Part shown: piece after piece, positions 1-64,000 of the stretch
How the letters are laid out: every line of letters starts with the position of its first letter
Position numbering within the stretch: the first letter of the stretch is position 1
From: Escherichia phage JoYop
Sequence record: OR769032.1
DNA length: 64,000 nucleotides
Direction: 5' to 3' (one strand)
Made by a program: the position numbers and the translations under genes
Notes under the pieces: generated by a model
Databases searched by the model: none
The model's input: the letters and a program-made list of their open reading frames with translations, nothing else
What the model was told of the DNA's origin: nothing

Positions 1-885
1 CTGTTTTATAATGATGGTACTACGTTCCATATATTATTAACAGATAAAAATACCGATACTGATAAAACTAAAGCCTCTGGTTCTTATAATAGCTTGAGAC
101 CTTTTTCTATCAATATTGCTTCTGGTAAAGTAACTATTTCAAACTCTATGAGCGTTTCTGGGGTATCAGAGTTTTATAATGGACTTAACATCAAAAATAA
201 TGGAAGTATTAACTTTGATAAGTCTGGCGCTAACCCGAGAAATATGAGAATATTTCATGCTGGTGATGCTTCTCGCGGTAACCGTATTGAAATTGCTGAT
301 GAAACTAACTATATTGCTTACTTTGAAAAAACTCCAGGTGGAGCTAACCGCTTTGTAGTAAATAATGCTACTGTGGATGGTGTTAATCAAATGAATTCAT
401 TTGGTATTAATATCAATAACGCACTTGGTGGAAATAGTATAGCATTTGGTGATAATGATACTGGAATTAAACAATCTGGTGACGGAATTCTCGATATCAT
501 TACTAACGCCGCACGCCGAATGAGATTCCAAACAGGTGACACCTATTCTGACATGAATATAAACGCCCCAAACGTTTATATTCGTTCTGATATTCGTTTG
601 AAATCTAATTTCAGACCTATTGAAAATGCTCTTGAAAAGGTTGAACAGCTTGATGGTTTAATCTATGATAAAGCTGACTATATAGGCGGTGAACCTGTTC
701 AAACAGAAGCAGGTATTATAGCTCAAACGTTGCAAGACGTTTTACCTGAAGCAGTTCGTGAAGTTGAAGATATTAAGGGTAATAAAATACTCACTGTTTC
801 TTCTCAATCCCAGATTGCTCTTCTGGTTGAAGCTGTGAAAACACTTTCTGCTCGTGTAAAAGAACTTGAATCTAAACTTATGTAA
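1..885 (+). CDS. 37: long tail fibre distal subunit (gp37-like), C-terminal fragment; 5-prime end outside window
   Basis: Frame 1 is open from nt 1 into track ORF 94..885; C-terminal ~110 aa (YIRSDIRLKSNF...LVEAVKTLSARVKELESKL) resembles self-cleaving intramolecular-chaperone domains of fibre/tailspike proteins; lies directly upstream of the gp38 adhesin gene. Confidence 0.75.
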   Translation: MFYNDGTTFHILLTDKNTDTDKTKASGSYNSLRPFSINIASGKVTISNSMSVSGVSEFYNGLNIKNNGSINFDKSGANPRNMRIFHAGDASRGNRIEIADETNYIAYFEKTPGGANRFVVNNATVDGVNQMNSFGININNALGGNSIAFGDNDTGIKQSGDGILDIITNAARRMRFQTGDTYSDMNINAPNVYIRSDIRLKSNFRPIENALEKVEQLDGLIYDKADYIGGEPVQTEAGIIAQTLQDVLPEAVREVEDIKGNKILTVSSQSQIALLVEAVKTLSARVKELESKLM

Positions 886-886
886 A

Positions 887-904
887 AGAGGGCTTCGGCC
901 CTCT
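887..904 (+). terminator. GC hairpin with UUCG loop (GAGGGC-UUCG-GCCCUC) just after gene 37 stop; possible attenuator before gene 38
   Basis: Perfect 6-bp inverted repeat seen in sequence, followed by AAGGAUUUUU and the gene 38 start. Confidence 0.35.
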
Positions 905-915
905 AAGGATTTTTA

Positions 916-1701
916 ATGGCAATTGTAGGTGTTCCTGGCTGGATTGGCGAATCTGCCGTGAATGAAACTGGACAACGTTGGATGGATGCTGCGATGAAAG
1001 CTGTTCGTGTTTCAGTTCCTGGTTGGATGAGCTCAATGGCTGGACAATCTAAAGAAGTATATTACAGCATTGGTGCTAGTAATTCTTATAATAAAGACAC
1101 GCTAATAAATTGGATAAAAGCTCAAGGAAGTACTCCTGTTGTTATTACAATTACAGGAAATATTGTTTCTCAATCTACTGGTGTTCCATGCTTAGATTTT
1201 CCTAGCTCATTAACTAATGCATACGTGACACTTAATATCAATTCAGGTGTATATGTTTGGGGCCGTGGCGGGAATGGCGGAAATAACTCTGCCGGTGGAG
1301 CAGGAGGAACTGCAATAAATAATGGAATTGGAACTAGATTGCGTATTAACAACAATGGTGTTATCGCAGGCGGTGGTGGCGGTGGCGGTGGTGGGTATTA
1401 TTCTCCTACGCCACAAATGAAATTAACCTTTGGTGGTGGTGGCGGTCGTCCGTTTGGTGCTGCTGGTGGATCTGCCAACATGCAATCAGGCGCAACTGCT
1501 GGTACTATTTCCGCGCCAGGTAAAGGGTCTGTCAACGGTGTCTATAATGGCGGAAACGGCGGTGATGCTGGTGCCGCAGGTGGTAAATGTAATATTCGTG
1601 GTCAAGGATCAGAATATAACGGCGGTGCGGCTGGTAAAGCTGTTACTGGTAATGCTCCAACTTGGACTAAAGTTGGTACAATATATGGTGCAAGAGTATA
1701 A
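916..1701 (+). CDS. 38: tail fibre tip adhesin gp38, T2-type with glycine-rich motifs
   Basis: 261 aa; N-terminus MAIVGVPGWIGESAVNETGQRWM and several poly-Gly blocks (GGGGGGGGGYY, FGGGGGRPFG) match my recollection of T2-type gp38; SD AAGGA upstream. Confidence 0.85.
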   Translation: MAIVGVPGWIGESAVNETGQRWMDAAMKAVRVSVPGWMSSMAGQSKEVYYSIGASNSYNKDTLINWIKAQGSTPVVITITGNIVSQSTGVPCLDFPSSLTNAYVTLNINSGVYVWGRGGNGGNNSAGGAGGTAINNGIGTRLRINNNGVIAGGGGGGGGGYYSPTPQMKLTFGGGGGRPFGAAGGSANMQSGATAGTISAPGKGSVNGVYNGGNGGDAGAAGGKCNIRGQGSEYNGGAAGKAVTGNAPTWTKVGTIYGARV

Positions 1702-1731
1702 TTTGAATAAATATCCTTAAAAGGAGGGTCT

Positions 1732-2388
1732 ATGGCAGCACCTAGAATATCATTTTCGCCCTCTGATATTCTATTTGGTGTTCTAGATCGCTTGTTCAAA
1801 GATAACGCTACCGGGAAAGTTCTTGCTTCCCGGGTAGCTGTCGTAATTCTTTTATTTATGATGGCGATTGTTTGGTATAGGGGAGATAGTTTCTTTGAGT
1901 ACTATAAGCAATCAAAGTATGAAACATACAGTGAAATTATTGAAAAGGAAAGAAATGCACGCTTTGAATCTGTCGCCCTGGAACAACTCCAGATAGTTCA
2001 TATATCATCTGAGGCAGACTTTAGTGCGGTGTATTCTTTCCGCCCTAAAAACTTAAACTATTTTGTTGATATTATAGCATACGAAGGAAAATTACCTTCA
2101 ACAATAAGTGAAAAATCACTTGGAGGATATCCTATTGATAAAACTATGGATGAATATACAGTTCATTTAAATGGACGTCATTATTATTCCAACTCAAAAT
2201 TTGCTTTTTTACCAACTAAAAAGCCTACTCCCGAAATAAATTACATGTACAGTTGTCCATATTTCAATTTGGATAATATCTATGCTGGAACAATAACCAT
2301 GTACTGGTATAGAAATGATCATATAAGTAATGACCGCCTTGAATCAATATGTTCTCAGGCGGCCAGAATATTAGGAAGGGCTAAATAA
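1732..2388 (+). CDS. t: holin T
   Basis: 218 aa, sequence MAAPRISFSPSDILFGVLDRLFKDNATGK... matches my recollection of T4 holin almost residue for residue; SD AAGGAGGG; AATAAATA late-promoter-like element at ~1706. Confidence 0.95.
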   Translation: MAAPRISFSPSDILFGVLDRLFKDNATGKVLASRVAVVILLFMMAIVWYRGDSFFEYYKQSKYETYSEIIEKERNARFESVALEQLQIVHISSEADFSAVYSFRPKNLNYFVDIIAYEGKLPSTISEKSLGGYPIDKTMDEYTVHLNGRHYYSNSKFAFLPTKKPTPEINYMYSCPYFNLDNIYAGTITMYWYRNDHISNDRLESICSQAARILGRAK

Positions 2389-2661
2389 TTATTTGTTTGT
2401 ATACATCTCTAGATATCGATATACACCCTCAAAACCCTCGTTGAATTCGTCGATGAGGGTTTTCTTATCTTCTTGAGTTAATTCAGAAACAATTTTACGG
2501 AATGAATTCTGATTTAATTTTCTACCTTCATGCGTTACTCCAATCTCATTCAGAAATGCGATAAAATTAGCACGATTCTCAACAATATCTTCTCTGGAAA
2601 ATTTAATCAAAATAGACGCAACAGTAATAATTTCACGAACTGTATCAATGTTTTTATTCAT
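2389..2661 (-). CDS. asiA: anti-sigma70 factor AsiA
   Basis: 90 aa, MNKNIDTVREIITVASILIKFSREDIVENRANF... matches recalled T4 AsiA. Confidence 0.95.
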   Translation of the reverse strand: MNKNIDTVREIITVASILIKFSREDIVENRANFIAFLNEIGVTHEGRKLNQNSFRKIVSELTQEDKKTLIDEFNEGFEGVYRYLEMYTNK

Positions 2662-2673
2662 TAACTATACCAC

Positions 2674-2826
2674 TCAATTAGTTGACTTTATTATAATATC
2701 ATCAGACACTTGATTTGTAAACTGGTCTGTGTTATTTTCTTCAAAAATTTTTTCTACGAATTCCTTGAACGACTCACGTTCCTGAGCTACATTATGCTCG
2801 ATTACCTTTTCAAGATTATGACTCAT
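2674..2826 (-). CDS. hypothetical small acidic protein (50 aa)
   Basis: ORF below track cutoff found by manual translation (MSHNLEKVIEHNVAQERESFKEF...); start overlaps arn stop in ATGA arrangement. Confidence 0.4.
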   Translation of the reverse strand: MSHNLEKVIEHNVAQERESFKEFVEKIFEENNTDQFTNQVSDDIIIKSTN

Positions 2827-3101
2827 TCGAAATAATCTTCAATTTCGTAATCATGGACGTAAATCATTATAGTTTTTAATACATCATCAATACTTTTTCC
2901 TGGAGCTGGAATTACGTAAAAATATCCCGCCTTTAAGTTATCTTTATAAGTTCCAACCAAGAAATCATTATTCTCAAGATGTAGTTCTTCAACTAATTCA
3001 TTAACAATTGAGTGGTATAAATTTGGTAGAAACTTATATAGCTTTTCTAGAATATCAATTTTGATTGTATATTGAACCACAGATTGAGAATCAATAATCA
3101 T
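2823..3101 (-). CDS. arn: Arn-like anti-restriction protein (McrBC inhibitor)
   Basis: 92 aa, same size and position (next to asiA) as T4 arn; sequence consistent with my recollection. Confidence 0.7.
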   Translation of the reverse strand: MIIDSQSVVQYTIKIDILEKLYKFLPNLYHSIVNELVEELHLENNDFLVGTYKDNLKAGYFYVIPAPGKSIDDVLKTIMIYVHDYEIEDYFE

Positions 3102-3184
3102 AGACCTTCCCCTTATGTTTCTGTTTGCGATTAGATTCTTTAAACGCTTTCTTCTTATCCTTATGAACAGAAGCTTTATTAAAA

Positions 3185-3403
3185 TTATGTTTTGCGACTA
3201 AATTGTTCATAGTGTTGAATTACCTCTCTTAAACATTTGCATGTGAATGAAAACTTTTTAGCTACACCACATTCAAATATATGTTCTCTTAAATCACGTG
3301 TGTCAGTATATCCCATCTCAACAATAAAATGCCGTATTAGATTTTTATCTTTATCATTGAGAGAGTTAAAATAATCGGATTTTGAATTAATTTCCCTGGC
3401 CAA
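3185..3403 (-). CDS. hypothetical protein (72 aa)
   Basis: Track ORF in the arn-motA interval; no motif recognised. Confidence 0.5.
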   Translation of the reverse strand: MAREINSKSDYFNSLNDKDKNLIRHFIVEMGYTDTRDLREHIFECGVAKKFSFTCKCLREVIQHYEQFSRKT

Positions 3404-3683
3404 ATTGAATCACCTTCAGTTGACGTTTTAGTTCTTTTATCATCTCTTCGTTCATCGCAATATAAAGATCGCGTAAAGCAGGCTTTAGCATTCCATTTAT
3501 TGGGGAACTAAATGGACATACATAATCTTTTCCTACGAGCTTTTTAGTGAATTCCATATTACAGAACTGAAATGCCGGTTCATTGGCATAAATTCCCCAT
3601 TTGGTTGACATCATTTTATTGGCATATTCCAATGCCTGGATTTGATTCATAATTCCATCAATTTGAAACTTTTTAATATTCAT
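3387..3683 (-). CDS. hypothetical protein (98 aa)
   Basis: Track ORF in the arn-motA interval; tightly packed with neighbours. Confidence 0.5.
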   Translation of the reverse strand: MNIKKFQIDGIMNQIQALEYANKMMSTKWGIYANEPAFQFCNMEFTKKLVGKDYVCPFSSPINGMLKPALRDLYIAMNEEMIKELKRQLKVIQFGQGN

Positions 3684-4144
3684 TAGTAAAGGTCCTCAGA
3701 GTAAAGTTCTTTTTCACTACCACCACGTTCAATACGTACTTGTCCAGCGTAAGTTGCAATAATCATTGCTTCTTCACGTGTCCAATAATTACTATATTGG
3801 TCAATAAACCCTTGGTCATCATCACAAACTTGTTGAGTAACTAATTGAGGTTTAACTACATCTAAAACTTCTGCCATATCTTTAGAATAATGACGAGCAC
3901 CTGGAATAATAAGAGTTCGTCCATCTTTTAATTTAAAACGATTAGCTGCACAGACAATTCGTCGTTGATACTTTTGGTTTTCATCCCAGTATGCAGTCTG
4001 CCAACAGATTTCAGGAACTTCATCTAAAACATTTTGTTCTGTATATTCACCACCGTAAGAAGCTAATTTAGCAGCCAGACTTTCCGGAGTCTCACGCGAC
4101 AAAGCTTTATCTAACAGAGCTAAGCGTTCTTTAAAAGTTTTCAT
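3683..4144 (-). CDS. hypothetical protein (153 aa)
   Basis: Track ORF; ATGA-type overlap with neighbours. Confidence 0.55.
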
Positions 4145-4470
4145 TTAAACCATCCTTTAATACGTTGCCACAAAGTTTTCTGCTGAGCTTTGTTAACACC
4201 AATTGAGCGAATAACCGGTTGAGATTCCTGGAATTCTTTATAATCATCAAGGTAAATTTCGTAAGCTGCATCTGTAAATGAACTTATTGCTGCCATAAAA
4301 TTATTGCGAATACCTACTGGAGCATCTTTACTTTCACGAATAATCATGTATTTACCAGTCTTAATCTTTACGATAGTTCCAAGATAAGCTCCGTGGTACC
4401 AAATATCCCAACCCTCTTGAGTAGGTTCTGCACAACGACGAAGTTCATTGATAATTTCTAACTTGTTCAT
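4141..4470 (-). CDS. hypothetical protein (109 aa)
   Basis: Track ORF directly upstream (in transcription order) of the arn-proximal ORFs. Confidence 0.55.
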
Positions 4471-4480
4471 TATTTATTCC

Positions 4481-5116
4481 TCACAGTTCAGATGCTACAG
4501 TGATTACAGCTTCGATGTTTTCTACCGAGCGTTTAATGTCAAGATACACATTACCATTTTTAGCGATTTTACATGACATTCCGATGTCAGTAAATTTCTG
4601 AATATGATGTTCCATCATTTTGTATCCAAAAATTCGCATATTTCCATTGTTGTTAATTTCAAAATTGCGAATTCCATGAGTACGTTTTTCTAAAATGGCA
4701 AGATAATTACTACGATAAGTTTCAACCTTTTTAAGAACAAATCCATTTTCATCTAAAAGTTTTAACATGAAGTCTTTATCTTCTTCCATATCAGAAGTAA
4801 TCTCACGAGCTTTACGAGTTGCTCGTTTTTTCAGCAGTTCCGGAGCATTTTCTTGTGCGTATAAAGTTGCTGCATTTGAAATAATATCCTGAGCTTCACC
4901 AGTAATGATTAATCCATCACCAGATTTCTCCACCAGGCCTTTTTTAATCAATACCCCAATATTACTATTAACTACTGCATTACCTAAATCTGGATGCACC
5001 TCACGAACTTCTGCAGCTGTAATGAAATCTTTCTTAGCAATGGTAATTAAAATTGCAGCAGTTTTTTCATTCAGAACATCGTTAGAAGCTTTGATGATGT
5101 AAGTTACTTTAGACAT
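4481..5116 (-). CDS. motA: MotA middle-transcription activator
   Basis: 211 aa, same size as T4 MotA; position between arn cluster and gene 52; early promoter immediately upstream. Confidence 0.85.
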   Translation of the reverse strand: MSKVTYIIKASNDVLNEKTAAILITIAKKDFITAAEVREVHPDLGNAVVNSNIGVLIKKGLVEKSGDGLIITGEAQDIISNAATLYAQENAPELLKKRATRKAREITSDMEEDKDFMLKLLDENGFVLKKVETYRSNYLAILEKRTHGIRNFEINNNGNMRIFGYKMMEHHIQKFTDIGMSCKIAKNGNVYLDIKRSVENIEAVITVASEL

Positions 5117-5187
5117 TTTCTAATCTCCGTAATTCTGTATCAGTAGTTGATAGTTGTATAGTACCACAGTATGCTTTGGTTGTAAAC
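5117..5187 (-). promoter_or_regulatory. early promoter plus conserved leader cassette upstream of motA
   Basis: Coding strand GTTTACA-17 bp-TACTAT followed by leader ACAACTATCAACT...GGAG...ATG; contains the 20-mer gttgatagttgtatagtacc (5146-5165). Confidence 0.6.
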
Positions 5188-5218
5188 CGTTTTGTGAAAA
5201 AAATTTTAAAATAAAAAA

Positions 5219-5238
5219 GGGAGAGCCGAAGCTCTCCC
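5219..5238 (-). terminator. intrinsic terminator hairpin (GGGAGAGC-UUCG-GCUCUCCC) plus U-tract
   Basis: Perfect 8-bp stem with tetraloop followed on the - strand by a T-rich run; downstream of gene 52/motA.1. Confidence 0.6.
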
Positions 5239-5243
5239 TAAAA

Positions 5244-5393
5244 TTACTGCATGACTGTGATAACTGTCATGATAACACGTTGAATTCCGAACGCAAGAAG
5301 ACCTCCTGCTACGGCTGGAACAACACCTAAACCCGCCAGTAAAATGCCACCAGATACTAATGCAGCGCTTGTAATACCTATGAATGGACTCAT
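5244..5393 (-). CDS. small hydrophobic membrane peptide (49 aa), motA.1-like by position
   Basis: Manual translation MSPFIGITSAALVSGGILLAGLGVVPAVAGGLLAFGIQRVIMTVITVMQ; start overlaps gene 52 stop (ATGA). Confidence 0.45.
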   Translation of the reverse strand: MSPFIGITSAALVSGGILLAGLGVVPAVAGGLLAFGIQRVIMTVITVMQ

Positions 5394-6718
5394 TTGATTT
5401 CCTCTAAATCTTTGGTGTATTCTGTAACTACATCAGTAGTTTTCCAATATTCGTTCTCTTCTTTTTTAGCTTTAGCTTCTTCAGCAAGTTTCTTTGCTTC
5501 ATCGGAAGTCATATGAAAAATATTCATTCCGACTAGTTTATCAGCATAAGAAGAATACATATCAATTTTAGAAAGTTCTTCAGTCAGTTCTTTGCGAGTT
5601 TTACCCTGTACAACGATTTCACCTGAAATTACTTTCTTAATGAAATGGGCCTTAGCAAAGGCTAAACGAAATGCTGACTCAGTTTCTTTGATTTTGTTAT
5701 CAATTCGTTTTTGGACATAAGTTTTACGAACTTCAACAAAGTCTTTGATTAAATCGACTACATTATCGTAAACTTGAAGCTTTCCTTTCTCATTAATAAC
5801 CGTAATATTCTGAGAACGACGCTCAATCAACCCGAAGTCTTTCATGATTTTTGCATGGCGTTCTTCTTCGTTATCACTCAAAGAGTATTCTTTACGGAAT
5901 TTAATTTTAAAACCAAAACCATGCTCACCGCAAGCATCATCCCATGTAATGAAGCCTTTATCTTCAAGCGGGTCTAAAATTTTGCTCACATAAGTTTCAC
6001 GATCATACTTATACGGAATCTCAGTGATATTCATTTGAGTTCGTGAAGTAAACTTGTATGTTCCGCGAATTTCATATTGTCCATCAATTTCAACGACTTC
6101 ACCGCGAAATTCTGGGAATTCTACTTTCGGTTTAGTTACTTTCTTTCCTTGAAGAGCTTGCAATACAGCTTTCTTGACAGAAGAAACACTATGAGGAAGA
6201 ATGTAAGTTGCATAACCAGTTGCAATACCGGAAACACCATTAAGAAGAACGGTAGGAATAATAGGCAAATAGAAAGCAGGCGGAATGTGTTCTTTATCTT
6301 GATGTACCGGAGCATATTCAGTATCTTTATATACACTATAGAAATTTTTACTTACACGAGCAAAAATATAACGACTTGCCGCTGCTTTTTGAACGGTACG
6401 AGAACCAAAGTTTCCTTGACCATCTAACAGAGGAAAGTTATTATTCCAAGTGTTAGCCATCAAAGCACCTGCGTCTTGCGCAGAGTTTTCACCATGATGA
6501 TATCCAAGGTCCGCTACACCACCTGCAATAGAAGCGAGTTTGTGAAACTTATCTTTATTTCCTCGTGCCAAATCAAGAGCTCGAGCAATAACAAATCGTT
6601 GAACTGGCTTAAATCCATCAATCATATTTGGAATGGCACGATTTTCAACCGTGTACATAGCATAAGCCAATGCTTCATTATCAATGATACTTTTTAAATC
6701 GCGATTATTCAGTTGCAT
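5390..6718 (-). CDS. 52: DNA topoisomerase II medium subunit gp52
   Basis: 442 aa, same size and position as T4 gp52; conserved topoisomerase-type segments. Confidence 0.9.
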   Translation of the reverse strand: MQLNNRDLKSIIDNEALAYAMYTVENRAIPNMIDGFKPVQRFVIARALDLARGNKDKFHKLASIAGGVADLGYHHGENSAQDAGALMANTWNNNFPLLDGQGNFGSRTVQKAAASRYIFARVSKNFYSVYKDTEYAPVHQDKEHIPPAFYLPIIPTVLLNGVSGIATGYATYILPHSVSSVKKAVLQALQGKKVTKPKVEFPEFRGEVVEIDGQYEIRGTYKFTSRTQMNITEIPYKYDRETYVSKILDPLEDKGFITWDDACGEHGFGFKIKFRKEYSLSDNEEERHAKIMKDFGLIERRSQNITVINEKGKLQVYDNVVDLIKDFVEVRKTYVQKRIDNKIKETESAFRLAFAKAHFIKKVISGEIVVQGKTRKELTEELSKIDMYSSYADKLVGMNIFHMTSDEAKKLAEEAKAKKEENEYWKTTDVVTEYTKDLEEIK

Positions 6719-6722
6719 AAAT

Positions 6723-6863
6723 TTACCATACTAGTGAATGTAGTGCCATAATAACATCAGAAATGAAAAGCACGACTTGAATTAATCCGAACATTACTCC
6801 ATAATATAGTGCTACTAATAAAGTAGCAAGGGCTAATGAATAGCCCAAGATTTTCTTAATCAT
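6723..6863 (-). CDS. small membrane peptide (46 aa), 52.1-like by position
   Basis: Manual translation MIKKILGYSLALATLLVALYYGVMFGLIQVVLFISDVIMALHSLVW; start overlaps upstream stop (ATGATTAA). Confidence 0.4.
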   Translation of the reverse strand: MIKKILGYSLALATLLVALYYGVMFGLIQVVLFISDVIMALHSLVW

Positions 6864-7014
6864 TGGTAGATAACAACACAAATGTTAAATATGCACACAT
6901 ACCCTGAGCTAAAGCTTGTGAAAACACACTGCTAGCATCGATACAGATAGTTAAAACACATGCTACTATCCAACAAATAAATGAAATAACTCCTAATAAT
7001 TTTGCGATATTCAT
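6856..7014 (-). CDS. small membrane protein (52 aa), Ac-like by position and size
   Basis: Manual translation MNIAKLLGVISFICWIVACVLTICIDASSVFSQALAQGMCAYLTFVLLSTND; lies between stp and gene 52 as ac does in T4. Confidence 0.4.
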   Translation of the reverse strand: MNIAKLLGVISFICWIVACVLTICIDASSVFSQALAQGMCAYLTFVLLSTND

Positions 7015-7021
7015 ATTTTCC

Positions 7022-7102
7022 TCACTGGCGTCCGAAGACGCCTTTAGTTTTAAGATTATTACGATAGAACTGCATCACGTGTTCGTTGTGGAAATTACTC
7101 AT
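7022..7102 (-). CDS. stp: Stp peptide (26 aa), activator of host anticodon nuclease / restriction modulator
   Basis: Manual translation [26 protein letters not shown] matches my recollection of T4 Stp; start overlaps ndd stop (TAATG). Confidence 0.8.
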
Positions 7103-7545
7103 TAATATGCCTGCAAAACAAATTTAAAGTTATCAGCCAACATACGATTCATTTCTTCAAGTGTTTGATACTCAGAATGATGATTACGAGTAAACGCCAA
7201 AGCTAACTGACCTTTTCCAAACCCCGTCGTCAGAGGTTTCATCTTAGAAGCAGGTAGATAAAATACCGTGTATGCCATATTGTTATTTGCAATAGTACGC
7301 GCAAGCTGAGATCGACGCTGACGAATATGACTTAGAACCGCACTGAATCCTTGCTTAGAACGCTGATTACCTACATAAAATCGTGCAGATACACATGAAC
7401 CGTCAAATTCATTTACCAAAAAGTAAAATCCAGGTTTAGACAAAATGTCTTTGTGCGGAGTTCCCAAAAACCACTCACCACCCTTAATTGTACCAATAAC
7501 AGTAGCACCTGCATTATTCAGATCAGTAACAGTCATATATTTCAT
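7102..7545 (-). CDS. ndd: Ndd nucleoid disruption protein
   Basis: Track ORF 7102..7593 trimmed to the ATG preceded by SD GAGGAAAT ([13 protein letters not shown]...); ~147 aa; position and sequence consistent with T4 ndd. Confidence 0.7.
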
Positions 7546-7577
7546 ATTAATTTCCTCTAAATTATTTTCTACTCCAA

Positions 7578-7599
7578 GGCCGCATGAATACACGCGGCC
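7578..7599 (-). promoter_or_regulatory. stem-loop (GGCCGC-10 nt loop-GCGGCC) in the ndd 5-prime region
   Basis: 6-bp GC inverted repeat seen in sequence between ORF 7606..7821 and ndd. Confidence 0.3.
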
Positions 7600-7605
7600 G
7601 ATAAA

Positions 7606-7821
7606 TTAATCGTCGCAGTCGACGCTCAATTCCCAGAACTCTTCTACAGTATAAGTTTCAGTATCATTTTCAATACAGAAACGTTCATTACTGTTATTTG
7701 CTAAAGTAGCATTAACTGTCGGTTTCTCGCTAGTGCTCTTAAGAGGTGAAATGCGAATTAACTGATCACCATTATCTAAACAGAAAATTTCACCAACTTT
7801 TACATCTTTAAAACTTTTCAT
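7606..7821 (-). CDS. hypothetical protein (71 aa)
   Basis: Track ORF; part of a run of small ORFs in the ndd-denB interval. Confidence 0.5.
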   Translation of the reverse strand: MKSFKDVKVGEIFCLDNGDQLIRISPLKSTSEKPTVNATLANNSNERFCIENDTETYTVEEFWELSVDCDD

Positions 7822-7829
7822 AATTCACC

Positions 7830-7940
7830 TCAAGGAGTATAAAATCCAAACGCAGTTGTTGACCATCCCATCCAATACGGGAAATTTGCGCCAATGTAAA
7901 ACATAAGAATATAAAACCAACCGCTCAGCAAATTCATCAT
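7830..7940 (-). CDS. tiny hydrophobic peptide (36 aa)
   Basis: Manual translation MMNLLSGWFYILMFYIGANFPYWMGWSTTAFGFYTP; ATGA overlap with upstream ORF. Confidence 0.3.
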   Translation of the reverse strand: MMNLLSGWFYILMFYIGANFPYWMGWSTTAFGFYTP

Positions 7941-8155
7941 TTTACACCATTCCAAATTGTTTCAACCACGGATTTTAAACCATTCTGATGAATATCCATT
8001 CCGACTACTGTCATCAAATAGATTCCAACTACAACTGAACCTAATGCAAAAATCAGCATGAAAATGAATAAAGCCGGAAAAATATTATCGAAAAACCATT
8101 CCATAAATGTAAAAGCACTGCGTTTACGTTTCATATTTTCCTCACATAAATCCAA
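7937..8155 (-). CDS. hypothetical membrane protein (72 aa)
   Basis: Track ORF with hydrophobic core ALFIFMLIFALGSVVVGIYLMTVV. Confidence 0.5.
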   Translation of the reverse strand: MDLCEENMKRKRSAFTFMEWFFDNIFPALFIFMLIFALGSVVVGIYLMTVVGMDIHQNGLKSVVETIWNGVK

Positions 8156-8255
8156 AGTAAGCGTTTAATACATCAATCATTAAAACGATTGGGAATATAC
8201 TCAAAACAACTAAAATTATAATTATATTCCATATAGCTTTAACAATCTTTTTCAT
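8142..8255 (-). CDS. tiny membrane peptide (37 aa)
   Basis: Track ORF 8142..8351 trimmed to the ATG after SD GGAGG (MKKIVKAIWNIIIILVVLSIFPIVLMIDVLNAYFGFM); the N-terminal extension in the track is translated promoter/leader. Confidence 0.45.
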   Translation of the reverse strand: MKKIVKAIWNIIIILVVLSIFPIVLMIDVLNAYFGFM

Positions 8256-8313
8256 TTTCTGTTCCTCCGTAGTTGATAGTTGTATAGTACCACAGAGGAA
8301 CAGTCTTGTAAAC
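8256..8313 (-). promoter_or_regulatory. early promoter plus leader cassette (type B copy 1)
   Basis: Coding strand GTTTACAAGACTGTTCCTCTGTGGTACTATACAACTATCAACTACGGAGGAACAGAAA-ATG; 61 bp identical to 61242..61302. Confidence 0.6.
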
Positions 8314-8319
8314 CACTTT

Positions 8320-8418
8320 TTAAAAATATTCGTAATAAATGTGAATACCAATCACTACTGCCGAAACTTGCGCAACCCACCACGCACAAGCAATAAGTAC
8401 AGAATTCAAAATTTTCAT
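8320..8418 (-). CDS. tiny membrane peptide (32 aa)
   Basis: Manual translation MKILNSVLIACAWWVAQVSAVVIGIHIYYEYF with SD GAGG. Confidence 0.3.
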   Translation of the reverse strand: MKILNSVLIACAWWVAQVSAVVIGIHIYYEYF

Positions 8419-8501
8419 AATAACCTCATTACAAAAGTAAATGTTAAACAAATTACCGGAATACTAATTAACCAAACAAAACACCACCATAACGAACTCA
8501 T
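8415..8501 (-). CDS. tiny hydrophobic peptide (28 aa)
   Basis: Manual translation MSSLWWCFVWLISIPVICLTFTFVMRLL; stop overlaps next start. Confidence 0.25.
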   Translation of the reverse strand: MSSLWWCFVWLISIPVICLTFTFVMRLL

Positions 8502-8529
8502 AGTTCAATCTCAACGATTTTCATTTTAC

Positions 8530-8736
8530 TCAATAATCCGCTAAAAGATCAACGATTGCATCACGAAGACATTTATTCGCAATACGTTTAAGAGCAATTT
8601 CAGTTTCAGGCGCATTTCGAATAATCATTGAATTCAATTCAGCTTCGGCAAACTGAAGTTCTTTGACTAATTCAGCTTTATATTTTCCTTGACCTTTCTT
8701 AGCTTTTGCTCGTTTTAATTCAGCTGTAGTAAACAT
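8530..8736 (-). CDS. hypothetical protein (68 aa)
   Basis: Track ORF 8530..8835 trimmed to the ATG after the conserved leader (MFTTAELKRAKAKKGQGKYKAELVKELQ...). Confidence 0.5.
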   Translation of the reverse strand: MFTTAELKRAKAKKGQGKYKAELVKELQFAEAELNSMIIRNAPETEIALKRIANKCLRDAIVDLLADY

Positions 8737-8800
8737 TTTATTCTCCAAATCCGTATCAGTTGATAGTTGTATAGTACCACAGTCCTTGTGGTATGTAAAC
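8737..8800 (-). promoter_or_regulatory. early promoter plus leader cassette (type A)
   Basis: Coding strand GTTTACATACCACAAGGACTGTGGTACTATACAACTATCAACTGATACGGATTTGGAGAATAAA-ATG. Confidence 0.6.
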
Positions 8801-8816
8801 CATTTTGTGAAAATTT

Positions 8817-9374
8817 TTAAATGGAAAGATACCATCCGTTGTAGTTACTTTTTCTTACAACCTTACGAAGGTCTTCTCTATCACCGATGAACTTCGGAGT
8901 GTACTGGATGACACCTGGATGAATTTCTTTAGTGTTGAATATAATTATACAGTCTGCGACCTGATGATTTAGAATGGGCCCTAGATTTATTCCAGAACCG
9001 TACGGATACTCTCCGCTGCATCCTGTTGTTACCGAAATCCAACGAGAGTCAGTTTGATGTGTTTTGACTTCTACTCGAAGACCGCAGTATTTTGGATGTG
9101 CCAAAACATCCCATGCATATGTATACGGGTCATCGACATCTTCTTGACCTTTGTTAACATACCCGCTTAGCCAATCTGCTACAAAAAATTCTGCGTACAC
9201 AGCGATACGGCATCTTTCGATAACTTCTGCCTTATCCTGATTTGGATTTTGCTTTAAAGAATATCTTGCAGTATCAGCAATTTTGACCTTCATTTCACTA
9301 GTCAAGTCACCGTTCGATAGGGTAAATGTCGGAATCTGAAATAGTCTCTGTAGCCCCGGATTCGTTTTCTGCAT
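8817..9374 (-). CDS. denB: endonuclease IV DenB
   Basis: 185 aa, same size and position (next to rIIB region) as T4 denB. Confidence 0.8.
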   Translation of the reverse strand: MQKTNPGLQRLFQIPTFTLSNGDLTSEMKVKIADTARYSLKQNPNQDKAEVIERCRIAVYAEFFVADWLSGYVNKGQEDVDDPYTYAWDVLAHPKYCGLRVEVKTHQTDSRWISVTTGCSGEYPYGSGINLGPILNHQVADCIIIFNTKEIHPGVIQYTPKFIGDREDLRKVVRKSNYNGWYLSI

Positions 9375-9636
9375 TTAGACTTTCCTTTTTACCGCTGAGA
9401 TAAGCGTTATACACTTTAAGAGTACCGTAGTAAATTCGATCGTTTTCATCTAAAGACTCGCGGTCAAGTTCATCGAGTTCCTTTTTATCCATGACTATAA
9501 CATCATTACAGTAAAGAAACCCAAGTTTTTCGTGACCAAACTCAAATTTATTACAGTACACAATATTAGCGTGATGATTTCCGTGTAGTTTAATCTCTTT
9601 TATGTCGGAATCACCGATATTCATACAATAAATCAT
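9307..9636 (-). CDS. hypothetical protein (109 aa)
   Basis: Track ORF; overlaps denB start by 68 nt in another frame; SD AAGGTAAA before first ATG. Confidence 0.45.
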   Translation of the reverse strand: MIYCMNIGDSDIKEIKLHGNHHANIVYCNKFEFGHEKLGFLYCNDVIVMDKKELDELDRESLDENDRIYYGTLKVYNAYLSGKKESLNAENESGATETISDSDIYPIER

Positions 9637-9653
9637 AATTTACCTTAAAACAA

Positions 9654-9669
9654 AAGGGCCGAAGCCCTT
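9654..9669 (-). terminator. terminator hairpin (AAGGGC-UUCG-GCCCUU)
   Basis: Perfect stem with tetraloop; part of a 30-bp block also found at 9880-9910. Confidence 0.5.
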
Positions 9670-9862
9670 ATTTAAATTGTTCAATTCTTTTCTCTAGACA
9701 TTCAGCATAAGATTTCATTGAGATAAACTGTGAAAGCAGTAATTCTTGTTCAACTTCATTAACTGTTAGAAACTTCGTGCTTTCTAAAAATTTGCCCAGT
9801 GCATTAATTTTGAGCATTAATTGTTCGTATTCTTCTTTTACTCGTGCTTGATAACCTAGCAT
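9668..9862 (-). CDS. hypothetical protein (64 aa), predicted helical/coiled
   Basis: Track ORF; ends with the same EQFK-stop-terminator sequence as rIIB. Confidence 0.5.
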   Translation of the reverse strand: MLGYQARVKEEYEQLMLKINALGKFLESTKFLTVNEVEQELLLSQFISMKSYAECLEKRIEQFK

Positions 9863-9879
9863 AATTTTCCTTAGTATGA

Positions 9880-9897
9880 TAAGGGCCGAAGCCCTTA
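9880..9897 (-). terminator. terminator hairpin after rIIB (UAAGGGC-UUCG-GCCCUUA)
   Basis: Perfect hairpin overlapping the rIIB stop codon. Confidence 0.55.
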
Positions 9898-10833
9898 TTT
9901 AAATTGTTCAGTAACGTCTTCAACTACTTCGTATTGGCAGGTACGCATTTTAGCATCGTTGTAATCAATCGGAATTGATACTACATCACGAGGATGTACT
10001 TTAACTTTTACAACTCGGCTGGTTGAACTGCCAAAGTGACGAATATAAGATTTAGAACACACATGCAGACCACGAGAACAAGTTTGTGTATCATCGTCAT
10101 TCACACGAGTACGTGGCATTTTAACTACTTTACCCGGACTGTTATCAAAGGTATTTGAGTGACAGTCAAAGTAATTACTGCGAACTACTTTCCAAGCATA
10201 GAAGTAACCATCTTCTGTAATTTCAATATCGTTTGCTACCAAGAAATCAAAGAGTCGAGATACCGCTTTCTGGCTCGGGTTTTCCAACAGATTTTCCAAG
10301 AACGGAAAATAGAATTCAAAGTTTTCGCCTTTTTCCATCGAGTCAAGAATACGATCAACCAGACCAGACCGTAATTCGATATTTTGATAGAACAAGCTTC
10401 CACCTTCAATTCGAACATCGCCGGAAATATATTTTTCAACAGCGCGACGAACATTAATTTTTTGTGCTGCTTCTTCCAACTTATCCGCTACGAGCAGATT
10501 AAGAATTTCCTGGAAGTTTGAATGAGTGTTAGGAGTTGCGTTATAAGTTACACCATCAACGGTAATTGAAATGAATTTTTTAGATGCATTCCAAATAATG
10601 TCAGATTTAGCAACTGGAGCAATAGCTGCATCGCTCTTAACTGTAACTGTAATGTCACCGCTAATGGTAACTTTGGAGCGCTCAGCTTCTTCAGCATTTT
10701 TCAAAACACGACGGATTGTGTCCACCGATACACCTTGCCAATCAGCCAATTCCTGTTGGGTGTAATTACCACTTGAATACAGTTTAACGATTTCAGCTTG
10801 TTCGTTTTTGGTCAGGCATTTAATATTGTACAT
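9895..10833 (-). CDS. rIIB: rIIB protein
   Basis: 312 aa, MYNIKCLTKNEQAEIVKLYSSG...; same size as T4 rIIB; adjacent to rIIA. Confidence 0.9.
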   Translation of the reverse strand: MYNIKCLTKNEQAEIVKLYSSGNYTQQELADWQGVSVDTIRRVLKNAEEAERSKVTISGDITVTVKSDAAIAPVAKSDIIWNASKKFISITVDGVTYNATPNTHSNFQEILNLLVADKLEEAAQKINVRRAVEKYISGDVRIEGGSLFYQNIELRSGLVDRILDSMEKGENFEFYFPFLENLLENPSQKAVSRLFDFLVANDIEITEDGYFYAWKVVRSNYFDCHSNTFDNSPGKVVKMPRTRVNDDDTQTCSRGLHVCSKSYIRHFGSSTSRVVKVKVHPRDVVSIPIDYNDAKMRTCQYEVVEDVTEQFK

Positions 10834-10844
10834 AATTTTCCTTA

Positions 10845-13022
10845 TTAGGCCGCAAGGGCCTTCATAGTTTTAGCGATTTGGGAAACTTCATCATCACTTA
10901 AAGAGTTGCGATAACCGATGAAGTCGGAAACAATACGGAATTTCTTGGTAAACTCAGCAACCATTTTATCACTGTTTTTTGAAGCATTATATGATAATTT
11001 ATCAAAAAGATTAGTTACTGTCCAGATGTCATGACCGATGGTATCTTTTCCACCGTTGAAATATACACCCTGTAATGAACTAACCATATTAGCGAGTCGT
11101 GTATATTTTTCAGAAACTTCATCTGTACTAAAGTACTTCATCATAAAATCTAACTCAGGATACTTGATGATTTTATCAATATATCGTTTAGCTGAACTTG
11201 AATAACCTACGTACTCATCATAATCTACATCATCAAAAGCATCTACATATAAATCACGCACAGTTTCAAAAATACATTGGCACTGACCAAGTTCTTTTAC
11301 CTTTTTCTGTAAAAGAGGACGAATAACATAAAATTCATTAATGCCAATAAGATTAGCCATACGAATCAAAATATTCATAGATGGATTACAAAGAGATGTA
11401 GTACCATCCATAGAAAAAATATCAGAACGATGCATAAACGCTACATAACCAGTAATTTCATCTGCTTCTGATGTAAGCGTAAATAGTTCTTCTTTTTCCC
11501 AACGCCCATCTTTAATTTCAAACTTAAACGCTGTAGCAGCTTTAGGACGAGGAGCTTTACTTTTAACTGCCTTCGGAATATAACTTTTAACTAAAGCTTC
11601 AATTTCTGACAAATAATGAATGTTAACTTCATCACTTTCAAACATCGCCATAATATCAGGAAGTAAATCAATTTGTGATTCTACTTCCGGGTTAATAAAC
11701 AGAAGACGCTCATTATGATGAATATTTAAAGTGTTATTAAATTCACTATCATCTAACGCATGTGCTAATCCACGGACAATATTAACACGATTTTTAATAT
11801 CATCAATAACGATATTAATTTTTGTTGTATTAATACCAAACAGACGATAGCTTGATGCAACGGCTGAAGTTTCATGGCTTTGCTTAATGCGTTTCAGTCG
11901 AGGGTCAAGATTTACTTCATACACAACCCCTGCATTACATAACTTACTATCAGGTTCAAACATGCTCTGCATCTTCTTATATGACAGATTTTTAGTCGTG
12001 AATTTGACTGAATTACTAATCATATAATCTCGAGCAGAATACCCCATCTTCATTAATTCGCGATATGTGTGACGAGGAGATGTAGATTCTTTAAATCGTT
12101 TTACATCTTCATTGAATGCCTTCTCACTAAGCTCTTTAACTCGTTCAATAATATTTTTACGAGTACGATCATCCAGTGAAAGAGCCTCGCGAGATGGAGC
12201 AATATCAAGTGAACCCATTGGAAACTTAATGTAATTCACTTCATTGCGAATGCTTAACCAATTACGCTCTCTAATAACACCATCAATAGGATAAACAATA
12301 CCGCCATATATGGCATACAATCCGCCGCGATCTGGCCAGTATCTTTCTGGATTTACGCCATAATAATCATCAAAATCTGGAAAATAATCAATTTCGCGGT
12401 CAAGACCATTAATGATAGCCAAATCTTTGAACGGTCGCATGATATAAGAAACTTCATAAGCAAAGTTTCTAAAGTCTTTTTCTTCAACTGGAACTACGAT
12501 TTCAATACCAGTTTTATCATCTGGACCCATTTCTTTTACGAATGTAGGTTTAATCTGTGGACCATCGCCATCCATATAAGCTACATAACCACGAATTTCG
12601 CCTTTATGATACGAAGTAATACTAAACGTATCAGTATAACTAAACGGAGATTTAGAACCTAAACCAAATCCACCAATGAAATCGTTGGATTCGGCTTTAG
12701 ATGAACTGAAGTATGAATTATACAAACCAGGAGAATTATCATCACCCTGAATATCAAAATCACTCATACCTGGACCAAAATCTCGGCAAACAAATCGTGG
12801 ATCTAATCGTCCAGGAACTTGAATGATAAATTTTTCAGGATTTCCATTGAGTGCATGAGCATCAATCATGTTAGTAATTAATTCACGAACTACTGCGCGA
12901 ATCTTGTTTGTATATAAATCAGACGACAGAATTTTAAATACTTTAGGAGATGCTGTGATGCTAAATGCTTTTGATTTAGAACCATTGCCCAGAATTGTTT
13001 CTTTTTCAGTGGTGATAATCAT
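10845..13022 (-). CDS. rIIA: rIIA protein
   Basis: 725 aa, same size as T4 rIIA; ATPase-like segments. Confidence 0.9.
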
Positions 13023-13032
13023 AATTTCCTCA

Positions 13033-13236
13033 TTAATTCATATTACGCTTAATAACTTCAGCAACTTCTAGCAATTCATCTTTAGTTGCAGTGTCGGATT
13101 GAATTTTATCTCTAATATCCTTAAAGCGGTTTTTAAACTCTTCGGCTTCTCCCATATCGAAAAAGCGCTGAATGATTCTATATTCTCGATGAACTGCTTT
13201 ATCAAAAAGTTCTAAATTTACTCTATATGATTTCAT
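13033..13236 (-). CDS. hypothetical protein (67 aa), rIIA.1-like by position
   Basis: Track ORF between gene 39 and rIIA with its own promoter. Confidence 0.55.
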
Positions 13237-13261
13237 TTCAATATCCTCATTTGCCCAATTA

Positions 13262-13291
13262 ATTATACCACATCCTTGTGGTAAAGTAAAC
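13262..13291 (-). promoter_or_regulatory. early promoter (GTTTAC -35, TGTGGTATAAT extended -10)
   Basis: Coding strand GTTTACTTTACCACAAGGATGTGGTATAAT upstream of ORF 13033..13236; the -35 overlaps the gene 39 stop. Confidence 0.55.
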
Positions 13292-15108
13292 TACTGGCTC
13301 ATCCATTCTTTGCGAAGGTCAGCATTATCTCCCATGAGCATTTCAAAAAGCTCTTTCCAATTCTCAGGAAGTTTAACAACATCATATACTGGATTTTGAA
13401 TCATCTCACGATATTCAGATTTTTCCAAAGAGCCAAGTCCTTTAATATAACGGATGCTATGTTTAGGTAGAGCATCTTTGGCACTCTCATATTCAGCGAC
13501 TGTATAAAACCATTCTTGTTTTTTACCGACCTGAGCGATGATTACAGGAGTTTTGACAAAGCGAATTCTTCCTTGTTCAAACAGTTCTGGCCAATTACTA
13601 AAAAATCCGAGCAGAGAAGGATAAATGCTTCCTAGACCATCATGGTCAGCATCAGTCATAATAGCAATATTACGATAATTCAAGTTTTCAGCTTTTTCAC
13701 CAAGAACTAGACCAGTGATTGCGCAAATATCAAATAGTTCTTTGTTTTTAAGCATATCGGCATATGACATACCCCAGCTATTAAGAACTTTACCACGCAA
13801 CGGATAACCACCATGAAGTTCTTTATCGCGAACATCAATAAGATATCCGATAGCAGAATCGCCTTCGGTTAAGAACAACGTAGTGTCAGCATCTTTACCA
13901 CAAAGATTCGCTTTAATATGTTTATGAACCTTAGCTTTAGAAGCCTTTTTAGCTGCTTTAGTTTCTGCTGCTTTTTCTGCCGCCAATTTACGAGCTAATG
14001 CTGCTTCAATAATTGGCATTAAAATTGCTTCATTATTTAGAATAGCGCGTGAAATCTTTTTAGCATCAAGTTGAATATGACTACGGATTTCACCAAATGG
14101 AGAAGTCAAACGCTCTTTAGTTTGAGAATCAAATCGCATGTTTTTCATATCACGAACAAACATAACGATAGTCAAACATTCTTTAACACGTGCTTTAGTT
14201 ACATCAATTTTGAACTTACGTTTGATTTGTGGAATAAGGTCTTCGCAAATATCATCCATAACACAATCAATGTGATGGCCACCATTCTTAGTGTGAATGT
14301 TATTCACGTAAGTTAATTGACGAAAACCATCCGGTGAACGACCAACCGCAATAGAACAATTTTCTTGCTCTTGAACGATAGCGTGTTCATCATATTGGCG
14401 TGCATATTTCTTAAAATTACCCTGAACCTTTTTACCATTAAAGGTAAATTGAATATCAGGATAAACTACAGCAAGAGTCTGGAGACGATCTAGTGTAATG
14501 TCAAGATAAACTTGGGATAACTCATTAGTTTCAAATGACATAAAATCAGGAATGAAAGTAACACGAGTTCCTTTCCATTTTCCAGGAATATCTTCCCATG
14601 ATTTATTTTCCATGCCATTTGAACAACGAACTACAATATTATTTTGACCATCACCAGTTTCACCGACAAACATCACAGAAAAAATGTTTGTTAAACTAGA
14701 ACCAACACCGTTCATACCACCGGTGACGCGTTCTTTATCATCACCGAAGTTACCACCTGCTTTTGGAATAGTCCATGCAGCAACAGGACCAGGAATTTCT
14801 TCACCGGTAGGTGTTTTAACCATCGCTTGTGGAATACCGCGACCGTTATCTTCAACTGTTACTTGATTGTTTTTAATAGTAACATTAATTTTATTCGCGA
14901 ATTTAAACTTAGTACGAATACCTTCATCTACTGAGTTATCGATAATTTCATCAATAAGCTTAACAAGACCAGGTACATACTGAACACTTTCCCATTTACC
15001 AAACAGAAAGCGCTCATGCATTTCATTAGCTGAAGAGCCAATGTACATGCCGCTACGCTTTTTGATATGTTCAATATCGCTCAGAATTTTAATTTCATTC
15101 TTAATCAT
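13291..15108 (-). CDS. 39: DNA topoisomerase II large subunit, continuous gene 39 (T4 gp39 plus gp60 equivalent)
   Basis: 605 aa from second Met (MIKNEIKILSDIEHIKKRSGMYIGSS...); GyrB-type ATPase motifs; C-terminus ...PENWKELFEMLMGDNADLRKEWMSQ in one frame. Confidence 0.9.
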   Translation of the reverse strand: MIKNEIKILSDIEHIKKRSGMYIGSSANEMHERFLFGKWESVQYVPGLVKLIDEIIDNSVDEGIRTKFKFANKINVTIKNNQVTVEDNGRGIPQAMVKTPTGEEIPGPVAAWTIPKAGGNFGDDKERVTGGMNGVGSSLTNIFSVMFVGETGDGQNNIVVRCSNGMENKSWEDIPGKWKGTRVTFIPDFMSFETNELSQVYLDITLDRLQTLAVVYPDIQFTFNGKKVQGNFKKYARQYDEHAIVQEQENCSIAVGRSPDGFRQLTYVNNIHTKNGGHHIDCVMDDICEDLIPQIKRKFKIDVTKARVKECLTIVMFVRDMKNMRFDSQTKERLTSPFGEIRSHIQLDAKKISRAILNNEAILMPIIEAALARKLAAEKAAETKAAKKASKAKVHKHIKANLCGKDADTTLFLTEGDSAIGYLIDVRDKELHGGYPLRGKVLNSWGMSYADMLKNKELFDICAITGLVLGEKAENLNYRNIAIMTDADHDGLGSIYPSLLGFFSNWPELFEQGRIRFVKTPVIIAQVGKKQEWFYTVAEYESAKDALPKHSIRYIKGLGSLEKSEYREMIQNPVYDVVKLPENWKELFEMLMGDNADLRKEWMSQ

Positions 15109-15160
15109 CACTTATCCTCGTTTGGTTTCGGGAATATTATACTCCGGTAATCATAAAGCT

Positions 15161-15178
15161 AAAGGCCCGAAGGCCTTT
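15161..15178 (-). terminator. terminator hairpin (AAAGGCC-UUCG-GGCCUUU)
   Basis: Perfect 7-bp stem with tetraloop overlapping the stop of ORF 15178..15447. Confidence 0.5.
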
Positions 15179-15447
15179 TATTTAAAACGAATAGTCGAAT
15201 CCTTGAAGAATAGACCAGAACACACGGTTCCTTCTACTTTCTGCCCGGTAGGTCCAATAGCACGAAATCCAGTATGTTGGAAATCATTTTCAGAGCAACC
15301 GAACCAGTTATATCCAGTGATTTCAATATTAGTAAAACCACTTGAAGACAAAACTTTAGTTGCATTATCAGCATCAGTACATCCTACTAAAGATACTGCT
15401 AATACTAATGCTGCGATAGAACGATTAACATATTTCATAATTTTCAC
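15178..15447 (-). CDS. small putative lipoprotein (89 aa)
   Basis: Signal peptide with lipobox-like LVGC (…AALVLAVSLVGCTDAD…). Confidence 0.5.
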   Translation of the reverse strand: MKIMKYVNRSIAALVLAVSLVGCTDADNATKVLSSSGFTNIEITGYNWFGCSENDFQHTGFRAIGPTGQKVEGTVCSGLFFKDSTIRFK

Positions 15448-15815
15448 TTAAATTTAATGGCTTGAAGAAGACTAATAATTCTCAAGCGACTTCTTTCATC
15501 TTTAACTGTAAAAGAAAGAGGGTCACCAGATTTCATAGTAATAGTACATTCAAAATCAAAATCTTCGGGAACTTCTTCGAATAGGTCAAATTCTTCATCA
15601 TAAATTAGAACATTACTCTGAAAACTGTGAAGAATTTTTCCATCATTTCCAGATGCTGTACTAATCATTGTAACATTATTACCTTTCATATCTTCAACGA
15701 TAAATTCGCTTGTAGATATTACAGCATTAATAGAACCATTCCTATAAATAGCAGAAAATAGATATTTCTTTTCTTCGCCTTCGCGAATACGATACTTCTT
15801 ACCGATTTTAAACAT
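15444..15815 (-). CDS. hypothetical protein (123 aa)
   Basis: Track ORF; ATGA overlap with downstream ORF. Confidence 0.55.
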   Translation of the reverse strand: MFKIGKKYRIREGEEKKYLFSAIYRNGSINAVISTSEFIVEDMKGNNVTMISTASGNDGKILHSFQSNVLIYDEEFDLFEEVPEDFDFECTITMKSGDPLSFTVKDERSRLRIISLLQAIKFK

Positions 15816-15817
15816 AA

Positions 15818-15994
15818 TTACCCTTTAAGTAAGTCGTAAAAACCGCCATTCACATGCTTAGGAGCAGAAGCCCGACGAGTAGACAAACGATGACATTTAG
15901 GGCAAACATCATTTTCTCGTTCAGAAATCTTTTTAATTTTTTCATATTCATGCCCGCAATCTTCGGATTGGCATTTATAATCATACATTGGCAT
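15818..15994 (-). CDS. small zinc-ribbon protein (58 aa)
   Basis: Manual translation MPMYDYKCQSEDCGHEYEKIKKISERENDVCPKCHRLSTRRASAPKHVNGGFYDLLKG; two CxxC pairs. Confidence 0.45.
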   Translation of the reverse strand: MPMYDYKCQSEDCGHEYEKIKKISERENDVCPKCHRLSTRRASAPKHVNGGFYDLLKG

Positions 15995-15996
15995 AA

Positions 15997-16401
15997 TTAT
16001 TCCTTAAAATGTGCTTTCAACATCTGATACAAAGACCATGCGTGTTCATTATTTTCAATAGTAACTTTCATTACCGGGAATTCTGTGAAATCTTCTATCT
16101 GTTCCTGCTCTTCAGAAGCTTGGTATGGATTTTCCACTTCATCAAAGAACTCAGCTTCGTTAGTAGAGAGCCAGATAAAGTTTTCGTCAAGGATATCAGC
16201 GCCGGCACAACGTTTGAGTACACCTGTGAATGTCACAATTTTAGTAGGACGACTGAGATGGTCAACATCTAAAATTTTAAAAGGCTCCATACCTAAACGT
16301 CGTGCATAGATTCCGTTATCAGTATGGTCTTTAATAAAAGCTTCTTGAGCTTGTTTATTTTTAAATTGATACCATTTATTAACTTCAAATCTAATAGCCA
16401 T
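15997..16401 (-). CDS. hypothetical acidic protein (134 aa), goF-like by position
   Basis: Track ORF upstream of cef-like ORF. Confidence 0.5.
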
Positions 16402-16616
16402 TAATAAATTTCCTTCCAGTAAGTTGTACCGTCTTCAGTGATTTCACGGAATACACCATAAATCGGTTGTTTATCACCAACCTTTTCATACACATAAACC
16501 GAAGTCAAGTGAGTAAACTTAACTGTGTGTTCCTTTTGAACTACTACCAAATCTGGATCGAATAATACATCTTCAAATTCGTCATTAGTACAATTCTGAA
16601 CAATTTTACGTTTCAT
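16401..16616 (-). CDS. cef: Cef-like protein (71 aa)
   Basis: Same size as T4 cef and same relative position; assignment by position/size only. Confidence 0.45.
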
Positions 16617-16629
16617 TACAATTTCCTCA

Positions 16630-16899
16630 TTAATTAAACAGTGGAGCGATGCGTTTCAGAAGAGTAGCAGCACCTTTGGCGAATTTTACATCATGAAAAA
16701 CAGTTTCTTCTTCCGTTACAACACGAGCTTTAATGTTTTCACAATCCCAATTTTTACGAACAATCTTCAAAAGCTGCAGTAAATCTTTACATTCAGCAAT
16801 ATCGATAACACATCCACGAGAATCTTCCATTATCGCACGATAACCATAAGCCATACCATAATCGTTGAAAGATTGTTCGATGATGATTAAGTTTTCCAT
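16630..16899 (-). CDS. hypothetical protein (89 aa)
   Basis: Track ORF 16630..16911 trimmed to the ATG after leader GGAGAATAAA (MENLIIIEQSFNDYG...). Confidence 0.5.
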   Translation of the reverse strand: MENLIIIEQSFNDYGMAYGYRAIMEDSRGCVIDIAECKDLLQLLKIVRKNWDCENIKARVVTEEETVFHDVKFAKGAATLLKRIAPLFN

Positions 16900-16975
16900 T
16901 TTATTCTCCAAGTTGTTTTCTGTATCAGTAGTTGATATTGATATAGTACCATAATCAACTACTGATGTATATAGT
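16900..16975 (-). promoter_or_regulatory. divergent copy of the promoter/leader cassette
   Basis: Coding strand ...GGTACTATATCAATATCAACTACTGATACAGAAAACAACTTGGAGAATAAA-ATG; -35 not canonical. Confidence 0.4.
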
Positions 16976-16997
16976 TTTATGAAAAAAATTTTAAACT

Positions 16998-17495
16998 TTA
17001 TGCACAGCGAGCTTTGCTATAGTGTTTAATCCAACTTTCAGGAATGACTTTGTATGTTCCTAAAAATACCGCGTTGTACAGCTTAACACCGTCTTCTACC
17101 CACTGATCGGTAATGTATGCGCACATAGCACGAGTACGGTGTTTTTGAACAACCCCTTCCTCATCTTCAGTAAATTCGAATTCATAAGGAGCAACGAACT
17201 TAATAGCTTGACCGAGTTTCCACTTAAAGTCTACACCTACATGTGAAGTATCAATCGTTTCAATTCCTTTAGCAGGAACAGCTTTCAAAAACGCAGATTC
17301 AAGAAATTTCGCACGAACATAGCCAAACTGAGGTTTAGACTTTCCATCTTTAGGAATGATACGCACTTTTACTTCAGAATCTTCATCTTTAACGCCATGT
17401 TTAAGCTGAATGCTTACAATTTCGACCAATTTTCCTGCTGCTTTAGAGCGGGATTTATCAGATACACGAGCTAATTCACCAATATTAATAATCAT
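16998..17495 (-). CDS. hypothetical protein (165 aa), MotB-like by position and size
   Basis: Track ORF; shares a C-terminal motif with ORF 17569..18003. Confidence 0.5.
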   Translation of the reverse strand: MIINIGELARVSDKSRSKAAGKLVEIVSIQLKHGVKDEDSEVKVRIIPKDGKSKPQFGYVRAKFLESAFLKAVPAKGIETIDTSHVGVDFKWKLGQAIKFVAPYEFEFTEDEEGVVQKHRTRAMCAYITDQWVEDGVKLYNAVFLGTYKVIPESWIKHYSKARCA

Positions 17496-17539
17496 AGTTA
17501 TTTCTCACTTGTTAAAAAGATTTTATACTCCGCGGGACC

Positions 17540-17569
17540 ATTATACTCTGGTCCCAAGAGTTTGTAAAC
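17540..17569 (-). promoter_or_regulatory. early promoter (GTTTACA-17 bp-TATAAT)
   Basis: Coding strand GTTTACAAACTCTTGGGACCAGAGTATAATGGTCCC; inverted repeat GGGACC/GGTCCC flanks the -10. Confidence 0.55.
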
Positions 17570-18003
17570 TAGCTTACACGAACATTAATCACTGCGCTGC
17601 GAGGAACTACGGAGTACTCTCCAGCATGAACTACATTAAGAAGTTCAACGCCATCTTCAATCCACTGGTCAGTTACCCAACCGCCAATCGGATTCGCGAA
17701 TGGACGACGAATATAAACTGCCTTACACAACAGATCAGTCGGGTCTTCAGGTTTTTCAATTTCTGTCAATAGATTAAAATCTTCTTCATAGATGATGAAT
17801 GATGATACCCTTCCATAATAGTTTCTAATTTCCATGTACACTGTACCAATGAGAATTCCGCTATTAACACTAATAACAGTAAAAGGATATCCGCCAGTTG
17901 TACCAAGAAGTTCCCAAAACTTGCTATCAGTCGTATTCGACATTGTCTGGAAATCAATTTCAGACGGTTTTTTCATTTGATACGTAGTATTAATTTTAAT
18001 CAT
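17569..18003 (-). CDS. hypothetical protein (144 aa), paralogue of 16998..17495 in its C-terminal part
   Basis: C-terminal WVTDQWIEDGVELLNVVHAGEYSVVP aligns with ITDQWVEDGVKLYNAVFLGTYKVIP. Confidence 0.5.
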   Translation of the reverse strand: MIKINTTYQMKKPSEIDFQTMSNTTDSKFWELLGTTGGYPFTVISVNSGILIGTVYMEIRNYYGRVSSFIIYEEDFNLLTEIEKPEDPTDLLCKAVYIRRPFANPIGGWVTDQWIEDGVELLNVVHAGEYSVVPRSAVINVRVS

Positions 18004-18013
18004 AATTTTCTCT

Positions 18014-18550
18014 TTAGTCTAAGGTAATAAAGCCTTTTAATTCAGCATGCGATTTGCGGAACATTACTTGGTGCCCACCAATGATAACTTCATCTTCAGG
18101 AACTTCGTATACAGCAAGATAAAATCCTTTAGAAGCTAATTCTTCACGCTCTTCTCGTGTGAACCATCTCATCATATCATATTCACTAGCGAAAGCAAAA
18201 TGATAAAGAGCTATAAACCATCCTGGAATATGATATTCTACTCCAACATAATCTTTCTTGAACTTAGTATTAATTACTATATTAGCGTTTTTAACTAGTA
18301 GTTTATCTTCGTGTGGTAAAGGAATTCTTTTATTATCGCTATGATGCATAAAATTAGGTCTGTCATAACCTACGTGTAATAGCCACTCTTCGCTCCATGA
18401 ATCTATTATACTCCTGTACGGCGTTATTTGAACACAAAGATTTCGACGTATTGTTATAGCATCTTCATAATCAAGAATACTAAATGATGATTCAACACGA
18501 TAAATTTTCATTTTATTATCCTCAGTAGCTATGGTGTTATAATACCACAA
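18014..18550 (-). CDS. hypothetical protein (178 aa)
   Basis: Track ORF upstream of the paralogue pair. Confidence 0.5.
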   Translation of the reverse strand: MWYYNTIATEDNKMKIYRVESSFSILDYEDAITIRRNLCVQITPYRSIIDSWSEEWLLHVGYDRPNFMHHSDNKRIPLPHEDKLLVKNANIVINTKFKKDYVGVEYHIPGWFIALYHFAFASEYDMMRWFTREEREELASKGFYLAVYEVPEDEVIIGGHQVMFRKSHAELKGFITLD

Positions 18551-18574
18551 CTAACCGAGGAAGTAAACAACTTT

Positions 18575-19258
18575 TTATCGTTTTGTTGGAAGAGATAGAG
18601 GATCGCAATCTTCCTCTGACGGAGCATCTTCAAGACCCATGGCGTATCGCAAAGCATACTTCATCATCAGGATGTCCTTCGCGCAGTCATGAATAGAATC
18701 ATGCGCAACGAATCCATCTAAGGTTCCTTTTGGAAGAGGACACGTGGTCATATCACGAACAAGTAGAAGTGCTTCAATTCTGGTACGAATATCACGCTGA
18801 TTCCAGAACTTACATGGTTCTAACTTAAATGTGTCAAGCTCATTTTCGGAAACGCCATTAAGACGTTGAATATCACGAATGAGATCGACTAAAATTGGAA
18901 AATCAAACGACATTCCACGGCACCAGCCTTGAGATTTCCAAGGATCGATATTATGTGCATTGATGTAATCATTAAATTTTGCAATACCATCGATAGTGCT
19001 TACATCTTCATCTGATGGTGCAATATTTTTTCGAGCTTCAGGGGATTGATTCTTCCACCATTCGATAGTGCTTTTAGTAAAAAGACGATGTCCTTTTTGG
19101 CTTTTTAAATCAAATTTGATTTTAATGCCGCGTGAAACTAATTCATCGAATGTTTCAACTACTTCTGGATTAGGGTCAAAAGCAATTACAGCCAAATCAA
19201 TAACAGCTGCTTTTTCACCACTTCCCATTGTTTCAAAATCTATAATAAAATCAAACAT
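18575..19258 (-). CDS. dexA: exonuclease A DexA
   Basis: 227 aa, same size and position as T4 dexA; N-terminus MFDFIIDFETMG typical of DEDD-type exonucleases. Confidence 0.85.
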   Translation of the reverse strand: MFDFIIDFETMGSGEKAAVIDLAVIAFDPNPEVVETFDELVSRGIKIKFDLKSQKGHRLFTKSTIEWWKNQSPEARKNIAPSDEDVSTIDGIAKFNDYINAHNIDPWKSQGWCRGMSFDFPILVDLIRDIQRLNGVSENELDTFKLEPCKFWNQRDIRTRIEALLLVRDMTTCPLPKGTLDGFVAHDSIHDCAKDILMMKYALRYAMGLEDAPSEEDCDPLSLPTKR

Positions 19259-19500
19259 TAAATTTTCCTTGCTAAATCGCGAATTTGACCTACAGTATAA
19301 TCTTGGATATAAACTTTATTAATGGGCTCATCAATAAATTTTGCCATAGATTCAATATCTTTTTGCATCTCTTCAAGACTGTATACTATCTTTAAAGCTT
19401 TTTCGCGAATAGTAACATTATCAGGTCCTGGATTTTTCTCAATGACAGCTTTAACGTTTGTCATAAGAGATTTAAACTGGCACAAACTTAATTCAATCAT
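19258..19500 (-). CDS. hypothetical protein (80 aa)
   Basis: Track ORF between dda and dexA. Confidence 0.5.
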   Translation of the reverse strand: MIELSLCQFKSLMTNVKAVIEKNPGPDNVTIREKALKIVYSLEEMQKDIESMAKFIDEPINKVYIQDYTVGQIRDLARKI

Positions 19501-19753
19501 TAATAATCACCTTATAAAGATGGCTAATTTCGCCTAAAACATAATCACTGATTGTAACAGTTTTCACTTCACCACAAAAGAATTCTAGAGCAATTAAATC
19601 TCGTTCAATTTCTTCCAATTGAAGCATTAACTTACCCGATTTAATTTTTACATTTGTGCGATTTTTACTATAAGCTATTTCATAAATTTCGCTCACTTTA
19701 TCCTGAAGAAGATAAAACTGATCTTTAGTTATTTCCACGAATAGCTTCCTCAA
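19493..19753 (-). CDS. hypothetical protein (86 aa)
   Basis: Track ORF between dda and dexA. Confidence 0.5.
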   Translation of the reverse strand: MRKLFVEITKDQFYLLQDKVSEIYEIAYSKNRTNVKIKSGKLMLQLEEIERDLIALEFFCGEVKTVTISDYVLGEISHLYKVIIND

Positions 19754-19985
19754 ATTTAATTAGTAATTTACAGACACTTTCATCTAATGTAATTACCGTA
19801 TCTGTATTACTATGATATGATTGTTTTTCAATTCGTTTAATTGCTAATATAGTATCACTTATAAGATAAAGCTTATTGAGGAGCTCAGCTCCTGTTACCA
19901 TAACATTAAGATTATCTTGCTTATTAGTATGCTTCCTTATACCATCTATTAGACGATGTAAATATTTTGAATTGATGTTAATCAT
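19725..19985 (-). CDS. hypothetical protein (86 aa)
   Basis: Track ORF between dda and dexA. Confidence 0.45.
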   Translation of the reverse strand: MININSKYLHRLIDGIRKHTNKQDNLNVMVTGAELLNKLYLISDTILAIKRIEKQSYHSNTDTVITLDESVCKLLIKFEEAIRGNN

Positions 19986-19991
19986 ATAGCC

Positions 19992-21311
19992 TCACACATA
20001 AAATACATCATAACGACCACGGGTAACACCTACATAAAGAAGCTGCTGAGCCAATTCAGCATCTGCATAATGAATACAAGGCGTATAAATGAAAGCACGG
20101 TCTACAGACATGCCCTGAGCTTTATGGAATGTTGATGCAGGAAGTGCTTTCACTTTACTAAACTGTGATTTAGCATCCCAAAAATCACTCCATGGAGCTT
20201 TTCCACCCTTATTCCAATTTTTATAAGTTTCTGCTGTTTTACCTAAAAATAGATTAAACTTATACAGCTCTTCATCGGATGAAATTATTTTAATCTTTTC
20301 ACGATAGTATTCATCATCGCCATAAGTTTCTACTGTCAAGTCCCAATGACGAATTAGGTATTCTCCAGAAACACCACGAGCTTTAACAAAGGTTGACGTA
20401 TACTCTGCTTCTATAATACGAACTAATTGTCCATTGTTAAAAATAATTTCTGACACAGGCTTTCCATCAATTTTATACGTTTTAATTAATGGTTCCTGCA
20501 TTACAATAATTTCACCTACAATAAAATCTTTATCAGTTTCAAAAATCTTTTTACGAATGATGCTATTTAACTTATCGACAGATTTATTCGTAAATGCCAT
20601 TACGCGATTTTCAAACAAATCATCTAGTGATTTAACGATTGAAAAATAATTTACCATAAAATCACGTAAAGCTGAATCACCAGTAAATCCACGTACTCCA
20701 TGACCGTCAACAACTTTATCATAAATCCACTTACCGTTACGAACGTCAGTAGCTACATCAATAATAGGAGCATTACTACGTTTAACTTCAGTGAGTTCAC
20801 ACTGATAAAAGTCTTTGTGTGTAAAGAATGGACTGATATAAGCAGTATTTTCTCCTGGGTCAACAGGTCTAATTTGCTTATTATCACCTATTCCAATTAT
20901 TGTACACCAAGGTGGAATGGTTGAAAGCAGAATTTTAAATAGCTTTCTATCATACATTGACACTTCGTCACAGATTAATACTCTGCATTTAGCTAAATCT
21001 GGTACTTCCTTCTGTTCAAAAAGGACATTTTCTTCATATGTTACAGGGTTAATTTTAAGAATACTATGAATAGTACTCGCTTCTTTCCCTGATAATTTTG
21101 AAAGAATCTTTTTAGCTGCGTGAGTAGGAGCCGCTAAAATAATACCAGTTTCACCTGTAGATATTAGGGCTTCAATAATGAACTTAGTAAGAGTAGTTTT
21201 ACCAGTACCAGCAGGTCCATTAATAGTTACATGGTGTTTCTTTTCTTTAATAGCCTTCATAACCATGTCGAAGGCATTTTTCTGGCCTTCGGTCAAATCA
21301 TCAAATGTCAT
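19992..21311 (-). CDS. dda: Dda DNA helicase (SF1)
   Basis: 439 aa; Walker A GPAGTGKTT, Walker B ICDEVSM; same size as T4 Dda. Confidence 0.9.
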   Translation of the reverse strand: MTFDDLTEGQKNAFDMVMKAIKEKKHHVTINGPAGTGKTTLTKFIIEALISTGETGIILAAPTHAAKKILSKLSGKEASTIHSILKINPVTYEENVLFEQKEVPDLAKCRVLICDEVSMYDRKLFKILLSTIPPWCTIIGIGDNKQIRPVDPGENTAYISPFFTHKDFYQCELTEVKRSNAPIIDVATDVRNGKWIYDKVVDGHGVRGFTGDSALRDFMVNYFSIVKSLDDLFENRVMAFTNKSVDKLNSIIRKKIFETDKDFIVGEIIVMQEPLIKTYKIDGKPVSEIIFNNGQLVRIIEAEYTSTFVKARGVSGEYLIRHWDLTVETYGDDEYYREKIKIISSDEELYKFNLFLGKTAETYKNWNKGGKAPWSDFWDAKSQFSKVKALPASTFHKAQGMSVDRAFIYTPCIHYADAELAQQLLYVGVTRGRYDVFYV

Positions 21312-21619
21312 CGTAAATTCCCTGCAATTGGTATACTAACAATACGCCCAGTATCTAGAATTCGTTGATATAATCTTTGCGTGTCTACGTCAGGCTTAAC
21401 ATGTTTAACTTCTATTTTATTAAACCAAAACTTACGCGGAGTCTCAACTAATCTTGGAATTCCCTTACCTAAAGCTAGTTGATACTGCTCTTTAAGAGTT
21501 GTAAAAACTTTATCAGCAATCTCCCTTTCAAAAAATACAGCAGGACGATGTTCATCAAGAGGAACAGGCACCGCAAATCCATCTTTATCTCTATACACTA
21601 TCGCATATACATAAAACAT
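21308..21619 (-). CDS. hypothetical protein (103 aa)
   Basis: Track ORF, ATGA overlap with dda. Confidence 0.5.
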   Translation of the reverse strand: MFYVYAIVYRDKDGFAVPVPLDEHRPAVFFEREIADKVFTTLKEQYQLALGKGIPRLVETPRKFWFNKIEVKHVKPDVDTQRLYQRILDTGRIVSIPIAGNLR

Positions 21620-21620
21620 A

Positions 21621-22376
21621 TTATCCTCGGATAAGTTTAAAAATTGAACAATTTAGCGGGTATCCTCTTTTCAGTTTAAGTTTATCAATAAAAGACAAGT
21701 TTTGATACCGCTTTACACCTTGAATAATTTTATCACACATATCATATTGCATTTCTGCTTCTGACAACTTTTTCACAGTTTTCCAATCAGAACCTTTAAG
21801 AAGAACGTTCAGTTTAACAATTTCAGCGCCTTCTGCTATGCGAGAACCATCAATTCGCGCTTTGAGTGCTATAATCATTAGCTTAATGTCAGAAGTTTGT
21901 TTTGATTTAGAAAGCTGAGAAAGATGTTCAATTCGGTTTTCACGTTTTTTCTGTATAGCTTTAATTTGATTATAAGTCTTTTTGATTTTAGCCCATTTCT
22001 TTTCATCTAAATTTAGTTTATGAACTTTTTTAGCAGATGAACGACCAATTCGCAAAGCAAATAAATCACGCTTTTCAATCAACTCCTCTAAAGTATAATC
22101 AGAACGAAATGTATTATACTTTTTCTTTACTGCAATAACATTCCCTTTAATGTATCCAACGTTATTATCAAAACGTTCTAACGATAATTTCTCACCTTCA
22201 ATACGATTATCAAAAGGTTCTCCCGAGTAAGCACAAACTTTTTGATCTAAAATGTTCTTAATGTAATTGAAGTCTAAGTTAAAATCTTTAGAACGTCTTT
22301 TTGCAGATGCCTGAGTATGCTCTAAACGACGTTTAATTTTACGAATTTGATTTTTGGACATATTATGCAGTTTCAT
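21621..22376 (-). CDS. srd: Srd-like protein (251 aa)
   Basis: Position between dda and modA as in T4; basic, sigma-like; assignment by position/size. Confidence 0.5.
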   Translation of the reverse strand: MKLHNMSKNQIRKIKRRLEHTQASAKRRSKDFNLDFNYIKNILDQKVCAYSGEPFDNRIEGEKLSLERFDNNVGYIKGNVIAVKKKYNTFRSDYTLEELIEKRDLFALRIGRSSAKKVHKLNLDEKKWAKIKKTYNQIKAIQKKRENRIEHLSQLSKSKQTSDIKLMIIALKARIDGSRIAEGAEIVKLNVLLKGSDWKTVKKLSEAEMQYDMCDKIIQGVKRYQNLSFIDKLKLKRGYPLNCSIFKLIRG

Positions 22377-22409
22377 ATTTTTCTCACATCTTACGGACGG
22401 TTGACTACT

Positions 22410-22441
22410 ATACTATAACATTTTTACCTTGGCCTGTAAAC
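22410..22441 (-). promoter_or_regulatory. early promoter upstream of srd-like gene
   Basis: Coding strand GTTTACAGGCCAAGGTAAAAATGTTATAGTAT. Confidence 0.45.
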
Positions 22442-22498
22442 AACTTTATGTAAAAATGCTTTAAAAATTTCATGGTATAATGAATCTAAGTCCTTCCA

Positions 22499-23101
22499 TT
22501 ATAAATTAAATCCTTCAAAATCGAGAGTATAGATAGTGTATGTTGAATACTTTTTATACTCATATCTATCTGCAATTCTAAATACACTTCCAGCTGGTAT
22601 CATTACTTCTTGTTCATCTGAAACTAATTCCATATTACGATAGCGATGGCTATCTGGAAATTTAAAGCTTGGATTATATTCTTTACAGCGTAGAGCTTTT
22701 ATAGCATACTCCTGGAAATTGAATACCATAGGAGCTTTGAATTCAAAAATAACTTGTGTGTTATACTCTAAACCAGAAGCAAAATGTAGAGCTATATTTT
22801 TATCATATGAAGCTGATACGACTTTATCAAATGTAATAATATCAATTCCTTGATTTAATACTTGTTTAGTTTCGACTGGAACACCTCTCCAAAGAGGTTT
22901 ATCGTTTGGAACCAAACGAGATTTGATTATTTCATTTAACCAAGTATGGTCATCTGGCTTATTAGTAATACAGTGAATTAAAAGTTCAATTTCAGATAAA
23001 TTAAACCCTTCAGAAAGCAATTCTTCACGAATAGAAGCACGCACAGATGCATCCATTGATTTTATTTTAAAATCTTTTAGTTGCATTACTGAGTATTTCA
23101 T
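22499..23101 (-). CDS. modA: ADP-ribosyltransferase ModA
   Basis: 200 aa, same size and position as T4 modA. Confidence 0.7.
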   Translation of the reverse strand: MKYSVMQLKDFKIKSMDASVRASIREELLSEGFNLSEIELLIHCITNKPDDHTWLNEIIKSRLVPNDKPLWRGVPVETKQVLNQGIDIITFDKVVSASYDKNIALHFASGLEYNTQVIFEFKAPMVFNFQEYAIKALRCKEYNPSFKFPDSHRYRNMELVSDEQEVMIPAGSVFRIADRYEYKKYSTYTIYTLDFEGFNL

Positions 23102-23733
23102 TCAACTACCTCAATATCATACACTTTAAATGTTCCAAATGAATCGTGTAATTTTTCTTTTGAAATAGAAGTTATTTTATACTTTCCAATTGGAACCATC
23201 CATTCTTGTTCATGTACAATCATCATTAAGTTATCAGTACGCTCTGAATCTAATCCATCAGTATCTTCATATGTATACTTGAACTCAGTATTTGGAGAAG
23301 AAAGTATAATATCGCTGATATGGTCAGAATAATTAAAAGCTTTATCAGTTTTTAAGCGAAATATTATTTCAGTAAAATATTCAGCATAAGAAAAAGAGCA
23401 TGCTGTATGCAAACTAGTAGTAAATGAATCTACCCTGTTCGTTGAAAACACTTCTCCAACTTGTAAATCTTTAATAAGTTCTTGTGTTGATTTTGATATA
23501 CCACGATATAATTGATAAGGCGATTTAGTTAAATGCTTTTTAACGATTTTATTCAACTGTCGATGAAGAGCTTCGTTCTTTTTGGCTTCCATACATTGCC
23601 AAAGAATTGACTGTTCAAAGTCAGTAAATTTTTCACAGACCTTTTTATACATATCATATTGAAAATCAACACTTTCAGCTTTTATAGATAACTGTTCAAC
23701 ATCTGCAAGATTAATAATCATGATAGCCTCCAT
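23098..23733 (-). CDS. modB: ADP-ribosyltransferase ModB
   Basis: 211 aa; adjacent to modA with ATGA overlap as in T4. Confidence 0.7.
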   Translation of the reverse strand: MEAIMIINLADVEQLSIKAESVDFQYDMYKKVCEKFTDFEQSILWQCMEAKKNEALHRQLNKIVKKHLTKSPYQLYRGISKSTQELIKDLQVGEVFSTNRVDSFTTSLHTACSFSYAEYFTEIIFRLKTDKAFNYSDHISDIILSSPNTEFKYTYEDTDGLDSERTDNLMMIVHEQEWMVPIGKYKITSISKEKLHDSFGTFKVYDIEVVE

Positions 23734-23788
23734 ATACTTCAGAAGCTATCATATCATTGTTAGAAAGTAAAGTAAACAACTTTTTGAA

Positions 23789-23971
23789 TTATTTTGCCCA
23801 GGGAGCCCAGGGCGGAGGGTCAAGATGGTATGAAGCTAGTTCTTCTAGAAGAGCATCTGGGGCTTCAATTCCATAATTCTGTAATACTATACGGTACTCT
23901 TTCTTATAATCACTAGAATCATTCTGGTTATTCGTAGAATGATTATCTTCTAACATCTCAAATAAATCCAT
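23789..23971 (-). CDS. hypothetical protein (60 aa)
   Basis: Track ORF in modB-soc interval. Confidence 0.45.
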   Translation of the reverse strand: MDLFEMLEDNHSTNNQNDSSDYKKEYRIVLQNYGIEAPDALLEELASYHLDPPPWAPWAK

Positions 23972-23979
23972 ATTAATTC

Positions 23980-24450
23980 CTAGCGATAAAAACCAAAGTG
24001 ACGATTAGCTTCAACAATCTTTCTTTCTTCTTCGGACATTCTCCAACGTAGTCCAACATCAAAATGAGCCCAGACCATCTTAACAAATGCGTTTATATCT
24101 TTAATATCTTCAATAATGAATGTTTTGCTTTTAGAAGGCTGACTCGCCAATTTAACTTTATCATCTTCAAACAGGTCAAAAAGACCATATTCGTGAGCTC
24201 TTTTATAGCCTTTAATAGTTAAAGCTTCAGAAGAAGAAAATGGTGAATCTGTATTCTGCAAAATATCTTCAGTATGCTTTATAATTAGAATAATATTTTC
24301 TGGATATTTTCTTTCTTTTATATCTTTAATTAAAATATCCGGATTTTCTGCTAAAGGAATAATTAACGAGCAATTTTTATCAAGCGTATTTACTGATTTA
24401 CCTTCTTTAGACATAAATCCTATTGAATAATGTTTTGCTACTTCAATCAT
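23980..24450 (-). CDS. hypothetical protein (156 aa)
   Basis: Track ORF in modB-soc interval. Confidence 0.55.
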
Positions 24451-24607
24451 GCGATTTCCTCTTGCCTACTAATGGACCATCAGGAATTTTGTTTTCCTGG
24501 ATATATTTCTCATTTTCTTCCATCATTTTACTACCGATTTTAAGAAGCAAATCTAAGGCTTCATTTGCTTTATCCTTAGCCTCTTCTAACGTCATATTCT
24601 TGTTCAT
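24443..24607 (-). CDS. hypothetical small protein (54 aa)
   Basis: Manual translation [54 protein letters not shown]; ATGA overlaps at both ends. Confidence 0.35.
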
Positions 24608-24807
24608 GATTTATCCCCATAGATGTCTCTCATCAATTTAAGCGCTGAGCGTTCTAATTTCTTTTCTTTCTCAGCACTAATCATTGATTTCATCCATTCT
24701 TCTGATTCGTTCTGCATTTCTTTATTTGCCTGTTCAACCCAACCATCATCAATATACATTGAGTTTGGTCTACTGAACCATTCAAGCATCTTCTTCAGAA
24801 CTTTCAT
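24604..24807 (-). CDS. hypothetical protein (67 aa)
   Basis: Track ORF. Confidence 0.5.
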
Positions 24808-25279
24808 TTGTTTTACCTAAAACAATAGTAGGAGCATCATCAAATTCATGAATTTTTAGCAATTTTGGATTTAAATTATTCCATACATAATAAATAAAGT
24901 ATGATAAAGCATCTTCACTCGCAATTATAAATTTATTTCCTTTATCTATTTTCCAGTCATATACTGAATCATACGAATAAAAAGATAAAGGGTTATCATT
25001 ATATTGTTCTGCGCTGACATTAATGTATTCGGATTTAGTAAATGCTTCAATTGCTCTAAACGGACTATTTGGTACAGTTTCAATAATTCCGATCTTTTTA
25101 AGTTTTATTTCAGCATCTTCTGGAACTGGCATTGAAACGAAATTTTCTACGAGATACATAGGGTTACGATAACCCTTATCAATCATTACGGCTACAGTAA
25201 TTGGAACATCTTTAGCAAATGACATGTTATTACTGCTAATATACATTTCAAACAAAATCGCTTCCATAATTTTCCTCAA
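24782..25279 (-). CDS. hypothetical protein (165 aa)
   Basis: Track ORF. Confidence 0.5.
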
Positions 25280-25617
25280 TCACAAGATGTAGATGAACAA
25301 CTAGAATCACAAGAACTTCCACATGAATCGCCCGTCCATACATGAACAGGAACATTAGTGTCATATGAATCAGAACTAGACTGTGTATTCTGCGTATTAG
25401 ATGATGCAGTAGGTATTGACCAGCGCCAAGGATTTTTATAATATTCTTGGGCTTCTTCATAAGTCATAGTAACTGCTTCTACTGTTCCATCTCCCATATA
25501 AACATATTCAACTACAGTTAAAGGAAGGTAGTCATTTGAAATAGGAACTACACCTTCTCCGGGAGTTGTAGAGAAAAAATCTTTAAAGAAACTTTTAAAC
25601 CAATTAAAGATAAACAT
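25276..25617 (-). CDS. hypothetical protein (113 aa) with Cys/Ser-rich C-terminus
   Basis: Track ORF ending ...[19 protein letters not shown]. Confidence 0.5.
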
Positions 25618-25823
25618 TACAAAAAGCCTCTTTTGAATTCAACTTGTTTATCGCCATAATCATATCGAATCTCTGCGTTAAATTCAACAGAACCATCCGC
25701 GTACATCATAAATGAATGCACAACAACTTCTGTAGACCATGGTTGCAATTCATATTTCTTCATTACATGCCGTGAAATGATAATATCTAAATCTTCATTT
25801 GGTTTAATCCAACGATTTAACAT
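25617..25823 (-). CDS. hypothetical protein (68 aa)
   Basis: Track ORF with its own early promoter. Confidence 0.5.
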   Translation of the reverse strand: MLNRWIKPNEDLDIIISRHVMKKYELQPWSTEVVVHSFMMYADGSVEFNAEIRYDYGDKQVEFKRGFL

Positions 25824-25849
25824 AGTGCTCTCCTCTATAAGATAGTTCT

Positions 25850-25879
25850 ATTATACCATACTCATTTTGATATGTAAAC
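25850..25879 (-). promoter_or_regulatory. early promoter (GTTTACA ... TGGTATAAT)
   Basis: Coding strand GGTTTACATATCAAAATGAGTATGGTATAAT upstream of ORF 25617..25823. Confidence 0.5.
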
Positions 25880-25892
25880 CATTTAAATGAAA

Positions 25893-25914
25893 AAGGACTC
25901 CCGAAGGAGTCCTT
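25893..25914 (-). terminator. terminator hairpin after soc (AAGGACUCC-CGAA-GGAGUCCUU)
   Basis: Perfect 9-bp stem with tetraloop just downstream of the soc stop. Confidence 0.55.
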
Positions 25915-25918
25915 GAAT

Positions 25919-26161
25919 TTATTCACCAGTTACTTTCCACAAATCTTCATTTGCAGCAATCCATTCAGTACGTTGATTTTCTTCATATACTGTAGAATAT
26001 GCTGCTTTTTCTGAAGGGAACGTCTGGTAATGAGCACCAGAAATTTTGTGAACATCAGAATAAAGAGGGAAAGCTACAGAAATTTCTTTACCCTGAATTG
26101 TACCACCATCAACTGCTTGGTCAAATGTTTTAATATTAACATAACCGCGAGTACTAGCCAT
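25919..26161 (-). CDS. soc: small outer capsid protein Soc
   Basis: 80 aa, MASTRGYVNIKTFDQAVDGGTIQGKEISVAFPLYSDVHKISGAHYQTF... matches recalled T4 Soc. Confidence 0.9.
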   Translation of the reverse strand: MASTRGYVNIKTFDQAVDGGTIQGKEISVAFPLYSDVHKISGAHYQTFPSEKAAYSTVYEENQRTEWIAANEDLWKVTGE

Positions 26162-26177
26162 GTAATTCTCCTTTTAT

Positions 26178-26387
26178 TTAAATTACATGATTATTTATAA
26201 TAAATTCTCGCGGAACGTTAAAATACCCGATTTTAGTTAATATAACAACATCGCCGTTAATGATTACCGGAGAATAATCTTCTGGAGCATTAAATTTCCA
26301 ATGGGCTCTAATATTATATCCATCAGAACCAAATGCTCGAGTAGCCGGTCTCCCGGCTTTTTGCCATGCGTAGAAATCAAATTTCAT
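26178..26387 (-). CDS. hypothetical protein (69 aa)
   Basis: Track ORF between gene 56 and soc. Confidence 0.5.
   Translation of the reverse strand: MKFDFYAWQKAGRPATRAFGSDGYNIRAHWKFNAPEDYSPVIINGDVVILTKIGYFNVPREFIINNHVI
26193..26200 (-). promoter_or_regulatory. late promoter TATAAATA upstream of soc
   Basis: Exact TATAAATA on the coding strand ~32 nt upstream of the soc ATG. Confidence 0.55.
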
Positions 26388-26578
26388 TTTGAATGCTCTA
26401 TAATTAATTTTAAAGCTTCTTCACTGACATAAATTTCGTCATGACCTTCTGTAACTTCAACCATACGAAGCTGATTAGTTAAGAGCTCACATACGAGCCC
26501 TTTGTCATAATCTTTAAATAGCTGGTCAATACGTTTCTTGTGGGCTTTCTTAAGCTGGCGTTTATTTAAACGAGCCAT
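26384..26578 (-). CDS. hypothetical protein (64 aa)
   Basis: Track ORF, ATGA overlap with gene 56. Confidence 0.5.
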   Translation of the reverse strand: MARLNKRQLKKAHKKRIDQLFKDYDKGLVCELLTNQLRMVEVTEGHDEIYVSEEALKLIIEHSK

Positions 26579-27096
26579 TAATAACCTCGGTCTTGACGAG
26601 CGAAGTTTTCAGCATTTTTCAGATAATAAAGTTTAAAGATTTCTTCAGCTGACATTCCAAGAGCAATGAATTTATTCATGAAAAAGTGAAATTGGTCAAT
26701 AAGTTCAAATTTAATTTCAAGCTGATCTTCGGGAGATAAATCTTGAATTTTTTTGGATTGCATTTCAGAATAACGTTTCTTCCAAGGTTTCCATACAGCA
26801 GAAGCTTCTTTTTCACCATTACTCATACCGCCAAGAGAAGTATATAGCTCGCGAGTTTCGTCTGCGATATAATCGTCTTGGTTTCGCAACCAAGCAAGAA
26901 CTTCTCCCGCAGTTTCAAGTGAATCGGGATGACGATTTGTTTCTGGTTTATCGTTAGCCAAACGAATCTGTAAATGCCGTTGCATATCAAGCATAACCTG
27001 CAGTGGGTCAATATTGTGCATAATATTCTCAGCATATGCACGATTTGCTTTATCAACACCTTCGATCAAATGAGCACATTCATTAAAGTAAGCCAT
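26578..27096 (-). CDS. 56: dCTP pyrophosphatase gp56
   Basis: 172 aa, size and position match T4 gp56; MazG-like helical signature. Confidence 0.8.
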   Translation of the reverse strand: MAYFNECAHLIEGVDKANRAYAENIMHNIDPLQVMLDMQRHLQIRLANDKPETNRHPDSLETAGEVLAWLRNQDDYIADETRELYTSLGGMSNGEKEASAVWKPWKKRYSEMQSKKIQDLSPEDQLEIKFELIDQFHFFMNKFIALGMSAEEIFKLYYLKNAENFARQDRGY

Positions 27097-27168
27097 TATT
27101 TTTTCCTTTCAATTCATGGGTTAGTAGATTAATTATACAATAAATATATAAAGCAATAAGGAGGACAT

Positions 27169-27369
27169 ATGGTACAAAAATTAATGGCACTTGTCAATGC
27201 CATAAAAGGTAATAAAAAGCGTATAGCTTTTACTATTTCTGCTATGGTAGGAATTTTACTCTGGAACTTTATTTTATCACCAATTGCAATTGCGCATGGT
27301 GTTAATATTCCAGTAGTTACTCTTGATACATTCGTAGATTTAGCATTTGCTCTAGTTGGGCTAATTTAA
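27169..27369 (+). CDS. small membrane protein (66 aa) on the opposite strand
   Basis: Strong SD AAGGAGG 5 nt before ATG; hydrophobic segments; AATAAATA/TATATAAA late-promoter-like AT box upstream; convergent with gene 61. Confidence 0.55.
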   Translation: MVQKLMALVNAIKGNKKRIAFTISAMVGILLWNFILSPIAIAHGVNIPVVTLDTFVDLAFALVGLI

Positions 27370-28394
27370 ATCTTAGCATATTTAGATAGCCGCATTTTAG
27401 CCATTAACCCCTGGGCAATATTATTTTTCATATATTCCATAATTTGTTCAGGGGTTGCACCTTCCTTTCTAATCATATCATTAACATCTTTAGATTTCCA
27501 GGGAGATTTATCCCAAAACATAACCCTTTCTCCTGCATTGACTAATTTAGTCATTCGCTTAATTGTATCAGGATGCCGAGGTTCATTATCTAAGACCCAC
27601 ACACGTCTATCTTTAAATGGAACAACTTCTAGGTCTAATTGGCCACCCGTAATGGCTATACCATTTTCAATAAAAAGTGAGTCGATAGGTCCTTCTAGAA
27701 CATATACATCACCATCTTTAACTCGTTCAACACCGTAAATTTTTGTTGCCTCAGGATAAGCTTTGATGGTGATATATTTTTGAGGAGCATCTTTCTTTAA
27801 TGCGCGTCCTTGAAAAGACTCAGCTTTTCCGTTAGCATTATAAATTGGAATAACAAGTCTAGGTTCAGAAATTTCCTTTTTGTATGTTCCTGGAGCTATG
27901 CTATTAACTAATTTAGGCCATTCAGATGTAAACCAAAGATACTTCCATTTATCCTTTGGAATACAACGAGCTTTTACATATTTTATAATTGGATGGTCTT
28001 CCGCCAGTTTATCTAATCTAATGCATGACGGAAGAGATTTAATTATTTTCTTCTCAGGTTGTTTAGGAAGTTCTTTAGGTTTTTCTACTGGACGACTTTT
28101 ACCTTTTTCTTTTCTTATTTCAAAGATATACTCACGATATAAATCAGGTTCAAACTCCTTTAAATATATTCCGATTGGTGCATGATAGTTGCAGTTATAA
28201 CAATGAATATTTCCTTCATTATTATCGCCATAATACCATCCACGGGCTTTATTTTGATCGGTTTTTGAATCTCCACAAACAGGGCATCTAAACCGTAATT
28301 TAAAAGTTGAACTATTATTTACTTGTGTAAATTTAGGTAAATGAGCTAATGCACGGTATGCAAACTCATTATCAATCCAAGGTATTGATGACAT
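27366..28394 (-). CDS. 61: DNA primase gp61
   Basis: 342 aa; zinc-ribbon CPVCGDSK...CYNCNYH; same size as T4 gp61. Confidence 0.9.
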   Translation of the reverse strand: MSSIPWIDNEFAYRALAHLPKFTQVNNSSTFKLRFRCPVCGDSKTDQNKARGWYYGDNNEGNIHCYNCNYHAPIGIYLKEFEPDLYREYIFEIRKEKGKSRPVEKPKELPKQPEKKIIKSLPSCIRLDKLAEDHPIIKYVKARCIPKDKWKYLWFTSEWPKLVNSIAPGTYKKEISEPRLVIPIYNANGKAESFQGRALKKDAPQKYITIKAYPEATKIYGVERVKDGDVYVLEGPIDSLFIENGIAITGGQLDLEVVPFKDRRVWVLDNEPRHPDTIKRMTKLVNAGERVMFWDKSPWKSKDVNDMIRKEGATPEQIMEYMKNNIAQGLMAKMRLSKYAKI

Positions 28395-28396
28395 TT

Positions 28397-28561
28397 TTAC
28401 TCTTCTTTTTCTTTAGATTCCTCTTTTTTCTTTTTAGGAATCTGCTCAGGACCTTTATTTACTACAGCGCCTGACGTTGTTCCAGTGGAGATATTTTCAG
28501 GATTACCACCTGAATCTCCAGCGACCATATCTTCTTTGATAAATTCTTTATACGTTTTCAT
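28397..28561 (-). CDS. hypothetical small lysine-rich protein (54 aa)
   Basis: Manual translation MKTYKEFIKEDMVAGDSGGNPENISTGTTSGAVVNKGPEQIPKKKKEESKEKEE. Confidence 0.35.
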   Translation of the reverse strand: MKTYKEFIKEDMVAGDSGGNPENISTGTTSGAVVNKGPEQIPKKKKEESKEKEE

Positions 28562-28562
28562 A

Positions 28563-28919
28563 TTAACCTCTATTCATAAAAGCATTAAAAATTTGGTCAT
28601 CAATCGACGGAATAGCAACCTTTTCTGCGTTATTTAGCAAATCATTAATTTCATCAGATAGCATAACACATGTACCTTTATTTCCTGTAATTGTTACTGC
28701 GCAATTACGAACGTTTTCTTTATCAAATTTTAGGTTAATATTTTCGTAGTGAAAATCCTTTAATGCTGAATATATTTTTAAAATAAAATTATCTTTTACT
28801 ACAATAAAACCGACTTCACTGTTAAAACGCGGCTCATGAAAACTGTAATAAACCTTTTCATCTATAAAATCGTATGAAATTTTTTCCATTTTTAAATATG
28901 GAAATTCAGAACTATACAT
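28563..28919 (-). CDS. hypothetical protein (118 aa)
   Basis: Track ORF between sp and gene 61. Confidence 0.5.
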   Translation of the reverse strand: MYSSEFPYLKMEKISYDFIDEKVYYSFHEPRFNSEVGFIVVKDNFILKIYSALKDFHYENINLKFDKENVRNCAVTITGNKGTCVMLSDEINDLLNNAEKVAIPSIDDQIFNAFMNRG

Positions 28920-28931
28920 ATTAACCTCTAA

Positions 28932-29225
28932 TTATTCACCTACCACTTCAGCGATGATATTTTTATTATTAAAGTTTTTATCGCAATACAAAACATAATT
29001 ATACTGCATTACACCGCCAGATTTAAGCTGTTTTTGCACTTCAGCTTTCATTTCAGGACGATCGCGCTCAACGATATTCATAATATCTGCTTCAATTTGA
29101 GTTTCAACCTCAGTCTGATCTGCAGTCATAGACCACTCACATAAATCTTTATCATAACCCGCCATAGCAGGCTGAGCAGTACAAGAAGCCAAAGCAAAAA
29201 TTGCAGCAAAAACAAATTTTTTCAT
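28932..29225 (-). CDS. sp: Spackle periplasmic protein
   Basis: 97 aa with signal peptide MKKFVFAAIFALASCTAQPAMAGYDKD; same size and position as T4 sp. Confidence 0.75.
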   Translation of the reverse strand: MKKFVFAAIFALASCTAQPAMAGYDKDLCEWSMTADQTEVETQIEADIMNIVERDRPEMKAEVQKQLKSGGVMQYNYVLYCDKNFNNKNIIAEVVGE

Positions 29226-29251
29226 GATAATCTCCTCAGTAGTTTATGTTT

Positions 29252-29281
29252 ATAGTATCTCAATTTTCAACAAAAGTAAAC
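29252..29281 (-). promoter_or_regulatory. early promoter upstream of sp
   Basis: Coding strand GTTTACTTTTGTTGAAAATTGAGATACTAT. Confidence 0.5.
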
Positions 29282-29328
29282 ACTAGTAGAAGCAAACAGA
29301 CAAATTGCAATAATTGGTGATTTCAGTT

Positions 29329-29511
29329 TCATTCTTCTCCTCCTTCATGTTGATGAACATATTCTTTTTCAAGTCTAGAGCACAAGTTTTCATATTCAAC
29401 TAATAAAAGTGAATCAAGTGCGTTATTTCTATGCTGACACCGTTCTTGTAAAGAATCCATTTCTGAGCGTTGTTCTTGTGTTAATAATTGATAACCTGAT
29501 ACTTTAGACAT
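29329..29511 (-). CDS. hypothetical protein (60 aa)
   Basis: Track ORF trimmed to the ATG after leader GGAGAACAAA (MSKVSGYQLLTQEQRSEMDSLQERCQHRNN...). Confidence 0.5.
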   Translation of the reverse strand: MSKVSGYQLLTQEQRSEMDSLQERCQHRNNALDSLLLVEYENLCSRLEKEYVHQHEGGEE

Positions 29512-29547
29512 TTTGTTCTCCATTTACTCGTTTGTTTTGATAGGTCT

Positions 29548-29576
29548 ATAATAACATGTTTAAAACAAAAGTAAAC
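29548..29576 (-). promoter_or_regulatory. early promoter
   Basis: Coding strand GTTTACTTTTGTTTTAAACATGTTATTAT upstream of ORF 29329..29511. Confidence 0.45.
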
Positions 29577-29830
29577 TATTTTATTTCCTCAAGTTCGTTA
29601 ATCAATAAAAGTTCTCTGACGCTAAAAACAAAGAAAAATGTGTTCCCATCAACCAGAGCATGACCGCTAATAGAACACCCTCTGCGGAATTTAGAAACTT
29701 CACAATCTAGAACTGTAAAGGGTTTTAATCCTATGACTTTAGCTGTGCGTCTATTCAGTTCACAACCACTCGCGAATTTTTCCAAATCTTCTTCTGATTT
29801 AAACTGATATTCTCTATTAACTAGCATCAT
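29576..29830 (-). CDS. hypothetical protein (84 aa)
   Basis: Track ORF with its own early promoter. Confidence 0.5.
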   Translation of the reverse strand: MMLVNREYQFKSEEDLEKFASGCELNRRTAKVIGLKPFTVLDCEVSKFRRGCSISGHALVDGNTFFFVFSVRELLLINELEEIK

Positions 29831-29861
29831 TTTCTTTTCTCCGCGATTAGCTGATAGAATT

Positions 29862-29891
29862 ACTATAACACAACTCTATCAGCTTGTAAAC
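29862..29891 (-). promoter_or_regulatory. early promoter
   Basis: Coding strand GTTTACAAGCTGATAGAGTTGTGTTATAGT. Confidence 0.45.
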
Positions 29892-29914
29892 TACTATTTT
29901 ACTAGCATCAATAA

Positions 29915-30178
29915 CTATTTCTCTAACTTGACGATTTTACGAAAGTATCTTTTGCATTGACGAATCTGTCGCTTAGTAGGGCGCACAGCAAACTTAATAA
30001 ATTCCACTCGACCGAATGGAGGGTTTTCTTCTGATGGAATATCTAACACCAATTCCCACGTATCTGCGATAAGTGCTTTGAATTGAGTATTTTTCCTAAC
30101 GTTATACGGAGTAGGCTTAAATAAAACTATATGCATATTATCCTCGGCAATCCACTTCACACACTTTCTTGTCATCAA
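29915..30178 (-). CDS. hypothetical basic protein (87 aa)
   Basis: Track ORF; overlaps dmd-like ORF by 41 nt, true start may be internal. Confidence 0.45.
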   Translation of the reverse strand: MMTRKCVKWIAEDNMHIVLFKPTPYNVRKNTQFKALIADTWELVLDIPSEENPPFGRVEFIKFAVRPTKRQIRQCKRYFRKIVKLEK

Positions 30179-30320
30179 TGAAAGCTTTAACTAGCGCTTT
30201 ATTAACTTCAGCATATTGAGTAGTAGCCCATTGAACATCATCTTTCATCATTGTGATTTCTTTAGTAAACATGCTTTCATTCTTAAACCACCCCATAAAA
30301 ACTACCTTTACCAATTCCAT
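30138..30320 (-). CDS. dmd: Dmd-like protein (60 aa), antitoxin against RnlA-type toxins
   Basis: 60 aa and immediately next to gene 41 as T4 dmd; own early promoter; assignment by position/size. Confidence 0.55.
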   Translation of the reverse strand: MELVKVVFMGWFKNESMFTKEITMMKDDVQWATTQYAEVNKALVKAFIDDKKVCEVDCRG

Positions 30321-30349
30321 AACAATCTCCTCATTTAACCAACAAGACT

Positions 30350-30379
30350 ACTATACCATAGTCTTGTCAGCTTGTAAAC
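30350..30379 (-). promoter_or_regulatory. early promoter upstream of dmd-like gene
   Basis: Coding strand GTTTACAAGCTGACAAGACTATGGTATAGT; -35 overlaps gene 41 stop. Confidence 0.5.
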
Positions 30380-31806
30380 TAAAATTTTAATTCATTCGCC
30401 AAAGCATCTAACTGAGCTCGAGTCGATTCATTTCTTTGATAGCGATTCTGCTCAGCCTGAATCTGCTGCGAACCTGCCACTTCATTCACTTCGGTTGGAG
30501 TAGAATCTTGTTCAATTTCTACCCATTTTTGATTTCCTTTTTGAACACCCATTAAAAACTTATTCCATTTATTCTTATCACCATATCGTGATTTGATTTG
30601 CTTAATGAGTTGCTGTTCAGCAGCTGCTAACTCCTCGGTTTCAATGACCGCAAGCATAAAATCGGCTGTCGCTGGAAGACCAGCAGATTCTGCGATATCA
30701 CTCATGTTAACATCAGAAGAGTCCCAAGCTTGCTTACCAACCTGTGCTGCAGTCCAAAGAACAGTTTCGGTTTCAACAGCCAGAGCACGTAATTCCTCTG
30801 CAATAGCTTTAACAGTTGTGTAACTATTTTCTGAATAAACTCGGATGCGACACGATTTACAAATACCCAAATAGTCGACAATAATGATTGTTGGAACAAA
30901 ATTCTTCTTGAGCTTCAATTCGTTTAAAAGTGATCGAAATGTATTAGCGTCTGCTCCACCAGTAGGATACTGTTTAACGATTAAACGACCGAGAGTAGAT
31001 TTCTCACGCCATTTTTCCATTTTTCCTTTATACTCAGCGTAAGAAATATGCCCATCATCAATGTCATCAAGAGAAACATCAAGCATATTAGCATCAATAC
31101 GCTTAGCACAGACTTCTTCAGCCATTTCCATGGAAATGTAAAGAACATTATGTCCAAGCTGTAAATAATCCGCTGCTAGTGAACACAATCCTAATGACTT
31201 ACCAACGTTAACGCCAGCCATTAAAACATTTAGTGTTCCAGTCTCAGCTCCGCCTTTAGTAATTTTGTTCAGAATTTTTAGTTTAAATGGAACCTTACGA
31301 GCTTTATTCATATAAGATAGCCAACGTGCTTCATAGTCATCCATCCAATCATGACCAACGTAACTATCAAATGAAATAGATAATGCTTGCCGCATGATGT
31401 CAGGAATGGCACCTACATCTGGCATTTTCTTATTTCGTTTTTCCGGAGGAAGCTCAGCATTAGTTTGAATTTCAATTATTTTAGATGTGGCGTTAAACAT
31501 CGCCCTTTGCTGAACATATTTTTCTGTTTCTTTTACTAACCAGCTGTGGTCTTCCGGAGAATCAGCTAGTTTTGAAATAAGTGTTTTTACACCAGAATAT
31601 TCTGTTTCAGTAAATGAACTATTTTCTAATGCAACATTTAACGCATTAATAGATGGAACGCTATGGTACTCATCGACATGAGATTTAATTAATTTGAATG
31701 TATTTTTAGCTGGACCACTTTCAAAATATTCTGAATCCATATATGGCCAAACTTTTGAAAAATAAGCTTGATCAAATATGAGATGAGAAAGAATAATTTC
31801 TACCAC
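30379..31806 (-). CDS. 41: replicative DNA helicase gp41 (DnaB family)
   Basis: 475 aa; Walker A GVNVGKS; same size as T4 gp41. Confidence 0.9.
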   Translation of the reverse strand: MVEIILSHLIFDQAYFSKVWPYMDSEYFESGPAKNTFKLIKSHVDEYHSVPSINALNVALENSSFTETEYSGVKTLISKLADSPEDHSWLVKETEKYVQQRAMFNATSKIIEIQTNAELPPEKRNKKMPDVGAIPDIMRQALSISFDSYVGHDWMDDYEARWLSYMNKARKVPFKLKILNKITKGGAETGTLNVLMAGVNVGKSLGLCSLAADYLQLGHNVLYISMEMAEEVCAKRIDANMLDVSLDDIDDGHISYAEYKGKMEKWREKSTLGRLIVKQYPTGGADANTFRSLLNELKLKKNFVPTIIIVDYLGICKSCRIRVYSENSYTTVKAIAEELRALAVETETVLWTAAQVGKQAWDSSDVNMSDIAESAGLPATADFMLAVIETEELAAAEQQLIKQIKSRYGDKNKWNKFLMGVQKGNQKWVEIEQDSTPTEVNEVAGSQQIQAEQNRYQRNESTRAQLDALANELKF

Positions 31807-31815
31807 ACTTACTCC

Positions 31816-32160
31816 TTAAAAGAATTTAAATTTTTTCTTTGACCTTTTATTAAATGCATCTTGTAGTTGCATTGTAATACATTTTTCTACATGAGGAGCT
31901 AACTCAGCTTTTCTTTCTTGGTCAAGAACAGCAAAGTCCATTACAACCTTTCCATCAACCCAATCTAATTTTGTCACATACACAATGTGTGTAGAACCGT
32001 CTTCTAGTTTAATGACAATCTCCTGGATAACATTTTCCATAGCGGATTTAATTATCTTAAGAGATTCATTAAAAAGACGTTCTTTTCTTTCTTCTTCCCC
32101 CTCCGAAGAGGGGGATTCATCGATAATTTCTAGATCTAAATCTAAATCATCTTTATTCAT
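31816..32160 (-). CDS. 40: head vertex assembly chaperone gp40
   Basis: Track ORF trimmed to the ATG 3 nt after the uvsX stop (MNKDDLDL..., 114 aa, the T4 gp40 length). Confidence 0.7.
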   Translation of the reverse strand: MNKDDLDLDLEIIDESPSSEGEEERKERLFNESLKIIKSAMENVIQEIVIKLEDGSTHIVYVTKLDWVDGKVVMDFAVLDQERKAELAPHVEKCITMQLQDAFNKRSKKKFKFF

Positions 32161-33334
32161 TAAATTCTTCCATATCACTTAACTGATCTAGGTCAGTTTC
32201 TAAATCAGCTGCTGATTTACTTTTACTTTCTGGAAATTTAAATTTTTCAACCTTTGAGTTAATTAATTCATCAACTTCAGCTTCAACAATTTCATTACTA
32301 TCAATAGCACCTAACTGATAAGCACGTTTAATAGCATCTCGGAATGGTTGATGCTTAAATAAAGGACCCCAGAATGTAGTACAGTTGGTATCTTTTGCAC
32401 GCCAAGATTTTTCTTCGCGAATCATCTCGCCGGTTTCTTCATCAAGAAATTCACGAGCATACCAACCATTTTTAGGTTTTACTACAAATCCTAATTCTAG
32501 AGCCATATCTAACAATCCAGAATAAGGATCGATACCACCGTCAAATTTAACATCAATAAAGAATTTACTTTTTTCTTTAACGGTACGAGATTTTTCTACA
32601 TTTAGAACAAATTGATACCCCTGAAGATCAGAACCATCTTTAATCTGGCGCTTACCGATAATGAATACGGTATCAGCCGAATACATTACGCCTGTACCAC
32701 CTGTCATCACGGTTTTACTAAACATTTCAATTGTTTCAATTGTATGGTTAACCGCAACACATGGAATATTTTTAATGCTAAAATAAGGAGTAACAATACG
32801 GAATAATGACTTCAGCGATTTAGCACGAGTCATATCTGCCACAGATTTTTCATTCAAGGCATCTTCCGTTTCTTTCTTAGAAGCCATATTACCGATTGAG
32901 TCGATGAAAACAATAACCTTTTCACCACGCTCAATAGCTTCAAGCTGATTCACCATATCAATTTTCAGTTGTTCAACTGACTGAATTGGTGTATGAATTA
33001 CTCGTTCCGGGTCAACACCCATGGATCGCAAATAAGCTGGAGTAATACCAAATTCGCTATCATAAAATAGACAAACCGCGTCAGGATATTTGTTCAAATA
33101 CGCCGCAACCATAGTCAAAGACATATTTGATTTAAAGTGTTTAGAAGGACCTGCAAAAATAGTTAAACCAGACTGCATACCACCATCAATCGCACCAGAA
33201 ATAGCGATATTAAGCATTGGGATTTTTGTGCGAATTACATCCTTTTCATTAAAGAATTTAGATGTAGTCAGTTCAGCAGTCATTTTAGAAGTGGAAGCTT
33301 TAATCAAACGGGATTTTAAATCTGCAATAGACAT
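32153..33334 (-). CDS. uvsX: UvsX recombinase (RecA/Rad51 family)
   Basis: 393 aa; Walker A GPSKHFKS; near-identical to recalled T4 UvsX. Confidence 0.9.
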   Translation of the reverse strand: MSIADLKSRLIKASTSKMTAELTTSKFFNEKDVIRTKIPMLNIAISGAIDGGMQSGLTIFAGPSKHFKSNMSLTMVAAYLNKYPDAVCLFYDSEFGITPAYLRSMGVDPERVIHTPIQSVEQLKIDMVNQLEAIERGEKVIVFIDSIGNMASKKETEDALNEKSVADMTRAKSLKSLFRIVTPYFSIKNIPCVAVNHTIETIEMFSKTVMTGGTGVMYSADTVFIIGKRQIKDGSDLQGYQFVLNVEKSRTVKEKSKFFIDVKFDGGIDPYSGLLDMALELGFVVKPKNGWYAREFLDEETGEMIREEKSWRAKDTNCTTFWGPLFKHQPFRDAIKRAYQLGAIDSNEIVEAEVDELINSKVEKFKFPESKSKSAADLETDLDQLSDMEEFNE

Positions 33335-33411
33335 TCATTTTTTCCATAGGCATCATTATATTTTCCTCACTGGTTAAAGATAAAGTAATTATAACACAAT
33401 AAATTTAGGCA

Positions 33412-34260
33412 TTAATCAACTGCTATTGGATGAATAGCATTAAACTTATGAAATGCTTCTGATTTTTCTTTACGCGAAACACACATGCGAAGAACCTTTA
33501 ATGGCTCGTCTTCTTCACCCAACGATTTTCGCTTTTCAATATTAGATGTTTTCCAACGAGCTTGCTCTGGAAACTCTTTATTAATTTGCTCAAGCGCTCT
33601 ATTATGTTTAGAATTACTACGAATTGAACTACACCCACCCGGAGCCTGTGCTTTTCCAGATACAACCAGATATTTGAACAAGGCCAAATGCGGATAACCT
33701 TGATTAATTAAATTGAGAAATGCATACATATCTTCGCATAAATCAATTTTTCCATACCCAATTTGTTCTGTCGTAAGTTTTCCGAGGTCATACCATGTAT
33801 TCGTGAATCCATATGAATTTTCACGATAATTACCCCAAGATGAAGTAATTTTAAAAATTGGTAGACGAGCATGGCCATGATAATACCCACAATCCATAGC
33901 ATCTTCAACGTATTGAATTAATTCGTAGAATTGTTCACGGGTTAATTGATTGACTTTATCTACACAACGACGATCGTCTCTTTTTCGCATTGAGCTCATA
34001 CGAATCGTAGTATCATCGTCAATCATCCAGATTCGTTGACCTGCATACATATCAGTAATTGCTTTACGAGTACCAGCAATTCCATTTACATCATCAGGAA
34101 TGGTTATAATTTTAGCTCTAGACCCGTAAGCGTCATAATAAGCTTTTTCTTCATGTTCACGTACTACGATATGAGGTTCATAATCAGTCGGAAACATATC
34201 AAGGGCAGAAACTGCCCCTACGCGTTGATAGCTTGGAATTACAAATTGAATCATTTCCAC
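33412..34260 (-). CDS. candidate DNA glucosyltransferase (GT-A fold, DxD motif); occupies the T4 beta-gt position but is 282 aa
   Basis: Motif RIWMIDDDTT; located between uvsX and gene 42; size consistent with the beta-glucosyl-HMC alpha-glucosyltransferase of T2/T6 as I recall it. Confidence 0.5.
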   Translation of the reverse strand: MEMIQFVIPSYQRVGAVSALDMFPTDYEPHIVVREHEEKAYYDAYGSRAKIITIPDDVNGIAGTRKAITDMYAGQRIWMIDDDTTIRMSSMRKRDDRRCVDKVNQLTREQFYELIQYVEDAMDCGYYHGHARLPIFKITSSWGNYRENSYGFTNTWYDLGKLTTEQIGYGKIDLCEDMYAFLNLINQGYPHLALFKYLVVSGKAQAPGGCSSIRSNSKHNRALEQINKEFPEQARWKTSNIEKRKSLGEEDEPLKVLRMCVSRKEKSEAFHKFNAIHPIAVD

Positions 34261-34991
34261 TCACCGTTATAATCTTTTTTCATAATATGAGTTTCGCCAG
34301 TATTCCACCAATGATCAACCAAGTAAAAATGACGGGAATATACATGAAGACTTCCAACATTCCATATAATAGAACCTGCTTTATACTGACGAGTTGAATC
34401 GCCTGCATTCAAATCAGATACTAATTTATCTAGTACGTATTTTTGCCATGCATAGTCATTACGGAATCCGAAGACCACGTCATTTGAGCGCATGCTAACA
34501 ACTGCATTGATTTTCTTGTCACGAATCAAGTATTGTACTGTATTCGTGCACATGAAATCTGACATACCATCTTTATTGTAGTCAAATTGCATGGATGGAC
34601 GAGTATAAATCATGATACCACGTCGAGAATCAGGATTTTGACCAAGTTCAGCTAAGCACATATCATACTGGGCATAGTTATCTTCTGACCAGATAGCCCA
34701 ACCATAATTCGAGTTAATTTCGCCTTTAGAAGATGCTACCTGTTGCCAAATCTTTGGTGTTTCACCTGGAATATCTTTAACAAACAGGCTTTGAGACTTG
34801 TACCATTCAAGTTCACGCTGAATGTATTCATCATTAAGAGCACCAAAAATAAAGGGTTCATCTGCTACAAATGATGCGCCAATAATTTCAATAGTTTTAA
34901 CACCAGTTTTATCAATTACGAAATCTTTTTCCTTTAATGCAGTTCCCAAATAAAGACGGATTTCTTCAACTGTCATAGAGTCATTAATCAT
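34251..34991 (-). CDS. 42: dCMP hydroxymethylase gp42
   Basis: 246 aa, thymidylate-synthase-like; same size and position as T4 gp42. Confidence 0.85.
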   Translation of the reverse strand: MINDSMTVEEIRLYLGTALKEKDFVIDKTGVKTIEIIGASFVADEPFIFGALNDEYIQRELEWYKSQSLFVKDIPGETPKIWQQVASSKGEINSNYGWAIWSEDNYAQYDMCLAELGQNPDSRRGIMIYTRPSMQFDYNKDGMSDFMCTNTVQYLIRDKKINAVVSMRSNDVVFGFRNDYAWQKYVLDKLVSDLNAGDSTRQYKAGSIIWNVGSLHVYSRHFYLVDHWWNTGETHIMKKDYNGEWK

Positions 34992-35144
34992 TTAAACCTC
35001 AATTGATGCATTCATATTTAAATTGTAACAGTAATAAACCCCACCCTATGATAAGAGTTGGAATCATAACAGGAACTGTTACGCTATAGTATATACTTAT
35101 TATAACCATCAAGATTAAAAGCAACACTGCTATAATTTTGCTTT

Positions 35145-35396
35145 TCATTCTTTCTCTCTGATGATAATTACTTGATTTGGCTGTGCAGACTTTTTGGTTT
35201 CACCCGCAATTGACCAAATAAATGTAATAAACCAACCGATAATTGACCAGTTAAACAGTAAAGACGTGAAAAAGATTCCTACTGTCGATTTTGACCCACG
35301 CATCAAGGCAATGAACCATGGAAGCATGTATATAATAATAGCCAACACGCCTGAAACTAAAACCATAAAAATTGAACCTGCTACTAAAGTTTCCAT
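35145..35396 (-). CDS. imm: Imm superinfection immunity membrane protein
   Basis: 83 aa, two TM segments, METLVAGSIFMVLVSGVLAIIIYMLPWFIALMRG... matches recalled T4 Imm. Confidence 0.85.
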   Translation of the reverse strand: METLVAGSIFMVLVSGVLAIIIYMLPWFIALMRGSKSTVGIFFTSLLFNWSIIGWFITFIWSIAGETKKSAQPNQVIIIREKE

Positions 35397-35403
35397 ATTT
35401 TCC

Positions 35404-35784
35404 TCACTTAGTCAAATTTTTTACACATGAATTATAAGAATTCACCACATACTCCATCGGAGCATTTTTACCTGTACGCCATTGGTAATTATTAGCCCAA
35501 TTTGCCCAAAGTTCAGCGCAATAATTTTCAATTTTTTCTTCGTGTGTAATTACATCTGAATTACGATATGCTTGAGCAGATTCATCTGGGCGAATAGCTT
35601 CGTCAAAATTCGCCTGCATTTGTTCTACTGTCTGCTTTGGAGCTTCTTTATAACACTTGACATTAGGATTATAAAATTTGCTTGAGCAGTTTACAATTTT
35701 TCCTACATCAGATTGATTTACTACCGGTCCTTGAGCTACACAACCAGTAAGACCCAATGCAATAACCAAAATAGCGATTTTCAT
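35404..35784 (-). CDS. putative lipoprotein (126 aa)
   Basis: Signal peptide with lipobox LTGC (MKIAILVIALGLTGCVAQ). Confidence 0.55.
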   Translation of the reverse strand: MKIAILVIALGLTGCVAQGPVVNQSDVGKIVNCSSKFYNPNVKCYKEAPKQTVEQMQANFDEAIRPDESAQAYRNSDVITHEEKIENYCAELWANWANNYQWRTGKNAPMEYVVNSYNSCVKNLTK

Positions 35785-35794
35785 AACAATTTCC

Positions 35795-36031
35795 TCAAAT
35801 GCAAGTAGTAATTACACCTGTAGTGCTCACACATGTATTCCCTAATTGAACACCTAAAGATCCGTTAGTATTCATATGAAGATTATCACCAATTTTAGTT
35901 GATACTTTCCCATTCATATGAATAATAACACTAGATTCAATAGGAGTCTGAATATCATTTTCAACATCAATAAATGGAATTGTTGCTAATGCAACTAAAC
36001 AAACTGCTAAGCAACCATAAACAATTTTCAT
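35795..36031 (-). CDS. small secreted protein (78 aa)
   Basis: Track ORF trimmed to the ATG after leader GGAGAACAAA (MKIVYGCLAVCLVALATIPF...); signal-peptide-like N-terminus. Confidence 0.5.
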   Translation of the reverse strand: MKIVYGCLAVCLVALATIPFIDVENDIQTPIESSVIIHMNGKVSTKIGDNLHMNTNGSLGVQLGNTCVSTTGVITTCI

Positions 36032-36095
36032 TTTGTTCTCCAAATCCGTATCAGTTGATAGTTGTATAGTACCATGGAAGAACAGTGATGTAAAC
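36032..36095 (-). promoter_or_regulatory. early promoter plus leader cassette (type A)
   Basis: Coding strand GTTTACATCACTGTTCTTCCATGGTACTATACAACTATCAACTGATACGGATTTGGAGAACAAA-ATG. Confidence 0.6.
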
Positions 36096-36183
36096 AGTTT
36101 TGTGAAAAAATTTTCAATGAATTCTAAAGACCCAGAATCATCTGTTTTTCACAAGTATAGATTTATATTACTTGTATGAAAAA

Positions 36184-36199
36184 GGGACCCGGAGGTCCC
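36184..36199 (-). terminator. terminator hairpin after gene 43 (GGGACC-UCCG-GGUCCC)
   Basis: Perfect 6-bp GC stem downstream of the gp43 stop. Confidence 0.5.
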
Positions 36200-36212
36200 T
36201 AGATTTATTCTA

Positions 36213-38909
36213 TCAGCCAAACAGGAAGTCTAACGAAGCTTTTTCTTCATAGTCCATACCTGCCGATTCACACATACCTGCAAGTGGTTTAACAAACGAT
36301 TTTTGGAACAAAGTTGAGTAGTCAATCCAAGATAGTACGTCAGAACGAATTTCCTTTGGAAGTTCTGTTCCCGATGGCCAAGCAATACACTTATCACCAA
36401 ATGGGTTTCCTTCACGTAATGGAAGAACCATTACTTTATTTCCATCCAAAATTGGAGCTACACCTAAACCGCTAACAGCTCGACGATAAGTTAGCACACC
36501 ACGAATATGGAACGGGCATTTAAATCCTGGCCAACCTTTATCATCGTATTTCGCTATATCGTTCGCAGTTTTTACTTCAGCAATAACTTTATAGTCAAGT
36601 TGACGATATTCTTTCTCAAAGTTCTTGTAATATTCTTGGACAGACTCTTCACCTTCCTGAAGAATACGACGAATACTTTCTTCGAGAGCTTCTTGTACTG
36701 CTTTTGGTGTTGAACTCTGTTGAGTTTCCATACCCATGATTTTTAGATGCGGTTCAGCAAATCGCTTATCTTCCATATCATAAACGTTCAGAGCATAACG
36801 CTTTTTCGCTTTCCAAAAACCACCGACACCCTTTGAACCAAGTGGAGGACAAGAAATAGCTTCACGGTCCATATGCATCAGATGCTCGCGGTTATTCATA
36901 TAATCACATAACTCACGATATGCAACATCAATCATAGGTTCCATCTTTTTCTTACCGAACTGATTCATGAATTCAACTAAATCATTTTGTTCTTTAAAGC
37001 GGTCAAGACCTACTTTTTCAATAACTTTATCTACGCAAACATATACCGAATCAGTGTCACCAGCTGCGATGAAGTCTTCACCATTAGTTCCACACACTTT
37101 ATTCAGATACTCATTAATTTTACGAGCAATCCACTGAATACCAACTTGGCCGAAAATTGTGATAGCAGTAGCATTTCGCAAATCATAGTAACGGAAATGA
37201 ATATTACCAAGAGCACCATAAAGACTGTTAATAAGAATTTTACGGTTCAGCTGATTTGTATTAGCAAGTGTAGCAGCTTTTTCACATTCTTCAATCAAAC
37301 TATTGAGAACAGATTCAGTATAATTCGATAGTTCATTTAAGAAATCATCACTGAACTTAACATATCGTTCAACTTCCGGTTTAGTTGAACAAGTCCCTGC
37401 GCCTTTCATAATAATTTTTTTAATAGCTTCGGCATTCATTTCTTCTGCGAACATTTTCTTTTTCCAGTCTTTACGTTGGAAAAATACTTTAGCGATTTCC
37501 TTTGGAATGATACCTTCTTGGTGCTTATCATACATCCATCCATTCGGAGAGCAAGAATATTCATCACTTGGCTTAGGAGCTGTTCCTGCGATATATTCAT
37601 GAATTGGATGAACTTTAAACTGACCACGAATAGTCTCAGGACTAATGTTAACCTGACGAATAATGCTCGGATACAGAGAAGTTAAGTCAAAACTCATAAT
37701 ATACCGACGAGCAATCGGTTTAGGTTCAAACACAAATGCACCCGGAAAACTCTGCTTAACGTGTGAACCTTGCTGAGGAATAACCTTATGTTCACCTTTC
37801 AGTGAGTTAAAAATAATAGCATCCCAAGTTTTAATAGGACTCATTACGCCAGAAAAAGGCATTTTAGCGTAATAAGACATACTTAAAACCAGATCGATAA
37901 ACCCACGAATTTTATCGATTGCTTGAACTGATTCTACGTCAATGATGTTATAACTAATGTATCGTTGATGATTAGTCTCACGAAGTTTATTAATAGGACC
38001 ATCGTACGGTAATTTACCTTTTTTGGTTTCATGTTGAGCAACTGATTCCAAAGAGAATGACGGCAAATTAGTAAACGCGAATTTCTTATACAAATCTAAA
38101 TAATCAAGAATAGATACGCCATCAATAGAATAAATTTCTTTGCTACCGTACATGTTTTGAATTAGTTTAGATTTTACTCGACCGATTGGGGAGAAGCGTT
38201 TCATACTGCGTTCACCAAGAACCATTTTAACACGATTCATGATATACGGAACGTCAAATCCCTCAATATTCCAACCAGTAAAAATAGCAGGTCGTTTCTG
38301 TTCCCAGAGATTAATATATTCCATGAGCATATCACGCTCATTATCAAATGGCATATAAATTACTCGGTCAAGAATTTCTTGAGGAACTTCATCACCACCT
38401 TCACAGTCAAGCTTAGCAGCTAATTTTGCATCCCATTTTGATACTGAGCCATACATTGAATTCAACAAATCAAAGACGTAAAAACGGTCGTCAATTGAAT
38501 CATAATGAGTGATAGCATCAATTTCATATTCTGCTTTCATTGGGTCAGGAAATTTATCACCAGTAACCTCAATGTCACAGTTAGCTACACGAACAAATTT
38601 TCGGTCATAAACAATTTCCGAACCGTATGTATCACTGATATAAGCGAGTTTAAAATCGTTCATACCGAGAGCTTCGAGACCGATGTCTTCCATTCGCTTC
38701 ATCCAGTCTCGTGCATCTTTCATTGATGGAAATTTTTGAGGAGCGCAGTTTTTACCATAGATGTCTTTGTATTTTGACTCTTCCTTACAATGCCTAAACA
38801 TAGTCGGAAGATATTCTACTTCACGAGTACGTTCCTTTCCATTTTCATCAATATAACGCTCAACAATGTTATTTCCGACTGTTTCGATAGAGATATAAAA
38901 TTCTTTCAT
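36213..38909 (-). CDS. 43: DNA polymerase gp43 (family B)
   Basis: 898 aa, same size as T4 gp43; exonuclease and polymerase motifs (YGDTDS). Confidence 0.95.
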   Translation of the reverse strand: MKEFYISIETVGNNIVERYIDENGKERTREVEYLPTMFRHCKEESKYKDIYGKNCAPQKFPSMKDARDWMKRMEDIGLEALGMNDFKLAYISDTYGSEIVYDRKFVRVANCDIEVTGDKFPDPMKAEYEIDAITHYDSIDDRFYVFDLLNSMYGSVSKWDAKLAAKLDCEGGDEVPQEILDRVIYMPFDNERDMLMEYINLWEQKRPAIFTGWNIEGFDVPYIMNRVKMVLGERSMKRFSPIGRVKSKLIQNMYGSKEIYSIDGVSILDYLDLYKKFAFTNLPSFSLESVAQHETKKGKLPYDGPINKLRETNHQRYISYNIIDVESVQAIDKIRGFIDLVLSMSYYAKMPFSGVMSPIKTWDAIIFNSLKGEHKVIPQQGSHVKQSFPGAFVFEPKPIARRYIMSFDLTSLYPSIIRQVNISPETIRGQFKVHPIHEYIAGTAPKPSDEYSCSPNGWMYDKHQEGIIPKEIAKVFFQRKDWKKKMFAEEMNAEAIKKIIMKGAGTCSTKPEVERYVKFSDDFLNELSNYTESVLNSLIEECEKAATLANTNQLNRKILINSLYGALGNIHFRYYDLRNATAITIFGQVGIQWIARKINEYLNKVCGTNGEDFIAAGDTDSVYVCVDKVIEKVGLDRFKEQNDLVEFMNQFGKKKMEPMIDVAYRELCDYMNNREHLMHMDREAISCPPLGSKGVGGFWKAKKRYALNVYDMEDKRFAEPHLKIMGMETQQSSTPKAVQEALEESIRRILQEGEESVQEYYKNFEKEYRQLDYKVIAEVKTANDIAKYDDKGWPGFKCPFHIRGVLTYRRAVSGLGVAPILDGNKVMVLPLREGNPFGDKCIAWPSGTELPKEIRSDVLSWIDYSTLFQKSFVKPLAGMCESAGMDYEEKASLDFLFG

Positions 38910-38926
38910 AGATATTCCTTAGTTTA

Positions 38927-38944
38927 TAGCCCGAGTTATTAGGC
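38927..38944 (-). promoter_or_regulatory. gp43 translational operator hairpin next to the SD
   Basis: mRNA sequence AGCCUAAUAACUCGGGCU followed by AUAAACUAAGGAAUAUCUAUG, as I recall for the T4 gene 43 operator. Confidence 0.5.
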
Positions 38945-38967
38945 TCTTGATATATTATACTCCAAAT

Positions 38968-38985
38968 AAGGGGCCGAAGCCCCTT
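38968..38985 (-). terminator. terminator hairpin (AAGGGGC-UUCG-GCCCCUU) between regA and gene 43
   Basis: Perfect 7-bp stem with tetraloop. Confidence 0.5.
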
Positions 38986-39210
38986 GCTTAAATTAGTACT
39001 ATTTGTCGGGTGAAAATTGTCAATCCATTTGCATCAATTGACTTAACGACTGCAGTAAAGTGTTTTTGTTCTGGGTGAATTAATTTTTGAAATTCTACCT
39101 GAAATTTTAGTTGGAGGTTTTCTGGTAAATCAAAAAGTGTTTCTGTCGCAGAAAGATTGTATTTTTCTTTAAGAGACGCCATGTATTCTTGCGGAGTTAT
39201 AGCAGTCATA

Positions 39211-39579
39211 TTAATTACCAATCGTATATTTAGGAACGAGTTTCCATTCATGTTTTTGTTTAAAAGAAATAACTCGGAAGTTATTAGTTAAATCTTTCAT
39301 AAAAGTTCTTTGGCCAGGAGCGATTTCAATCAGTCCCCAATCTTCTAACAGCCACGCAATCGAATCACGACGAATTTCATCTTCTTCTGTCATTTCAACT
39401 TGGCGACCATCCATGCGAAGCATTTCTTTAAAATGAACGATATAGTATAGTCCTTTTTTCTGGAGAATATGACAGGACTGATACAGAACTTTATCTTTGT
39501 TATTAGCAATTCCCATACGAGTCAAAGTTTCTTTTACTTTCAGAAAATCTTCAGGTTTTTTAAGAGTAATTTCAATCAT
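39211..39579 (-). CDS. regA: RegA translational repressor
   Basis: 122 aa, MIEITLKKPEDFLKVKETLTRMGIANNKDKVLYQSCHILQKKGLYYIVHFKEM... matches recalled T4 RegA. Confidence 0.9.
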   Translation of the reverse strand: MIEITLKKPEDFLKVKETLTRMGIANNKDKVLYQSCHILQKKGLYYIVHFKEMLRMDGRQVEMTEEDEIRRDSIAWLLEDWGLIEIAPGQRTFMKDLTNNFRVISFKQKHEWKLVPKYTIGN

Positions 39580-39580
39580 T

Positions 39581-40144
39581 TTACCATTCCAATGCTAGTT
39601 TTTTGAGTTGTTTCTGTTCTTTTACGTTCTTAGTCACTTCTTTCAAAAAATCATCCGTGACTAAACCTTTTAGTTCTTTTAATACTAAAGGAAGTTTTCC
39701 ATTTTTAGTAAGAATTGATTTATAGTTAATTGCATCATTCGTATTAACTTGATACCGCTTAGCAAGTAACTTAATAATCAATACTTCGGTAGAATCTTCA
39801 ACCAGTTTCGCCCATTTACCATATCTTTTACCACGAGGAACTGCAGCCATTAGATAATTAAAATGAGCTTCATCACTTAATCCAGAACCGATTAAATTCA
39901 TTGCATACACTGCCGGCATGCACTCCGGAAATTGTGATAGTGCATTTTCAACCATGAATTTTGAATAATCTTTTTGAGCAATAGAGCATTTAGTTTTATT
40001 ATTAATAGCTCCAATTATTTCAAAAAATTCATTTTCAGCTTTTTCTTTAAAAGAATCAGCAGCAGATTGGACAGCTGTCCAATCTTTTGAATACCAAGCA
40101 ACTTGATGCTCGTTTAATTGAATATCATCTTCAAATAAGCTCAT
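39581..40144 (-). CDS. 62: clamp loader small subunit gp62
   Basis: 187 aa, same size and position as T4 gp62. Confidence 0.85.
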
Positions 40145-40145
40145 A

Positions 40146-41105
40146 TCACTTCCACTGCATTTCGCATGCTAATTGAATGAAAAGATAAGCTAAATGTAAT
40201 TCCGTGTTAGCTGCAATTCCATGATACTGGTTATTTTCACCGACAATTTCATACATGCGAATAATACTCTGTGGAGTTACACGTGAATAAATTTCTTCGG
40301 CAAGTTTACCAACGAACCAAGAATAATCAGCCGCATATTTTGGTGCTAAAGCTCTGAGTTGTTTAACATCTTTATTTTTGAGAGACTCAAGAACATCATC
40401 AATAGCACCACGATCGTTAGTAACCAGTGATAAAATACCAGCATCCAAAACACCTTTAGATGAATAACTATCGAGCTCACCAATAGTTTTACGAAAATCA
40501 GGAAAATTCTTTTTAACCAAAGCTGCTACAACTTTCATATCAGCTATAGCAATTCCTTCATGCTTGCAGATTTCAGTCAATCGACGAATCATCTGCTTCA
40601 TCATTTCAATTTTATCTTCATCGGTCGGTTGACCGAACGTAATAACTCGGCAGCGTGACTGAAGTGGTTTAATAATACCATCAATATTGTTAGCAGTAAT
40701 AATAATACTACAGTTTGAACTATAAGCTTCCATAAAGGAACGAAGATGCCGCTGAGACTCTGCTAACCCTGAACGGTCAAATTCATCAATAACGATTACT
40801 TTTTGACGACCATCAAATGAAGCTGCACTGGCAAAATTAGTCAAAGGACCACGAACGAAATCAATTTTACAATCTGACCCATTCACAAACATCATATCAG
40901 CATTTACATCATGGCACAATGCTTTTGCTACGGTTGTTTTACCTGTTCCTGGAGAAGGAGAATGAAGAATAATATGTGGAATCTTACCTTTACTTGTAAT
41001 AGATTTAAAGGTTTCTTTATCAAAGGCGGGAAGAATACATTCATCGATAGTAGATGGACGATATTTCTGTTCAAGAATGTGTTCTTTTTCATTTACAGTA
41101 ATCAT
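40146..41105 (-). CDS. 44: clamp loader ATPase gp44
   Basis: Track ORF trimmed to [17 protein letters not shown] (319 aa); Walker [11 protein letters not shown]. Confidence 0.9.
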
Positions 41106-41137
41106 AATTTCCTCATTCAAGTTTTAGTGTAAATTAT

Positions 41138-41155
41138 AAAGGGCCGAAGCCCTTT
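41138..41155 (-). terminator. hairpin (AAAGGGC-UUCG-GCCCUUU) between genes 45 and 44; partial terminator or processing signal
   Basis: Perfect stem with tetraloop in the 36-bp gap. Confidence 0.45.
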
Positions 41156-41156
41156 A

Positions 41157-41843
41157 TTAAAAGTCGTGGGTAGAATCAGCTTCAAGAGCTACTACATAAT
41201 TCGCATGTTCACCTTCAAATTTAGCAGCACCTTGTTTACCTTTTGCCCAAAGCAGAAGTTTATAATTTCCTGGTTGCATTTTCATATTTGCCATATTGAT
41301 AATGAAATTAAATGTATTTTCACCATCATAATCACCAAGAGTCAAAGAATATTTAACACGAGTCAAAGCAGAATCTTCTACTTTATTAAAACCGTTAATT
41401 ACGATTTTACCTTCTTTTACTGTGATAGCAATTGTATCAATCTGCAGACCACGAGATACACGCAACAGCTGTTGAAGGTCTTCAGCTTTAATTTCAGTAA
41501 CAACAGATGCTACCGGGAATGGAATTGGTTTATTAGGAGCAACTACTGTACTTGGATCGGCTGCTGGCCAAAAAATTGTTGAGCGGGCATCAGCAATTTT
41601 AATATTTCCATCTTCTGACTGGGAAATTTCTGCATCATCATTAACTAAGGACAGAATACCAAGAAAACCGTTCAAATCGTAAATTGCTACATCAAAATCA
41701 ATAACGTCAGAAATATTTGCTTCCGCATAAGTTGTACCATTAACTGCGCGAGTCATAATAAATTGACCTGATTTAAGCATAATACCGGAGTTAATAGTAG
41801 CGAAATTTTTAAGCAGAGCAGTAGTATCTTTAGACAGTTTCAT
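41157..41843 (-). CDS. 45: sliding clamp gp45
   Basis: 228 aa, same size and position as T4 gp45. Confidence 0.9.
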   Translation of the reverse strand: MKLSKDTTALLKNFATINSGIMLKSGQFIMTRAVNGTTYAEANISDVIDFDVAIYDLNGFLGILSLVNDDAEISQSEDGNIKIADARSTIFWPAADPSTVVAPNKPIPFPVASVVTEIKAEDLQQLLRVSRGLQIDTIAITVKEGKIVINGFNKVEDSALTRVKYSLTLGDYDGENTFNFIINMANMKMQPGNYKLLLWAKGKQGAAKFEGEHANYVVALEADSTHDF

Positions 41844-41898
41844 GTAATTTCCTTCAATTCAAATGAGATTTAATTTTATAACTAATTTAATAAAGCAA

Positions 41899-42288
41899 TT
41901 AACGATTAAAATCAGAAGCAATTGTTTCTGCAACAATTTGAGCAGCAACAATTAGACGTTCATCTGCATTACCGCAATAATCATCTTCAAGGCGTTCACC
42001 ACATGAAGTCATAATAAATTTAGCACCAGCATTTAGGGATTCTGCAGTATGTTTACGCATTAGTTCAATCCATTTATCACTTACTTCACGATCGATAGCT
42101 TCATAATACGCATGACGAGCTGGAGCAGATTTAATTTTATCCTGAATAATTTCCATTGCGTTTTCAGAAAGAGACAAAACCCATGCTCGACGAATTTTAT
42201 TTTGGTTTTGCGGATTTGAGTCAGAACGCACGTGTTTTGGCTGAATATCTTTTACATCAACGTTATAATTCACAGTAATTTTAGTCAT
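41899..42288 (-). CDS. rpbA: RNA polymerase-binding protein RpbA
   Basis: 129 aa, same size and position as T4 rpbA. Confidence 0.75.
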
Positions 42289-42297
42289 AATACACCT

Positions 42298-42486
42298 TTA
42301 GTCATAATAATCAGTAACAGTCCAAGCTTCATTTCTGTTGGACATTATTTTTGTATATTCTGATTTAAATGCATTCTTAAGCATAGATTCAGTAACTATA
42401 TGCTCTTCATTAGAAAAATTATTTCTCAGAATATATCGTTTTATTTCAGGAAAAGTTAATAAATGCTGTCCAGTTGAATATTCCAT
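42298..42486 (-). CDS. hypothetical protein (62 aa)
   Basis: Track ORF between gene 46 and rpbA. Confidence 0.5.
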   Translation of the reverse strand: MEYSTGQHLLTFPEIKRYILRNNFSNEEHIVTESMLKNAFKSEYTKIMSNRNEAWTVTDYYD

Positions 42487-42541
42487 GTTTTTCCTCCATA
42501 GAGATTATACTCTAATAAATTAAAGCATAATCTCTTGTAAA

Positions 42542-44224
42542 TTAAGCCATTACAGTAAATCGACCAACTTTCTTCATTTGAAGATGCTGACCATATTCTT
42601 GTGGGTCATGGTCTTTATGCGAAATTATAAAAACATTAGTATTTTTCATTGAATTTATAATATTCGCTACACCTTTAATACCTTCGGCATCAAATGACCC
42701 ATCAAACACTTCATCGAGTATTAATGTACTAATACTAACACCAGATACAATAGAAGCAATATCACGCCAAGTAAATAAAAGAGCAATATCAATTCTTGCC
42801 TTTTCACCTTCACTAAATGAAGCATAACTAAAATCTTCACGACCGCGGGATTTAATTGTCTCATTAAATTCTTCATCTAATGTAAACACATAATCCGCTT
42901 CCATTATTTTAAGATAATGGTTAATCTGCTTATTGAATAATGGAATGTACTTTTTAATAATAGCACCTTTAATACCAGAATCTTTGAGCATATCAGTCAA
43001 AATTCCTCGGTGGTATTTTTCCATTACTAAATTAGTTTTTGTCTTAACAATTTTATCAAGTTCTTCTTGAAGCAGTGCTATTTCATCAGCATGGTCAATA
43101 AACTCAGAAGATGCTTTTTCTATAGCCGCTTTAACCTTTTTAGCTTTATCTACCGTCGTGATTAAAGATTGCTTTTTATTGCGAATATCATTTGCCAACG
43201 ACTGCTGGGTTTTAATATTATCTCGATATTCATCAACAAGAACTTTTAAATTATCACGATGTGTTGAAAGCTGTTCAAACGAATGCGTGCATTCAGAAAC
43301 TTTATCTTTAATTTTAGAAACAACTTTGTCACCGGAACTTAATTGTGACAAACAGGTTGGACATAATCCACCTTCGTGATACATATTAATGACTTTATTA
43401 TACGAGTCAATTTTTGATTTAATTAAAAATGCTTCTTGACCGATTTTATTAAATGCATCAGTCGGGTCTTCATCTAAAACAATATTAACTAATCTTTCAT
43501 TAGCTTCTTCAATTTCTGATTTTAGCGTTCTAGCTTCTTTTGCTAAATCATCATACATATTCTGCAGACGAGTAAGGTTGTCACCAGTTAATTTTTTCTG
43601 GCGTTCAACGTTATCATTATATATTTTAATTTGTTGGATAATACTATCTTTTTTAACGTCAAGCACTTGGTTTTGTGAATTTAATTCACGTATTAGTGCT
43701 TTATTAAGCTTATCCATTTCAGCTAATGTTCCTACCTCGAGCAGGTCTTCCACAAGCTTTCTTCGCGCAGGGGTCGACAAACCCATGAAAGGGGTATACC
43801 CTGCTGTACCAAGGACAACAATCTGCTTGAAACTGGCATATGACATTCCGATAAGCTGTTCAAATTCTGCTTGGAAATCTTTACTGCTGGCAGATTCATT
43901 AAGACGTGTACCGTTAACGGTGATTTCGAAAACGTTTGGTTTTTGTCCTCTTTTGATATAGTACTTTTTCTCATCATATTCCATCCACAGTTCAACTAAA
44001 AGTTCTTTCTTATTTGTGCTGTTTATTAATTGGCCTTTCTTTACATCGCGAAATGGCTTGCCAAAAAGCCCAAATGTGATGGCTTCTAACATAGTAGACT
44101 TACCACCGCCATTTCGTCCAGTAATAAGAGTTTTTTGAACCTTATCTAATTGAATGTCAATAGGATTTTGTCCAACTGACATTATATTTTTATATTTTAC
44201 TCTGTTAAGTTTAAAATTCTTCAC
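42542..44224 (-). CDS. 46: recombination nuclease subunit gp46 (Rad50/SbcC-like ATPase)
   Basis: 560 aa; Walker A GRNGGGKST; coiled-coil middle; C-terminal ABC signature region. Confidence 0.9.
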   Translation of the reverse strand: MKNFKLNRVKYKNIMSVGQNPIDIQLDKVQKTLITGRNGGGKSTMLEAITFGLFGKPFRDVKKGQLINSTNKKELLVELWMEYDEKKYYIKRGQKPNVFEITVNGTRLNESASSKDFQAEFEQLIGMSYASFKQIVVLGTAGYTPFMGLSTPARRKLVEDLLEVGTLAEMDKLNKALIRELNSQNQVLDVKKDSIIQQIKIYNDNVERQKKLTGDNLTRLQNMYDDLAKEARTLKSEIEEANERLVNIVLDEDPTDAFNKIGQEAFLIKSKIDSYNKVINMYHEGGLCPTCLSQLSSGDKVVSKIKDKVSECTHSFEQLSTHRDNLKVLVDEYRDNIKTQQSLANDIRNKKQSLITTVDKAKKVKAAIEKASSEFIDHADEIALLQEELDKIVKTKTNLVMEKYHRGILTDMLKDSGIKGAIIKKYIPLFNKQINHYLKIMEADYVFTLDEEFNETIKSRGREDFSYASFSEGEKARIDIALLFTWRDIASIVSGVSISTLILDEVFDGSFDAEGIKGVANIINSMKNTNVFIISHKDHDPQEYGQHLQMKKVGRFTVMA

Positions 44225-44484
44225 AAAAGATTCCTTTTAATGTATCTTTTAGACCATTCTATCATATCATCATAATCTAAAAAGTATTCATCAAATTCAG
44301 CCATACAAACAACGCCTTGTGCTGCTTTTGATGTGATATAAATTATTCCAACATATCTAGAATCTTCTTCGGTGTAATCAATATTTGCTATGAATTCATC
44401 ATTAATGTCAAATGTCGAAAACTTCACAGTATGCATCCTTAATACAAGATACAGCCATATCTTGTAATGATTTAGGTGTATCAT
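44221..44484 (-). CDS. hypothetical protein (87 aa)
   Basis: Track ORF between genes 47 and 46. Confidence 0.5.
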   Translation of the reverse strand: MIHLNHYKIWLYLVLRMHTVKFSTFDINDEFIANIDYTEEDSRYVGIIYITSKAAQGVVCMAEFDEYFLDYDDMIEWSKRYIKRNLL

Positions 44485-44671
44485 TATCTAAAATGTTGAA
44501 GTTAAAAGATACAGCCCAGTCAGTGCAGACTGTAACCTTTTTAATACAATTATCTTCAACCTCTAGCGGTTCAAACCAGTATTCAATAATATCTTTATGA
44601 CCAATATCATCTTTTACTTCGCATTCAAAATGCTGACTCATCATAACATTTTTAAATTCATCAAAAGTCAT
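44408..44671 (-). CDS. hypothetical protein (87 aa)
   Basis: Track ORF between genes 47 and 46; overlaps neighbour, start may be internal. Confidence 0.45.
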   Translation of the reverse strand: MTFDEFKNVMMSQHFECEVKDDIGHKDIIEYWFEPLEVEDNCIKKVTVCTDWAVSFNFNILDNDTPKSLQDMAVSCIKDAYCEVFDI

Positions 44672-45687
44672 TGTGTTGCCTCTACATATAACTGATTTGC
44701 ATATTGAATAAGTGCTTCACGGTCAGAATCAGTGATGTCTGGAATTGCATTAATATACTCTTCCATCAACGTCTGAAGCGATTGAACTTCAACTTCTTCA
44801 CTATCATCTGACTCGACAGAGTTATCAATCTTTGACACAACTCGTAATGAATGCACAACTTTTTCTAGCTCAGATTCGAACTTCGTCAGATTTTTGTCTA
44901 CCTCAGTTACTATAACACGTACTGATAGATTTGTAAAATCTTTATAATCAATTTTTCCCTTAAATGGATATTGAATTCGACGATGCCAAGTAGTATTGTT
45001 TGGAATAAATTCCATTCGTTCTGTTTCTGTGTCAAACATCCAGAACCCACGAGGGTCATTCTCGTCACCTGCAGTTAGTGTCCATGGTGTCCCAATATAT
45101 TTGACGTTTGCAGCCTCAGAAATAGTATGGAAGTGACCAGACCACACTTCTTTATAAGTCTTAAGGAAATCAGGTTCAAGACCGTGAGATTTCATTCCTT
45201 TATAAAAATAAAATCCATTCAGTTCCCAGTGACCGACACAAAAAGAAGCAGATGAAGTTTTGATATGCTCAAGAATTTCACCAGTATTTTCTTCGCACAT
45301 CCAAGGAATCAAATCAATCAAACATCCGTCAAAATCTACTGTAGTAGGCTTATCATATACTTTAACATTAGGATATTTAGCCAAAAGCTCAGTAGAGGCA
45401 TTTGGAGTTAAAGTATTTTTGAAGTGCATATCATGGTTTCCTACAATAGTATGTAGGGTAATACCAGCATCATCAAGCATTTGAACTATTTCACGAGCGA
45501 ACTCCATAGTTTTATGCGTGATTGCTTTTCGCACATCAAAAATATCGCCGTATTGAATCCAGGTAGTAATTCCATTTTTCTTAGAATATTCTATAGCTTG
45601 CTTAATTCCATCCAGCTGAATGGATTGAACCCACTCATCATCGGCTTTAACGCCTAAATGCCAATCACCTAAATTTAAAATTTTCAT
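44668..45687 (-). CDS. 47: recombination nuclease subunit gp47 (Mre11/SbcD-like)
   Basis: 339 aa; phosphoesterase motifs (LGDWH, GNHD); same size as T4 gp47. Confidence 0.9.
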   Translation of the reverse strand: MKILNLGDWHLGVKADDEWVQSIQLDGIKQAIEYSKKNGITTWIQYGDIFDVRKAITHKTMEFAREIVQMLDDAGITLHTIVGNHDMHFKNTLTPNASTELLAKYPNVKVYDKPTTVDFDGCLIDLIPWMCEENTGEILEHIKTSSASFCVGHWELNGFYFYKGMKSHGLEPDFLKTYKEVWSGHFHTISEAANVKYIGTPWTLTAGDENDPRGFWMFDTETERMEFIPNNTTWHRRIQYPFKGKIDYKDFTNLSVRVIVTEVDKNLTKFESELEKVVHSLRVVSKIDNSVESDDSEEVEVQSLQTLMEEYINAIPDITDSDREALIQYANQLYVEATQ

Positions 45688-45824
45688 ATATCAAGAACCG
45701 TCATTGAAATGCAAAATAAAATTATTGAAATAAATCCATCTGGAGTGTTAAAAAACCCAATCCAACATGCTCTAGCGAATAGATAAAATGCAAGAAAAAG
45801 TATCACATATCCAAGAAATATCAT
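45684..45824 (-). CDS. small membrane peptide (46 aa)
   Basis: Manual translation MIFLGYVILFLAFYLFARACWIGFFNTPDGFISIILFCISMTVLDI; ATGA overlap with gene 47. Confidence 0.4.
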   Translation of the reverse strand: MIFLGYVILFLAFYLFARACWIGFFNTPDGFISIILFCISMTVLDI

Positions 45825-45846
45825 TATATCAAACTCCGTATAAAGC

Positions 45847-45864
45847 TAAAGGGCCGAAGCCCTT
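45847..45864 (-). terminator. terminator hairpin after alpha-gt (AAAGGGC-UUCG-GCCCUUU)
   Basis: Perfect stem with tetraloop overlapping the alpha-gt stop. Confidence 0.5.
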
Positions 45865-47066
45865 TATTTTGTAATAATGTCAAACTGTTCTTTAAAACAG
45901 AAGCTTGAATCTTGGTGCTGATACAAAAATTCATAAGCTTTTTCACGTTCACGATCATAAAGAGCTCGGTCAGATGACAGTTCTTTAATTCGTTCAAATG
46001 TTGATTCCATGTCATTTTCATCAAACCAAACGATACCGCTATCATGCGAAATTAACGGAGTATTATCAACACGGAATTTTAAATTTTCGCCAGTAGATTT
46101 CCAAAATACCGGAATTGTTCCGCACGCACCAAGCTCGAGATGAGTATATTCTAAAGAACGTTGTAGATATTTTTTGTCCAACTTACTCAGCTGATAACCA
46201 AATCCGGATTTACTCATGCGTTCAAGCATTTCGCTATTTACATAACGGTCAAGAATTTGCGTTGGCAAATTAGGAGCAATTTTAATTTGGTCTACTTGAT
46301 GAAGACGATAATACTCGTATGGAATTCCTTTTTCTTTAATAGGAATGAATGCCGGAGAACGTTCCAGACCTTCCATAATAGTACTTAGTCCTGCAGGTTT
46401 AAGATGTTTTTCGTGAAAATCAAACATCTGATAAAAACCTTTCCACGTAGTTGTACGACCAATCCAACGGTTGATATTCATGTTAATTTCAGAAACATCT
46501 TTCCAGTAAGTTGATCGAACCTTCGCAATATCCATAGGAGGCTGAAAGTTATATACGGTCGGTGCTTCTTCAATATCATCAAACAAAGAAACTGTTTCTG
46601 GATACCATTCTTTCATCAAAACTTTATTAAAGTCACCATTATCAGAATGACTAAAAATAACATCAGCTCGACGAACAGTTTCTTCTAATCCCAAATTTCG
46701 GCGTAAAGAAAGAGAAGAATGGTCATGTTGATAAACTACAACACGAACAGAAGGTTTAATGTTATCAATAATTTTTTTATAGTTATTAATTGTGTCTTCT
46801 TCAACTGAAGTAGCAGGAACTGAATTGATAACTAGAATATCACAATCATTTACCAGCTTAAGTGTTTTATCGTATTCTTTTGCCAATAAAACTGGAATTG
46901 AAAATGACTTATAATCATGCGCGCAATTACGAGTAAATGATTTATCTTTAGCATAAACCAAAGTTACTTCATGACCATTTTTAATAAACCAATCACGCTG
47001 CTCAAGAGAAAATTTAGTTACGCCACAACCTTCAAGACCTCGAGCCATAAAAATGCATACTTTCAT
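45864..47066 (-). CDS. agt: DNA alpha-glucosyltransferase
   Basis: 400 aa, same size and position (between gene 47 and gene 55 region) as T4 alpha-gt. Confidence 0.8.
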   Translation of the reverse strand: MKVCIFMARGLEGCGVTKFSLEQRDWFIKNGHEVTLVYAKDKSFTRNCAHDYKSFSIPVLLAKEYDKTLKLVNDCDILVINSVPATSVEEDTINNYKKIIDNIKPSVRVVVYQHDHSSLSLRRNLGLEETVRRADVIFSHSDNGDFNKVLMKEWYPETVSLFDDIEEAPTVYNFQPPMDIAKVRSTYWKDVSEINMNINRWIGRTTTWKGFYQMFDFHEKHLKPAGLSTIMEGLERSPAFIPIKEKGIPYEYYRLHQVDQIKIAPNLPTQILDRYVNSEMLERMSKSGFGYQLSKLDKKYLQRSLEYTHLELGACGTIPVFWKSTGENLKFRVDNTPLISHDSGIVWFDENDMESTFERIKELSSDRALYDREREKAYEFLYQHQDSSFCFKEQFDIITK

Positions 47067-47116
47067 TTAATATCCTCATTGTTTTGGTTTATTTTACCAA
47101 AAATTTATAAAGCAAT

Positions 47117-47136
47117 ATAGGAGCCGAAGCTCCTAT
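47117..47136 (-). terminator. hairpin (AUAGGAGC-UUCG-GCUCCUAU) upstream of alpha-gt
   Basis: Perfect 8-bp stem with tetraloop. Confidence 0.45.
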
Positions 47137-47306
47137 CCGCATAATACGCCATACAGAGGCTCATTAGAACTTCTAAATTTTATACGCTTATATTTTATAG
47201 TTCCTTCTGCTTTAGCTTTATCATGAGACTCTTTAAAGCGTCTCATCATTTCTTCTTTAGAGGAACGAATTTTATTATAATCTATTTCAGAGGTCTGGGC
47301 GTTCAT
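47133..47306 (-). CDS. hypothetical basic protein (57 aa)
   Basis: Manual translation MNAQTSEIDYNKIRSSKEEMMRRFKESHDKAKAEGTIKYKRIKFRSSNEPLYGVLCG. Confidence 0.35.
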   Translation of the reverse strand: MNAQTSEIDYNKIRSSKEEMMRRFKESHDKAKAEGTIKYKRIKFRSSNEPLYGVLCG

Positions 47307-47309
47307 CTT

Positions 47310-47516
47310 TCACAGTTGCCACCATTTTTTGACTTGATAAGAATCAACCCACACTTTCATATTAGGGTCTGCTCTTACAATAGGAGGATTAACTTCTTTA
47401 ATTGAACTATCATGGTATTCTTTTTCAGAAATTTTCACACAAAGATGACCATTCAAAGATTCAGTAAATCCTGCATTAATTTTAAGACGCTTGAATTTTA
47501 CGTGTGTAAGCATCAA
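47310..47516 (-). CDS. hypothetical protein (68 aa)
   Basis: Track ORF. Confidence 0.5.
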   Translation of the reverse strand: MMLTHVKFKRLKINAGFTESLNGHLCVKISEKEYHDSSIKEVNPPIVRADPNMKVWVDSYQVKKWWQL

Positions 47517-47799
47517 TCATATCCTCAATCTGTGATCTAGTAGTCTTCCAAAGAATACTAATGAGTTCATCGTTATATGGCTGTTTAAGAATATCCCGAC
47601 TTTTCTTGATAGCATATTCGTACTGAGCAAAATTATTATTTTCAGCTGCAATCTGAGCGTGCTTGTAAAGACGGTTCAGTTCGCGTTTGTTTTTAGACAA
47701 TAACTTGTTTGCTTTTCTTTCTGCTTCAAGACGGTTCTTTTCTTCAATAGAAGAAATAAGCTTTTCCACTTCATCATTAATTTCGGGTTTATCAGTCAT
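47482..47799 (-). CDS. hypothetical protein (105 aa)
   Basis: Track ORF. Confidence 0.5.
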   Translation of the reverse strand: MTDKPEINDEVEKLISSIEEKNRLEAERKANKLLSKNKRELNRLYKHAQIAAENNNFAQYEYAIKKSRDILKQPYNDELISILWKTTRSQIEDMIDAYTRKIQAS

Positions 47800-47800
47800 A

Positions 47801-48019
47801 TTATTTCTCTAATATAAAATAAAAATCATCATCTGTTAAATGATACCGATAGTTTAATTCTACACCATTAGATTTAAAAGCGGTATCATACGGATTTTCT
47901 GGGTCAATATCAATGTCAAGAGCTAAAACTTCCCTGAGATACATTTTAAGTAAATAGGGAATAGCTTCAACTTCAGGTATTTCTTCCAAGAATCCGGAGA
48001 GGTTAATCGTTAGCCTCAT
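47801..48019 (-). CDS. hypothetical protein (72 aa)
   Basis: Track ORF immediately downstream of gene 55. Confidence 0.5.
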
Positions 48020-48560
48020 ATAAAAAATCCAAACTAGGAGAATCGTCTACAACACTTTTCTTTTCAGCCCCCGGTGTTCTATAGGTTGATTCTTCGTAAT
48101 GCGTCATTTTATCGTAGATATCTTGAATAAAAGTTTCATCTACTAACGCAACCATATCGTCGTCACGACTGTCATAGACATTGTGAACGAAGTAACTATA
48201 TTTCTTTGCAACTTCCTTACGCTCTTTTTTAATACGTTGGACGAATGCATTAAAACAAGCTTGAGTTATATATGCATGTGGGTTTTTATATTTCGTTTCA
48301 TCAAAATTATGAAGCCCCTTAATAGAAGCTTCTATACCATCTGCAATCATTTCTTGTTTCCAAGACTGGGTGTATCCTGAAAAGTTGAAACGTTTAGATA
48401 AGCCTTCTGCAATAAGCATAATGGCTAATCCGATAGTATCATTCTGACGAACTACTTTATTTGGGTCTTTATTATTTGCTAATTCTGTTTTCCAATCAAT
48501 AATAGCTTGTAAAAGCTCTTTATTGTTTACGTAATTATATTTAGGCTTAGTTTCTGACAT
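48003..48560 (-). CDS. 55: late sigma factor gp55
   Basis: Track ORF trimmed to [23 protein letters not shown] (185 aa), matches recalled T4 gp55. Confidence 0.9.
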
Positions 48561-48638
48561 TTTCACCTCTTAGCTCAATTCATAGATCTATTATATCATA
48601 ATATTTGAAGACCTATCTTAAAGCATAGAGGATATCAG

Positions 48639-48908
48639 TTATCTAAGTAAGCAGTATGCTTGGAACACTTTCTCCATCATCTTTTTAAATTCATGAATAT
48701 CTATATAATGACTAGTTAAATCAGCATGATATAAAAAGTCTAAAAACTTTTCATGTGTGCTAACATATTCACTTTCATTTAATTCAGAAACATGACTTTC
48801 CCAATATCCAACACCAGTCTTATTTGGGAAAAATGAAATTTTCATGTATTGGTCAACATAGAAAATTCCATAATTTTCAATAGTAATAGAAATATTAATT
48901 AATTTCAT
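48639..48908 (-). CDS. hypothetical protein (89 aa)
   Basis: Track ORF in the nrdH-55 interval. Confidence 0.5.
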   Translation of the reverse strand: MKLINISITIENYGIFYVDQYMKISFFPNKTGVGYWESHVSELNESEYVSTHEKFLDFLYHADLTSHYIDIHEFKKMMEKVFQAYCLLR

Positions 48909-49120
48909 GCATTCATCAACTTAGCCGCTCCAAGAGCTGCATCTAGTGAATCAAATTGGTCAACATATTCAATCAATTCGCCGTAATTGGCGTATAACCA
49001 CCATTGATTGAATTCATACTCAAGGATGAATCCATTTCCTTCAATTTGAGTTAAACCAATGCCATTTGTATTTACTTCATATCCAGCAAGGCGTAAATCG
49101 TTAATAAGAGCTTCGTTCAT
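48905..49120 (-). CDS. hypothetical protein (71 aa)
   Basis: Track ORF, ATGA overlap. Confidence 0.5.
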   Translation of the reverse strand: MNEALINDLRLAGYEVNTNGIGLTQIEGNGFILEYEFNQWWLYANYGELIEYVDQFDSLDAALGAAKLMNA

Positions 49121-49122
49121 AA

Positions 49123-49449
49123 TTATGCCTTAGTAATTTTCAGGTCTGCAAATTTTTTCTTGCGTTGATTTTTCATGCGACGAATAGTTTTATCAGAAAT
49201 TTCATGCTTTTGATAAGCTTTCGATTCTACACCAAAGGCTTTAACATCAAATTCTGACAAGATATATTGAACCAGCAATTCACGGACAGTATTGCGTCCA
49301 ATCTTCTGATCATTCTGTTTCATCGTCTGATGAAGCTCTTTTTCCCAGTTATCCAAAATTTGAGGAGTTACAATATCGCCTTTTTCTAGCAAAGAAACTA
49401 CTTTATCATATGCATAAGAATTAATGGCGTTTTTAATTTGAATAGTCAT
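49123..49449 (-). CDS. hypothetical protein (108 aa)
   Basis: Track ORF. Confidence 0.5.
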   Translation of the reverse strand: MTIQIKNAINSYAYDKVVSLLEKGDIVTPQILDNWEKELHQTMKQNDQKIGRNTVRELLVQYILSEFDVKAFGVESKAYQKHEISDKTIRRMKNQRKKKFADLKITKA

Positions 49450-49487
49450 ACATTATCCTCAATTGCGTTAAAATTTTATTATCCAAA

Positions 49488-49503
49488 AAGGGCCGAAGCC
49501 CTT
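49488..49503 (-). terminator. terminator hairpin (AAGGGC-UUCG-GCCCUU)
   Basis: Perfect stem with tetraloop overlapping the stop of ORF 49502..49702. Confidence 0.5.
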
Positions 49504-49702
49504 AGCTAAACTGTTTGGCGCCCTTCCAGCCTTCGTACATCATTGCAGCTGATATTAATATTGCTCCTGCGCATTTTGAATATTTGTGATTCCAAAACCA
49601 GTTCAGAAAAACTTCGTCATCAATACCTTGGGCTATCATATTTTCAAAGAACTGACGACGAGCTTCGGCAATTCGTTGTGATAATTTAGATTCAGGATTC
49701 AT
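49502..49702 (-). CDS. hypothetical protein (66 aa)
   Basis: Track ORF. Confidence 0.5.
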   Translation of the reverse strand: MNPESKLSQRIAEARRQFFENMIAQGIDDEVFLNWFWNHKYSKCAGAILISAAMMYEGWKGAKQFS

Positions 49703-49834
49703 TTAAATTTTCCAGTTACCATTTTCATCAATAAATTTAATCCAGTCATTTACTGACCACTTAGTTGTATCACCTTTTGGAGTAACATTTAAAGTGTATA
49801 ACCCCTGCTTAAAAAGCATTCGTTTGATATTCAT
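49703..49834 (-). CDS. hypothetical small protein (43 aa)
   Basis: Track ORF 49703..49918 trimmed to the ATG after SD GAGGAAAAT (MNIKRMLFKQ...). Confidence 0.35.
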   Translation of the reverse strand: MNIKRMLFKQGLYTLNVTPKGDTTKWSVNDWIKFIDENGNWKI

Positions 49835-49841
49835 ATTTTCC

Positions 49842-50135
49842 TCAGCTGTAACGATAACACTCGTTTGATTTACGTTTAGCAACTCGTTGAGAAGTATTAT
49901 AATCAAAATCATCATCAATGTAAATTGATTTTTTCAACTTTCTTACTTCACCACGTAATTGGCGATTTAGCTCATCTTTAACTTCTGAATCAATGCCTTT
50001 CATTCTACGCCATTTATCTGAGCGAAAAATGTTTTCAACCATATCTTTATGACTTACACCATCAGGAGCTTTACGCTTTCCGAAATAGTCATAATCACGA
50101 ACTTTCAAGTCTTTACGACGATACGTTTTACCCAT
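49842..50135 (-). CDS. hypothetical basic protein (97 aa)
   Basis: Track ORF 49842..50180 trimmed to internal ATG (MGKTYRRKDLKVRDY...). Confidence 0.45.
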   Translation of the reverse strand: MGKTYRRKDLKVRDYDYFGKRKAPDGVSHKDMVENIFRSDKWRRMKGIDSEVKDELNRQLRGEVRKLKKSIYIDDDFDYNTSQRVAKRKSNECYRYS

Positions 50136-50310
50136 GGAGTTTAATTTCCTTAGCAACTGAACTAAATACAGCACGGTCACAAATCATCTGTTTATTTAAC
50201 TTAAGTATAAGATAATAAACTTCAAAACCGTTTACATAAGTAACACGAACAACATTACCATTAATAAGATAATATTGTCCCTTTTTAATTTCTTTATCAA
50301 CCACAACCAT
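50128..50310 (-). CDS. hypothetical protein (60 aa)
   Basis: Track ORF with its own early promoter. Confidence 0.5.
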   Translation of the reverse strand: MVVVDKEIKKGQYYLINGNVVRVTYVNGFEVYYLILKLNKQMICDRAVFSSVAKEIKLHG

Positions 50311-50340
50311 ATCAATTCCTCAAAGGCAATTCATATGTTA

Positions 50341-50370
50341 ATAATACCACGGTTTGAACTCGTTGTAAAC
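50341..50370 (-). promoter_or_regulatory. early promoter
   Basis: Coding strand GTTTACAACGAGTTCAAACCGTGGTATTAT. Confidence 0.5.
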
Positions 50371-50448
50371 AACTTTGTGAAAATTTTTAGGGAATGATAA
50401 GAAGGGAACGATAGCTTAGAATGGTAATATACAGAATGTGAGAAAGAA

Positions 50449-50461
50449 AGGCCCAGAGGGC
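50449..50461 (-). terminator. short hairpin after nrdH (GGCCC-AGA-GGGCC)
   Basis: 5-bp GC stem downstream of the nrdH stop. Confidence 0.35.
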
Positions 50462-50466
50462 CCGTC

Positions 50467-50775
50467 TTAGTCTTCTATGATATCTCTATCATATCCAAGT
50501 GAAATGAGAGTTTCTTTGAAGTGTTTAATGTTCTTTTGTCTAGAATCATTAATGAAAATGACTGGATAACGAATGTTAAGAGATGTGAATCCAGCGCGTT
50601 TAGCAAGAGATACAATCAGCGGACGATCATACTCAATCTTACCGTTATTTGTAAGAACTTTATAGAAAGTAAAAGGAGCATTAAGCTCCTTTAGAAGTTT
50701 TGTAACTGATTGACATCCAGGACAACGACCTACTTCTTCAGGGATACCATAAATCTCAATTAAGTTTTGACCCAC
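50467..50775 (-). CDS. nrdH: glutaredoxin-like protein NrdH
   Basis: 102 aa; CPGC redox motif. Confidence 0.75.
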   Translation of the reverse strand: MGQNLIEIYGIPEEVGRCPGCQSVTKLLKELNAPFTFYKVLTNNGKIEYDRPLIVSLAKRAGFTSLNIRYPVIFINDSRQKNIKHFKETLISLGYDRDIIED

Positions 50776-51067
50776 AGGAAATTACCCCCTGATAGTTCCA
50801 GGTTTTTAGAACTTCTTCGCAAACAGCTTCTTCATCAACGGTTTCATAAGGAACATAAACCTGGATAAGGAATCCGGTATCGTCGAAGCTGAAATAAACT
50901 GTAGGCTTAATACCATGAATCTCAGACAATGCATAGATGTCTTTAAGGTCGTCTTCTTTACCCACAAAGAACTCTGGATTCAGGTCACAATCATGGAAAT
51001 ACCATTCATCACCGAACTTGTCCCATGCATTCCAGTTTGTTACAACATATTCTTCAAATCTAATCAT
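50756..51067 (-). CDS. hypothetical protein (103 aa)
   Basis: Track ORF. Confidence 0.5.
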   Translation of the reverse strand: MIRFEEYVVTNWNAWDKFGDEWYFHDCDLNPEFFVGKEDDLKDIYALSEIHGIKPTVYFSFDDTGFLIQVYVPYETVDEEAVCEEVLKTWNYQGVISCGSKLN

Positions 51068-51069
51068 AA

Positions 51070-51309
51070 TTAAGCCTTTTTATCAAGAACAGAATTCAGC
51101 TTATTAGTAATTTTATCCAGACGCGCATTGAACTCGCTAGAAGACAGTCCTTTTTCTGGAGAAATCAAACTAATCACGAAAAATATAACAATAAAAGGAA
51201 TAAGGAAAATAGCTCCAACTGCCATAAACAGAAAGAATGTTACAGTTGTAAGAAAATCAGCTAAACCTTTACGAAATTTATACATATTTACCCTTAATTG
51301 ATTAACCAA
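51070..51309 (-). CDS. hypothetical membrane protein (79 aa)
   Basis: Track ORF with long hydrophobic segment. Confidence 0.5.
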   Translation of the reverse strand: MVNQLRVNMYKFRKGLADFLTTVTFFLFMAVGAIFLIPFIVIFFVISLISPEKGLSSSEFNARLDKITNKLNSVLDKKA

Positions 51310-51399
51310 GCATTGATAAGCACTAAACTATATTGTGAATAAAATTCTGGACCAAAATGAAAAATCATATCATTTATAGTATCCATAATATAATTCAAT

Positions 51400-51870
51400 T
51401 TAATCATGTTTCCACACCCCATCGGTATTTGACCAAAGTCGCTGATTATCTGATCCTCGCCACAGCTTTTTGGTAGGAAGATTTTTCTCATACTTCCCAT
51501 CAATAATAACATCAACATATTTAAGCATTTCTAGTTGTTTAATATCTTCAAACTTATACCCTGTCCACAACCAAATGCTTTTATTGGGATAAAGATTTTT
51601 AATAGTTTGTACCACAGAGTGAATCACGTCTCTGTTATCAGGATAGAGAGGGTCTCCTCCAGTTATAGTTAATCCTTCTATATAATCATTATTCAAACAT
51701 TCAATTAATTGTTCTAGTGTTTCACCAGTGAATGGAATACCGTTTCTAGCATTCCATGTTGATTTATTATAACACCCTTCGCATTTATGCAAACATCCAG
51801 TAACAAAAAGAACGGTCCTGCACCCAGGACCATTAACAAAATCACAAGGATAAATTCTATCGTAATTCAT
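51400..51870 (-). CDS. nrdG: anaerobic ribonucleotide reductase activase NrdG (radical SAM)
   Basis: 156 aa; cysteine motif GCLHKCEGC; overlaps nrdD stop. Confidence 0.85.
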   Translation of the reverse strand: MNYDRIYPCDFVNGPGCRTVLFVTGCLHKCEGCYNKSTWNARNGIPFTGETLEQLIECLNNDYIEGLTITGGDPLYPDNRDVIHSVVQTIKNLYPNKSIWLWTGYKFEDIKQLEMLKYVDVIIDGKYEKNLPTKKLWRGSDNQRLWSNTDGVWKHD

Positions 51871-53684
51871 TGATGCTTAACCCTATGCATGATTTCTTTA
51901 TTTTTGCCGAGATTAAATCCGCGTTCATTCGGATTTCCCAAATAGCCGCATGTTCTTCTTATGGTATTCATCTTTTTAGGATCAGTTTCTCCACAAATAG
52001 AACAAACAAATCCATTTTCAGTCGGAGTCATTTCATGGGTACTTCCGCATGTAAAACACTTATCTACTGGCATGTTAACACCAAAATAATCTAAATGCTG
52101 TGCAGCATAATCCCATACAGCCTCAAGACCTTTTAGGTTGTTTTTCATATCAGGAAGTTCAACATAAGAAATGTGACCACCTGTCGCAATGAAATGATAT
52201 GGTGCTTCACGAGAAATCTTTTCAAACGGAGTAATATTTTCTTCTACTGAAACATGGAAACTGTTAGTGTACCATCCTTTATCAGTAACATCCTTTACAC
52301 TTCCATATTTTTCGGTATCGAGTTTACAGAAGCGATAACAAAGGTTTTCAGCAGGAGTAGAATACAAGCTAAAAGCAAATCCGGTTCTTTCTGTCCACTG
52401 CTTAAGACGAGCATTCATTTTAGTTAAAATTTCTTGTCCAATATCACGACCAACAAGAATATTCAATTCGTGAATACCAATGTATCCTAGGGACACTGAA
52501 CTTCTACCGTTTTTAAATAACTCAATTATATCGTCATCAGGTTTAAGACGAACCCCGAATGCACCTTCTTGGTAAAGAATAGGAGCAACAGTCGCTTTAA
52601 CTCCTTTTAAGGAACTAATTCTACACATCAATGCTTCAAAACACAAATCCATTCGCTCATTGAATAATTCGGCAAATTTCTGTTCATTGAACTGTGTTCC
52701 AATATAAGAATCTAGCGCAATGCGAGGAAGATTCAGTGTTACAACACCAAGATTATTACGTCCATCAAGAATTTCATTACCAGTCGAATCTTTCCATACA
52801 CTCAAGAAACTGCGGCAACCCATCGGAGAAACAGGAATAGATGAACCGGTGATAGCTTTATTATTCTTAGCTGAAATAATATCAGGATACATCCTTTTGC
52901 TTGCGCACTCTAGAGCAAGCTGCTTAATATCATAGTTCGGATCGTCTTTGTAAAGATTAACGCCTTCTTCGACGAACATAACAAGCTTAGGAAAAATAGG
53001 AGTTATCCCATCACGACCAAGACCTTTAATACGATTTTTCAGAATTGCTTTCTGAATCATTCGTTCAGTCCAGTCAGTTCCCGTACCAAATGTAATTGTT
53101 ACAAAAGGCGTTTGCCCGTTTGAACTAAAGAGAGTATTTACTTCATATTCATAAGCTTGGAATGCATCGTATACGTCTTTTTCTGTTTTAGATTGAGCAT
53201 AATTCAACGCATCAGCGATTTGCCATTTTTCTGCATCCTCGATATGTTTTGCATAGGTGCGTTTAACATAAGGAGAAAGTACTTTATCTACATTCGCAAA
53301 AGTCGTTCCGCCATATTGATGAGAAGCAACTTGTGCAGTAATTTGTGCCATAATTGCAGTAGCAACGCCAATTGATTTAGGAGTTTCAATCTGCGCATTA
53401 CCAAGCTTAAATCCATTCTCAAGCATTCCTTTTAAATCTACTAAACAGCAATTAGTAAATGGAAGAGCAGGTGAATAATCAATATCATGAAAATGGATAA
53501 TTCCGCTTTCATGCGCTTTCATAATAAAAGACGGGACCATATTTTTGGCAATGTGTTTAGACACAATACCAGCCATAAGGTCCCGTTGAGTTGGAAAAAC
53601 ACGAGAATCTTTATTAGCATTCTCGTTTAAAAGGTCTTTATTAGTTTTATGAATTAATCCTTCAATTTCTTTTTCAATTGTCAT
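51867..53684 (-). CDS. nrdD: anaerobic ribonucleoside-triphosphate reductase NrdD, uninterrupted
   Basis: 605 aa; C-terminal Cys cluster and glycyl-radical motif RTCGY; no intervening sequence. Confidence 0.9.
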   Translation of the reverse strand: MTIEKEIEGLIHKTNKDLLNENANKDSRVFPTQRDLMAGIVSKHIAKNMVPSFIMKAHESGIIHFHDIDYSPALPFTNCCLVDLKGMLENGFKLGNAQIETPKSIGVATAIMAQITAQVASHQYGGTTFANVDKVLSPYVKRTYAKHIEDAEKWQIADALNYAQSKTEKDVYDAFQAYEYEVNTLFSSNGQTPFVTITFGTGTDWTERMIQKAILKNRIKGLGRDGITPIFPKLVMFVEEGVNLYKDDPNYDIKQLALECASKRMYPDIISAKNNKAITGSSIPVSPMGCRSFLSVWKDSTGNEILDGRNNLGVVTLNLPRIALDSYIGTQFNEQKFAELFNERMDLCFEALMCRISSLKGVKATVAPILYQEGAFGVRLKPDDDIIELFKNGRSSVSLGYIGIHELNILVGRDIGQEILTKMNARLKQWTERTGFAFSLYSTPAENLCYRFCKLDTEKYGSVKDVTDKGWYTNSFHVSVEENITPFEKISREAPYHFIATGGHISYVELPDMKNNLKGLEAVWDYAAQHLDYFGVNMPVDKCFTCGSTHEMTPTENGFVCSICGETDPKKMNTIRRTCGYLGNPNERGFNLGKNKEIMHRVKHQ

Positions 53685-54154
53685 TTTAAACTCTTTCTAA
53701 GCTGCTTCTTAAATGAAGCTATTAATTGTGTTTTAGTGTCAGATTCATTATATTCAAATCCTCTTTGAAGCATCTCGGCCATCATTTCCTCTTTTCCTAA
53801 ACGAGAAAATTCCTTTGATTTATCTCCAACAAAGTTAGGGTGAATATTATTTTGGGTGTAATCGGATTTTAAATAAGTGAGTAAATTTTCTAACCATTCA
53901 AGATAATCAACGCCTTGTCCCTTTAAACCAGAACGATTAAATTTGTGCTTCATTTGACCTTCTGCAGCATTACACAGATTACATAACAATCCACGTACCT
54001 TTCCTGCTTTCGGTCCATTTAATTCATGGTCATGATCGAGGTGATTAGCTTGAACATCAGGATTTAATTCTCGTTGGCAAATTAAGCATTTACCATTTTG
54101 TGCATTATAAAATTTTTGTTTTTCTTCTTTGTATAATTTGCCAGTCAATAACAT
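53681..54154 (-). CDS. 49: endonuclease VII gp49 (Holliday junction resolvase)
   Basis: 157 aa; zinc-binding CLIC...CNLC and HLDHDHE motif. Confidence 0.85.
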   Translation of the reverse strand: MLLTGKLYKEEKQKFYNAQNGKCLICQRELNPDVQANHLDHDHELNGPKAGKVRGLLCNLCNAAEGQMKHKFNRSGLKGQGVDYLEWLENLLTYLKSDYTQNNIHPNFVGDKSKEFSRLGKEEMMAEMLQRGFEYNESDTKTQLIASFKKQLRKSLK

Positions 54155-54203
54155 AATAAAACCCTTACCTTAAATAGATAAGGGTATTTATTATTTTCAA
54201 GTA

Positions 54204-54668
54204 TTAAAACGCTCGGTCAGAAAAAGAAATTTGAGTTTCAAGCCATTCAATGTACTCTGCAGCAGCTTGCATCAAATTTCCTTCATAGCCATCGTTATTT
54301 TCTTGTGAAGCTAATTTAGCTAATGCATATGAAATACGTTCACCTTGAAAAGCGGCTTTAGGCTTCTGGGCAGCTTGATCAATTCGTTCTACAACTTCTT
54401 CAATTTCGCCATTTTCTGCGGATTCAGTATTCCACAAGCACCAATACGTAATTGGCTTATCATAGATGTTAATAATCTTTCCATCAGAAAGTTCAATTTC
54501 AATAATTCCAGTATCAGGTTCTATATCATCTTCACATTCTTTTGCAAGTTCACGAACTTTAAAGACAGTACCTGCACTAAGTTCCGGCCAATAATTACAC
54601 AGCCCTTTATCAGCACGATTAATTCTAAACCACTTATCTACTGCAATCATGTCCCATCTCCATATCAA
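54204..54668 (-). CDS. hypothetical protein (154 aa), Pin-like by position
   Basis: Track ORF downstream of gene 49 where T4 carries pin; assignment by position only. Confidence 0.45.
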   Translation of the reverse strand: MIWRWDMIAVDKWFRINRADKGLCNYWPELSAGTVFKVRELAKECEDDIEPDTGIIEIELSDGKIINIYDKPITYWCLWNTESAENGEIEEVVERIDQAAQKPKAAFQGERISYALAKLASQENNDGYEGNLMQAAAEYIEWLETQISFSDRAF

Positions 54669-54773
54669 TTAAGTCATTTATTGTTGGTTCATTATATACT
54701 GTTTCTTCATCAGTGTAAACCGGTTCTTCCGGCTCTGGCTCTACAGTTTCCCATCTAGCCGCCCACCAAGGTT

Positions 54774-55094
54774 TTATAGCGTAATCCATTCTCGTACTGT
54801 CTGAGTTACTACACGTTCACGGGGCTCGACTAATTCAACAGTCGGAACTGCATAATACCAGTCAGAATGATAAGAACCTGATCGAGATTCATTTACCGCT
54901 ACATGTACATTATGTTTTGGACTAAAGTAAACACACTGACGATATTGGCATTTACCATCTTGCACCCAATCTTCTATTTCGACAGGTTTAAGATAATCCG
55001 AAAAATCGAAATCATAATTTTCTGAAAATGCATCGTGGTCTTCAATAATTTCACTCAGAACTGCATCAACATCTAATTTATTTTCAATAGTCAT
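54774..55094 (-). CDS. hypothetical protein (106 aa)
   Basis: Track ORF. Confidence 0.5.
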   Translation of the reverse strand: MTIENKLDVDAVLSEIIEDHDAFSENYDFDFSDYLKPVEIEDWVQDGKCQYRQCVYFSPKHNVHVAVNESRSGSYHSDWYYAVPTVELVEPRERVVTQTVREWITL

Positions 55095-55104
55095 TTGTCA
55101 CCAC

Positions 55105-55314
55105 TTAATTTCGCAATTTATTAAGTTCTTCATAATCAATCCAGGATTCTAATCCTGATGGCAAATCAGATTCAATTTCCCAAAGAAGTTCTTCAATTTT
55201 CTGAAGACGATCCAATTCTTCAGCTGGAATAGTAACCATTGCCGGAGCTCTTGCTGCACTAATATCGTAAATCATATTTACCCCAGTTTGACCATGCAAT
55301 CGCCATATTTCCAC
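55105..55314 (-). CDS. hypothetical protein (69 aa)
   Basis: Track ORF; overlaps neighbour by 56 nt, start may be internal. Confidence 0.4.
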   Translation of the reverse strand: MEIWRLHGQTGVNMIYDISAARAPAMVTIPAEELDRLQKIEELLWEIESDLPSGLESWIDYEELNKLRN

Positions 55315-55492
55315 TTAGAAATAGACTTTTCGTCATTAGAATAATAAACTTCGAGTTTAGCACGGTTATTTTAATTTGAATAACCTTAGCTGTCATTAAA
55401 GTTCCATACCCATAGTAAACTGCAACTTCATCACCTACATATACCGCGCTTCCGCGGTAGTCATGGATATAATCAGTTCCTTCGAGCATCAT
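55259..55492 (-). CDS. hypothetical protein (77 aa)
   Basis: Track ORF, ATGA overlap with nrdC. Confidence 0.45.
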   Translation of the reverse strand: MMLEGTDYIHDYRGSAVYVGDEVAVYYGYGTLMTAKVIQIKITVLNSKFIILMTKSLFLSGNMAIAWSNWGKYDLRY

Positions 55493-55752
55493 TTAAAGTA
55501 TTCCCGCAATTGGTCAAATCCACCAATATGACTTCCATCAGGAGCAAATACTTGAGGCATCGTCAAGCCGATTTGAGTATCACGACCTAGTTTCGTCAGA
55601 AGCTCAGCAATTTTCTCATCATCAAAAACACCTTTTTCCGGCATAATGTTGATAAATTCAAACGGCTGCTTCTTCACGGTCAAAAGACGTTTTGCATTAT
55701 CGCAATACACACATTTATGGATGTTGCTATCATAACCGTATACTTTAAACAT
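55489..55752 (-). CDS. nrdC: thioredoxin/glutaredoxin NrdC
   Basis: 87 aa; CVYC motif; MFKVYGYDSNIHKCVYCDNAKRLL matches recalled T4 NrdC. Confidence 0.9.
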   Translation of the reverse strand: MFKVYGYDSNIHKCVYCDNAKRLLTVKKQPFEFINIMPEKGVFDDEKIAELLTKLGRDTQIGLTMPQVFAPDGSHIGGFDQLREYFK

Positions 55753-55753
55753 A

Positions 55754-56011
55754 TTATTCCTTAATTCCTAGTACTTGTTTAAAAGTCTCATCGTAATCAA
55801 GACTTTGGCCCGTTTGTTCTTTATGTTTGTATATAATATCACTTACTTCTGATAGCATATTTTTATATGAACGAGTTAAAGCAGATTTAAGAACGCTGTA
55901 TCTATCAGGAAATTTACCATGTTCATTATAATAAGCTATTGCTAATTCACGGACTGCCTTTTCAGCAGCCTCCATATATTCTTTACGCTTGGTCATTTTC
56001 TTCTCGGTCAA
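55754..56011 (-). CDS. hypothetical protein (85 aa)
   Basis: Track ORF. Confidence 0.5.
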
Positions 56012-56300
56012 ATCGGTGTTTACAATGGCGACATTTATAACGAAGATTACTATTCTGCCAATGAACTAATTGTACCTGTTCAGTGCCGCACTTTGGGCAA
56101 TTAGGAATATTCTTAGAAGCTCTTTCACGTCGTTCAACCATGGCCATAATAGCATCCCATGCTGGAGGTTTAAAATCTAAATCGTCGCAACCATGAATCT
56201 TTCCACGCATTTCCATATCATCTTCCTCACCAGCCATAATAATTTTAATTAAACTGGAATTACTTGAAGCTGCGATGTCTTCTAATAAACGCTTTTTCAT
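55983..56300 (-). CDS. hypothetical zinc-ribbon protein (105 aa)
   Basis: C-terminal CPKCG...CRHCKHRF. Confidence 0.5.
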
Positions 56301-57226
56301 TTCAATACCTCGATGGCATTACGTAAACCATTTGCTTTGGCGGTTAAAGCCTTAAGAACTTTAGTATGCTCTTCAATTTGTTTTTCAACTTCAGCCAAAC
56401 GTATATTGAGATATTCACGTTCTTCGCTCAGATTATCAACCTTTTCTACTTTAGGTTCTTTTATAACTGACTTATATGTATTAGGGTTCTTCAGTTTAAT
56501 TAGAATGCGTGAACTATATAACATTGAACCATTATCTTCGGTTTCGTCATACATTTCTACTACGTCCATGATTTTTAACATCATGCGGAGTTTATAAGAC
56601 AACGAACGAATAGTTTTGTTGTGCTTATTAATTTCTCTAGAGTTCATGGTGCCGAGATTACGTGAGTAATAATAAGGAACCTGGATATTAATTAATACTG
56701 ATGAACCACCTGGCTTGTGTGTTACTTCATCAGCAATAACCCAGTCCTTAACATGAACTGTATTTGTACGATCATCGCCCGCGGTGAACAGTTTGCGAGC
56801 ATGCTTAAAAAGCATATTCACTTGGTCATTGAATTGGCAAGCAAATTTATCAGCAAATTTGGTTTCAGGAATGGTAGAAAACCAATCAGCCAAATGAGTC
56901 TTTTTAACATCATTAACAATAGTAAATTCAACCAAATCGGTTATAGATGTCTCAGATTTAATGAAGCTCGGCTTCATAAAGTTTTTAATGTTCTCATGAG
57001 CTACAGTAGAAGATAACATACGAGAACGTTTAAACCATTCAAGCAAATTGCCTAACGAATGAGAATAAGCGTTTTGAGTATCTTTACAGATATGATTTTC
57101 CTGTCCAACATATTGAAGGAAATCACGAAGAATATTATTAACTACTGCTCTGTGTCCTATCTGATAATTGCGATGTTTAGTAATAAGACTGTCAAAATAA
57201 TCAATATAATGTTTACGAGTTTTCAT
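56297..57226 (-). CDS. hypothetical protein (309 aa) with C-terminal coiled coil; member A of tandem family
   Basis: Track ORF; heptad-like C-terminus [42 protein letters not shown]. Confidence 0.6.
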   Translation of the reverse strand: MKTRKHYIDYFDSLITKHRNYQIGHRAVVNNILRDFLQYVGQENHICKDTQNAYSHSLGNLLEWFKRSRMLSSTVAHENIKNFMKPSFIKSETSITDLVEFTIVNDVKKTHLADWFSTIPETKFADKFACQFNDQVNMLFKHARKLFTAGDDRTNTVHVKDWVIADEVTHKPGGSSVLINIQVPYYYSRNLGTMNSREINKHNKTIRSLSYKLRMMLKIMDVVEMYDETEDNGSMLYSSRILIKLKNPNTYKSVIKEPKVEKVDNLSEEREYLNIRLAEVEKQIEEHTKVLKALTAKANGLRNAIEVLK

Positions 57227-57280
57227 ATTCTTCTCACTTAGTTAATGATTTATGCTCCAAGCCATCCTTGGCTTTAAATT

Positions 57281-58282
57281 TTACTTAATTAACTGTAAAG
57301 CTTGTTCAAGACGATCAAGACGATTAACAGATTCTTCCCAAATCCTTTTAGCCTGTTCATATTCTTTCTGTGCTTTATTAGAAATTTCTAGAACTTCTTT
57401 ATAAGCTTTTTCTAGTGCAATAACTTCTGGACGAATTTCTACCGGTTCAGGTGAATCATCAAGACATTCTATTAGTTCCTCAAGAGTAGTTTCTTCTTTA
57501 GGAGTATTCACAATTTCCTCGCATTTTTGTTGATAAATTTCTTTATCAGTCGGTGAGTACGCGCATTTCACTTCACGAAGGCTAATTATAATTTTATATC
57601 CTTCCCAACCACATATATTTTTGAAAGGATACGTATGAATACTTTTTACAGTTTCCATACAGCCCAAAGCCGCCTCTAACTGATGGGTTATAGTACTAGC
57701 AATTGAGAAAAATTTATTAATATTCTTTTGGTTAACTTCCGGTGTAAAAAATCCATAATTCACAAAAATAGCTACTTTATTTTTATCAAGCTCATATTCT
57801 TTTACGATAATCATATCAGAAGCTAAAGGATGAATTTGACGATAATCACCATAACATAATTTAGAAGCTGATTTTAAAATTTGTCCTTTAAAAAGTCTGA
57901 AATTACTAATCCAACGACGAGTAAAAATATTCTCAGGGTCTTCTTTATTATTAAGATGATAAGAATTAACATCACCGAACCAATTATATCCTACTACATC
58001 TTTGGTTCGTTTAATTTCTTTCCCAAATTTACCAAAAATATCCCGATTAACCAAATATGAAAGAAGACGAGACCCTTTAAAGGTTTCCTTAATATCATCT
58101 TTATCTACACGGCTAGAAATTTTACAAACTTCATGAATAAATTTACTTGAAGAAACTATACTTGCATCAATACTATTGAGCCATTGATTGATAATAGAAA
58201 GAACACCGTGATGACTAGACATGGGTTTAACTTTATCATCAATAACGCTATTGAATGATTTGATATATTCGTTACGAGTCAT
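57281..58282 (-). CDS. hypothetical protein (334 aa) with C-terminal coiled coil; member B
   Basis: Track ORF 57281..58333 trimmed to the ATG after SD GAGGAGATT (MTRNEYIKSF...). Confidence 0.6.
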   Translation of the reverse strand: MTRNEYIKSFNSVIDDKVKPMSSHHGVLSIINQWLNSIDASIVSSSKFIHEVCKISSRVDKDDIKETFKGSRLLSYLVNRDIFGKFGKEIKRTKDVVGYNWFGDVNSYHLNNKEDPENIFTRRWISNFRLFKGQILKSASKLCYGDYRQIHPLASDMIIVKEYELDKNKVAIFVNYGFFTPEVNQKNINKFFSIASTITHQLEAALGCMETVKSIHTYPFKNICGWEGYKIIISLREVKCAYSPTDKEIYQQKCEEIVNTPKEETTLEELIECLDDSPEPVEIRPEVIALEKAYKEVLEISNKAQKEYEQAKRIWEESVNRLDRLEQALQLIK

Positions 58283-58310
58283 AATAATCTCCTCAGTAGA
58301 AAGTAAGAAC

Positions 58311-58340
58311 ATTATACCACATTCTTGTGGCAAAGTAAAC
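58311..58340 (-). promoter_or_regulatory. early promoter (GTTTAC ... TGTGGTATAAT) inside the tandem family
   Basis: Coding strand GTTTACTTTGCCACAAGAATGTGGTATAAT; -35 overlaps the stop of member C. Confidence 0.55.
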
Positions 58341-59347
58341 TAGTTCAGTGCATTTAGTGCATTGTTCAGTTTAGAACGTTGTTTTGTCAGATTTTGAACC
58401 CTTGACTGTGCTTGTTCTAACACCTTTTCAGCTTCTAACATTTCATTAGTTGCTTTAACAAGTTCATCATCTACTGCTTTAAGAGACTTCTCAATCGCAT
58501 CGGCGTGCCATTTTTCTACAGGTTTAAAATTTGAATTTTCAGTAGGAAGAAAACTCACTTTATTAAGTTTCCATGCATCTGTACTACTTGAACTGTACAT
58601 CCAACATTTAGGATCGTTGGATGAGCGATTAGTTTGAGGTTCAGGTTTTTTCTCTTGCGTAACTTCATCCTTTCTCAAATAATCATATTTAAATGAAACG
58701 ACCATATCAAGTTCATATGTTGTCGTATCTAATTTAAATCGTTCGAAATGCTGCGAAATCTTAGACTGAACAGCGGAAACAACATCCATATACTTAAATG
58801 CTTCTGTCAATTGTGATTTAAGGCATTCACAGATTGAAAGAGAATTTTTTGTATTAGGTTTAAAGCTAATTCGTGCAGTTCTGTTATTTTCTTTTAATGG
58901 TCTTACTTCCATCTGAAGAGTATAACCATCAAATTTCAGATTCTTTAAGTTAATGTCAGAGCCTTTTAATCGACTAGCTGTGGACAAAATTTGCTTTAGT
59001 TGTTTACGAAATAGAGCAATAAATCTCCATTCAATACGATAATGATTTGGATTGAAAAATCCAGATGATAAATCGACCTTACTTTGACCAACGCCTTGAA
59101 CAAATAGAGGATTTTTATAATCAATAGTTTTACAGAAATCAACGAGTTGTTCACGAGCAGTCATTTGTGTAATATACCCCGCTTTACTAAAATGACGTAA
59201 CCATTCACTGCTATTCAGATGCTTAAAGGCATGAATGGAACAATTAACTTTACCAAGGTCTAAATTATTTTCGCACAAAAATGTCATAACATCACGAGTA
59301 TAACTGGCATTACGAACAATATCTTCAATTTGAGAACGAGTTTTCAT
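58340..59347 (-). CDS. hypothetical protein (335 aa) with C-terminal coiled coil; member C
   Basis: Track ORF; C-terminus ...DELVKATNEMLEAEKVLEQAQSRVQNLTKQRSKLNNALNALN. Confidence 0.6.
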   Translation of the reverse strand: MKTRSQIEDIVRNASYTRDVMTFLCENNLDLGKVNCSIHAFKHLNSSEWLRHFSKAGYITQMTAREQLVDFCKTIDYKNPLFVQGVGQSKVDLSSGFFNPNHYRIEWRFIALFRKQLKQILSTASRLKGSDINLKNLKFDGYTLQMEVRPLKENNRTARISFKPNTKNSLSICECLKSQLTEAFKYMDVVSAVQSKISQHFERFKLDTTTYELDMVVSFKYDYLRKDEVTQEKKPEPQTNRSSNDPKCWMYSSSSTDAWKLNKVSFLPTENSNFKPVEKWHADAIEKSLKAVDDELVKATNEMLEAEKVLEQAQSRVQNLTKQRSKLNNALNALN

Positions 59348-59355
59348 AGTATTCC

Positions 59356-60246
59356 TTAAGATTTAAGTAAATCAACAATTTTAATTAACTTTTCACGCTC
59401 AGATTTAGCTTTACTACTCAATCCAGATAGTCTAAAAATTTCATCATCATATTGTTGAATAGAAATATTCAGTTCTTCAATCTGTTTATTAAAATAATCA
59501 ATTTGTTCAGAATGTTTTTCGTTACTACGAACTGGTACAGGTTTTGTAGGCAATTCAATTGAACTGGATTCATCCGGGCGATAAATTAAAATACAACTTG
59601 AACCAATTGGGCATTTTGCACCAGATGAATATTCTAATGTTCCAGCTTCTTTTAAAACTTCAAAAGCTAAGCAGAGATGATGCCCCATATTAACATAATC
59701 TGTAGAGCGAGCTCTAATGTAATAATCAATTCCACGAGTACTAAATTTAAAGCATTTAAGGTCTTCTGTATTATTAGTCTTAAAAATCATTTGTTTATCT
59801 AGACCTTTAGCCAATCGAGCGCCTAATGCTAATAATCGTCGTTGATTTTCCCACAAATCTGTAATCATTTGATCGAATGATAATTTCGGCATTAGTCGAC
59901 CATAAAGGTCATATCCTTTATTATAATTGCGAAGGATTTCACTCGCGTTAATACGAGACAATGCTCCAATTTTATTAAGGGCTTTCATAATGCGATTAGA
60001 TAAACTCATTCCAGACCCATTTGTTCGCTGTAAATGTTTTTCTAATCCAAATCCAATATCAATTTTAAATTTATCTAAAATTTCAGCATGAACATCTCTG
60101 TCAATAACATTCAAATCCAAAGTTGGGTTAAATCTATGAAAAAATTTATCTGGCTCTCCACGACGAAATACAGTCCATTCATTCATCATTTTTTTATTAA
60201 CTAAAGATTTAATTACTGCATTGACATTATTAATTACTACTGACAT
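59356..60246 (-). CDS. hypothetical protein (~296 aa) with C-terminal coiled coil; member D
   Basis: Track ORF trimmed to the ATG after SD GAGGAAAAT (MSVVINNVNAV...). Confidence 0.55.
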   Translation of the reverse strand: MSVVINNVNAVIKSLVNKKMMNEWTVFRRGEPDKFFHRFNPTLDLNVIDRDVHAEILDKFKIDIGFGLEKHLQRTNGSGMSLSNRIMKALNKIGALSRINASEILRNYNKGYDLYGRLMPKLSFDQMITDLWENQRRLLALGARLAKGLDKQMIFKTNNTEDLKCFKFSTRGIDYYIRARSTDYVNMGHHLCLAFEVLKEAGTLEYSSGAKCPIGSSCILIYRPDESSSIELPTKPVPVRSNEKHSEQIDYFNKQIEELNISIQQYDDEIFRLSGLSSKAKSEREKLIKIVDLLKS

Positions 60247-60253
60247 ATTTTCC

Positions 60254-60661
60254 TCACTCAATTTCAATTTTACTAAATACACAGAATATGATTGAACAGA
60301 CTACATAAGCACCACACACAGATTGAACTAATACCATCCCAAAGAACCAAACAATATTATCAAACAGTGTCTGTTTTACGTCGAAAGGACGTAAACTTAC
60401 AGTAATATTATCACCTTTTTCTATTGAAGAATACATCTCTGGGGAAATATATTCACTAAATCTATAACCGTCTTTGAGTTCATATACGGCAATAAACGAT
60501 AAACTAGACCCTTTTCCTTGTGTTCCTGTAATAGTATTAACTACAGTAACATCATAATCTTTATAATGCATATAATCATTAATAGCATAATAACCATATG
60601 CAACTACTATACATAAACAACATATCAATAAATTCAATCTTTTAATTATCAACTGTTTCAT
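60254..60661 (-). CDS. hypothetical membrane protein (135 aa)
   Basis: Track ORF; N- and C-terminal hydrophobic segments. Confidence 0.55.
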   Translation of the reverse strand: MKQLIIKRLNLLICCLCIVVAYGYYAINDYMHYKDYDVTVVNTITGTQGKGSSLSFIAVYELKDGYRFSEYISPEMYSSIEKGDNITVSLRPFDVKQTLFDNIVWFFGMVLVQSVCGAYVVCSIIFCVFSKIEIE

Positions 60662-60716
60662 AATAATCTCAATTAAAAGGGCTTAGAACCATTATACCAT
60701 CCTTGGTATAAAGCGG

Positions 60717-61244
60717 TTATGCGAGTACCGTCTTTAACCGTTCTTCAAACTTCCGAAGAGTATTTTGGCGTTCAGCTCTTTGCTTTTTGTAAGTTTCAAT
60801 ACGCTCTGAAATGAGAGTGTATCGTTCATTCACTGATTCTTTCATAAAATCAGGAATTTCACGAGAAGCTTTAATCTCGTCAAATTTATCAATAACAGCT
60901 TGCTCTTCAGCAATTAAGTTATCATACATTAAAATATCTTTCTTGATGAACTCAATATCTTCTTGAGTTACACGAGATAATTTAGATGCTTTATCCTTTT
61001 TGTACTGTTCGTTAGTATCACGAGACCAGTGTAATGTACGATTTTTATTCGTATTTTTGTAAATTTCTACAATACCAATCTCATCAATAATAACGATCCA
61101 ATTCCAACGGGATTTGTAAATCTGTCCTCCATCAACCGTAATTTCACCTCCGATTGAGATGTCATTAAAGAACTTGCTTTGTGCTTCTGACTTAAATTTA
61201 CCATCGTTGTAATTTACCAGGTTGAAAATATCTTTAGCATTCAT
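60717..61244 (-). CDS. hypothetical protein (175 aa)
   Basis: Track ORF 60717..61304 trimmed to the ATG after leader GGAGGAACAGAAA (MNAKDIFNLVNYNDG...). Confidence 0.55.
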   Translation of the reverse strand: MNAKDIFNLVNYNDGKFKSEAQSKFFNDISIGGEITVDGGQIYKSRWNWIVIIDEIGIVEIYKNTNKNRTLHWSRDTNEQYKKDKASKLSRVTQEDIEFIKKDILMYDNLIAEEQAVIDKFDEIKASREIPDFMKESVNERYTLISERIETYKKQRAERQNTLRKFEERLKTVLA

Positions 61245-61302
61245 TTTCTGTTCCTCCGTAGTTGATAGTTGTATAGTACCACAGAGGAACAGTCTTGTAA
61301 AC
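61242..61302 (-). promoter_or_regulatory. early promoter plus leader cassette (type B copy 2)
   Basis: 61 bp identical to 8253..8313. Confidence 0.6.
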
Positions 61303-61304
61303 AA

Positions 61305-61619
61305 CTAAAAGAAACTTCTTTCACAATTTTTTCCACTGAACCAGGCGCTCACTGCTTTCTTAGTCTCGGGAGCAGTGTTATCCATAAACCATTCAAAGGC
61401 AGCCTTTTTATGATTCTGGAGGGCTTCTCGGGCTTTAATCTGCTCACGGTCTATTAACACTAACATATGAGCCTTTCTTGTCACCATGGGCTTCTTATGA
61501 TTTTTTGAATACTCCCAATCATTTGTCCATCGCATTGTCGTTGCGAATTGAAGTACAGCTTCTTTAATTTTAGTTTCGTAAATTTCACGAGCCTTTGAGT
61601 ATAACATTATTACCTCCAT
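61305..61619 (-). CDS. hypothetical protein (104 aa)
   Basis: Track ORF. Confidence 0.5.
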   Translation of the reverse strand: MEVIMLYSKAREIYETKIKEAVLQFATTMRWTNDWEYSKNHKKPMVTRKAHMLVLIDREQIKAREALQNHKKAAFEWFMDNTAPETKKAVSAWFSGKNCERSFF

Positions 61620-61689
61620 TCACCAGTTTAATTCTAGTCATCTTTTCGATGGCAGTCCATATAATCTATTTCTGAACTGCCTTTTTGTC

Positions 61690-62409
61690 TTACGATTCTT
61701 CTAAATGTCTTTTCTGAAAAGTTGATACCATACTACGATATGGTTCATTTGGATACCCGTGTTTTATAGCTTCCTTTGTAAATTTTCTCCATCCATATTT
61801 GGTTTCTTTCCAAAGCTCGAATAATTCATCTTCATATTGCCATATAGTTAAATGAGAACGCTTTGCAGCTTTAATTCCATTAATGTGCTTTTCTTTTACT
61901 GTAGGATTGCTTAGTGTCTTTTTAATAATATTACTAACTTTTCTAACAAAAGCTGGGTCCTTATATCGTTGTGAAGTTTTTATTGAAGTGTTTAATTTAG
62001 CTTCCGGCGTGGATGTGACCTCTTTCATCTTTTTCTTCATATGCTGTATATGATTAGGATTTTTCCATAAATTTATAGAATGCTTTTTACATTTTATCCT
62101 AGTTTCATCTGCAACCTTTCCTCCTTCACCCCCATATGACAGGTTAACACAGTTTTTTCCATATTTCAATTTACCTGCCATGATATATAATATTTCAGCT
62201 TGTACCATTTTATCATAATTATCAAAAACTTCTAAAACCGTTTTTGATAATATGTGGTCATTTGACACTTTTACACGTTCTATATAATTTCCACTACCAA
62301 CATATGAATCATTGATGTTATTAGTTATATGTCGACCATAATAGTATTTCTTAATACCTGTCTTTAAATTTAATATTTCAGTTTTATAGATAGTAAAATA
62401 TTTTTTCAT
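61690..62409 (-). CDS. GIY-YIG-like nuclease domain protein (239 aa); possible Seg-type endonuclease
   Basis: N-terminal TIYKTEILNLKTGIKKYYYGRH...YVGSG resembles GIY-(10-11)-YIG; basic C-terminal half with repeated K/S/N motifs; start overlaps ATPase stop (ATGA). Confidence 0.4.
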   Translation of the reverse strand: MKKYFTIYKTEILNLKTGIKKYYYGRHITNNINDSYVGSGNYIERVKVSNDHILSKTVLEVFDNYDKMVQAEILYIMAGKLKYGKNCVNLSYGGEGGKVADETRIKCKKHSINLWKNPNHIQHMKKKMKEVTSTPEAKLNTSIKTSQRYKDPAFVRKVSNIIKKTLSNPTVKEKHINGIKAAKRSHLTIWQYEDELFELWKETKYGWRKFTKEAIKHGYPNEPYRSMVSTFQKRHLEES

Positions 62410-63374
62410 TTTAATAATACCGTTTCAGCAATTTCTTCCCAATGGTTTTTGTCGGTCATAATAAAGTCAGCAAGATAAAGAGCAGTACGCAGTGAAACAT
62501 TGCGTAAACGATTAACATTAACTTTCATCCATGATAATGCTTTATAAGTTTCTTCATCAGAAAGACCACGTTTTTGCATCATGTCAGTTGAAAGAATAAC
62601 ATCTTCAACCCTGACCATAATTTCTTCATTAGTGTGAACACCTAAATCTAAATAAACTGAGCGGGACACTAATGCTTGTAAATGTGGAGCAAGTTTAGTT
62701 CCACGGTCTAATTCACGGTCAATGTCAACGTTTGTGATAAAAACAATCGTTCCTTTAAATTCAAACTCACGCTCAATGCCTTTTTCTTCTAAGTAAGAAG
62801 ATGCAGTGCTCCAGCAGACTTTACGGGTCTCTCCAGTGTCCAGAGCAGCTTTTAGAAGATTAAGAATGTCCATATCAGAGAAAACATCCACATCATCAAT
62901 TAAAAGGACAGAATTCTCTTCACGATTATTCCAGAGCTGCTCATAAAGACCGATACCAGAGATTTTACCATTAATGCTTTTATATTCAATGTATCCAACA
63001 TCATTTGCTTTATTTAAAGCTTTATCTAAAGAATACGTTTTACCAATACCTGCCGCACCAGAGATAATTAATGAACGAATGTTTCCGTTAATAATACCAT
63101 TCGTCATCATTCCCATAACATTAAATCTTTTATTAATGCGGGTTTTCATATCTTCATATGATTCTTTAACTTCTTCAACTTTTACACCATCATATGAAAT
63201 ATCTGATTTGTAAACCCAAACACCGCGACGCTTACCGTCAATTTCAACAAAAACTTTACCATCTCCTTGTGCATCTACCGGAGCATTATCTGGGAACCAT
63301 TCACCTAAGAGCTCAAAAGTTCCAGAGATTTCTTTACCGAAGTAGATACCCTTATTGATAGTTACAGTTTTCAT
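62406..63374 (-). CDS. P-loop NTPase (AAA+-like), 322 aa
   Basis: Track ORF trimmed to the ATG after leader GGAGAACAAA; Walker A GAAGIGKT, Walker B VLLIDDVD. Confidence 0.6.
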   Translation of the reverse strand: MKTVTINKGIYFGKEISGTFELLGEWFPDNAPVDAQGDGKVFVEIDGKRRGVWVYKSDISYDGVKVEEVKESYEDMKTRINKRFNVMGMMTNGIINGNIRSLIISGAAGIGKTYSLDKALNKANDVGYIEYKSINGKISGIGLYEQLWNNREENSVLLIDDVDVFSDMDILNLLKAALDTGETRKVCWSTASSYLEEKGIEREFEFKGTIVFITNVDIDRELDRGTKLAPHLQALVSRSVYLDLGVHTNEEIMVRVEDVILSTDMMQKRGLSDEETYKALSWMKVNVNRLRNVSLRTALYLADFIMTDKNHWEEIAETVLLK

Positions 63375-63438
63375 TTTGTTCTCCAAATCCGTATCAGTTG
63401 ATAGTTGTATAGTACCATAAAGCTTTATGCTTGTAAAC
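63375..63438 (-). promoter_or_regulatory. early promoter plus leader cassette (type A)
   Basis: Coding strand GTTTACAAGCATAAAGCTTTATGGTACTATACAACTATCAACTGATACGGATTTGGAGAACAAA-ATG. Confidence 0.6.
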
Positions 63439-63468
63439 TGTTTTGTGAAAAATTTTTAAAAATAAAAA

Positions 63469-63488
63469 AGGGAGCCCGAAGGCTCCCT
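63469..63488 (-). terminator. terminator hairpin (AGGGAGCC-UUCG-GGCUCCCU) plus U-tract
   Basis: Perfect 8-bp stem with tetraloop followed on the - strand by a T-run. Confidence 0.55.
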
Positions 63489-63489
63489 A

Positions 63490-64000
63490 TCATTTATAAT
63501 AACTTCGGTGGTTTTCAAGATAAACCTTCTCAAGGAAGTCATCCCAGAAACTCATGTCTACTTTTTGCTGCATACCGTTCTTAGAAGCTTCAGTAGATGC
63601 TGCTTCTACTTGATCGACCACATCTTCCAAAAACTCTTGAACCGTTTTAAACGGATGCTTACCCAACTTCACGTCGAGAATAAATGGAGCATCTTTGAGT
63701 GGATAGACCAAGTCACCAGTTTTGTAAATTTCCAATAGTTGGAGTCCACCACGACAAGCATGACTTAGTGCTTTCCAGTCAATACCTTCATTGGCTTCAG
63801 CCTTACGAGCACGTTCACCGTATTCAGCATCTAATTTGTTCAGTGACTGCTTAAGCTCAATAAGAGAAAGCGTTGTCTGATATTTACGACCCAACACAGT
63901 GTAGAACGTTTGAGGGCCTGTTTTCTCATGATTATGGAATACCCATTCACAGAATTCGTTTTCTGGAAGACGATGCTTAATATCTTCAACCTTGGTACGA
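63490..64000 (-). CDS. hypothetical protein, C-terminal fragment (5-prime end outside window)
   Basis: Frame stays open from track ORF 63490..63897 to the window edge. Confidence 0.5.
   Translation of the reverse strand, partial: RTKVEDIKHRLPENEFCEWVFHNHEKTGPQTFYTVLGRKYQTTLSLIELKQSLNKLDAEYGERARKAEANEGIDWKALSHACRGGLQLLEIYKTGDLVYPLKDAPFILDVKLGKHPFKTVQEFLEDVVDQVEAASTEASKNGMQQKVDMSFWDDFLEKVYLENHRSYYK

What the first reader, a model, noticed from the sequence alone, without database searches (positions are those of the whole stretch)
27169..27369. Well-signalled small membrane ORF on the opposite strand between genes 56 and 61
This 66-aa hydrophobic ORF is the only convincing +-strand gene inside the long - strand block. 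It has a near-consensus SD (AAGGAGG) and an AT box resembling the late-promoter motif just upstream, and its stop overlaps the gene 61 stop in convergent orientation. My recollection, which I cannot verify here, is that T4 carries dam (on the - strand) at this position; no methyltransferase-sized ORF exists here.
Basis: partly seen in the sequence, partly recalled or inferred. Interest (0 to 1): 0.4.

Follow-up and report, generated by a model that had tools for sequence, protein, structure and literature searches.

The report
Conserved small late membrane-protein gene
The 66-codon opposite-strand ORF between the dCTPase and primase genes is a real, conserved gene for a small membrane protein of unknown function. 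Hundreds of T4-like phages already carry it, including T4 itself, where the reference annotation simply misses it.

Summary
ORF 27169-27369 (+) encodes 66 aa and has an AAGGAGG ribosome-binding site and an ATAAATA late-promoter core at 27140-27146. Its stop codon overlaps the stop of gene 61 (primase). No dam gene lies here or anywhere else in the window.

The implied novelty does not hold. T4 (AF158101.6, 17738-17935) and T2 encode the same protein at 95-97% identity, next to the gene 61 stop. Neither reference annotation includes it. In T4, dam is a cassette inserted between gene 56 and this ORF.

RB14, RB32 and RB69 annotate the ORF (RB32ORF030w, RB69ORF029w). It belongs to phrog_2024 and occurs in about 690 phage records. 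Remote members occur in at least nine Tevenvirinae genera, always convergent on the primase gene. It is absent from RB49.

dN/dS of 0.08-0.35 shows selection on the protein. The late-promoter core is about 4-fold depleted in the window, yet it is kept upstream of this ORF across genera and stays with the ORF when dam is inserted.

The predicted product is a single-pass inner-membrane protein: N-terminus in the cytoplasm, about 25 residues in the periplasm, and an invariant W-N-[F/Y]-x3-P motif inside the membrane helix. Its function is unknown. This is an already catalogued but uncharacterised family, of modest interest.

The parts
27169..27369 (+). Protein-coding gene, 66 aa (MVQKLMALVNAIKGNKKRIAFTISAMVGILLWNFILSPIAIAHGVNIPVVTLDTFVDLAFALVGLI). 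It belongs to phrog_2024 and is the orthologue of RB32ORF030w and RB69ORF029w.
   Evidence: The ORF is listed. phrog_2024 matches at E 1.5e-31 over the full length. 692 phage records carry it. dN/dS is 0.08-0.35. The exact sequence is RB68_032 and occurs on 154 contigs.
27140..27146 (+). ATAAATA, the core of the T4 late (gp55) promoter TATAAATA; here the 8-mer reads AATAAATA. Function as a promoter is inferred.
   Evidence: The 7-mer occurs 9 times in the window against 39.9 expected. Four of the nine sites lie directly upstream of start codons, including those of t and soc. The box is exact in 9 of 11 lineages, 5-12 nt upstream of the SD. It stays with the ORF when dam is inserted. Nolan 2006 report that the -13 T is poorly conserved.
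27158..27164 (+). Shine-Dalgarno sequence AAGGAGG, 4 nt before the ATG
   Evidence: The sequence is shown. AGGAGG, GGAGG, AGGAG or AAGGAG is kept at the same place in all 11 lineages compared.
27223..27294 (+). Codons 19-42, the single strong transmembrane helix. It carries the invariant W32-N33-F34 and P38.
   Evidence: AF2 predicts a helix at residues 16-42 with pLDDT of about 85. The best 19-residue Kyte-Doolittle window scores 1.7-2.6 in all members. Invariant columns are listed. Nolan 2006 predicted a TM at 21-41 for RB69ORF029w.
27295..27366 (+). Codons 43-66, the C-terminal tail predicted to be periplasmic or interfacial. It contains H-G-x3-P, a conserved acidic residue (D53) and a short amphipathic helix.
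   Evidence: AF2 predicts a loop at 43-51 and a helix at 52-63. The tail has 0-2 K/R residues against 4-7 in the N-terminal part. Conservation is shown.
27174..27203 (-). Terminator-like hairpin on the - strand (ATGGCATTGACAAGTGCCAT followed by TAATTTTTGT), lying inside codons 2-12 of the ORF. It is the likely 3' end of gene 61 transcripts.
   Evidence: The consensus scan found it. It is conserved in Tequatrovirus but not in Mosigvirus or Gaprivervirus. The fPS-65 record annotates a terminator at the same place.
27132..27158 (-). Middle-promoter-like site for gene 56 on the - strand: MotA box TATTGCTTTA, an 11-nt spacer, then TATAAT. On the opposite strand its spacer holds the ATAAATA box.
   Evidence: The - strand sequence is shown. 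The consensus (a/t)(a/t)(a/t)TGCTTtA placed 12 +/- 1 bp from the -10 element, and T4 P56/69, come from PMC2988021. The MotA box is homologous to the one next to T4 gene 56.
26578..27096 (-). Gene 56 (dCTPase), the left neighbour, transcribed divergently from the ORF
27366..28394 (-). Gene 61 (DNA primase), the right neighbour. It is convergent with the ORF, and the two stop codons overlap by 4 nt.

Best explanation
The ORF is a genuine gene specific to the Tevenvirinae. It was inserted tail-to-tail against the primase gene and carries its own late (gp55-type) promoter core and a strong ribosome-binding site. It should therefore be transcribed clockwise, late in infection, from inside an otherwise counter-clockwise early and middle region, in the same way as the isolated late genes soc, t and 49. 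Its product is a 60-69-residue bitopic inner-membrane protein. A basic N-terminus lies in the cytoplasm, followed by one transmembrane helix and a tail of about 25 residues on the periplasmic side. An Asn and a Pro inside the helix (W-N-[F/Y]-x3-P) and the juxtamembrane [H/Y]-G-x2-(L)-P ... [D/E] motif are invariant. The most likely mode of action is therefore a specific helix-helix contact in the membrane, either self-association or binding to a host or phage membrane protein, at the late stage when assembly, lysis timing and envelope events take place. What is shown: the gene is real, it is under protein-level selection, and its synteny and signals are conserved. What is inferred: late timing, membrane topology and action through an in-membrane partner. 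The biological role is unknown.
For: Coding: dN/dS is 0.08-0.14 within Tequatrovirus and 0.15-0.35 between genera, and length is preserved at 60-69 aa with no frame disruptions. Conservation: 692 records carry the ORF, 686 of them covering at least 80% of it. Remote members occur in Jiaodavirus, Gelderlandvirus, Moonvirus, Kanagawavirus and Mosugukvirus, and tblastn hits extend to Dhakavirus and other genera. In the six remote or divergent contexts fetched, the ORF is always + strand and convergent on gene 61. It stays in place while dam, a T2/fPS-65 ORF or a homing endonuclease is inserted on either side. RB49 has only 14 nt between genes 61 and 56, so the ORF is a lineage-specific acquisition. 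Late promoter: ATAAATA is 4-fold depleted in the window (9 observed against 39.9 expected), and TATAAATA is 5-fold depleted. Four of the nine surviving sites directly precede start codons, including t and soc. The box is exact in 9 of 11 lineages within otherwise unalignable upstream DNA. In T4, T2 and fPS-65 it stays with the ORF and not with the gene 56 promoter. No sigma-70-like + strand promoter was found upstream. Membrane protein: AF2 predicts helices at 2-14, 16-42 and 52-63 with mean pLDDT 78.5. The charge distribution follows the positive-inside rule, with 4-7 K/R N-terminal and 0-2 C-terminal. A published TM prediction exists for the RB69 orthologue.
Against: No transcript, ribosome-footprint or peptide evidence for this ORF was found in the literature searched. 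Nolan et al. 2006 did not list a late promoter upstream of RB69ORF029w. Two lineages (STML-198, Merlin) have TTAAATA in place of ATAAATA. In dam-less genomes the box lies in the spacer of the - strand gene 56 middle promoter, so part of its conservation there could serve that promoter. Whether the hydrophobic C-tail of the T4/RB69 branch forms a second or re-entrant membrane segment is unresolved. Neither sequence nor fold gives any functional clue.
Confidence: 0.7

Rival explanations
1. The protein is a holin, pinholin or antiholin-type lysis protein: a small late membrane protein that permeabilises the inner membrane or sets its timing.
For: It is small, hydrophobic and predicted to be late. 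One UniProt entry (phage OE5505, A0A482MZV5) is named 'Holin'. In the T4/RB69 branch the C-tail is hydrophobic enough (Kyte-Doolittle 1.7-2.0) to allow a two-helix hairpin like class II holins.
Against: No Pfam, NCBIfam or PHROG holin family matches, even at E = 10. The 'Holin' label is a single automatic or submitter name among hundreds of 'hypothetical protein' entries. The protein has no charged hydrophilic C-terminal domain; the charge is N-terminal. In most genera the C-tail is too polar and too short to span the membrane. The gene is not next to the endolysin or to t, which lies 25 kb away at 1732-2388. T4 already has a complete, genetically defined lysis set (t, e, rI, rIII, pseT.3, pseT.2); this last point is established knowledge and was not tested here.
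Confidence: 0.1
2. The locus works mainly at the RNA level. A late + strand transcript is antisense to the 3' end of primase mRNA, or the DNA serves as the gene 61 terminator and 3' UTR, and the ORF is incidental.
For: The stop codons overlap, so no terminator can lie between the convergent genes and each transcript must run into the other. A - strand terminator-like hairpin lies inside codons 6-12, so the gene 61 3' UTR would be complementary to most of the ORF. No + strand terminator was found downstream within 500 nt. Late antisense transcription is documented for T4 gene 32 (Belin et al. 1987, cited in PMC3014915).
Against: dN/dS well below 1, preserved length and frame, and invariant residues across about 30-55% identical homologues all show selection on the protein. 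The - strand hairpin is conserved only in Tequatrovirus. The strong SD is conserved everywhere. An RNA role could exist alongside the protein role but cannot replace it.
Confidence: 0.05
3. The ORF is a real gene but is not late. It would be expressed early or middle from an unrecognised + strand promoter, for example as a host-takeover or superinfection-exclusion membrane protein like Imm.
For: The gene sits in an early and middle region. T4 early membrane proteins of similar size exist (Imm, Ac; established knowledge). Nolan 2006 did not score a late promoter for it.
Against: No sigma-70-like + strand promoter lies upstream. The only conserved upstream element is the late box. The gene's orientation, clockwise, is that of T4 late genes (PMC1524935).
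Confidence: 0.1
4. The ORF is a chance open frame in AT-rich intergenic DNA.
For: It is short, and the T4 and T2 reference annotations omit it.
Against: Searches show conservation, purifying selection and remote homologues that keep the same motif and the same synteny.
Confidence: 0.02

Closest known systems
RB69ORF029w / RB32ORF030w (RB14ORF31) / RB68_032; PHROG family phrog_2024
   Same: It is the same gene. Identity is 97-100% with RB14 and RB68 and 55% with the RB69-type (Mosigvirus) protein. Position and orientation between genes 56 and 61 are the same, and so is the single predicted TM.
   Different: Nothing of substance differs. The family has no assigned function. Nolan et al. 2006 counted the RB69 copy among the 'novel ORFs', meaning ORFs without a T4 counterpart, although T4 encodes it unannotated.
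Unannotated T4 ORF at AF158101.6 17738-17935 (+), in the dam-61 gap
   Same: The protein is 97% identical, with the same SD, the same ATAAATA box and the same 4-nt stop overlap with gene 61.
   Different: In T4 the dam cassette (about 0.9 kb) separates the ORF from gene 56 and its middle promoter. In the window the ORF's late box lies inside the spacer of that promoter on the other strand.
Isolated T4 late genes embedded in early regions, or carrying their own late promoter (soc, t, 49)
   Same: The module is the same: an ATAAATA box, then 7-17 nt, then a strong SD, then the ATG. Examples in the window are t at 1707, soc at 26198 (-) and the 157-aa gene-49-like ORF at 54191 (-).
   Different: soc and 49 lie on the same strand as their early neighbours. 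This gene is on the opposite strand and converges on the primase gene. Late transcription is documented for those genes (established knowledge) but not for this one.
Small phage inner-membrane proteins of T4 (Imm, RI antiholin, Ac) and class II/III holins
   Same: Small size, one or two hydrophobic helices, and action presumably in the envelope.
   Different: There is no detectable sequence or fold relationship. The charge distribution and the lack of a polar C-terminal domain do not fit holins. The periplasmic part (about 25 aa) is much shorter than that of RI or T.
Lambdoid 'morons' (a single ORF with its own promoter inserted between conserved genes)
   Same: A single small ORF with its own promoter was inserted between two genes that are adjacent in an outgroup; in RB49, genes 61 and 56 are 14 nt apart.
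   Different: It has no terminator of its own, it is an ancient acquisition conserved across a whole subfamily, and the promoter is the phage's own late type.

Membership tests
phrog_2024 / RB69ORF029w family | Full-length significant match to the family profile | tested here: met
   E = 1.5e-31, residues 2-66 against profile positions 1-65 of 65. The exact sequence is already deposited as RB68_032 and others.
phrog_2024 / RB69ORF029w family | Position on the + strand, convergent on the 3' end of the primase gene 61 | tested here: met
   Window, T4, T2, RB14, G53, DK-13, fPS-65, PKO111, STML-198, PM2, Entb_45 and Merlin
T4 late genes (gp55/gp33/gp45-dependent) | TATAAATA-type box at -13 to -6, upstream of the gene | tested here: met
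   AATAAATA at 27139-27146 matches 7 of 8 positions, and the deviating -13 position is poorly conserved according to PMC1524935. The motif is depleted genome-wide but conserved here.
T4 late genes (gp55/gp33/gp45-dependent) | Transcript appears late and depends on gp55, gp33, gp45 and DNA replication | not testable with these tools
   No expression data were found for this ORF.
Holins (any Pfam or PHROG holin family) | Sequence match to a holin family | tested here: not met
   No Pfam or NCBIfam hit at E <= 10. The only PHROG matches have unknown function.
Holins (any Pfam or PHROG holin family) | Hydrophilic, highly charged C-terminal domain after the last TM | tested here: not met
   The C-terminal 25-30 residues carry 0-2 K/R and end in hydrophobic residues. 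The charge cluster is N-terminal.
Holins (any Pfam or PHROG holin family) | Membrane-permeabilising activity that triggers lysis; genetic linkage to the lysis cassette | tested here: inconclusive
   Activity cannot be tested here. On linkage, the gene is not adjacent to t (1732-2388) or to any endolysin gene within 25 kb.
Single-pass (bitopic) inner-membrane proteins, N-in/C-out | One hydrophobic helix of at least 19 residues, with the positive-charge bias on the N-terminal side | tested here: met
   Kyte-Doolittle 1.7-2.6 over the best 19-mer in 11 of 11 members, and K+R of 4-7 N-terminal against 0-2 C-terminal. AF2 predicts a helix at 16-42. A TM at 21-41 was predicted for the RB69 copy. Experimental topology was not tested.
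Type I toxin-antitoxin-like module (small hydrophobic peptide plus cis-antisense RNA) | Toxic small membrane peptide whose translation is repressed by an overlapping antisense RNA | not tested
   Only the geometry is suggestive: the gene 61 3' UTR would be antisense to the ORF. No data exist on toxicity or regulation.

The most novel reading that the evidence does not exclude
T4 and its whole subfamily carry an overlooked late gene whose small bitopic membrane protein has a specific role at the envelope late in infection, for example tuning holin or antiholin timing, membrane-associated head assembly, or blocking a host membrane-based defence. Because the gene converges on the primase gene with overlapping stops, its late mRNA might also pair with the primase 3' UTR and help shut off primase expression. 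That would add a new component to one of the best-studied phage life cycles.
Probability: 0.12. Interest if true: 0.6.

Novelty: already known. Interest (0 to 1): 0.25.

Why it matters
For this window the result is a clean-up. The ORF is a bona fide conserved gene of T4-like phages and should be annotated as a hypothetical membrane protein (phrog_2024). It is neither a novelty nor a replacement for dam.

The wider point is modest but real. The T4 and T2 reference records, and several others (SP18, VR20, IME08, IME523), omit a gene that is under purifying selection across at least nine Tevenvirinae genera and has a conserved late-promoter and SD module. Omics studies that rely on the T4 reference annotation therefore cannot see it.

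It is an easy target for a first functional study. It overlaps no other gene except at the 4-nt stop, so clean knockouts are possible.

Tried and rejected
- **Family and structure searches.** Pfam and NCBIfam scans gave no hits. Foldseek against the PDB gave nothing, and against BFVD it returned only family members. A profile search of PDB sequences gave nothing.
- **Exhaustive profile search.** The HMM search of 1.84 billion cluster representatives found only 8 representatives at E <= 1e-3, all small phage proteins with the same motif. It gave no link to any characterised family.
- **RNA families.** The Rfam scan of 26900-27700 gave only a sub-threshold chance hit to a miRNA family.
- **IMG/VR.** The scan with the single protein returned only 5 near-identical loci, which were of little use for divergence analysis.
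- **Literature.** Searches for the ORF names, for T4 Ribo-seq or small-protein work and for T4 late or antisense transcriptomics found nothing on this ORF. The T4 genome review PMC150520 is not held. The T4 multi-omics paper and the DksA RNA-seq paper do not mention the locus.
- **Ideas rejected.**
  - ORF as a replacement for dam: T4 has both.
  - Holin: the membership features fail.
  - The - strand hairpin as the reason for sequence conservation: it is conserved only in Tequatrovirus.
  - The ATAAATA box being merely part of the gene 56 middle-promoter spacer: in T4 the P56 spacer lacks the box, and the box stays with the ORF.
- **An inefficient call.** The megablast of the G53 locus was meant to find RB69 coordinates and added little.

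Full report
**Observation.** The window holds an ATG at 27169 that opens a 66-codon frame ending in TAA at 27367-27369. The sequence AAGGAGG lies at 27158-27164, 4 nt upstream of the ATG. The 7-mer ATAAATA lies at 27140-27146. The left neighbour is gene 56 (dCTPase, 26578-27096, - strand), only 72 nt away and divergent. The right neighbour is gene 61 (primase, 27366-28394, - strand), which is convergent; the two stop codons share the palindrome TTAA. From about position 2389 to the end of the window, every + strand ORF of 80 aa or more lies within a larger - strand ORF, so this is the only free-standing + strand ORF seen in that block.

**It is not new: T4 has it.** A tblastn search of 50,697 phage records found the protein in 692 of them, 686 covering at least 80% of its length. 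Among them is T4 AF158101.6 at 17738-17935 (+), 97% identical, and T2 LC348380.1 at 95.5%. In the T4 reference record this stretch is a 310-bp unannotated gap between the dam start (17625) and the gene 61 stop (17935). T2 also leaves it unannotated. RB14 annotates it as 'RB32ORF030w hypothetical protein, similar to RB69ORF029w'. The exact window sequence is already deposited as RB68_032 and others, on 154 contigs. T4's exact sequence has no NCBI protein accession. In T4, T2 and fPS-65, dam (with an extra ORF in T2 and fPS-65) lies between gene 56 and this ORF. The window has no Dam homologue anywhere. The dam-less arrangement is common: at least 294 records hold the contiguous 56-ORF-61 layout.

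**It is a real protein-coding gene.** Nei-Gojobori dN/dS is 0.08-0.14 against T4, T2 and another Tequatrovirus. It is 0.15-0.35 against or between Mosigvirus and Gaprivervirus orthologues that are 46-55% identical in protein. Length is preserved at 65-66 aa in these genera. An exhaustive profile search of 1.84 billion cluster representatives found only eight representatives at E <= 1e-3, so the family is narrow. The remote ones (60-68 aa) share a distinctive core. Locating them by tblastn placed them in Jiaodavirus, Gelderlandvirus, Moonvirus, Kanagawavirus, Mosugukvirus, Dhakavirus and others, and several records leave them unannotated. In every context fetched, the ORF is on the + strand and converges on the 3' end of gene 61, usually with the same 4-nt stop overlap. 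It stays in place when a homing endonuclease is inserted between it and gene 61 (DK-13) or when dam is inserted between it and gene 56 (T4). In RB49 (Krischvirus, outside the Tevenvirinae), genes 61 and 56 are 14 nt apart with nothing between them. The gene therefore looks like an old acquisition specific to the Tevenvirinae.

**Expression signals.** The T4 late-promoter consensus is TATAAATA at -13 to -6. Nolan et al. 2006 note that the -13 T is poorly conserved among T4-like phages (PMC1524935), which leaves ATAAATA as the informative core.
- The core is strongly avoided in this window: 9 occurrences on both strands against 39.9 +/- 6.5 expected, and 2 against 10.5 for the full 8-mer.
- Of the nine sites, four lie directly upstream of an SD and a start codon. 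These are the 218-aa holin gene t (1707), soc (26198, -), a 157-aa ORF with the hairpin-then-ATG layout of T4 gene 49 (54191, -), and this ORF (27140). Identifying those three as T4 late genes rests on established knowledge, not on a test done here.
- Across 11 lineages in nine genera, the upstream DNA is otherwise unalignable. Even so, ATAAATA is exact in nine lineages (Entb_45 has the full TATAAATA), 5-12 nt upstream of a conserved AGGAGG-type SD. STML-198 and Merlin have TTAAATA.
- In T4 the spacer of the gene 56 middle promoter has no such box, and the GATAAATAT...AAGGAGG module lies on the far side of dam, next to the ORF. In dam-less genomes the box sits inside that promoter's spacer on the other strand. 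The box therefore travels with the ORF.
- No sigma-70-like + strand promoter was found upstream.

Late, gp55-dependent transcription is well supported by inference but has not been shown. Nolan et al. did not list a late promoter for RB69ORF029w, and I found no transcript or peptide evidence for the ORF.

**The other strand.** On the - strand, 27158->27132 reads TATTGCTTTA, then 11 nt, then TATAAT. This fits the MotA-box consensus (a/t)(a/t)(a/t)TGCTTtA placed 12 +/- 1 bp from the -10 element (PMC2988021). It is homologous to the region next to T4 gene 56, where P56/69 is mapped. A terminator-like hairpin, ATGGCATTGACAAGTGCCAT followed by TAATTTTTGT, lies on the - strand at 27203-27174, within codons 2-12 of the ORF. 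It is conserved in Tequatrovirus, is annotated as a terminator in fPS-65, and is not conserved in Mosigvirus or Gaprivervirus. Gene 61 transcripts would therefore carry a 3' UTR of about 190 nt complementary to most of the ORF. A late + strand transcript would run antisense into gene 61, and no + strand terminator lies within 500 nt. This geometry allows RNA-level interplay, but the evidence for protein-level selection rules out an RNA-only role.

**The protein.** AlphaFold2 on an 18-sequence alignment gives helices at 2-14, 16-42 and 52-63, with mean pLDDT 78.5. All 11 members analysed have one strongly hydrophobic 19-mer (Kyte-Doolittle 1.7-2.6), with 4-7 Lys/Arg on its N-terminal side and 0-2 on its C-terminal side. 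By the positive-inside rule this predicts a cytoplasmic N-terminus, one membrane helix and a periplasmic tail of about 25 residues. The tail is hydrophobic enough to be a possible second or re-entrant segment only in the T4, RB69 and Gaprivervirus branch (1.7-2.0), not in the other genera (0.8-1.5). Nolan et al. predicted one TM (21-41) and no signal peptide for RB69ORF029w. The invariant or near-invariant positions are as follows:
- a basic cluster before the helix;
- W32-N33-[F/Y]34 and P38 inside the helix;
- [H/Y]43-G44 at its end;
- P48;
- an acidic residue at position 53.

An invariant Asn in mid-membrane next to a Pro kink is the kind of feature that drives specific helix-helix association. 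This is general membrane-protein knowledge and an inference here. I therefore favour action through self-association or binding to a membrane partner, at the late stage. The role itself remains unknown.

**Comparison with known families.** The protein belongs to phrog_2024, a family of unknown function (E 1.5e-31). It has no Pfam, NCBIfam, PDB or informative BFVD relative and no Rfam match. One UniProt entry is named 'Holin', but the features tested do not fit. No holin family matches. There is no charged C-terminal domain. The gene is not linked to t or to an endolysin gene. In most genera the second hydrophobic segment is too weak.

**Verdict.** The finding is correct as an observation and ordinary as a discovery. 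It is a conserved, already catalogued, uncharacterised small membrane-protein gene of T4-like phages. The residual interest is that the T4 and T2 reference annotations omit it, that it appears to be a late gene placed on the opposite strand in an early region, and that nothing is known about what it does.

Noticed in passing
window 15743-15750 (+): This is one of only two full TATAAATA late-promoter boxes in the 64-kb window. It lies on the + strand inside the - strand block and has no SD or start codon within 90 nt downstream. It may be a late antisense promoter running against the 123-aa - strand ORF at 15444-15815.
   Followed up: partly
whole window, both strands: The late-promoter motif is strongly counter-selected. 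TATAAATA occurs 2 times against 10.5 expected, and ATAAATA 9 times against 39.9 expected. Every shuffle had at least as many sites as observed. The surviving sites are therefore unusually informative.
   Followed up: yes
window 27132-27158 (-): A gene 56 middle-promoter-like site (MotA box TATTGCTTTA, 11-nt spacer, TATAAT) is superimposed back-to-back on the ORF's late box and SD. In dam-less phages, a middle promoter and a late promoter that fire in opposite directions therefore share the same 30 bp.
   Followed up: partly
window 27174-27203 (-): An intrinsic-terminator-like hairpin for gene 61 transcripts lies inside codons 2-12 of the small ORF. Its loop and stem also contain TTGACA, which gave a 10/12 sigma-70-like match on the - strand (27197->27169). 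The hairpin is conserved only in Tequatrovirus.
   Followed up: partly
L001 (T4), L003 (T2), L006 (DK-13), L007 (fPS-65): Both junctions of the small ORF are insertion hot spots. On the gene 56 side there is dam alone (T4) or dam plus a 181-186-aa ORF (T2, fPS-65). On the gene 61 side there is a homing endonuclease (DK-13). T4 also has segF next to gene 56.
   Followed up: partly
window 54154-54191 (-): An ATAAATA box is followed by a GC-rich hairpin (CCCTTA...TAAGGG) and then the ATG of a 157-aa ORF. This is the layout described for T4 gene 49, whose late promoter lies upstream of a hairpin that masks the RBS in longer transcripts. The identification is from memory and was not checked.
   Followed up: no
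phage records NC_014595.1 (SP18), NC_028894.1 (VR20), HM071924.1 (IME08), NC_070777.1 (IME523), LC348380.1/NC_054931.1 (T2), AF158101.6 (T4): Homologues of the small ORF are present by tblastn, but no feature is annotated under the match. This is a systematic annotation gap for the family.
   Followed up: partly
window 4471-4477 (-): An ATAAATA box directly abuts the start codon (GAGGAATAAATAATG) of a 109-aa - strand ORF at 4141-4470. It is too close to serve as a promoter for that ORF, and its significance is unknown.
   Followed up: no

What the first reader, a model, noticed from the sequence alone, without database searches (positions are those of the whole stretch)
28397..30320. Primase-helicase interval packed with small early ORFs each with its own promoter
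Seven small ORFs lie between gene 61 and gene 41, four with their own GTTTAC-type promoters. Only sp (by signal peptide and size) and a dmd-like gene (60 aa, next to gene 41) could be named. In T4 this interval is known to hold host-interaction genes such as dmd, so the unnamed ORFs are reasonable anti-defence candidates, but that is inference.
Basis: partly seen in the sequence, partly recalled or inferred. Interest (0 to 1): 0.4.

Follow-up and report, generated by a model that had tools for sequence, protein, structure and literature searches.

The report
T4-type anti-toxin island between primase and helicase
This stretch of a T4-like phage genome is the already described "anti-toxin island" between the primase and helicase genes. 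Here it carries two extra uncharacterised single-gene cassettes, and it also holds one small gene (61.1) that turns out to be a conserved copy of the tip of the major capsid protein rather than a typical anti-defence gene.

Summary
Seven minus-strand ORFs lie between gene 61 (primase) and gene 41 (helicase). Exactly four GTTTAC-type early promoters lie among them, about 50 times more than chance predicts for this length.

The window is a Tequatrovirus, about 97% identical to ime09, IME339 and PP01.

- **Five ORFs are T4 orthologues or slot-equivalents:** dmd (100% identical), tifA/61.4 (97%, but cut to 73 aa by a nonsense codon), sp (96%), 61.1 (96%) and a short allele in the 61.2 slot.
- **Two ORFs are absent from T4:** ORF84, a GoF N-domain paralogue, and ORF60/64, a rare ORFan family. 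Each is a promoter-plus-gene cassette inserted between tifA and sp, with junctions at promoter -35 boxes.

Srikant et al. 2022 call this T4 region an anti-TA island (Dmd against RnlA, TifA against ToxN, AdfA against DarT) and flag the neighbouring genes as candidates.

Two corrections apply.

- The 118-aa 61.2 allele is not a credible AdfA.
- 61.1 is not an accessory gene. It sits directly upstream of the primase across Straboviridae. It carries an internal-protein-like capsid targeting leader and an invariant protease-type site, followed by a homologue of the gp23 "N-fist".

ORF60 and ORF84 remain open anti-defence candidates.

The parts
30350..30379 (-). Early promoter P(dmd): GTTTACAAGCTGACAAGACTATGGTATAGT. 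Its -35 box overlaps the gene 41 stop codon. It drives dmd and tifA.
   Evidence: Found by the promoter scan and the pattern search. The T4 equivalent is cited as an early promoter in PMC9391042. A 9-nt inverted repeat at 30342-30350 / 30359-30367 straddles the -10 box.
30138..30320 (-). dmd (61.5), 60 aa. Antitoxin-like inhibitor of RnlA.
   Evidence: Pfam PF17587 matches full length, E 1.6e-46. 100% identical to T4 Dmd. Function is taken from PMC9391042 and PMC3014915.
29915..30136 (-). tifA (61.4), 73 aa. RNA-binding inhibitor of ToxN, here truncated by a CAG->TAG nonsense codon at codon 74.
   Evidence: Pfam DUF7279, E 5.5e-21. 97% identical to T4 TifA over 73 aa; T4 TifA is 85 aa and ime09 TifA is 80 aa. 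F41, P53-T54 and the basic helix K55/R56/R59 are retained (read from the sequence; these features are defined in PMC10853763).
29862..29891 (-). Early promoter P(ORF84): GTTTACAAGCTGATAGAGTTGTGTTATAGT.
   Evidence: It shares 15 nt with P(dmd). A 13-nt inverted repeat at 29849-29861 / 29872-29884 straddles the -10 box.
29576..29830 (-). ORF84: an 84-aa stand-alone paralogue of the GoF N-terminal domain. Absent from T4 at this site.
   Evidence: PHROG phrog_2980 ('goF'), E 3e-20. BLASTP to T4 GoF residues 7-47 gives 37% identity, E 2e-8. Found in 83 phage records. Homologues at 57-81% identity sit in the same 41-61 interval in SP18 and in metagenomic contigs.
29548..29576 (-). Early promoter P(ORF60): GTTTACTTTTGTTTTAAACATGTTATTAT. 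Its -35 box overlaps the ORF84 stop codon.
   Evidence: Promoter, 5' UTR and the first four codons together are 84% identical to the RB69 motA leader. It shares 13 nt with P(sp).
29329..29511 (-). ORF60 (64 aa if counted from the upstream ATG at 29523). A small acidic protein, predicted helical, from a rare phage-only family.
   Evidence: Matches only phrog_37915. Found in 20 phage records, all at least 97% identical. One cluster in the 5.8-billion-protein index. Nine relatives at 47-69% identity in an exhaustive HMMER search. No Pfam or PDB match.
29252..29281 (-). Early promoter P(sp): GTTTACTTTTGTTGAAAATTGAGATACTAT. It drives sp, 61.2, 61.1 and probably reads into gene 61.
   Evidence: Conserved with T4 from the -35 box onward. 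PMC9391042 mentions a T4 promoter downstream of tifA.
28932..29225 (-). sp (spackle), 97 aa, periplasmic, with a signal peptide.
   Evidence: Pfam PF25676, E 9e-45. 96% identical to T4 Sp.
28563..28919 (-). Short 118-aa allele in the 61.2 slot (phrog_4122). Not a credible AdfA.
   Evidence: PHROG E 7e-72. The Pfam AdfA hit (E 1.8e-8, C-terminal half only) disappears when the last 14 residues are removed. Identity to T4 AdfA is 35% over 103 columns, and the last 14 aa are identical. T2 carries the same allele. The literature describes T2 as lacking adfA, and T2 lacking adfN is DarTG1-sensitive.
28397..28561 (-). 61.1, 54 aa. It consists of an IP-type leader MKTYKEFIKE, a homologue of the gp23 N-fist / N-arm, and a Lys/Glu-rich tail. 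It ends 2 nt before the gene 61 start.
   Evidence: 96% identical to T4 gp61.1. The leader is compared with T4 IPI/IPII/IPIII. BLASTP to gp23 residues 57-93 gives 43% identity, E 3e-9. A family profile searched against all PDB sequences hits only T4 gp23, E 1.5e-8. In 59 of 60 loci the gene lies directly upstream of the primase. Before the conserved core, P1 is Glu in 60/60 loci and P3 is L/M/I/V in 60/60.

Best explanation
**What it is.** The interval is the hyperplastic "anti-toxin / host-interaction" island that T4-like phages keep between the helicase gene 41 and the primase gene 61.

**Transcription units.** It is organised as four early units, each headed by a T4-type sigma-70 early promoter (GTTTAC ... 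TG-n-TAnnnT). The products should therefore be made within the first minutes of infection.
- P(dmd) drives dmd and tifA.
- P(ORF84) drives ORF84.
- P(ORF60) drives ORF60.
- P(sp) drives sp, the 61.2 allele and 61.1, and probably reads into gene 61. These genes are translationally coupled: the sequence GAGGTTAATATG recurs at two of the junctions.

**Shown by orthology to characterised T4 proteins.**
- Dmd neutralises the RnlA RNase toxin.
- TifA traps ToxN on RNA.
- Sp is the periplasmic spackle protein.

**Inferred.**
- ORF84 and ORF60 are independently mobile promoter-plus-gene cassettes inserted between tifA and P(sp). The recombination points lie in the conserved -35 / promoter sequences, and for ORF60 in a borrowed motA-type leader.
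- ORF84 is a stand-alone GoF-type (LSm/SH3-like) N-domain. Its most likely role is as a small RNA-binding factor that protects phage mRNA or sequesters an RNase toxin.
- ORF60 is a small acidic helical protein, most likely a stoichiometric inhibitor of an unidentified host factor.
- The 61.2 slot holds alternative, unrelated alleles that share only the 3' tail, which contains the ribosome-binding site of 61.1.
- 61.1 is not island cargo. It is a core gene of the family. It is most likely made as a precursor whose leader or pro-domain is removed at an invariant [LIVM]-x-Glu site by the prohead protease, releasing a peptide of about 44 aa that mimics the N-fist of the mature major capsid protein.
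For: - **Identity of the locus.** It is 96-97% identical to ime09, IME339 and PP01, with the same gene order.
- **Orthology to T4.** Shown.
- **Promoters.** Four promoter matches fall in 1.9 kb, against 21 in the whole 64-kb window and 2.6 expected for the whole window.
- **T4 expression data.** 61.2, sp, 61.4 and dmd are early at both RNA and protein level; 61.1 RNA is early (PMC9697503 supplement).
- **Published functions.**
- **Cassette nature.** T4 lacks both inserts. ORF84 is in 83 phage records and ORF60 in only 20, and some phages (RB3, phiC600P9) carry ORF84 without ORF60.
- **Junctions.** Homology with T4 breaks after tifA codon 75 and resumes at the -35 box of P(sp). P(ORF84) shares 15 nt with P(dmd). 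P(ORF60) shares 13 nt with P(sp), and its leader is 84% identical to the RB69 motA leader.
- **Recurrence of ORF84.** Homologues recur in the same interval in another genus and abut a TifA-family gene.
- **GoF family.** The background is in PMC12152347.
- **61.1.**
Against: - No function was tested for ORF60, ORF84, the 61.2 allele or 61.1.
- AlphaFold2 models of ORF84 and the 61.2 allele were too poor to use (pLDDT 51 and 50), so the LSm-like fold of ORF84 rests on sequence homology to GoF alone.
- Wild-type GoF itself has no known function.
- The transcription start sites are predicted for the two inserted cassettes, not measured.
- TifA is truncated here, and its activity is untested.
- gp61.1 protein was not detected in the T4 whole-cell proteome and is not mentioned in a T4 head mass-spectrometry study.
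- The universal position of 61.1 in front of the primase could instead reflect a role in replication or in translational coupling.
Confidence: 0.8

Rival explanations
1. All the unnamed ORFs in the interval (61.1, the 61.2 allele, ORF60, ORF84, 61.4) are anti-defence factors.
For: - Two neighbours are proven anti-toxin factors, and the T4 region has been called an anti-TA island.
- 61.4 is indeed TifA.
- ORF60 and ORF84 have the patchy distribution expected of accessory counter-defence genes.
Against: - 61.1 is present in about 1400 Straboviridae records and sits directly upstream of the primase in 59 of 60 sampled loci. In Aeromonas phage 31.2 it is the only gene between 41 and 61. That is the pattern of a core gene.
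- 61.1 is homologous to a structural segment of gp23.
- Phage T2 carries the same short 61.2 allele and becomes DarTG1-sensitive once adfN is deleted.
- Sp acts against other phages, not against host defence.
Confidence: 0.15
2. ORF84 is not a counter-defence gene. It is a regulator of phage mRNA metabolism, an extra GoF-type paralogue acting on phage transcripts such as the gene 41 message.
For: - It is homologous to the GoF N-domain.
- The GoF(D25Y) mutant stabilises gene 41 mRNA.
- ORF84 lies just downstream of gene 41. The window already has its own goF and motB.1, so the family is expanding by paralogy.
Against: - Wild-type GoF and MotB.1 had little effect in the reporter assays (abstract).
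- ORF84 is absent from most Tequatroviruses, including T4, so it cannot be needed for basic gene expression.
- It recurs next to TifA-family genes.
Confidence: 0.25
3. gp61.1 is a replication accessory, or merely a leader ORF that sets primase translation. On this view its resemblance to gp23 and to the internal-protein leader is a relic without function.
For: - It is invariably adjacent to gene 61 across the family.
- A 2-nt gap and a weak Shine-Dalgarno sequence precede gene 61.
- Its RNA class is early, and the protein was not detected.
Against: - There is strong protein-level conservation of a 28-aa motif from Vibrio/KVP40-like phages to coliphages. A mere leader ORF would not conserve it.
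- The Glu at P1 is invariant and P3 is always hydrophobic. Both align exactly with the gp23 maturation site.
- In Tevenvirinae the long N-domain is replaced by a leader that keeps all four residues shown to matter for IPIII targeting and processing.
- The known internal proteins are also in the early-RNA class.
Confidence: 0.3
4. ORF60 and ORF84 are spurious or decaying ORFs that ride on duplicated promoters and encode nothing functional.
For: They are short, have no Pfam domain, and ORF60 has almost no database relatives.
Against: - ORF84 homologues at 57-81% amino-acid identity keep full length in other genera and in metagenomes.
- ORF60 has nine relatives at 47-69% identity with a conserved motif. 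Some of them form the C-terminal domain of larger proteins.
- Both ORFs have a GGAG Shine-Dalgarno sequence at proper spacing.
Confidence: 0.05

Closest known systems
T4 dmd-tifA-adfA 'anti-TA island' (Srikant, Guegler & Laub 2022, eLife; PMC9391042)
   Same: The position between genes 41 and 61 is the same. dmd is identical and tifA nearly identical. The early promoter upstream of dmd and the second promoter downstream of tifA are both present. sp and 61.1 are the same genes.
   Different: Two extra single-gene cassettes (ORF84, ORF60) lie between tifA and sp. TifA lacks its last 12 residues. The 208-aa AdfA is replaced by an unrelated 118-aa allele that shares only the last 14 residues.
PeSL promoter cassettes of T4-type phages (Arbiol et al. 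2010; Comeau et al. 2014, PMC4122927)
   Same: The early promoters fit the PST/T4 consensus TTTACW-N17-TAYWAT. They sit at indel boundaries between close relatives in a hyperplastic region, and each is followed by a Shine-Dalgarno sequence and a small ORF.
   Different: In PeSLs as described, the stem-loop lies just upstream of the promoter. Here the inverted repeats (13, 9 and 8 nt) straddle the -10 box. The mini-circle mechanism proposed for PeSLs was not tested.
[quoted passage not shown] 2025, PMC12152347)
   Same: The N-terminal ~45 residues of ORF84 align to GoF residues 7-47 at 37% identity. It is an early gene, and its length matches the GoF N-domain (residues 1-91).
   Different: ORF84 has no C-terminal domain. 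It sits at a different locus, is patchily distributed, and is an additional copy alongside the window's own goF. The fold was not confirmed here.
T4 internal proteins IPI, IPII, IPIII and their capsid targeting sequence
   Same: gp61.1 starts MKTYKEFIKE, against MKTYQEFIAE in IPII and IPIII. Residues 4, 7, 8 and 10, the ones shown to matter for targeting and processing, are the same. It is a small protein encoded among host-interaction genes.
   Different: gp61.1 has never been reported in heads. Its mature part is conserved across the whole family, whereas the internal proteins are hypervariable. Outside Tevenvirinae the leader is replaced by a pro-domain of about 110 aa.
[quoted passage not shown]
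   Same: The 61.1 family profile aligns to gp23 residues 49-101, with the cleavage Glu65 aligned to the invariant Glu of 61.1.
   Different: gp61.1 has none of the HK97-fold body. It ends in a Lys-rich tail and is encoded next to the primase, far from the head genes.

Membership tests
Dmd (Pfam PF17587) | Full-length match to the 60-aa Dmd profile and orthology to T4 gene 61.5, next to gene 41 | tested here: met
   E 1.6e-46 over profile positions 1-60 of 60. 100% identical to T4 Dmd. Same position as in T4.
Dmd (Pfam PF17587) | Binds and inhibits the RnlA/LsoA toxins | not testable with these tools
   Inferred from sequence identity to the characterised T4 protein (PMC9391042).
TifA (T4 61.4; Pfam DUF7279) | DUF7279 domain with the conserved P53-T54 cap followed by a basic helix (K55, R56, R59), plus the residue-41 loop | tested here: met
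   Pfam E 5.5e-21. 97% identical to T4 TifA. P53, T54, K55, R56, R59 and F41 are all present in the translated sequence. These features are defined in PMC10853763.
TifA (T4 61.4; Pfam DUF7279) | Full-length protein (85 aa in T4) | tested here: not met
   A CAG->TAG change ends the protein at residue 73. The lost tail already differs between T4 and ime09, so it is probably dispensable, but that is an inference.
Spackle (Pfam PF25676) | Full-length profile match and an N-terminal signal peptide | tested here: met
   E 9e-45 over profile positions 1-96 of 96. The N-terminus MKKFVFAAIFALASCTAQPAMA is read directly from the sequence.
AdfA (anti-DarT factor A; Pfam PF23813) | Homology over the body of the ~210-aa protein, including the region around residue 164 that decides DarT1 neutralisation | tested here: not met
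   Only profile positions 115-211 match. With the last 14 residues removed there is no Pfam hit at E < 0.1. Excluding that tail, identity to T4 AdfA is about 25%.
AdfA (anti-DarT factor A; Pfam PF23813) | Neutralises DarT1 | tested here: inconclusive
   Indirect evidence only. T2 carries the same short allele. The literature describes T2 as lacking adfA, and T2 without adfN is DarTG1-sensitive. Activity against other DarT variants is unknown.
GoF/MotB.1/Frd.2 LSm-like family | Sequence homology to the GoF N-terminal domain | tested here: met
   phrog_2980, E 3e-20. BLASTP E 2e-8 to T4 GoF residues 7-47. tblastn against the window's own goF gives E 5e-5.
GoF/MotB.1/Frd.2 LSm-like family | Five-stranded bent beta-sheet (LSm/SH3-like) fold | tested here: inconclusive
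   The AlphaFold2 model has pLDDT 51 from a 6-sequence alignment, too poor to judge. No fold search was run on it.
PeSL (promoter-early stem-loop) cassette | Early promoter matching TTTACW-N17-TAYWAT, followed by a Shine-Dalgarno sequence and an ORF, located at indels between close relatives | tested here: met
   The consensus is taken from PMC4122927.
PeSL (promoter-early stem-loop) cassette | Stem-loop immediately upstream of the promoter | tested here: not met
   The inverted repeats lie between the -35 box and the transcript start, enclosing the -10 box. No terminator-like site lies upstream of the promoters.
T4 internal proteins (CTS-bearing head proteins), considered for gp61.1 | N-terminal 10-residue capsid targeting sequence, with residues 4 and 7 for targeting and residues 8 and 10 for gp21 processing | tested here: met
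   MKTYKEFIKE against MKTYQEFIAE is 8 of 10 identical, and Y4, F7, I8 and E10 are conserved. The criteria come from PMC9026906.
T4 internal proteins (CTS-bearing head proteins), considered for gp61.1 | Physically packaged in the prohead and cleaved by gp21 | not testable with these tools
   No report was found. The protein was not detected in the T4 whole-cell proteome.
gp23 N-terminal region (maturation site + N-fist), considered for gp61.1 | Statistically significant homology to gp23 residues ~49-101, with the cleavage Glu aligned | tested here: met
   The family profile searched against 177,635 PDB sequences hits only gp23 chains, E 1.5e-8 and 2e-6. Pairwise BLASTP gives E 3e-9. P1 is Glu in 60 of 60 loci.

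The most novel reading that the evidence does not exclude
**Claim.** gp61.1 and its homologues, present directly upstream of the primase gene throughout Straboviridae, are head-targeted precursors. A leader directs the protein into the prohead. In T-even phages the leader is an internal-protein-type capsid targeting sequence; elsewhere it is a pro-domain of about 110 aa. The prohead protease then cuts at an invariant [LIVM]-x-Glu site that is homologous to the gp23 maturation site. This releases a conserved peptide of about 44 aa that copies the gp23* N-fist and carries a Lys-rich tail.

**Possible roles of the peptide.**
- It could occupy N-fist binding sites left empty at symmetry-breaking positions such as the portal vertex, where the N-fists of five subunits are disordered.
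- It could engage the scaffold.
- It could be injected with the DNA.
- It could act as an early decoy for host systems that sense the capsid protein.

If true, this would add an unrecognised, family-wide component to one of the best-studied virus heads.
Probability: 0.3. Interest if true: 0.65.

Novelty: new member of a known kind. Interest (0 to 1): 0.4.

Why it matters
The island itself is known biology, and this exact arrangement is already in GenBank (ime09, IME339, PP01 and others), annotated mostly as hypothetical proteins. The analysis adds three things.

- **A short list of real candidates.** Only ORF60 and ORF84 are uncharacterised accessory cassettes. They have defined promoters, starts and distributions, which makes them direct targets for deletion or expression screens against toxin-antitoxin and other defence systems.
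- **A warning on annotation.** The common 118-aa "61.2" allele should not be annotated or counted as AdfA.
- **A new lead on 61.1.** It is a core gene homologous to the maturation site and N-fist of the major capsid protein, and it carries an internal-protein-type leader. If confirmed, it would concern T4 head assembly rather than defence, and it can be tested with existing T4 genetics and mass spectrometry.

Tried and rejected
- **Structure prediction.** AlphaFold2 on ORF84 (6-sequence alignment, pLDDT 51) and on the 61.2 allele (pLDDT 50) was too uncertain. No fold searches were run, because the matches would be meaningless.
- **Library searches.** NCBIfam gave nothing for any of the seven proteins. 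The ORF60 family has no Pfam or PDB relatives. It has only one IMG/VR relative outside T4-likes and none in one-genome-per-species bacterial contigs, so there is no context to exploit.
- **Shallow alignments.** The word-indexed protein search returned only 1-5 clusters each for ORF84, ORF60 and 61.2s.
- **AdfA membership rejected.** The 61.2 allele is not a credible AdfA once the 14-aa tail is removed.
- **Mechanical ORF rejected.** The 87-aa TTG-initiated ORF overlapping dmd is an artefact; tifA starts at the ATG at 30136.
- **Strict PeSL membership rejected.** The stem-loops are not upstream of the promoters.
- **Gol / Lit question left open.** I considered whether gp61.1 mimics the Gol peptide of gp23, the Lit protease activator. 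The held papers give no Gol coordinates. My recollection, unverified, is that Gol lies just after the region of similarity, at about residues 94-122.
- **61.1 long-form N-domain.** No similarity was found to T4 gp67, gp68, gp22, gp21 or the internal proteins, nor to Pfam.


Full report
**Observation**

The interval 28397-30320 holds seven ORFs, all on the minus strand, between the primase gene 61 (27366-28394) and the helicase gene 41 (30379-31806). Two mechanical ORF calls need correcting.

- The 87-aa TTG ORF 29915-30178 overlaps dmd. The real gene starts at the ATG at 30136, one base after the dmd stop, as in T4 and ime09. That gives 73 aa.
- The 64-aa ORF most likely starts at its second ATG (29511). 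That ATG has GGAG six bases upstream, and the PHROG profile and the ime09 annotation both start there. That gives 60 aa.

The four GTTTAC promoters are real matches. The pattern GTTTAC-N16-18-TAnnnT occurs 21 times in the window, against 2.6 +/- 1.9 in shuffles, and 20 of the 21 are on the minus strand. Four of them fall in this 1.9 kb, upstream of dmd, ORF84, ORF60 and sp.

The other three genes have no promoter of their own. tifA follows dmd with a 1-nt gap. The 61.2 allele and 61.1 are each preceded by GAGGTTAATATG, and 61.1 ends 2 nt before gene 61.

**What the window is**

The DNA is 96-97% identical to the Tequatroviruses ime09, IME339, PP01 and relatives. Matches occur in 521 phage records, but only 28 cover at least 80% of the interval in one piece.

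Identities against T4 are:

| Gene | Identity to T4 |
|---|---|
| Dmd | 100% |
| TifA (gp61.4) | 97% over 73 aa |
| Sp | 96% |
| gp61.1 | 96% |
| gp61 | 98.5% |
| gp41 | 99.6% |

Pfam confirms Dmd, T4_Spackle and DUF7279, the TifA family.

**What differs from T4**

T4 has 61, 61.1, 61.2 (208 aa), sp, 61.4, dmd and 41. This window adds two genes between 61.4 and sp and has a different 61.2 allele. The junctions are informative.

- Homology with T4 runs through tifA codon 75 (…KLEKQ) and then breaks.
- It resumes exactly at the -35 box of the sp promoter (TGTTTACTTTTGTTG…).
- P(ORF84) shares 15 nt with P(dmd), and P(ORF60) shares 13 nt with P(sp).
- The ORF60 promoter, 5' UTR and first four codons (MSKV) are 84% identical to the motA leader of RB69-type phages.
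- ORF84 occurs in 83 phage records and ORF60 in only 20. Phages such as RB3 and phiC600P9 carry ORF84 without ORF60.

These are therefore two independent promoter-plus-gene cassettes that were gained or lost by recombination in promoter or leader sequences. This is the behaviour described for PeSL cassettes in T4-type hyperplastic regions, and the promoters fit the published PST/T4 consensus TTTACW-N17-TAYWAT. The geometry differs from the PeSL definition, however. The inverted repeats found here (13, 9 and 8 nt) enclose the -10 boxes rather than preceding the promoters.

In this window TifA also carries a CAG->TAG change at codon 74, whereas ime09 reads through to 80 aa. The residues shown to matter (F41, P53-T54, K55/R56/R59) are retained.

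**What is already known**

- Srikant et al. 2022 renamed T4 61.4 tifA, a ToxN inhibitor. They note that dmd-tifA is driven by an early promoter upstream of dmd and that a second promoter lies downstream of tifA. They list Dmd (against RnlA) and AdfA/61.2 (against DarT). [quoted passage not shown]
- Guegler et al. 2023 showed that TifA binds RNA and ToxN.
- T4 omics data class 61.2, sp, 61.4 and dmd as early at both RNA and protein level.

**ORF84**

- It matches the PHROG "goF" family (E 3e-20). It aligns to T4 GoF residues 7-47 at 37% identity (E 2e-8).
- The window has its own goF orthologue at about 16.0-16.4 kb, so ORF84 is an extra paralogue.
- Kim et al. [quoted passage not shown] The GoF(D25Y) mutant stabilises gene 41 mRNA, while wild-type function is unknown. 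ORF84 has the length of that domain alone.
- Homologues at 57-81% identity sit in the same 41-61 interval in Gaprivervirus SP18 and in metagenomic contigs. In the metagenomic contigs they directly abut, or lie one small ORF from, a DUF7279/TifA-family gene.
- My AlphaFold2 model was too poor to confirm the fold (pLDDT 51).

Best guess, by inference: a small RNA-binding protein acting on the same battlefield as Dmd and TifA, namely RNase toxins and phage mRNA stability.

**ORF60**

- It matches only phrog_37915 and forms one cluster in the indexed 5.8-billion-protein set.
- An exhaustive HMMER search of 1.84 billion representatives found nine relatives (47-69% identity, 58-169 aa). They share the motif GYxLLTxEQRxEMDxLxERxTH…LDA..L.EYE.L..RLE.E. 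In some relatives this is the C-terminal domain of a larger protein.
- There is no Pfam or PDB match, one IMG/VR contig, and no bacterial genome hit.

It is a real but uncharacterised acidic phage protein (pI 4.9), probably helical.

**The 61.2 allele**

- Pfam reports AdfA at E 1.8e-8, but only for profile positions 115-211. When the last 14 residues (SIDDQIFNAFMNRG, identical to T4) are removed, the hit disappears.
- That tail contains the ribosome-binding site of 61.1, so it is probably kept as a junction.
- The allele is common, occurring in about 300 records, and is the one in T2.
- The LeRoux laboratory describes T2 as lacking an adfA homologue and shows that T2 lacking adfN becomes DarTG1-sensitive.

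It should not be filed as AdfA. Its function is unknown.

**gp61.1: the unexpected part**

*Distribution.* tblastn finds 61.1 in about 1400 phage records, across phages of Escherichia, Klebsiella, Acinetobacter, Aeromonas and others. In 59 of 60 IMG/VR loci the primase gene begins shortly downstream. In Aeromonas phage 31.2 it is the only gene between 41 and 61. It is a core gene, not island cargo.

*Conserved core.* All homologues share a C-terminal core, (D/E)MVAGD(S/A)GGNPxNIAxGxT(S/T)GA(V/I)xxxGP…KK(K/R). It is preceded without exception by [L/M/I/V]-x-Glu: P1 is Glu in 60 of 60 loci and P3 is hydrophobic in 60 of 60.

*Variable N-terminus.* The part before that site varies. In Tevenvirinae it is a 10-12-residue leader MKT(Y/F)KEF… In other genera it is a conserved domain of about 110 aa with no Pfam match.

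[quoted passage not shown] Profile positions 95-146 align to gp23 residues 49-101. The invariant Glu falls on Glu65, after which the prohead protease cuts gp23. gp23* residues 66-91 are the "N-fist". It makes intercapsomer contacts in the expanded head. It lies inside, next to the scaffold, before expansion. It is disordered in the five subunits that face the portal.

*Resemblance to the internal proteins.* The T-even leader MKTYKEFIKE is 8 of 10 identical to the capsid targeting sequence of IPII and IPIII (MKTYQEFIAE). It keeps residues 4 and 7 (targeting) and 8 and 10 (processing), as defined by mutagenesis of IPIII. In the whole window, in all six frames, this leader pattern occurs in full only at 61.1.

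*Inference.* gp61.1 is a precursor that is targeted to the prohead and cut by gp21, releasing a 44-aa N-fist-like peptide with a basic tail.

*Cautions.*
- The protein was not detected in the T4 whole-cell proteome.
- It is not mentioned in a T4 head mass-spectrometry study.
- I found no paper noting the resemblance.
- The early RNA class is not an objection, since ipI, ipII and ipIII are also in the early-RNA class.
- The tight link to the primase allows a rival reading: a replication accessory or a translational-coupling ORF.
- Whether the similarity touches the Gol (Lit-activating) segment of gp23 could not be checked. No held paper gives the Gol coordinates.

**Verdict**

The locus is a member of the known T4 anti-TA / host-interaction island, with known-type promoter cassettes. 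Its genuinely open items are ORF60, ORF84 and the 61.2 allele. The most novel lead is gp61.1 as a processed mimic of the capsid N-fist.

Overall interest is moderate to low (0.4). Novelty: new member of a known kind.

Noticed in passing
window 28397-28561 (gene 61.1) and loci L009-L072: [quoted passage not shown] It carries an internal-protein-type capsid targeting leader. It is preceded in all 60 sampled homologues by [LMIV]-x-Glu, and it lies directly upstream of the primase across Straboviridae. Long forms of about 155 aa exist outside Tevenvirinae.
   Followed up: yes
window 29915-29917 (stop codon of tifA): TifA ends at residue 73 because of a CAG->TAG change relative to ime09 (80 aa) and T4 (85 aa). 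The C-terminal tails of T4 and ime09 already differ after KLEKQ, which is also the junction of the ORF84 cassette.
   Followed up: partly
window 29490-29582: The promoter, 5' UTR and first four codons (MSKV) of ORF60 are 84% identical to the leader of motA in RB69-type (Mosigvirus) phages. This looks like a borrowed expression module fused to an unrelated ORF.
   Followed up: partly
window 27097-27369 (between gene 56 and gene 61): T4 has the dam methyltransferase gene at this position. This window has no Dam homologue anywhere (tblastn). Instead it carries a 66-aa hydrophobic ORF on the opposite (plus) strand at 27169-27369, whose end overlaps the end of gene 61 by 4 nt. The ime09 annotation notes it as 'RB69ORF029w'.
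   Followed up: partly
window 29849-29884, 30342-30367, 29531-29569: Inverted repeats of 13, 9 and 8 nt enclose the -10 boxes of three of the four early promoters. They would form hairpins only in read-through transcripts from upstream, or in single-stranded DNA. Their role is unknown.
   Followed up: no
window ~16000-16401 and 17659-18003, minus strand: The window also carries its own goF orthologue (85% identical to T4 GoF) and motB.1 (99%). ORF84 is therefore a third member of the LSm-like family within these 64 kb.
   Followed up: partly
loci L076-L078 (metagenomic contigs) and L005 (phage SP18): In diverged relatives the same set of small genes (ORF84-like, TifA-family, spackle, 61.2-like, dmd) is reshuffled in order within the 41-61 interval, and several further unannotated small ORFs appear. 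In L076 the ORF84 homologue ends exactly where the TifA-family gene begins.
   Followed up: partly
window, whole length: 20 of the 21 GTTTAC-N16-18-TAnnnT matches are on the minus strand, and most have a TG-extended -10 box (TGGTAnnAT). Near-identical promoter copies occur at 8284-8313 and 61273-61302.
   Followed up: no

What the first reader, a model, noticed from the sequence alone, without database searches (positions are those of the whole stretch)
33412..34260. A 282-aa DxD glycosyltransferase sits where T4 has beta-gt
Between uvsX and gene 42 there is a single 282-aa ORF with a GT-A type DxD motif (WMIDDD) rather than a ~350-aa beta-glucosyltransferase, while alpha-gt (400 aa) is present at 45864..47066. 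This pairing fits the T2/T6 hydroxymethylcytosine glucosylation pattern as I recall it and would change sensitivity to modification-dependent restriction. No segA-like gene is present in this interval.
Basis: partly seen in the sequence, partly recalled or inferred. Interest (0 to 1): 0.4.

Follow-up and report, generated by a model that had tools for sequence, protein, structure and literature searches.

The report
T2/T6-type second DNA glucosyltransferase gene
This gene is the well-known T2/T6-type enzyme that adds a second glucose to already glucosylated phage DNA; it is the usual arrangement in T4-like coliphages, and T4 itself is the exception, so the finding is correct but ordinary.

Summary
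A single ORF on the minus strand at 33412..34260 lies between uvsX (32153..33334) and gene 42 (34251..34991). It carries WMIDDD, there is no segA, and a 400-aa alpha-gt sits at 45864..47066. The likely start is the ATG at 34254, which gives 280 aa and an ATGA overlap with the gene 42 stop.

The protein is 277/280 identical to T2 beta-glucosyl-HMC-alpha-glucosyltransferase and 279/280 identical to the phage Solly protein. It hits PHROG 842 (E=1e-89) and Pfam TAGT PF20691 above the curated cut-off. It shows no similarity to T4 beta-gt, and the window holds no beta-gt homologue.

The gene occurs at this position in 490 phage records. T4 beta-gt occurs in 29.

Published work already covers the function. 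Deleting ba-gt in T6 removes gentiobiosyl-hmC and raises sensitivity to Brig1. Nucleoside analysis of Solly DNA shows about two-thirds gentiobiosyl-hmC and no beta-glucosyl-hmC. The GT-A fold of the T6 enzyme has also been reported.

Verdict: already known, low interest. One side note: all three T2 records read carry R11H at a residue that is invariant in the family, whereas the window keeps Arg.

The parts
33412..34254 (-). ba-gt (also called g-gt or TAGT): beta-glucosyl-HMC-alpha-glucosyltransferase CDS, 280 aa plus stop, from the ATG. The mechanical ORF extends to a GTG at 34260.
   Evidence: ORF list. 277/280 identical to T2 BBC14657.1. 279/280 identical to Solly CAJ1578263.1. PHROG 842 E=1.4e-89. 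Pfam PF20691 38.9 bits against a cut-off of 27.5.
34012..34020 (-). Codons for D79-D80-D81, the DxD-type motif after strand beta4 (IWMI). Inferred site of divalent metal and UDP-glucose diphosphate binding.
   Evidence: Sequence. In a 145-sequence family alignment D79 is 143/145, D80 145/145 and D81 137/145. Strand E74-77 precedes the motif in the model.
34222..34224 (-). Codon for Arg11 in the N-terminal IPSYQR motif. Invariant in the family, and replaced by His in phage T2.
   Evidence: R in 140 of 140 ungapped sequences. H in three T2 records. CGC in the window against CAT in T2.
34251..34991 (-). Gene 42, dCMP hydroxymethylase, which makes the hmC precursor. Its TGA stop overlaps the ba-gt ATG.
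   Evidence: Pfam Thymidylat_synt 58.5 bits. Annotated as gp42 in syntenic T2/T6 records. Overlap read directly.
33335..33411 (-). 77-nt intergenic spacer between ba-gt and uvsX. No segA.
   Evidence: Coordinates. Sequence. T4 has segA plus a 164-nt gap here.
32153..33334 (-). uvsX recombinase, the downstream neighbour.
   Evidence: Pfam T4_UVSX_C 132.8 bits and RecA 44 bits.
45864..47066 (-). alpha-gt, the DNA alpha-glucosyltransferase. It makes alpha-glucosyl-hmC, the acceptor for ba-gt.
   Evidence: Pfam AGT PF11440 782.7 bits. 91% identical to T6 alpha-gt. Present in 503 phage records.

Best explanation
The ORF encodes the T2/T6-type beta-alpha-glucosyltransferase, a 280-aa GT-A-fold enzyme of the TAGT family.

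The pathway runs as follows. gp42 makes hydroxymethyl-dCMP, and hmC is incorporated into phage DNA. Alpha-gt (45864..47066) puts an alpha-linked glucose on roughly three quarters of the hmC residues. This enzyme then transfers a second glucose from UDP-glucose onto the first, in beta-1,6 linkage, giving gentiobiosyl-hmC.

The DDD motif would hold the divalent metal and the UDP-sugar diphosphate. An inverting GT2-like mechanism fits the alpha-donor to beta-product chemistry.

The phage has no T4-type beta-gt. Its DNA should therefore contain hmC, alpha-glucosyl-hmC and gentiobiosyl-hmC, but no beta-glucosyl-hmC.

What is shown here: sequence identity, family membership, synteny, conserved motifs, fold similarity, and absence of beta-gt. 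What is shown by others on near-identical proteins: the product and its dependence on the gene. What is inferred: the roles of the DxD motif and of Arg11, and the actual modification ratio in this phage.
For: - Identity: 277/280 to T2, 279/280 to Solly, and about 98% to T6.
- Family: PHROG 842 'beta-glucosyl-HMC-alpha-glucosyltransferase' E=1.4e-89. Pfam TAGT above the gathering score.
- Distribution: 490 phage records carry the gene at 90-97% nucleotide identity, 489 of them over at least 80% of the gene. In all 40 listed it lies next to gene 42 (dCMP hydroxymethylase, in some records named thymidylate synthase or hypothetical protein), and many name it beta-alpha-glucosyltransferase. The 42 / ba-gt / uvsX order is the same in T2 and T6.
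- Conservation: the family has 349 representative clusters with invariant R11, DDD, D175, GG206-207 and R212. All are intact here.
- Pathway partners: alpha-gt and gene 42 are present.
- Literature: T6 delta-ba-gt carries only alpha-glucosyl-hmC and is more sensitive to Brig1 (PMC11078745). Solly, TB37 and Some DNA measured by HPLC/MS is about 1/3 5-hmdC and 2/3 alpha-gentiobiosyl-mdC, with no beta-glucosyl form, and TAGT is syntenic with T4 beta-GT (PMC13390438). The T6 TAGT modelled with AF3 is GT-A, a sister group to GT2, and alpha-GT plus TAGT is the common pairing (PMC13216743).
Against: - Nothing in the sequence contradicts the explanation.
- The structure model is of moderate confidence only (mean pLDDT 69.8; residues 126-151 and 203-211 are below 50), having been built from 10 sequences.
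- No solved structure of any family member exists by sequence search.
- No biochemistry was done on this particular phage.
- The ratio of mono- to di-glucosylated hmC varies among phages with nearly identical enzymes: T2 5%, the Durham group EL/BGP/Geo about 40%, Solly and T6 about 70%. The extent of modification therefore cannot be read from the sequence.
Confidence: 0.95

Rival explanations
1. It is a diverged or truncated T4-type beta-glucosyltransferase that puts a single beta-glucose directly on hmC.
For: Only positional: it occupies the slot between gene 42 and uvsX where T4 has b-gt. Some database records label the orthologue 'putative beta-glucosyltransferase'.
Against: BLASTP against T4 beta-gt gives only chance fragments (best E=2.2). 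tblastn of T4 beta-gt against the whole window gives a best E of 0.94. The model matches GT-A enzymes, whereas T4 beta-gt is GT-B (PMC13216743). Phages with the near-identical protein lack beta-glucosyl-hmC (PMC13390438).
Confidence: 0.01
2. It is a TAGT-family transferase with a different acceptor or donor from the T6 enzyme, for example acting on bare hmC or using another sugar.
For: The TAGT family is broad: 349 clusters. Many members occur with beta-GT or with no other GT, which implies varied specificities (PMC13216743).
Against: This protein is 279/280 identical to the Solly enzyme and about 98% identical to the T6 enzyme. The DNA of both phages is gentiobiosylated, and in T6 this depends on the gene. 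The single difference from Solly (K226R) lies at a variable column.
Confidence: 0.03
3. The gene is present but functionally weak or inactive, so the DNA is T2-like (mostly alpha-monoglucosyl) or lacks gentiobiose.
For: T2 has a 99% identical gene yet only about 5% gentiobiosyl-hmC. Lab T6 records show lesions in this gene, which suggests it is dispensable in culture.
Against: The ORF is full length. All family-invariant residues are intact, including Arg11, which T2 has lost. It is identical, apart from one variable position, to the enzyme of a phage with about 2/3 gentiobiosyl-hmC.
Confidence: 0.1

Closest known systems
Phage T2/T6 beta-glucosyl-HMC-alpha-glucosyltransferase (ba-gt, g-gt, ggt; PHROG 842; Pfam PF20691 TAGT)
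   Same: Same length (280 aa). 99% (T2) and about 98% (T6) identity. Same position between gene 42 and uvsX. Same partner alpha-gt. Same DDD motif.
   Different: Three substitutions relative to T2 (H11R, R226K, S251P). The window keeps the family-invariant Arg11 that T2 lacks. It has neither of the lesions seen in the two T6 database records.
TAGT of Durham Collection Tequatrovirus phages Solly, TB37 and Some (PMC13390438)
   Same: 279/280 identical to Solly. 96.0-96.2% nucleotide identity across the locus. Same alpha-GT plus TAGT gene set with no beta-GT.
   Different: One conservative substitution (K226 here, R in Solly). The modification ratio was measured for those phages, not for this one.
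Phage T4 beta-glucosyltransferase (b-gt, 351 aa, GT-B fold, PDB 1JG7)
   Same: It occupies the syntenic slot downstream of gene 42, uses UDP-glucose and makes a beta linkage on modified phage DNA (established knowledge).
   Different: No sequence similarity. Different fold class, GT-B against GT-A (PMC13216743). Different acceptor: hmC itself rather than alpha-glucosyl-hmC. In T4 it is accompanied by the homing endonuclease gene segA. It is found in only 29 phage records, against 490.
GT2-family inverting GT-A glycosyltransferases (e.g. BcsA, TarP/TarS, GlfT2, hyaluronan synthase)
   Different: 9-18% sequence identity only. The acceptor is a sugar on duplex DNA. No membrane or polymerising domains.

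Membership tests
T2/T6 beta-glucosyl-HMC-alpha-glucosyltransferase (ba-gt; PHROG 842) | Full-length sequence orthology to the T2/T6 enzymes | tested here: met
   277/280 identical to T2 with no gaps. About 98% to T6. PHROG 842 E=1.4e-89 over residues 2-277.
T2/T6 beta-glucosyl-HMC-alpha-glucosyltransferase (ba-gt; PHROG 842) | Genomic position between gene 42 (dCMP hydroxymethylase) and uvsX | tested here: met
   Window order is uvsX / ORF / 42 on the minus strand. T2 and T6 have the identical order.
T2/T6 beta-glucosyl-HMC-alpha-glucosyltransferase (ba-gt; PHROG 842) | Co-occurrence with alpha-gt (which supplies the alpha-glucosyl-hmC acceptor) and with hmC synthesis | tested here: met
   alpha-gt at 45864..47066, Pfam AGT 783 bits. 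Gene 42 at 34251..34991.
T2/T6 beta-glucosyl-HMC-alpha-glucosyltransferase (ba-gt; PHROG 842) | Catalytic activity: beta-1,6 transfer of glucose from UDP-glucose to alpha-glucosyl-hmC in DNA, giving gentiobiosyl-hmC | not testable with these tools
   Supported only by proxy. T6 delta-ba-gt loses gentiobiosyl-hmC (PMC11078745). Solly, with a 279/280 identical enzyme, has about 2/3 gentiobiosyl-mdC (PMC13390438).
Pfam PF20691 TAGT (TET-associated glycosyltransferase), GT-A fold | Profile score above Pfam's gathering threshold | tested here: met
   38.9 bits against a cut-off of 27.5, covering profile positions 2-205 of 205.
Pfam PF20691 TAGT (TET-associated glycosyltransferase), GT-A fold | Conserved DxD-type acidic motif and other family-invariant residues intact | tested here: met
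   D79/D80/D81, R11, D175, G206, G207 and R212 are all present and conserved in at least 137 of the 145 aligned sequences (R11: 140 of 140 ungapped).
Pfam PF20691 TAGT (TET-associated glycosyltransferase), GT-A fold | GT-A (nucleotide-diphospho-sugar transferase) three-dimensional fold | tested here: met
T4 beta-glucosyltransferase (b-gt; GT-B) | Sequence similarity to T4 b-gt (351 aa) | tested here: not met
   BLASTP best E=2.2 over 8 residues. tblastn of T4 b-gt against the whole window gives a best E of 0.94.
T4 beta-glucosyltransferase (b-gt; GT-B) | GT-B two-domain fold | tested here: not met

The most novel reading that the evidence does not exclude
The classic, unexplained difference between T2 (about 5% gentiobiosyl-hmC) and T6 (about 72%) may be caused by the T2 enzyme's R11H substitution. 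Residue 11 is Arg in 140 of 140 ungapped sequences aligned from the family. It lies in the N-terminal IPSYQR motif, which resembles the nucleotide-binding P-x-Y-N/R motif of GT2 enzymes. The T2-specific P251S could also contribute. The window's enzyme keeps Arg11 and Pro251 and is 279/280 identical to that of a phage measured at about 2/3 gentiobiosyl-hmC. This phage would therefore be predicted to be T6-like, not T2-like, in its DNA sugar pattern. I found no statement of this in the papers read, but I could not read the original T2/T6 gene sequencing paper.
Probability: 0.3. Interest if true: 0.3.

Novelty: already known. Interest (0 to 1): 0.08.

Why it matters
For this window it matters only as correct annotation. 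The phage should carry hmC, alpha-glucosyl-hmC and gentiobiosyl-hmC, with no beta-glucosyl-hmC.

That pattern predicts how the phage behaves against sugar-specific defences. In vitro, gentiobiosyl-hmC DNA resists excision by Brig1 and deglucosylation by BapA. Unmodified hmC stays exposed to Brig3-type glycosylases, and GmrSD-type enzymes still cut (PMC11078745, bioRxiv 2026.02.25.707755, PMC13216743).

The result also corrects an impression created by using T4 as the reference. The alpha-gt plus ba-gt set is the norm in Tequatrovirus (490 records), and the alpha plus beta set of T4 is rare (29 records).

Tried and rejected
- The PDB sequence search with the 280-aa protein found no relative; the only hits were chance ones at E>1. 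No solved structure can be cited.
- NCBIfam has no model for the protein.
- The promoter/terminator scan of 33200..35300 gave counts no higher than in shuffled sequence (12 against 8.9±2.5), so nothing is claimed about regulation.
- Two Python calls failed because loci fetched by accession were not exported to /data. I worked around this with the translate tool.
- The T4-type beta-gt hypothesis was rejected.
- To see whether His11 occurs outside T2, I scanned IMG/VR for the codon context. The result was 0 contigs with His and 3 with Arg, too few to mean much.

Full report
**Observation**

The six-frame ORF list shows one ORF on the minus strand at 33412..34260, 282 aa from a GTG. It lies between a 393-aa ORF at 32153..33334 and a 246-aa ORF at 34251..34991.
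- Pfam identifies the neighbours as UvsX (T4_UVSX_C 133 bits, RecA 44 bits) and a thymidylate-synthase-family protein, that is gp42 dCMP hydroxymethylase.
- The sequence WMIDDD is present; the three Asp codons lie at 34012..34020.
- The gap to uvsX is 77 nt, so no segA can fit. tblastn with T4 SegA finds nothing in the interval.
- The 400-aa ORF at 45864..47066 is alpha-gt (Pfam AGT 783 bits) and is 91% identical to T6 alpha-gt.

There is one correction. The GTG is probably not the start. Six bases downstream an ATG at 34254 overlaps the TGA stop of gene 42 as ATGA and is preceded by GGTGAG. The T2 and Solly records annotate 280-aa proteins from that ATG.

**What it is**

- The 280-aa protein is 277/280 identical, without gaps, to the T2 protein annotated as beta-glucosyl-HMC-alpha-glucosyl-transferase.
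- It is 279/280 identical to the phage Solly protein and about 98% identical to the T6 protein.
- It matches PHROG 842, which carries the same name, at E=1.4e-89.
- It matches Pfam PF20691, TET-associated glycosyltransferase (TAGT), at 38.9 bits against a gathering score of 27.5, over the whole 205-position profile.
- The gene is 90-97% identical at nucleotide level in 490 phage records, almost all Escherichia, Shigella, Salmonella or Yersinia Tequatrovirus. In all 40 listed records it sits next to gene 42 (dCMP hydroxymethylase, under various names).
- An 8-kb stretch around it is collinear with those phages at about 96% identity. The window therefore comes from a Tequatrovirus that is not itself in the collection at 99% or more.

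**It is not T4 beta-gt**

BLASTP against the 351-aa T4 enzyme gives only chance fragments (best E=2.2). tblastn of T4 beta-gt against the whole 64-kb window gives nothing (best E=0.94).

In T4 the same slot holds segA plus b-gt. The T4 b-gt sequence is found in only 29 phage records, against 490 for this gene. T4 is the unusual one.

**Family and fold**

A full HMMER scan of 1.84 billion representatives finds 349 clusters at E≤1e-3, most of them 250-300 aa. I aligned 145 members. The near-invariant positions are:
- R11: 140 of 140 ungapped sequences
- D79: 143/145
- D80: 145/145
- D81: 137/145
- D175: 145/145
- G206/G207: 143 and 145 of 145
- R212: 138/145

All of these are intact in the window protein.

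An AlphaFold2 model from a 10-sequence alignment has moderate confidence (mean pLDDT 69.8, pTM 0.72). The N-terminal 80 residues are at pLDDT 84-95, and a beta-strand (74-77, IWMI) leads into the DDD.

The sequence search against the PDB found no solved relative.

**Mechanism**

Shown by others on near-identical proteins:
- T2 and T6 DNA contain beta-1,6-glucosyl-alpha-glucosyl (gentiobiosyl) hmC, 5% and 72% respectively (cited in PMC13390438 and PMC6024577).
- Deleting ba-gt in T6 gives DNA with only alpha-glucosyl-hmC. It makes the DNA degradable by the glycosylase Brig1 and the phage more sensitive to it (PMC11078745).
- BapA cannot release glucose from T6 DNA but can from T6 delta-g-gt DNA (bioRxiv 10.64898/2026.02.25.707755).
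- Solly, TB37 and Some, whose locus is 96.0-96.2% identical to the window, contain about 1/3 5-hmdC and 2/3 alpha-gentiobiosyl-mdC with no beta-glucosyl form. Their TAGT is noted to be syntenic with T4 beta-GT (PMC13390438).
- An AF3 model of the T6 TAGT was classed as GT-A, sister to GT2. Alpha-GT plus TAGT was found to be the common pairing, and alpha plus beta is confined to T4 and a few relatives (PMC13216743).

Inferred here:
- The DDD binds metal and UDP-glucose.
- The N-terminal IPSYQR motif contributes to nucleotide binding, as the analogous motif does in GT2 enzymes.
- The reaction is inverting (UDP-alpha-glucose to a beta-1,6 product), as GT2 relatives would suggest.
- The ATGA overlap suggests translational coupling to gene 42.

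**Comparison and novelty**

This is a member of a known, named and genetically characterised enzyme family, at the known position and with the known partner. All the sequence-level membership criteria were tested and met. Only the enzymatic activity itself is untestable with these tools.

The finding is therefore correct, well read, and already known. I score interest at 0.08.

**Side observations in reference phages, not in the window**

1. All three T2 records I read carry His at position 11 and Ser at 251. The window, Solly and one T6 record have Arg and Pro. Arg11 is invariant across the family. This could underlie T2's low gentiobiosyl content. It is a hypothesis only. A small IMG/VR scan found 0 His and 3 Arg contexts.
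2. The two T6 records each carry a different defect in this gene. MH550421 has TAG at codon 10 and is annotated from Met20. AP018814 lacks one Asp of the DDD. These are either stock mutations or sequencing errors.
3. Database names for this gene are inconsistent. Some ba-gt genes are labelled 'putative beta-glucosyltransferase', and the T4-type b-gt of RB55 and RB59 is labelled 'beta-glucosyl-HMC-alpha-glucosyl-transferase'.

Noticed in passing
L001:3007-3849 (T2 LC348380), L006 and L007 (T2 MH751506, PV958097); compare window 34222..34224: All three T2 records have His at residue 11 (and Ser at 251) of ba-gt. Arg11 is invariant in 140 of 140 ungapped family sequences, and the window has Arg. 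This may explain why T2 has only about 5% gentiobiosyl-hmC against about 72% in T6.
   Followed up: partly
L003:4923-4980 (T6 MH550421) and L005:2135-2974 (T6 AP018814): The two T6 genome records carry different lesions in ba-gt. One has a TAG at codon 10 and is annotated from Met20 as 261 aa. The other has an in-frame loss of one Asp from the invariant DDD motif (WMIDD-TT, 279 aa). These are either laboratory stock mutations or sequencing errors.
   Followed up: partly
window 61690..62409 (-): A 239-aa ORF is similar to T4 SegA by tblastn (25% identity over 223 aa, E=7e-10) but has no Pfam or NCBIfam hit at the thresholds used. It is probably a seg-type homing endonuclease gene at another position in the window.
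   Followed up: partly
window 30000..38000 and phage collection: The best matches over 8 kb are only about 96% identical, and no record reaches 99%. The window therefore comes from a Tequatrovirus not present as such in the August 2025 phage collection.
   Followed up: no
phage records: Annotation is inconsistent. Some ba-gt orthologues are labelled 'putative beta-glucosyltransferase' or 'hypothetical protein'. The T4-type b-gt of RB55 and RB59 is labelled 'beta-glucosyl-HMC-alpha-glucosyl-transferase'. T4 b-gt DNA occurs in 29 records, against 490 for ba-gt.
   Followed up: yes
window 62406..63386 (-): A 326-aa ORF next to the seg-like gene has only sub-threshold P-loop NTPase hits (AAA_14, AAA_22, nSTAND3; 20-23 bits, below the cut-offs). 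It was not identified further.
   Followed up: no
window 34251..34254: The ba-gt ATG overlaps the gene 42 TGA (ATGA), which suggests translational coupling. In T4, b-gt is separated from gene 42 by 23 nt.
   Followed up: no
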